Source of the DNA: Thermoanaerobaculia bacterium
GTDB lineage: Bacteria; Acidobacteriota; Thermoanaerobaculia; UBA5066
Direction of reading: 5' to 3'
Length of the DNA: 13,502 nt
Assembly (NCBI GenBank): GCA_038245905.1
Contig: JBBRRY010000054.1
Location: forward strand, 1 to 13,502
Shown: in pieces, positions 1-13,502 of the stretch
Numbering within the stretch: the first letter of the stretch is position 1
Layout of the letters: every line of letters starts with the position of its first letter
The notes under the pieces: model-generated
The model's database searches: none
What the model was told of the DNA's origin: nothing
Seen by the model: only the letters and a program-made list of their open reading frames with translations
Position numbers and translations under genes: made by a program

Positions 1-1
1 C

Positions 2-214
2 GCGCTCTCGCTCGCGGGCGGTTCCGTCGGGATCGCCCTGGGGATCGGGATCCAGCGCTTCGTCGCGAAGGTCGCGGGCTGGCCCGTCGCCCTCTCGCCC
101 ACCGCGATCGGTCTCGCGTTCGCGTTCTCGGCCGTCGTCGGAATCGCGTTCGGCTTCTACCCGGCCCTGAAAGCCAGCCGGCTCGACCCCATCGAGGCTC
201 TCCGATACGAGTGA
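2..214 (+). CDS. C-terminal fragment of ABC transporter permease (MacB/FtsX family), 5'-truncated by window edge
   Basis: Manual translation of frame 2 (not in the ORF track): ALSLAGGSVGIALGIGIQRFVAKVAGWPVALSPTAIGLAFAFSAVVGIAFGFYPALKASRLDPIEALRYE*. The hydrophobic helices and terminal GFYPAxKAxxLDPIEALRYE motif are typical of MacB-like permeases. Confidence 0.92.
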   Translation, partial: ALSLAGGSVGIALGIGIQRFVAKVAGWPVALSPTAIGLAFAFSAVVGIAFGFYPALKASRLDPIEALRYE

Positions 215-259
215 ACCCGAACCGCGCTAATCTTTCCGGATGAAGTCGGGCCTTTCCGG

Positions 260-2872
260 GTGAAACCGGATATCTCGGGCGCGAGCGCGGCAGTCTCCGG
301 CCTCACCCGCTCCGGGGGAGGGCTGCAGCCCTTCCGGGAGGCCGGGGCTTGGAACCCCCGCCGGTCCCTCGTGGCGCGGCTCCTCTGGTACGTCGTCCCG
401 GTTGTGCTCGTTCCTGCGACCGTTTACTGGCTCGCCGCGGACCGTATCGGCCGCGAGCAGCAGCAGGGCATTCGCGCCACGCTTCTCGCAGAAGCGCGCC
501 TCCGCGAAGAACAGTCACTCTCCGAAGAGGCGGCGGACCGGCTTCGGCAGATCGCCGACGCCTCGCGCGACGTCGTCACGATCGTCCGCCGCGCGGCCGA
601 CCAGGCGCAGGGTGCGCTCGAGGACGGTCCGGACCCGGGCTTGCCGGCCGAACCGCTCGTGGACGACGCGAGCGGGCTCCTCCGCACGGCAGGACATGGG
701 GTCAGTGCCGCGATGGTGAGCCGACGGACGGGCCTCGGGGTCCAGGCACGCCGCGATCTCGCCGCGACACGGCGTCTCGAGGCGCCGTTCGTCGTGCTCG
801 GCCTCGGTCCGGTGGACCTGTCCGCACTCTCGATCCGGACGGTCTCGGGCGTCCTCAGGGTGGTTCCCGGCCTCGATCTGAGTCCAGGCGGAAAGCCCAT
901 CATCGATCCGGCCTTCCGTTTCCCGAGCGCCTCGGCGCGGCCGCTCGTGGACGGCGCCGGAGCGGCGAACCCGCCGGCCGTCGCCTGGTCCGACGTCTAT
1001 GACGACTCCTATTCCGGAAATGGCAGCATCGTTTCCGCGGTCGCCCTCGTGAAGGGCAAGGACGGGCGGCTTCTGGGCGAGGTCGCTGCCGACTGGGTCT
1101 TTCCGCGGCTGTTCCAGGGATCGGAGGATCCAAAACTGCCGGACGACGTCGAGTTCGTGTTCACGCCGGACGGCAAGGCAGTTGTCGCGGCGCCCCCGAA
1201 GAGGATGACGCCTGAACAGGTCCTGGAGATCGGCTCGATCATCGCGAAGCGGGACGACGGCGTTCTCGAGGCGAACATCGGGGGCCAGGCGTTTCTTCTC
1301 GTCGTGCGCCGCGTGCCGGATCTCCGTTGGACGTACATCAAGGTCACGCCGCGAGCCGCGCTCGAAAGAAAAGTTGCCAGCCAGATCGATCCCATTTTTG
1401 CCGCGGCTAAGCGCAAGAGGGACGAGTTGCGACTGTTCTATCTCGCCCTCGTCGGGATTTTCGCGGCCGCCGTCGTCGTCGCGATGCACCGGGCACTGGG
1501 GCCCCTGCGCCGCGTCGCGCGGGTAGCCGACTCCCTCGCGTTCGGGCAGCCGACGCCGCGCCTTCCCGAGGGGGATCGTCTCGACGAGGTGGGCCGGCTC
1601 TATCGCGCCATGACGAATCTCGACCGGCGCGTCCGGTGGCGCATCGCCTCGATGGAGGGCGTTCACCGGCTCGCGGAGACGGCCGCCCTCATGACGCGCC
1701 CCGAGGAGACATTCGCGCAGCTCACGCGCCAGATCGCGGCTCTCGTCGGCGCGACGAAGGCCTGGATCTGCCTCTGGGATCCCGAGACCCGTTCTCTCGC
1801 TCTGACGCCCCCCGGGTTCGGCGTGTCCGACGATTCACTTCGCGGCCGCCGCCTCGGCCTGGAGGATCAAAGCCTTGCGGTTTTCTGTTACCGGACGGGG
1901 GAGACGTGCCTTCGAAACGACGTTTCGCCGGACCCGAGTCAGGCTGAAGCCCTCGTCGGCGCCCCTGGCATCGAGAAGAACATCGTCTTCGCGCCTCTCA
2001 AGGCGGAGGTTGGGATCCTCGGAGTCCTCGCGGTGGCCGACAAGCCAGGCGGCTTCGACGCCGAGGATCAGTCCGCGATCGACGGATACGCCGGTGAGGC
2101 CGCCCTTCTGCTCCGGAACGCACGCCTCTACGAGGAGCTGCAGCGCAGCTACGAGAGGATGCGGGACGCACAGCGGAACCGCGACTACTTTCTCCAGAAC
2201 ATCAACCACGAGCTGCGCACGCCGCTCACGGCCATCCTCGGATGGAGCGAAGTCCTCGCGGAGGACCGGCCCGACAAGGAGACGGTCAAGATCGCGGTGG
2301 ACCAGATCAACCGGTCCACGCAGTTTCTCCTCGCTCTCATCGGCGACCTTCTCGACCTGGGCCGTTTCGAGGAAGGGCGCACGCGCCTCGAGCCCGAGGT
2401 CGTGGATCTCGGCCCGCTCGTGACGGACTCCGTCGAGCCGGTCTCCGTCATGGCCGAGGCCAAGGGAATCCGGATGTCACTCGTGGTTCCGGCCGCGAAG
2501 ACGCCCGTGAGGCTCGATCCGCTTCGCATCCGGCAGGTCCTCTGGAACCTCGTTCACAACGCGGTGAAGTTCACGCCAAAAGGCGGCGAGATCCGCGTGG
2601 AGGCGGAAGCCGACGATCGGGGGGTCTCTTTCTCGATCGCCGACAACGGCGTCGGCATCGACGCGAAGGATGTTCCTCTCATCTTCGAGCGCTTCCGGCA
2701 GATCGACGGGTCGTCTACGCGCGCCTATCGCGGCATGGGGATCGGCCTCGCGCTCGCGAAGGCATTCGTCGAGCTGCACGGCGGCACGATTCAGGTCGAC
2801 AGCCAGCCGGGGCGTGGGACCACGTTTCGCATCCGTCTCCCGCGCATCGCAGTGCCTCCGGCAGAGGGTTGA
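260..2872 (+). CDS. Membrane sensor histidine kinase (TM, Cache-like extracytoplasmic domain, TM, HAMP, GAF, HisKA, HATPase_c)
   Basis: TM1 LLWYVVPVVLVPATVYWLA; dCache-like segment WSDVYDD...GRLLGEVAAD; TM2 LFYLALVGIFAAAVVVAM; HAMP PLRRV...DEVGRL; GAF ending LLRNARLYEEL; H-box NINHELRTPL; N-box WNLVHNAVKF; G1 DNGVGI; F-box FERFRQ; G2 GMGIGL. The GTG start at 260 is uncertain. Confidence 0.93.
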   Translation: MKPDISGASAAVSGLTRSGGGLQPFREAGAWNPRRSLVARLLWYVVPVVLVPATVYWLAADRIGREQQQGIRATLLAEARLREEQSLSEEAADRLRQIADASRDVVTIVRRAADQAQGALEDGPDPGLPAEPLVDDASGLLRTAGHGVSAAMVSRRTGLGVQARRDLAATRRLEAPFVVLGLGPVDLSALSIRTVSGVLRVVPGLDLSPGGKPIIDPAFRFPSASARPLVDGAGAANPPAVAWSDVYDDSYSGNGSIVSAVALVKGKDGRLLGEVAADWVFPRLFQGSEDPKLPDDVEFVFTPDGKAVVAAPPKRMTPEQVLEIGSIIAKRDDGVLEANIGGQAFLLVVRRVPDLRWTYIKVTPRAALERKVASQIDPIFAAAKRKRDELRLFYLALVGIFAAAVVVAMHRALGPLRRVARVADSLAFGQPTPRLPEGDRLDEVGRLYRAMTNLDRRVRWRIASMEGVHRLAETAALMTRPEETFAQLTRQIAALVGATKAWICLWDPETRSLALTPPGFGVSDDSLRGRRLGLEDQSLAVFCYRTGETCLRNDVSPDPSQAEALVGAPGIEKNIVFAPLKAEVGILGVLAVADKPGGFDAEDQSAIDGYAGEAALLLRNARLYEELQRSYERMRDAQRNRDYFLQNINHELRTPLTAILGWSEVLAEDRPDKETVKIAVDQINRSTQFLLALIGDLLDLGRFEEGRTRLEPEVVDLGPLVTDSVEPVSVMAEAKGIRMSLVVPAAKTPVRLDPLRIRQVLWNLVHNAVKFTPKGGEIRVEAEADDRGVSFSIADNGVGIDAKDVPLIFERFRQIDGSSTRAYRGMGIGLALAKAFVELHGGTIQVDSQPGRGTTFRIRLPRIAVPPAEG

Positions 2873-2888
2873 GCTCCTCCAGCTCTAT

Positions 2889-5351
2889 TTACCGCCGGTC
2901 CTGCGCCGGCCGCCGGTCACACGCGGCGACCGTGCCCTTCACGTAGTCGGCGATCGACTGCTGGGATTTGCTGAGGACGCCTTCCTTCTCGAGCGTCTGG
3001 AATGCTTCGAGGCTTCGTCGGTGCCACGAGCAGACGTCGGGCGGCGGCGGGGAATCGGTCGCACCCGTCCACGGTGGAGCCTCGGCGAGACCTCTCACGT
3101 CGCCGGTGTCTTTGAGGGCGGTCGCGCGCCGGACCCGGTCGTCGACGGAACCCGGGCTTTTCGCGAGCAGACGGTCGAGGATCGCGATCGCCTGCGGCCC
3201 GTGGGCGCGCCACCCCGCGTCGCCGGCCTTCACTTCGGCATAGGCGAGCCTGACGAGGATGGACGAGAGGGCTCGCTGGAGCGTGACGTCCTTCGGATCC
3301 GCAGACGCGAGTGTCTCGCGGATGGCGGCGGCTCTGCGGTAGCTCTCGAGGCCAGCCTGCTTGTCACCGATCTCGAGGAGGTTGTACCCGAGATCACTCA
3401 ACGTGAACGAGAGGTCGCGACGAGCCGTCGCGTTAGAATGCTCCGCGGCGATCGTGGCTTCCTCGATCGCGAGAGCCTTCCGGTAGCTCCGGATGGATTC
3501 GTCATACCTCTTGAGGGCCGCGAGCCGCCCGCCGATGTACTTTTGGCTCAGCGCGAGGCCGCGGCGCGCCCGTGGGTTCGCCGGATCCTCCGCGGCCAGC
3601 CTCTCGAAGATCGCGGATTCCTTGCGGTAGGACTCGAGCGCTCCTTCGGCATTGCCTGCGTTCGATTGGCTCGCTGCGACCGCGTGGTATGCCCGCGCGA
3701 GAGGCTCCTGATCGGCGAGGCGCACGGCGTCGGCGACGGCCTCCCGCGCCGCCGCTTCGGCCGCTTTCGTGTCCCCCGTGTCGGCCAGAATCTTGCTCAT
3801 CCGGATGCGCGTGTCCACGAGGGCGGCGCGGTCGCGCGGGTCCGCGCGCACACCTTTCGCCAGGTCCTCTCGAATCGCGAGCGCCTTCAGGTAACTGGCT
3901 TTCGCACCGACCGTGTCACCGAGATTCCCGAAGTTGCCGCCACCCTGAACGTCTCCCACTTTCTCGTAGGCGGCGGCCAGCTCGCGCCGGATCGAAGCAT
4001 CGCCGTGCGCGTCGCGCTCGAGGCTCTCGAGATACTCCAGCGCGCGCTTGACGACGATCTGTCGCGCCGGAGTCGAGCCCGCGAGGTCCGCGATCGCGTC
4101 ATGGAACTCGAAGAGGTACGTGTTCGCGAGCTTCCGGACGTCGTTGAACCGCCTCTCCGCGCGGGCCCTTTCCCGCGCGATCTGGACGAATCCCGCCACC
4201 GCGACGAGGACAACGAGTCCCGTCGCCGCGACGCTGAACCGGTGGCGCCGCAGGAATTTCCCCGCGCGGTAGCGAAACGTGTCGGGCCGCGCGAGCACGG
4301 GGCGCCCGTCGAGGAAACGGCGGAGATCATCGGCGAGCTGCTCGACGGTCGCGTAGCGCCGTTCGGGCTCCTTCGCCAGCGCCTTCCCGAGAACCGTGTC
4401 GAGATCGGCGCCGAGAAGCGGCGCCGATGATGCCGGTACCTGCTCGACGACGGCCCGTTCGATCTCGGCGGGGGAGCCTGTCGTCGTCCGGTATGGCAGG
4501 GCGCCCGTCAGGAGCCGGTAGAGGACGACTCCGAGGGAGTAGACGTCGCTCGCGATCGTGATCCTCTCGCCGCGGACTTGCTCGGGACTCGCGTATTCGG
4601 GCGTCAGGAGGCGGTGCACGGTCGCCGTGCGCTCTTCAGATGGGACGTCGAGCAGCTTCGCGAGCCCAAAGTCGAGGAGCTTCGGCACGCCGTCCTTCGT
4701 CACGAGGATGTTGCCGGGCTTCAGGTCGCGGTGAACGACGAGATTCTGGTGGGCGAACTGCACGGCGGCGGCAATGTCGAGGAACAACCGGATGCGCGCG
4801 TCGCGCGGGAGGCTCCGGCGATCCGCGAACTCGAGGAGGTGCTCCCCCTCGACGACCTCCATCGCGAACCACGGAAGGCCGTCCTCGGTCGTCCCCCCGT
4901 CGTAGAGGCGCGCGATGTTCGGGTGCTCGAGAGTGGAGAGGATGTTTCGCTCCGTGTGGAAGCGTTCGAGCAGGAGCTCCGAAACGAGCTCCAGCCGGAT
5001 CACCTTGAGCGCGGCGCGGCGCTCGAAGCCCTCGCCGCGGTGGACGCCGAGGTAGACGGAGCCCATTCCGCCGCGGCCGAGGTCGCCGAGGATGTCGTAC
5101 GGGCCGATTCGGGCGGGCCTGGGCTGGCGCGCGGCGCCCAAGGGTTCGTCCTGGAGGCTCGCCACTTCCGCGAGGACTCCGGCCTCGAGACGCCCGGGCG
5201 CCGCTGCGGCCCGGAGGAGCGACTCGACGTCGCGCCGGAGGGCTTCGTCGTCGCCGCAGGCCGACGCGAGGAAGGCCGCGCGCTCGTCTTCGGAGCGCTC
5301 GAGCGCTCCGAAGTACACCTCCCGCGCCTCGAGGAACCTTCTGTCCGTCAC
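2889..5351 (-). CDS. Membrane-anchored Hanks-type Ser/Thr protein kinase with C-terminal TPR-like helical repeats (ECF-associated type), about 820 aa
   Basis: Gly-loop LGRGGMGSVY, AALK, HRDLKPGN, DFG, TPEYASPE, SDVYSLG; TM FSVAATGLVVLVAVAGFV; repeated helical units (ESYRKE/RSYRKA/ESYRRA); N-terminal ERAAFLASACGDDEALRRDVESLL extension. Start moved from the track's 5492 to the GTG at 5351, which overlaps the sigma TGA as GTGA. Confidence 0.93.
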   Translation of the reverse strand: MTDRRFLEAREVYFGALERSEDERAAFLASACGDDEALRRDVESLLRAAAAPGRLEAGVLAEVASLQDEPLGAARQPRPARIGPYDILGDLGRGGMGSVYLGVHRGEGFERRAALKVIRLELVSELLLERFHTERNILSTLEHPNIARLYDGGTTEDGLPWFAMEVVEGEHLLEFADRRSLPRDARIRLFLDIAAAVQFAHQNLVVHRDLKPGNILVTKDGVPKLLDFGLAKLLDVPSEERTATVHRLLTPEYASPEQVRGERITIASDVYSLGVVLYRLLTGALPYRTTTGSPAEIERAVVEQVPASSAPLLGADLDTVLGKALAKEPERRYATVEQLADDLRRFLDGRPVLARPDTFRYRAGKFLRRHRFSVAATGLVVLVAVAGFVQIARERARAERRFNDVRKLANTYLFEFHDAIADLAGSTPARQIVVKRALEYLESLERDAHGDASIRRELAAAYEKVGDVQGGGNFGNLGDTVGAKASYLKALAIREDLAKGVRADPRDRAALVDTRIRMSKILADTGDTKAAEAAAREAVADAVRLADQEPLARAYHAVAASQSNAGNAEGALESYRKESAIFERLAAEDPANPRARRGLALSQKYIGGRLAALKRYDESIRSYRKALAIEEATIAAEHSNATARRDLSFTLSDLGYNLLEIGDKQAGLESYRRAAAIRETLASADPKDVTLQRALSSILVRLAYAEVKAGDAGWRAHGPQAIAILDRLLAKSPGSVDDRVRRATALKDTGDVRGLAEAPPWTGATDSPPPPDVCSWHRRSLEAFQTLEKEGVLSKSQQSIADYVKGTVAACDRRPAQDRR

Positions 5352-5968
5352 GGCGTCCCTGCGATCTCCCGCTGCAGCCAGGCCTCGGCGTGCCTCCATT
5401 CGCGGCTCACGGTCGCATGGGATACCTGCAGGACTTCGGCCGACTCCTCGATCGTGAGGCCGGCAAACAGGCGCAGCTCCACGAGCCGGCACTGCCTCTC
5501 GTCGAGGGCCGAGAGCTTCGACAGCGCGCGATCGAGGTCGAGGAGGTCGAGGCTCTTCGGCGGCGTCGCTGCGGCCGCGGCCGCGGCATTGTCGAGGCCG
5601 AGGAGGATCTGCCCGGAGCCGCGCTTCCCGGTGTTGCGAGCGCGCGCGTGGTCGACGAGGACCTGGCGCATCGCCCGCGCGGCGACGCCGAAAAAGTGAG
5701 CGCGGTCCTTCCAGTCGACGGATGCGCCCCCGACGAGTTTCAAATAGGCCTCGTGGACGAGGGCCGTGGGCTGAAGCGTGTGGCCGCCTCGCTCGGAGCG
5801 AAGGACGGCGCCGGCCCGACGGCGCAATTCATCGTAGACGAGGGGAAGGAGCCTTGAGAGCGCCTCGCGGTCTCCGGCGCCCCACTCGCGGAGGAGCTTC
5901 GTGACCTCTCCGGCCGGGGCGGCGAGCGGGGGCTCTTCCATGAGGGGATCCGAGACCGATTCTCGCAT
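5348..5968 (-). CDS. ECF RNA polymerase sigma factor, ECF43/TIGR02999-like (kinase-associated)
   Basis: EVTKLLREW..GDREALSRLLPLVYDELRRRA, HTLQPTALVHEAYLKL, WKDRAHFFGVAARAMRQVLVDHAR, and region 4 LVELRLFAGLTIEESAEVLQVSHATVSREWRHAEAWL. Alternative ATG start at 5941. Confidence 0.92.
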   Translation of the reverse strand: MRESVSDPLMEEPPLAAPAGEVTKLLREWGAGDREALSRLLPLVYDELRRRAGAVLRSERGGHTLQPTALVHEAYLKLVGGASVDWKDRAHFFGVAARAMRQVLVDHARARNTGKRGSGQILLGLDNAAAAAAATPPKSLDLLDLDRALSKLSALDERQCRLVELRLFAGLTIEESAEVLQVSHATVSREWRHAEAWLQREIAGTP

Positions 5969-6006
5969 TCCCCAATGGGGAGGCCTCGGGCTCCTCGGGA
6001 GGTCCC

Positions 6007-8721
6007 ATGCGAAACCGCATCAAGCTCGCCGCCGCCGTGACGCTCCTCACGCTAGCGGCCCCCGGGTTCGCCGCGACCTGGACGATCCCTGGCACCGTCA
6101 ACGCCGGCGGACTGAACAACACCCGGTTCGTGTCGGACCTCGCGCTGACGAACCCCGGGAGCGTCCCGACGCAGGTGCTGCTCTCGTTCATTCCGGTGAA
6201 CGGGACGAGCCCGGCCTTCGTCATGCTGGACCCGGCGGAAACGGTCGTGTATCGCAACGTCCTCGACACCCTCTGGGGGGCGCAGGGAGCCGGGGCGACG
6301 CGGGTCACGAGCGACCTGCCGCTTCTCATCCGGGCGCGGACGTACAACACCGCATCCTCGGGCACGTACGGCGTCGCCCTTCCCGTCTTCGCGGACGAGC
6401 GGCTGCTCTCGCTCGGCGACACGGCCGACAGCCTGTGGATCAGCCAGTCGGCCGACGGAAGTTCGGGCTATCGCACGAACGTCGCCGTCGTCTTCCCGGA
6501 CGACGGCGGAGGTGCCGCGACGGTGACGGTTTACGGCGCCGACGGCAGCAAGGCCGGTTCGCAGGAGTTCTCGCTTGACGCTCCCGGCTTCCAGCAGTTC
6601 GGCGTCGGCGGGTTTGCGGGAGCGGTGTCGATCGCGCGCGCCGAGGTGAAGGTCACCCGCGGTCGCGCCGCCGGCTACTCCGTCGTCGTCGACAACGTGA
6701 CGGGTGATTCGTCACTCTTCGCGTTCGAAGACCTGCCCGCCGGCGCCCAGGACGTCCTCGTCAACGGTGTCGCCCGGGCGAACGGACTAAACAGCACCTT
6801 TTTCCGGACGGACGGCCGCTTCTACAACCTCGGTACGTCCGACGCGACGGTGTCGGTGGCTTTCCACGACAAAAAGAACAGCAATCCGTCTCCCTTGACC
6901 CGGACGTTCACCGTTCCCGCGGGACAGATCCGCGATGTCGTGGATGTGCTGAACGCGCTGCTCGGCCTTCCCGTGGGCTCGGCCGGAGCGTTGCGCTTCA
7001 CGTCCGATGCGCCGGTTGCGATCCTGTGCCGCACGAGCAACGTCGATCCGCTCGGCGTCAAGCCGGGCACGTACGGCGCCCAGCAGAAGCCCACGCCGCT
7101 TCTCTCGTTTTTGATGTCGGCCGACGCGGGTGCGGTGGTCACCGGCATCCGGCAGAACGCGACGTTCCGGACGAACGTGGGCTTTGCCGCGGGAGCGGAC
7201 GGCGCCGACTACGCCCTGACACTCCAGAGCACGTCCGGCGACACCGTCGCGACGTCGGCGGGCTCTCTCGGAGCCTTCGGCTGGACGCAGCCGAACGTCC
7301 AGGACCTCTTCCCGGGTACGACGATCCCGGAGGACGCGACGCTTCGCGTGCGGGTCACCTCCGGAAGCGTCGACGTGTTCGATTCCTCGATCGATAACGC
7401 CTCCGGAGACCCGGTCGTCACGCCGATCATGGCGCTGCCGGAGGACATCCCGTCCGCGGCCACGATCGGTCCGCTGGGAGGATCGATTCGCTCGGAGGAC
7501 GGGAGATTCACGTTGAAGGTGCCAGCCGGCGCGCTTGCCGCGCCCGTGGCGTTCGGTCTCGTGGCGGCTCCGAACACGGCGCCGAACGGGCACGGCTCCG
7601 GCTACCTGCTGTCGCCGGGCGCCGCGGCGTTCTCGCGCTCCGCGAGGGTCGTCCTCCGTTACGATAAAGCCACCCTCTCCGCCAACGCGCCGGTCGGCCC
7701 GAACCTGGTTTTCCAGAGCGGCGGCTCGTGGTACGCGGTGACGAGATCGTCGGTCGACGCGTCGGCCCGAACGGTCAGCGCCGCCATTCCGGCGGCGTCG
7801 CCCGCGGTTTCGGTGCGCGGCGGGCGTCGCGCCTCCGCGGACGCGAGCACGGCCTGGGCGTCCCTTTACGCGGTCGACATCGTTCCGCCGACGAGGGTCG
7901 TCCTGTCGGGCGGTACCCTCGATCTTCGCGTCTCGGTCGTCGACGTAAAGGTCGGAGACCCGAGTCCCTACGTCCTCGTCCGGAACAAGGAGCTCTCGGG
8001 CTACAACTTCGACTGGTACGTCAACACCGTCTTGCGGGGCGGTGGGCTGGCCGGCTCGATCGAGGGGAGCGGCGCGTCGGTGACCTACAGGGCGCCCGCG
8101 AAGGACGCGAACCAGGCCTGCCTTCCGTTCGAAAACCCGGTTCTCATTCAGGTCTTCTTCGCCGATCGTGCCGCTCCCGGACCGAAGAGCGACTTCCTGA
8201 AGGCCCGCGTCGGCGTCCTCGCGAGGAACTGGTCGTTCGACTACTCCCTGGAGAGGAATGTGACCTGCGACTCGCCGGTGCCGAACGGCCCGGCGCGATT
8301 CGGATACGGATCGAAGGTGAACGCGACGTTCTCGATCGGCGAGAGTCTGACGGTGGGTAGTCTTCACAAGTCGAGTTCGGAGCTGTTGAGGGTCGAAGCC
8401 TCGGCGTGTTACGGAGACTGCTCGATCACGATGGGACCGATCCGGACGATCGACATCGTCGGCCTCGAGGGAAGCTCGTTTGTGGACTCGGGGGATGCCT
8501 ACGCACCGTTGCATCTGAAGTTCTCCCTCCAGGATCCCGGCGATCCGTCCTTCACGATCGTGTGCCCCGATACACCGGTGGTGATCAAACCCGAACCGCC
8601 CGTGACCCTGAATCCTCGGGAAATCAGGGTGTCGGTGGAGGGCGGCCAGACTCCGCTGAGTTCTTACAGCTTCAACAAGGAGACCGCCCTCGCGCTGCCG
8701 TTGACGCCGAAGTGCGAATAG
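6007..8721 (+). CDS. Large secreted protein: signal peptide, two tandem homologous beta-rich domains, ZU5-like segment and Cys-containing C-terminal region; function unknown
   Basis: GGAGGT RBS at 5998-6003; Sec-type signal MRNRIKLAAAVTLLTLAAPGFA; internal duplication; ATIGPLGGSIRSEDGRFTLKVPAGAL resembles ZU5-like starts; 904-aa ORF with high-GC codon usage. Confidence 0.85.
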   Translation: MRNRIKLAAAVTLLTLAAPGFAATWTIPGTVNAGGLNNTRFVSDLALTNPGSVPTQVLLSFIPVNGTSPAFVMLDPAETVVYRNVLDTLWGAQGAGATRVTSDLPLLIRARTYNTASSGTYGVALPVFADERLLSLGDTADSLWISQSADGSSGYRTNVAVVFPDDGGGAATVTVYGADGSKAGSQEFSLDAPGFQQFGVGGFAGAVSIARAEVKVTRGRAAGYSVVVDNVTGDSSLFAFEDLPAGAQDVLVNGVARANGLNSTFFRTDGRFYNLGTSDATVSVAFHDKKNSNPSPLTRTFTVPAGQIRDVVDVLNALLGLPVGSAGALRFTSDAPVAILCRTSNVDPLGVKPGTYGAQQKPTPLLSFLMSADAGAVVTGIRQNATFRTNVGFAAGADGADYALTLQSTSGDTVATSAGSLGAFGWTQPNVQDLFPGTTIPEDATLRVRVTSGSVDVFDSSIDNASGDPVVTPIMALPEDIPSAATIGPLGGSIRSEDGRFTLKVPAGALAAPVAFGLVAAPNTAPNGHGSGYLLSPGAAAFSRSARVVLRYDKATLSANAPVGPNLVFQSGGSWYAVTRSSVDASARTVSAAIPAASPAVSVRGGRRASADASTAWASLYAVDIVPPTRVVLSGGTLDLRVSVVDVKVGDPSPYVLVRNKELSGYNFDWYVNTVLRGGGLAGSIEGSGASVTYRAPAKDANQACLPFENPVLIQVFFADRAAPGPKSDFLKARVGVLARNWSFDYSLERNVTCDSPVPNGPARFGYGSKVNATFSIGESLTVGSLHKSSSELLRVEASACYGDCSITMGPIRTIDIVGLEGSSFVDSGDAYAPLHLKFSLQDPGDPSFTIVCPDTPVVIKPEPPVTLNPREIRVSVEGGQTPLSSYSFNKETALALPLTPKCE
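6073..7430 (+). repeat. Protein-level tandem duplication of a ~220-aa domain (about 6073-6725 and 6751-7430)
   Basis: Collinear motif pairs: GLNNTRFVSD/GLNSTFFRTD, AGATRVTSDLP/AGALRFTSDAP, GTYG/GTYG, YRTNV/FRTNV, VDNVTGD/IDNASGD. Confidence 0.85.
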
Positions 8722-8739
8722 CGTGAACTCTCCGGGTAC

Positions 8740-9603
8740 GTGATCGCGCTCTTGTGCTTCGCTGCCGTGTTTCTCGTCCTCTGGAGCGTCGCGCTCACGG
8801 TCGTCCCGCATCTCGTCCGGCGCGTCCGGTCCGTCGCCGGACGCCTTGCCCGATGGCTCTGCGGCCGCTCTCGGCTCGGACCGCTCTTCGGGCGGCTCGA
8901 GACGTGGCGTTCGTATCTCCCGCTCGCCATCGCTCTCGCGATCGGAATGCTCGTCATCGTGTGGACCGCCGATGCATTCATCGATCTCGCGGCCGCGCTC
9001 AAGGCGCAGGACCCGGCCGTCCAGCGAATCGACGCGGCGGTCTACGAATGGTTCGGATCCCGGAGGACACCCTTCACGAGCGCGCTCTTCGTGACGATCA
9101 CGACGGCGGGTGGGGTTGCCGGGATGACGGCGCTCGTCGTAGCAGTGCTCGCCGTCCTGATCGCACGCCGCCGGTTTCGCCGGGCAGCCTACCTCGCGAT
9201 CACGTCCGCGGGCGGCTTTCTTCTCAATCAGCTCCTGAAGAACCACTACGTCAGGCCACGACCCGACCTGAAGGCGGCCGTTCTCGATGCGATGGGCTAT
9301 TCGTTTCCCAGCGGGCACGCCATGAGCAGCACGATCATCCTCGGCGCCCTCGCCTACCTCGCGACCCGCTCGATACCGGACTGGAAAAATAAATCCGCCG
9401 CCCTCGCCGCTCTCGCGACGCTTGCGCTCGCCATCGGGATCTCCCGTGTCTACCTCGGAGTCCACTGGGCCTCGGATGTCGGCGCGGGCTTCGCGGCCGG
9501 ATTGCTCTGGGTGACCGCGACGACCACGGGTTACGAGCTCTTCCGGCAGTACCGCCTCGGCCAGGCGGATATGGCGCAGCGCCGGACGAATGCCTCCGCG
9601 TGA
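8740..9603 (+). CDS. PAP2-family integral membrane lipid phosphatase (undecaprenyl-PP/phosphatidylglycerophosphatase-like)
   Basis: C1 KNHYVRPRP, C2 SFPSGHA, C3 SRVYLGVHWASDV, and multiple TM helices. Start uncertain because no clear RBS is visible. Confidence 0.9.
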   Translation: MIALLCFAAVFLVLWSVALTVVPHLVRRVRSVAGRLARWLCGRSRLGPLFGRLETWRSYLPLAIALAIGMLVIVWTADAFIDLAAALKAQDPAVQRIDAAVYEWFGSRRTPFTSALFVTITTAGGVAGMTALVVAVLAVLIARRRFRRAAYLAITSAGGFLLNQLLKNHYVRPRPDLKAAVLDAMGYSFPSGHAMSSTIILGALAYLATRSIPDWKNKSAALAALATLALAIGISRVYLGVHWASDVGAGFAAGLLWVTATTTGYELFRQYRLGQADMAQRRTNASA

Positions 9604-9629
9604 GCGACGGGCAGCCGCCGCGCGTGACA

Positions 9630-9635
9630 TAGAAT
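9630..9635 (+). promoter_or_regulatory. Candidate sigma70 -10 element for the nuo operon
   Basis: TAGAAT in the 72-bp intergenic gap before nuoB; no convincing -35. RBS-like AGGGGT at 9665-9670. Confidence 0.45.
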
Positions 9636-9641
9636 CCCGGC

Positions 9642-9659
9642 TCGTGACGCTTTTCACAA
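9642..9659. promoter_or_regulatory. Rex-like operator (alternatively a CRP/FNR-family site)
   Basis: TCGTGAC-GCTT-TTCACAA matches the Rex consensus TTGTGAA-N4-TTCACAA at 12/14 positions, with a perfect right half. It lies just downstream of the candidate -10 and upstream of NADH dehydrogenase genes. Confidence 0.65.
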
Positions 9660-9675
9660 GCGTCAGGGGTGCCCG

Positions 9676-10401
9676 ATGAAGACTCCGCCTCCCTCTCTGC
9701 CCGTCCGGAACGCCATGCCCGGGAGAATCGAGCCTCCGCTCGGCCCCGGAATGCCCTCGACGTCGGGCGCAGACTTCCTGACCACGAAGCTCGACGTCGC
9801 CGTCCAGTGGGCGCAGTCGAATTCGCTCTGGCCGATGCCCTTCGGCACGGCCTGCTGCGCGATCGAGTTCATGTCGGTCGTCTCCTCGCACTACGACCTG
9901 GCACGTTTCGGTGCCGAGGTCGTGCGGTTCTCGCCCCGCCAGGCGGACCTTCTGATCGTCGCCGGCACGGTTGTCGACAAGCTCGCGCCGGTTCTCAAGA
10001 AGGTCTACGACCAGATGTCCGAGCCGAAGTGGGTCATCTCGATGGGTGTTTGCGCCTCGACGGGCGGCTTCTACCGCGCGTACCACGTCGTGCAGGGGAT
10101 CGACGAGATCGTCCCCGTCGACGTTTACGTAGCGGGCTGCCCGCCGACGCCCGAGAACCTCATCCACGGAATCATGGAGCTCCAGAAGATGATCCAGTCC
10201 GGCGAACTGGCCCGCCACCGCGCATCTAAGACGTTCGTCCCGATCCGCGTCGGCACGGACCCTGATCTCTCGATTCCCGCTTACTCCGACGGCGTCATGG
10301 CGCATACCGCGGGAAAGAAGGAGCTGCCGCAGATCGGCGACACCGCCGAGTCCGAACTCAGCGCGAAGGCAAGGGGTCAGGCGGGAGAGGGGAACCGATG
10401 A
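9676..10401 (+). CDS. nuoB: NADH-quinone oxidoreductase subunit B
   Basis: [15 protein letters not shown] (tandem Cys N2 ligands), [42 protein letters not shown]. Confidence 0.96.
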
Positions 10402-12131
10402 GCGCGACGCTGAGCCGTCCCTCCGTCTCGTTCGCGCCCCTGCTCGAGCAGAAGCTCAAGGGCCGTGTCACCGTCGAAGAGCGCCCGGGCGCCGACATCG
10501 CGACGCTCGTCACTGATGCCGCGACTTTGAAAGAAGCGGCGCTTTTCCTGCGCGACGATCCGGCCGCGGCGTACGACCTCTTCCTCGACCTCGCGTCCGT
10601 CGACCGGTCGAAGCTGCCGGGCAACACCGCTCCCGGGGAAAACGGGCGCTTCCAGGCGAACTACATCCTTTACTCGACGAAGCGCAACGAGCATCTGAGG
10701 CTTCGCGTCAACCTGCCCGCGAAGGACCCGGCCGTCCCGTCGCTCACCGGCGTCTGGCCGGCGGCGAACTGGTTCGAGCGCGAGGCATGGGACCTCATGG
10801 GGATCCGCTTCGACGGCCACCCGAACCTTCAGCGGCTGCTCACGCACAACGGCTTCTTCGGTCACGCGCTGCGCAAGGACTACGACAAGGGCCAGCGCTG
10901 GCTGTGCACCGAGGAAGACCTGCTCAAGACCGAGCTCGCCGCGAAGACGGACGACCCCGCGAACATGTTCGAGACGATGACGCTGAACTTCGGCCCGTCC
11001 CACCCCACGACGCACGGCACGCTGCGCGTCGTGATGCGCATGGACGGGGAGAAGATCGTCGCGGCCGAGTCCGAGTGCGGCTACCTCCATCGCTGCTTCG
11101 AGAAGATGTCCGAAAGCCACACGTGGGTGCAGGTCATCCCCTACACCGACCGCCTGAACTACTGCTCGCCCATGATCAACGGCAACGGATACGCCCTCGC
11201 CGTCGAAAAGATGCTCGGCATCGACGTGCCGCCGCGCGCGAAGGCCGCGCGCACCGTCTTGAACGAGTTCAGCCGCATCATGGATCACCTCGTCTGCATC
11301 GGGGCGAACCTCGTCGACCTCGGGGCGCTGACGAATTTCTGGTACGCGTTCCAGCCCCGCGAGGAGATCTACGGCCTCCTCGAAGCCTGCTGCGGAGCGC
11401 GCCTCACGTCCTCGTACGCGCGCATCGGCGGCCTCGCGAAGGACGTCCCGGACAACTTCGTGGAGTGGTCCCGTTCGCTTCTTCCCACGATCCGCGACCG
11501 CGTCGCCGACATCGACGGCCTCATCACGAAGAACAAGATCGCCTGGAACCGCCTGCGCGGGACCGGCGTCGTCACGAAGGAGCAGGCGATCGCGTGGGGC
11601 TTCACCGGCCCGTGCCTCCGCGCCTCCGGCGTCCCCTACGACGTCCGCAAGGACCAGCCCTACGAGATGTACGGCGACGTCGACTTCGACGTCCCCATCG
11701 CGACCGAGGGCGACAACTTCGCGCGCTACATCGTGCGCATCGAGGAGATCCGCCAGTCGATCCGGATCATCGAGCAGATCCTCGCGCGGTTCCCGAAGGG
11801 GCCGATCAACTCCGACGACTACCGCGTCATCCTGCCCCCGAAGGAGATGGTCTACAACGAGATGGAAGGGCTCATTTACCACTTCAAGCTGGTCTTCGAA
11901 GGCGTGAAGGTGCCGGCCGGGGAGATCTACTCGTACACCGAAGGCGCGAACGGCGAGCTCGGCTACTCGCTCGTGTCGGACGGCAGCGGCTTCCCCTACC
12001 GCGTCAAGGTGCGGCCCCCGTGCTTCCCGCTTTTCGCCGCGTTCGAGAACATCATCAAGGGCGGCATGGTCTCCGACGCCGTCGCCACGCTCGGCCTCTT
12101 GAACATCATCGCCGGCGAGCTGGACCGGTAG
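10398..12131 (+). CDS. nuoCD: NADH-quinone oxidoreductase fused subunit C/D
   Basis: NuoC motif [25 protein letters not shown]...HALRKDY, followed by NuoD motifs [36 protein letters not shown] and terminal GELDR. ATGA overlap with nuoB. Confidence 0.95.
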
Positions 12132-12142
12132 GCAGGAACAAA

Positions 12143-12823
12143 ATGGCAGCACGCGTCGTCACGCTCACGAGACCCGAGCCCACGCTTCTCGAGCGCCTGT
12201 ACTTTCCCGAGATCTTCAAGGGCCTGGCGCGGACGTTCGGCCATCTCGTGAAGAACCTCCTGAACATGAAGGGCCTTCCGACCATTCAGTTTCCCGAGAT
12301 GCGCCGGAAGTACTCGGAACGATACCGGGGGCGCCACATCCTCAAGACCCGCGAAGACGGCTCGCTCAGGTGCGTCGCGTGCTACATGTGCGAGACCAAC
12401 TGCCCGGCCGACTGCATCAAGATTCTGGCGGGGGAGCACCCCGTCCTCGCCTACGAGAAATATCCGACCGTCTTCGAGATCGACCTGCTCCGCTGCGTGA
12501 TGTGCGGTTACTGCGTCGATGCGTGCCCGAAGGACGCGATCTGGATGACGAAGGACTACGAGATGGCGTTCTTCGACCGGAAGAGCGCGATCCTCGGCAT
12601 CCCCGAGCTCACCGAGAAGCCCTCCGACACGGACGCCTCGGGCCCGGGTTACGGTTACCGGCCCTACGAGGGCGAGAGCCCGATGAAGAAAGCGGGACAG
12701 TTCGAGCCCTCGGGCATCCCGCTGCTTCCGGCGCTCAAGGAGCGCGGTCTCGCGATCAACCGCATGCCGCCGCCCCCGCCGCCGAAGCCCGCCGTGCCGC
12801 CTCCGGCGGCGAAGGCGAGATGA
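12143..12823 (+). CDS. nuoI: NADH-quinone oxidoreductase subunit I (2x[4Fe-4S]) with Pro-rich tail, 226 aa
   Basis: Real start is ATG 12143 after AGGA, inside the track's 10787..12823 ORF. TIQFPE..RYRGRH, CVACYMCETNCP, FEIDLLRCVMCGYCVDACPKDAI. Confidence 0.94.
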   Translation: MAARVVTLTRPEPTLLERLYFPEIFKGLARTFGHLVKNLLNMKGLPTIQFPEMRRKYSERYRGRHILKTREDGSLRCVACYMCETNCPADCIKILAGEHPVLAYEKYPTVFEIDLLRCVMCGYCVDACPKDAIWMTKDYEMAFFDRKSAILGIPELTEKPSDTDASGPGYGYRPYEGESPMKKAGQFEPSGIPLLPALKERGLAINRMPPPPPPKPAVPPPAAKAR

Positions 12824-12827
12824 GAAA

Positions 12828-12907
12828 GAATGTTTCTATCTGTAGAAACCTCGAGCTTTCTACCTGCAGAAACTTCGGCTCATTTGCTTCTGCAGATAGA
12901 AACATTC
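12828..12907. repeat. AT-rich element with a 20-bp inverted repeat and three copies of an 18-bp quasi-palindrome
   Basis: GAATGTTTCTATCTGTAGAA (12828-12847) pairs with TTCTGCAGATAGAAACATTC (12888-12907) at 19/20. Units: GTTTCTATCTGTAGAAAC (12832-12849), CTTTCTACCTGCAGAAAC (12856-12873), and inverted GCTTCTGCAGATAGAAAC (12886-12903). Confidence 0.9.
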
Positions 12908-12913
12908 GATGAC

Positions 12914-12931
12914 GTCTAATACTAGTTAGCG
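12914..12931 (+). other. attI-like (or attG-like) recombination simple site; predicted crossover G/TT at 12925/12926
   Basis: GTCTAAT-ACTA-GTTAGCG, i.e. CTAA-N6-TTAG dyad symmetry. It resembles the L box/spacer/R box layout of attI1 (CCCTAAA-ACAAA-GTTRRRY) but with a spacer 1 nt shorter. Confidence 0.55.
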
Positions 12932-12937
12932 GGCTCA

Positions 12938-13357
12938 ATGGTCACGCCTGCCTCTCTTCGTTTCCTCCGCTACATCTGGGCGGCACCGGCCACCTTAGTC
13001 GGGCTCGTCATCGCGGCTATCTCCTGCCTGTTGGGCGCCACGGCCCGAGTTCGTGAGGGCGTAATCGAGGTGGCCGGAGGTCATCTGGCTACGTTCGCCC
13101 GTCGTGCGCCGCGGTCTATTCAGTTCCTGGCTATTACCTTCGGCCACGTCGTCCTCGGCCTGAGCCATTCGGTGCTCGCGCAGGAACGGGCGCACGAACA
13201 CATTCACGTGCGCCAGTACGAGAGGTGGGGGTTTTTCTTCTTCCCGCTCTACCTCGCTTCAAGCGCGGCGCAGCTCCTCAAGGGCCGTCATCCGTACTGG
13301 CACAACCGGTTCGAGCGCCAGGCGTTCAGCCATGCCACGTCTGAGGTCGCCCGCTAA
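12938..13357 (+). CDS. Small membrane-associated putative zinc metallopeptidase (HExxH), cassette-borne hypothetical protein
   Basis: Hydrophobic N-terminus WAAPATLVGLVIAAISCLLG; AITFGHVV; HEHIH followed by VRQYERWG; downstream NRFERQA supplies a possible third Glu ligand (gluzincin-like). Confidence 0.75.
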   Translation: MVTPASLRFLRYIWAAPATLVGLVIAAISCLLGATARVREGVIEVAGGHLATFARRAPRSIQFLAITFGHVVLGLSHSVLAQERAHEHIHVRQYERWGFFFFPLYLASSAAQLLKGRHPYWHNRFERQAFSHATSEVAR

Positions 13358-13375
13358 CCCCGCGTTGCAGCGGAC
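13352..13375 (+). other. attC left arm (R'' box, spacer, L'' box), apparently interrupted or truncated
   Basis: CGCTAAC-CCCGC-GTTGCAGC-GGAC has the canonical attC left-arm layout. No complementary L'/R' arm is found in the remaining 127 bp. Confidence 0.72.
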
Positions 13376-13502
13376 TTCCATGAGAAGGCCGGTCGTAGTC
13401 AAGAGAGGGCTGAGATCTTCGGTGGAAATTCCCGGGCTCGAGTTGGTCGCCGTGCTTCCATTCGCACTCGTGTGGGCCGCGTCGTGTCGGCCTGGTGCAT
13501 GA
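13376..13502 (-). mobile_element. Possible right end / non-coding region of an IS110/IS1111-family element inserted in attC
   Basis: The attC stops just after L''. A minus-strand TTGACT (13402-13397) points outward about 21 nt from the junction, and the terminal 7-mer CTTCCAT (13375-13381) recurs at 13455-13461. No transposase is visible in the window. Confidence 0.4.

Follow-up and report, generated by a model that had tools for sequence, protein, structure and literature searches.

An integron-type gene cassette joined at G|TT behind nuo genes in a Thermoanaerobaculia bacterium, with half an attC followed by a recurrent sequence

Introduction

How does a gene with the ends of an integron cassette come to lie directly behind respiratory genes, with no integrase nearby? 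This question is raised by a stretch of 13,502 nt from an uncultured Thermoanaerobaculia bacterium (the window), in which an earlier note, made from the sequence alone, had described a cassette docked behind a respiratory operon. A complete attC site has the order R''-L''...L'-R', conforms to the consensus RYYYAAC...GTTRRRY and folds as a hairpin. Where no integrase is nearby, at least two detectable attC sites constitute a CALIN and a single one a SALIN. Cassettes insert at GWT sites outside integrons in E. coli; according to the same preprint, inserted cassettes can be expressed near resident promoters and domestication through attC loss is possible (Loot et al., 10.1101/2022.09.11.507474). 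Ghaly et al. (2021, PMC8352920) name Acidobacteria as one of 11 taxa that have attC models of their own. Here, we follow the cassette from its boundaries to its surroundings, and weigh how it may have arrived and how its attC may have been lost.

Results

Cassette ends delimit a single ORF

The ORF in question (12938-13357, + strand) encodes 139 aa, and its flanks carry GTTAGCGGGC (12925-12934) and GCCCGCTAAC (13349-13358), two 10-nt arms that an inverted-repeat search found to be 100% complementary with 414 nt between them. The crossover, G|TT, falls between 12925 and 12926, and the cassette 5' end reads G|TTAGCGGGC on the + strand (12925-12934). The ORF starts 13 nt past the crossover G (12925), its stop codon TAA (13355-13357) lies inside the inverse core ..CTAAC, and this single compact ORF fills the cassette unit. 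A small inverted repeat (CG.CTAA / TTAGCG; 12913-12931) is predicted as a stem across the crossover when 12824-12940 is folded.

Taken by itself, a 10-nt repeat of this kind carries little weight, because a second perfect 10-nt pair (I13) lies within the same 800 bp. The ends were assessed with a footprint test, defined by an arm beginning with GTT 5' of the start codon and an arm ending with AAC at the stop, each of at least 10 nt. Such a footprint was present in three of 81 family members (the window and the loci L001 and L008) and in none of 563 control windows from the same loci, where the longest reached 9 nt. The ends are a specific cassette footprint and not a product of chance.

The comparison with L001 places these ends in an integron context. 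Scanning one genome per species among 185,579 species genomes, we found relatives of the ORF product in at least 590 genomes and kept 80 loci; the closest relative (77% amino acid identity) is encoded at L001, on a Thermoanaerobaculia MAG contig. This homologue opens with GTTAGCGGGC (L001 6748), which there forms the R' box of the preceding attC, and closes with GCCCGCTAAC (7173-7182). A 61-nt repeat precedes it and a full 80-nt repeat follows it, both of the form GCCTAAC...GTTAGGC. The window and L001 have these 10-nt ends in common but have diverged in the leader that links the crossover to the conserved coding part, and the DNA upstream of GTTAGCGGGC is unrelated in the two. A covariance model built from 24 L001 repeats (R1) identified 27 attC sites in the 17.2-kb L001 locus, all on one strand and about 480 to 1,800 bp apart. 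Pairing between R'' and R' and between L'' and L' holds in 92.4% of cells and drops to 19.6-46.7% once the partners are shifted by 1-3 columns, and one covarying pair, C-G in 13 sequences and U-A in 7, switches between the 60-nt and 80-nt classes. Given these 27 sites and their pairing support, L001 is a large attC array, and the nearest relative of the window cassette is one of its cassettes. The closest named homologues of the NuoC/D protein of the window also come from Thermoanaerobaculia (91% and 76% identity), so that the host and L001 fall into one bacterial class and the cassette comes from the pool of its own lineage. The closest relatives of the host carry the NuoC/D proteins P0122 and P0123, which are 97% and 96% identical to that of the window.

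The attC is represented by its left arm

At its 3' end, the cassette carries the left arm of an attC only (13349-13376, + strand), recognised by blastn and by pattern and consisting of R'' (..CGCTAAC, 13352-13358), a spacer, L'' (TTGCAGCGG, 13365-13373) and ACT. The left-arm pattern YAACNNCNNRTTGCAGCGG has a single match in the window, at 13355-13373, where the sequence TAACCCCGCGTTGCAGCGG fits the left-arm pattern of L001, as against 0 expected from 200 shuffles; the same pattern matches ten times in the L001 attC array and not once in the other 79 loci. By blastn, the window left arm is 95.7% identical over 23 nt to the L001 attC at 6695-6717. The resemblance to L001 attC sites ceases at 13376.

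The rest of the site was sought in several ways. In addition to R1, we used a second covariance model (R2) of 47 sites from seven genomes (L001, L002, L008, L028, L056, L073 and L075); built from L001 and a few relatives, these models differ from the IntegronFinder model, and their E-values are rough. With filters off, 13352-13424 scored 6.7 bits with R1 (E 7.4), below unrelated places in the window, and 5.5 bits with R2 (E 1.2), which is noise level; the L001 sites used for model building score 68-90 bits. No significant attC was found anywhere in the window, the best R1 hit reaching 10.7 bits (E 0.44) and R2 returning nothing at E<=1. On attC-model evidence alone there would be no cassette call. 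A search of 13377-13502 for a right arm by local alignment to those of L001 did no better than shuffled sequence, and the stretch after the half site folds into less structure than its shuffles (z +1.5 and +1.9). As models, local alignment and folding all fail to find the remainder, what the window holds is half an attC. Two candidates for a decayed right arm picked out by eye, at 13409 (GCTGAG) and 13441 (GTTGGTC), were rejected: in local alignment, 355 and 398 of 500 shuffles score as high, and neither R1 nor R2 lends support. A missing right arm would be expected to resemble ..CCGCTGA..GATATCGTTAG. If it still exists, it may lie beyond the contig end.

Most of what the earlier note had said of the cassette itself holds. 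It had proposed an integron-type cassette from 10-bp complementary ends, a stop codon within the inverse core and a canonical attC left arm: all 10 of 10 nt pair, the TAA is placed as described, the arm is confirmed by the pattern and blastn matches, and the 5' boundary lies exactly at G|TT, with identical ends on the L001 homologue inside its 27-site array. The attC covariance-model match that it had named as a test was not obtained in the window, where our own models recovered nothing beyond noise and R''-L'' alone is present.

The same sequence follows four different left arms

From 13377 onwards, the remainder of the attC is broken off or replaced by the start of a sequence that recurs elsewhere, of which 126 nt (13377-13502) lie inside the window before it runs off the contig. 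In a set of 1.84 billion representative proteins, the translated stretch 13380-13502 had seven matches. Three of them carry the element: P0242 and P0244 are 84% and P0245 is 76% identical to the translated element, and each reads ..QRTS-MRRPVVVKRG... The residues QRTS are the translation of CAGCGGACTTCC, the L'' end of the left arm plus three bases past the junction. The residues before QRTS differ over the four records (..SPANPAL.., ..STSSL.., ..GLRPM.. and ..LPNNAL..), the last of which back-reads as the common L001 left arm; therefore, four different attC sites are continued, from an identical nucleotide onwards, by one sequence, which starts directly after ..GCAGCGGACT in the window as in P0242, P0244 and P0245. 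These three records are the only other contexts in which the searches found the element. In a larger protein set restricted to longer proteins, P0245 alone was recovered again; P0242 and P0244 are both short proteins that end at an identical residue inside the element. Among the other matches, P0241, P0243 and P0246 are unrelated tandem-repeat proteins and were dropped, and P0247 was left aside too. The frame downstream of 13376 reads like non-coding, GC-rich DNA.

Judged from the recurrence of its sequence, the stretch from 13377 onwards is most likely a putative attC-targeting insertion. No transposase and no second element end were seen in the 126 nt. The end of a group IIC-attC intron at 13377 was considered and is argued against by an Rfam scan of 12700-13502 (E<=10), which gave three noise matches and no group II intron domain. 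A blastn search of 12824-13502 against plasmids gave no match. In the IS1111-attC group, a seekRNA shows as a non-coding region with short matches to each strand of the target. For such a target match, the 126 nt offered one shared 6-mer, as against 2.7 expected, and no 7-mer; a seekRNA could sit deeper within the element, past these 126 nt.

It is also conceivable, if unlikely, that the attC was cut by a deletion from its loop onwards, through slippage or recombination. The cassette would then be fused to downstream DNA, either the next cassette or a native gene, and the cassette gene thereby fixed or 'domesticated'. A parallel exists at L028, from a betaproteobacterial MAG, where a family member in an array of 22 attC sites forms a fused cassette (9973-10921): it is followed by a half attC that runs into a gene fragment, resembling a methyltransferase C-terminus by its translation, before the next full attC (10838-10921). 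Folded attC sites are, moreover, easily lost by replication slippage, according to Loot et al. (10.1101/2022.09.11.507474), and in the window the ATG at 13380 begins a reading frame that contains a lipobox-like ..VWAASC... However, the same downstream sequence stands at the same nucleotide of three other left arms whose R'' and spacer translations differ, the downstream frame has its non-coding, GC-rich look, and P0245 departs from that frame by a frameshift. Deletion is disfavoured because independent deletions would not yield the same downstream sequence repeatedly, and we retain the insertion as the preferred reading of the 13376 junction.

The cassette lies behind nuo genes, with no integrase in the window

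Upstream of the cassette and on its strand lie nuoB (9676-10401; Pfam Oxidored_q6, E 1.9e-27; NCBIfam NuoB subfamily, 232.7 bits, cut-off 116), a fused nuoC/D (10398-12131; Pfam Complex1_30kDa and Complex1_49kDa) and a nuoI-like gene (12149-12823, start approximate, stop codon 12821-12823) encoding a 2x[4Fe-4S] protein with a proline-rich tail. The last was recognised through Fer4 and TIGR01971; with the latter, the NuoI model, it scores 112.2 bits (E 1.1e-32), just below the cut-off of 113.05. The remainder of the window encodes a histidine kinase, a Ser/Thr kinase with TPR repeats, an ECF sigma factor, a 904-aa ORF and a PAP2 phosphatase.

The description of this neighbourhood in the earlier note needs one qualification. 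Its 'respiratory operon' is right in that nuo genes lie upstream, but these amount to nuoB, nuoC/D and the nuoI-like gene only. The nuoI-like gene had been said to end about 100 bp before the crossover, and it does so at 12823, 102 bp before the crossover G. The claim that the window lacks intI also stands: over the 12.9 kb upstream and the window as a whole, no tyrosine recombinase or integron integrase was found in 15 ORFs searched with Pfam or in 45 ORFs from both strands searched with NCBIfam. Stable synteny of the ORF with nuoI in relatives, which would speak against a cassette, is not seen either, as nuoB, nuoC/D, nuoI or PAP2 genes occur within 10 kb of the homologue in none of the 80 loci.

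The cassette ORF shares the strand of the nuo genes and starts 114 bp downstream of the nuoI-like gene, with a strong hairpin between the two. A scan of 12600-13502 for simple promoter and terminator consensus sequences gave 0 sites. For the expression of the ORF, nuo read-through, termination and a start in the AT-rich spacer are each possible.

A palindrome-rich hairpin precedes the crossover

The hairpin in this spacer, found by inverted-repeat search and DNA folding, occupies 12828-12907 and begins four nt past the nuoI stop. Its 20-nt arms are 95% complementary and enclose a 40-nt loop. Folding of 12824-12940 as DNA gave -22.2 kcal/mol for the + strand and -22.8 kcal/mol for the - strand (z -4.8 and -5.5), and none of 200 shuffles was as stable. 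With a GC content of 0.47-0.49, the region is AT-rich relative to its surroundings (about 0.65). It contains three copies of a 17-mer palindrome, TTTCTAnCTGnAGAAAC, at 12833-12849 (+), 12857-12873 (+) and 12886-12902 (-); a motif search gave four matches at these three sites, as against 0.07 expected, and no copies in the 80 related loci. The hairpin was also tried as an attC and rejected, since its alignment to L001 attC sites was equalled by 262 and 371 of 500 shuffles, R2 gave 3.3 bits at 12865-12894, and its polarity is reversed (GTT left, AAC right). The hairpin may be native to the nuo locus, in which case the docking would be of the attG type; otherwise, it may be a protein-binding region or an orphan attI-like site.

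The last of these possibilities can be widened into a separate account of the locus, to which we give a low probability. The whole of 12826-12931 would be an orphan attI-type site, with three putative protein-binding motifs and a simple site at G|TT, and the cassette would head an array without integrase (CALIN), its intI having been lost or never having been there. The geometry is favourable, as the cassette would be attI-proximal and, given its orientation, any platform would lie towards nuoI. The 17-mer copies, far in excess of expectation, adjoin the crossover and recall the direct repeats that attI1 has in addition to its L and R boxes (Loot et al., 10.1101/2022.09.11.507474), and the small predicted inverted repeat spans the crossover. 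Against this, there is no intI or remnant of it, the nuoI stop lies only 4 nt before the hairpin, the 17-mer motif occurs in none of the 80 loci, and the GTT/AAC order of the hairpin is the reverse of att-site polarity. The same structure could equally be an operator, a terminator-like nuo structure or a small mobile repeat.

The cassette gene belongs to a scattered family with an invariant HExxH

The 139-aa product (P0001) has an N-terminal membrane helix and 940 homologues at E<=0.001 among 1026 candidates. An alignment of 30 members contains 32 invariant columns, including H70, H77, H86, E87, H90, Q93, Y94, W97 and G98; since H86, E87 and H90 are invariant in all 30 sequences, the HExxH is a feature of the family. 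The AF2 model made with that alignment (mean pLDDT 92.3) predicts two N-terminal helices, two beta hairpins and a long helix bearing the HExxH. P0001 matched no Pfam or NCBIfam family, and Pfam found no common family over the 30 aligned members. A PDB profile search of the family returned only the ClpC N-domain (E 0.025), which we took as noise, Foldseek found nothing at E<1 in the PDB, and the ESM Atlas offered unnamed clusters only. The top Foldseek rows were HExxH enzymes (BlaR1, M61 and M1 peptidases) at probabilities of at most 0.09, the best being BlaR1 at E 1.1. For a zincin-type metallopeptidase, the family thus has the conserved HExxH, but Pfam, NCBIfam, the PDB profile search and Foldseek gave no match to any curated family of peptidases or to a zincin of solved structure. 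From its motif, P0001 is probably a small membrane-anchored HExxH protein and a putative zinc-dependent hydrolase.

Family members have no conserved neighbour, the largest neighbour cluster covering 13 of 80 loci. Some of them do sit among attC sites, and cassette forms are seen at L001, L008 and L028. At L008, from a Gemmatimonadaceae MAG, an attC lies on each side of the family member, which has a 13-nt end footprint, and L073 and L075 have attC arrays upstream of the homologue. Three Methylibium loci show single attC-like matches about 1.3 kb upstream of it. As 77 of the 80 loci are devoid of a cassette footprint, the gene is not generally cassette-borne. A quick IQ-TREE phylogeny groups the window with L001 (SH-aLRT 98) and L008 with L028 (89), and scatters the Acidobacteriota and Gemmatimonadota members at weak resolution, a pattern that fits horizontal movement.

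Discussion

Taking these results together, the ORF is an integron cassette from the Thermoanaerobaculia pool, joined at G|TT to non-integron DNA; we consider it probable that the joining was done by an integron integrase acting in trans, and that its attC was then split by an attC-targeting element. In this scenario, IntI would be supplied by an integron elsewhere in the genome, and the folded attC of a circular cassette would recombine with double-stranded DNA at a G|TT behind nuoI, which would be either a secondary (attG-type) docking site or an orphan attI-like one. An attC-targeting element would later have split the attC and left R''-spacer-L'' (13349-13376) behind, and the right arm would lie beyond the contig end if the insertion reading holds. 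On that reading, the cassette would not be excisable while the element is present, because its attC is split. The ORF may be expressed through nuo read-through or from the AT-rich spacer.

Two further explanations dispense with this history. An assembly artefact, in which the nuo locus and a cassette array were falsely joined through a repeated att sequence, appears very improbable. The window is apparently a whole metagenomic contig, since the sole contig on record for P0001 has 13,502 bases; it ends 126 nt after the 13376 junction, and attC arrays are rich in repeats, both of which might invite such a join. However, the roughly 10 nt that 12925 has in common with other cassettes would not suffice to misdirect an assembler at normal k, and the 13376 junction recurs in three other records. 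That an ordinary chromosomal gene is flanked by an inverted repeat through chance can practically be dismissed, since, even with another perfect 10-nt repeat close by and cassette ends absent from most family members, the L001 cassette has the very same ends despite a diverged 5' leader, the attC left arm matches where 0 matches are expected, and 0 of 563 controls reach 10 nt.

The cassette that, in our preferred reading, was joined in trans and then disrupted resembles several known systems, each in part. With SALIN, CALIN and attG insertions it shares the G|TT joint to non-integron DNA, the lack of an integrase nearby and a place behind resident genes that are read in the same direction. In contrast to SALIN and CALIN, which need a detectable attC, the window is without one by R1 and R2, and its host is an uncultured Thermoanaerobaculia bacterium outside the RefSeq genomes. 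With sedentary chromosomal arrays such as L001, it shares the attC type, the cassette ends, the gene family and the bacterial class; yet the L001 cassette is one of 27 in an array, whereas that of the window lies beside housekeeping-type genes with its attC cut short. The fused cassette created by attC loss at L028 (9973-10921) resembles the window in its gene family and in the half attC behind the gene, but there the half attC leads into a gene fragment and a normal attC, and here into a recurrent, non-coding-looking element.

For that element, the closest comparison is the IS1111-attC group (ISPst6, ISKpn4 and ISPa21; PMC11187229, PMC3001079), whose members, according to PMC3001079, sit near the 5' end of the attC and antisense to the array. 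The window element likewise recurs at one set position close to the 5' end of different attC sites, and if it were antisense, a long non-coding end stretch, as in that group, would face the cassette. As described there, IS1111-attC elements have a DEDD transposase and subterminal inverted repeats, neither of which is in view in the 126 nt of the window; nor did these 126 nt give a seekRNA-like target match or the plasmid search a similarity. The behaviour of the window element fits that of the IS1111-attC group by analogy, and its membership is putative.

Stranded cassettes, Acidobacteria attC types, attC-targeting insertion sequences and fused cassettes have all been described already, and the locus is an ordinary, if neat, example of them. 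On our preferred reading, it would be a clean natural case of a cassette that has left its array and landed by core metabolic genes in an uncultured, soil-type lineage, an escape route that recent laboratory work has demonstrated in model bacteria. The locus further illustrates how a cassette may become fixed because its attC has been disrupted. Our general knowledge of integrons is unchanged by it; what it contributes is a case from Acidobacteriota and a pointer to what may be a new attC-targeting element.

The sequence from 13377 is possibly the one new item of the locus. A bolder proposal would make it an undescribed Acidobacteriota family of attC-targeting elements that severs cassettes from their recombination sites and thereby fixes them and, together with the triple-palindrome hairpin, would make the site an integrase-less dock coupling array cassettes to respiratory expression; we think this doubtful. 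The 126 nt by which the element extends into the window equal k-1 for k = 127, and the shared stop points of the records may reflect the effect of a multi-copy repeat on assemblies.

Contig end within the recurrent element

The recurrent element that directly follows the attC left arm (13349-13376) runs from position 13377 to the end of the contig at 13502, so that 126 nt of it are present before the assembly stops. P0242 and P0244, two unrelated short database proteins that include the translated element behind other attC left arms, stop at an identical residue. Taken together, the contig end and this shared stop look like assembly breaks within a multi-copy repeat.

attC sites and cassettes at related loci

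In L001, the Thermoanaerobaculia contig that carries the closest homologue of the cassette ORF (12938-13357), the attC sites across positions 1-17178 fall into two length classes of 60 and 80 nt. What separates the classes is a 20-nt insert in the loop, together with a compensatory C-G to U-A change in the L stem. The array is open at both sides, passing the contig start and the end of the 17178-nt stretch examined.

The cassettes at L008 937-1490 and L028 9889-10400, two further loci with a homologue, are closely related and have an attC type in common, and they are sisters in a quick IQ-TREE tree of the protein family (SH-aLRT 89). Their MAGs are labelled Gemmatimonadaceae and betaproteobacterium, respectively, and the likeness across these labels reflects either inter-phylum transfer or a binning error. 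L028 9889-10921 is a fused cassette, in which the left half of the family member's own attC comes after it; this half site continues into a methyltransferase C-terminal-like stretch, read from translation only, and then a normal attC.

At three loci from Methylibium (L002 8650-8746; L003 7000-7096; L060 8496-8592), a covariance-model search found a single attC-like match per locus (22-37 bits), lying on the strand of the homologue and some 1.3 kb upstream of it, and no attC array.

Gene content of the window

Just three genes make up the 'nuo operon', namely nuoB, nuoC/D (fused) and a nuoI-like gene; with the PAP2 phosphatase gene upstream of them they occupy 8740-12823. Pfam and NCBIfam searches of the window ORFs found no nuoA, nuoE-H or nuoJ-N. 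In a profile search, the nuoI-like protein scored 112.2 bits against the NuoI subfamily, slightly below the cut-off of 113.05 bits, and its C-terminal tail is proline-rich. The 3' end of its gene (12763-12822) forms a GC-rich imperfect palindrome and direct repeat, in which a repeat search found two copies of GCCGCC..CCGCCGAAG, and codes for the proline/alanine tail.

Elsewhere in the window, the 904-aa ORF at 6007-8721 had no family match in Pfam or NCBIfam. On the minus strand, the gene for a TPR-repeat Ser/Thr kinase (2889-5492) overlaps at its annotated start with that for an ECF-type sigma factor (5348-5968; TIGR02999, 217.7 bits). A GAF/HAMP histidine kinase gene (260-2872) lies opposite to this pair.
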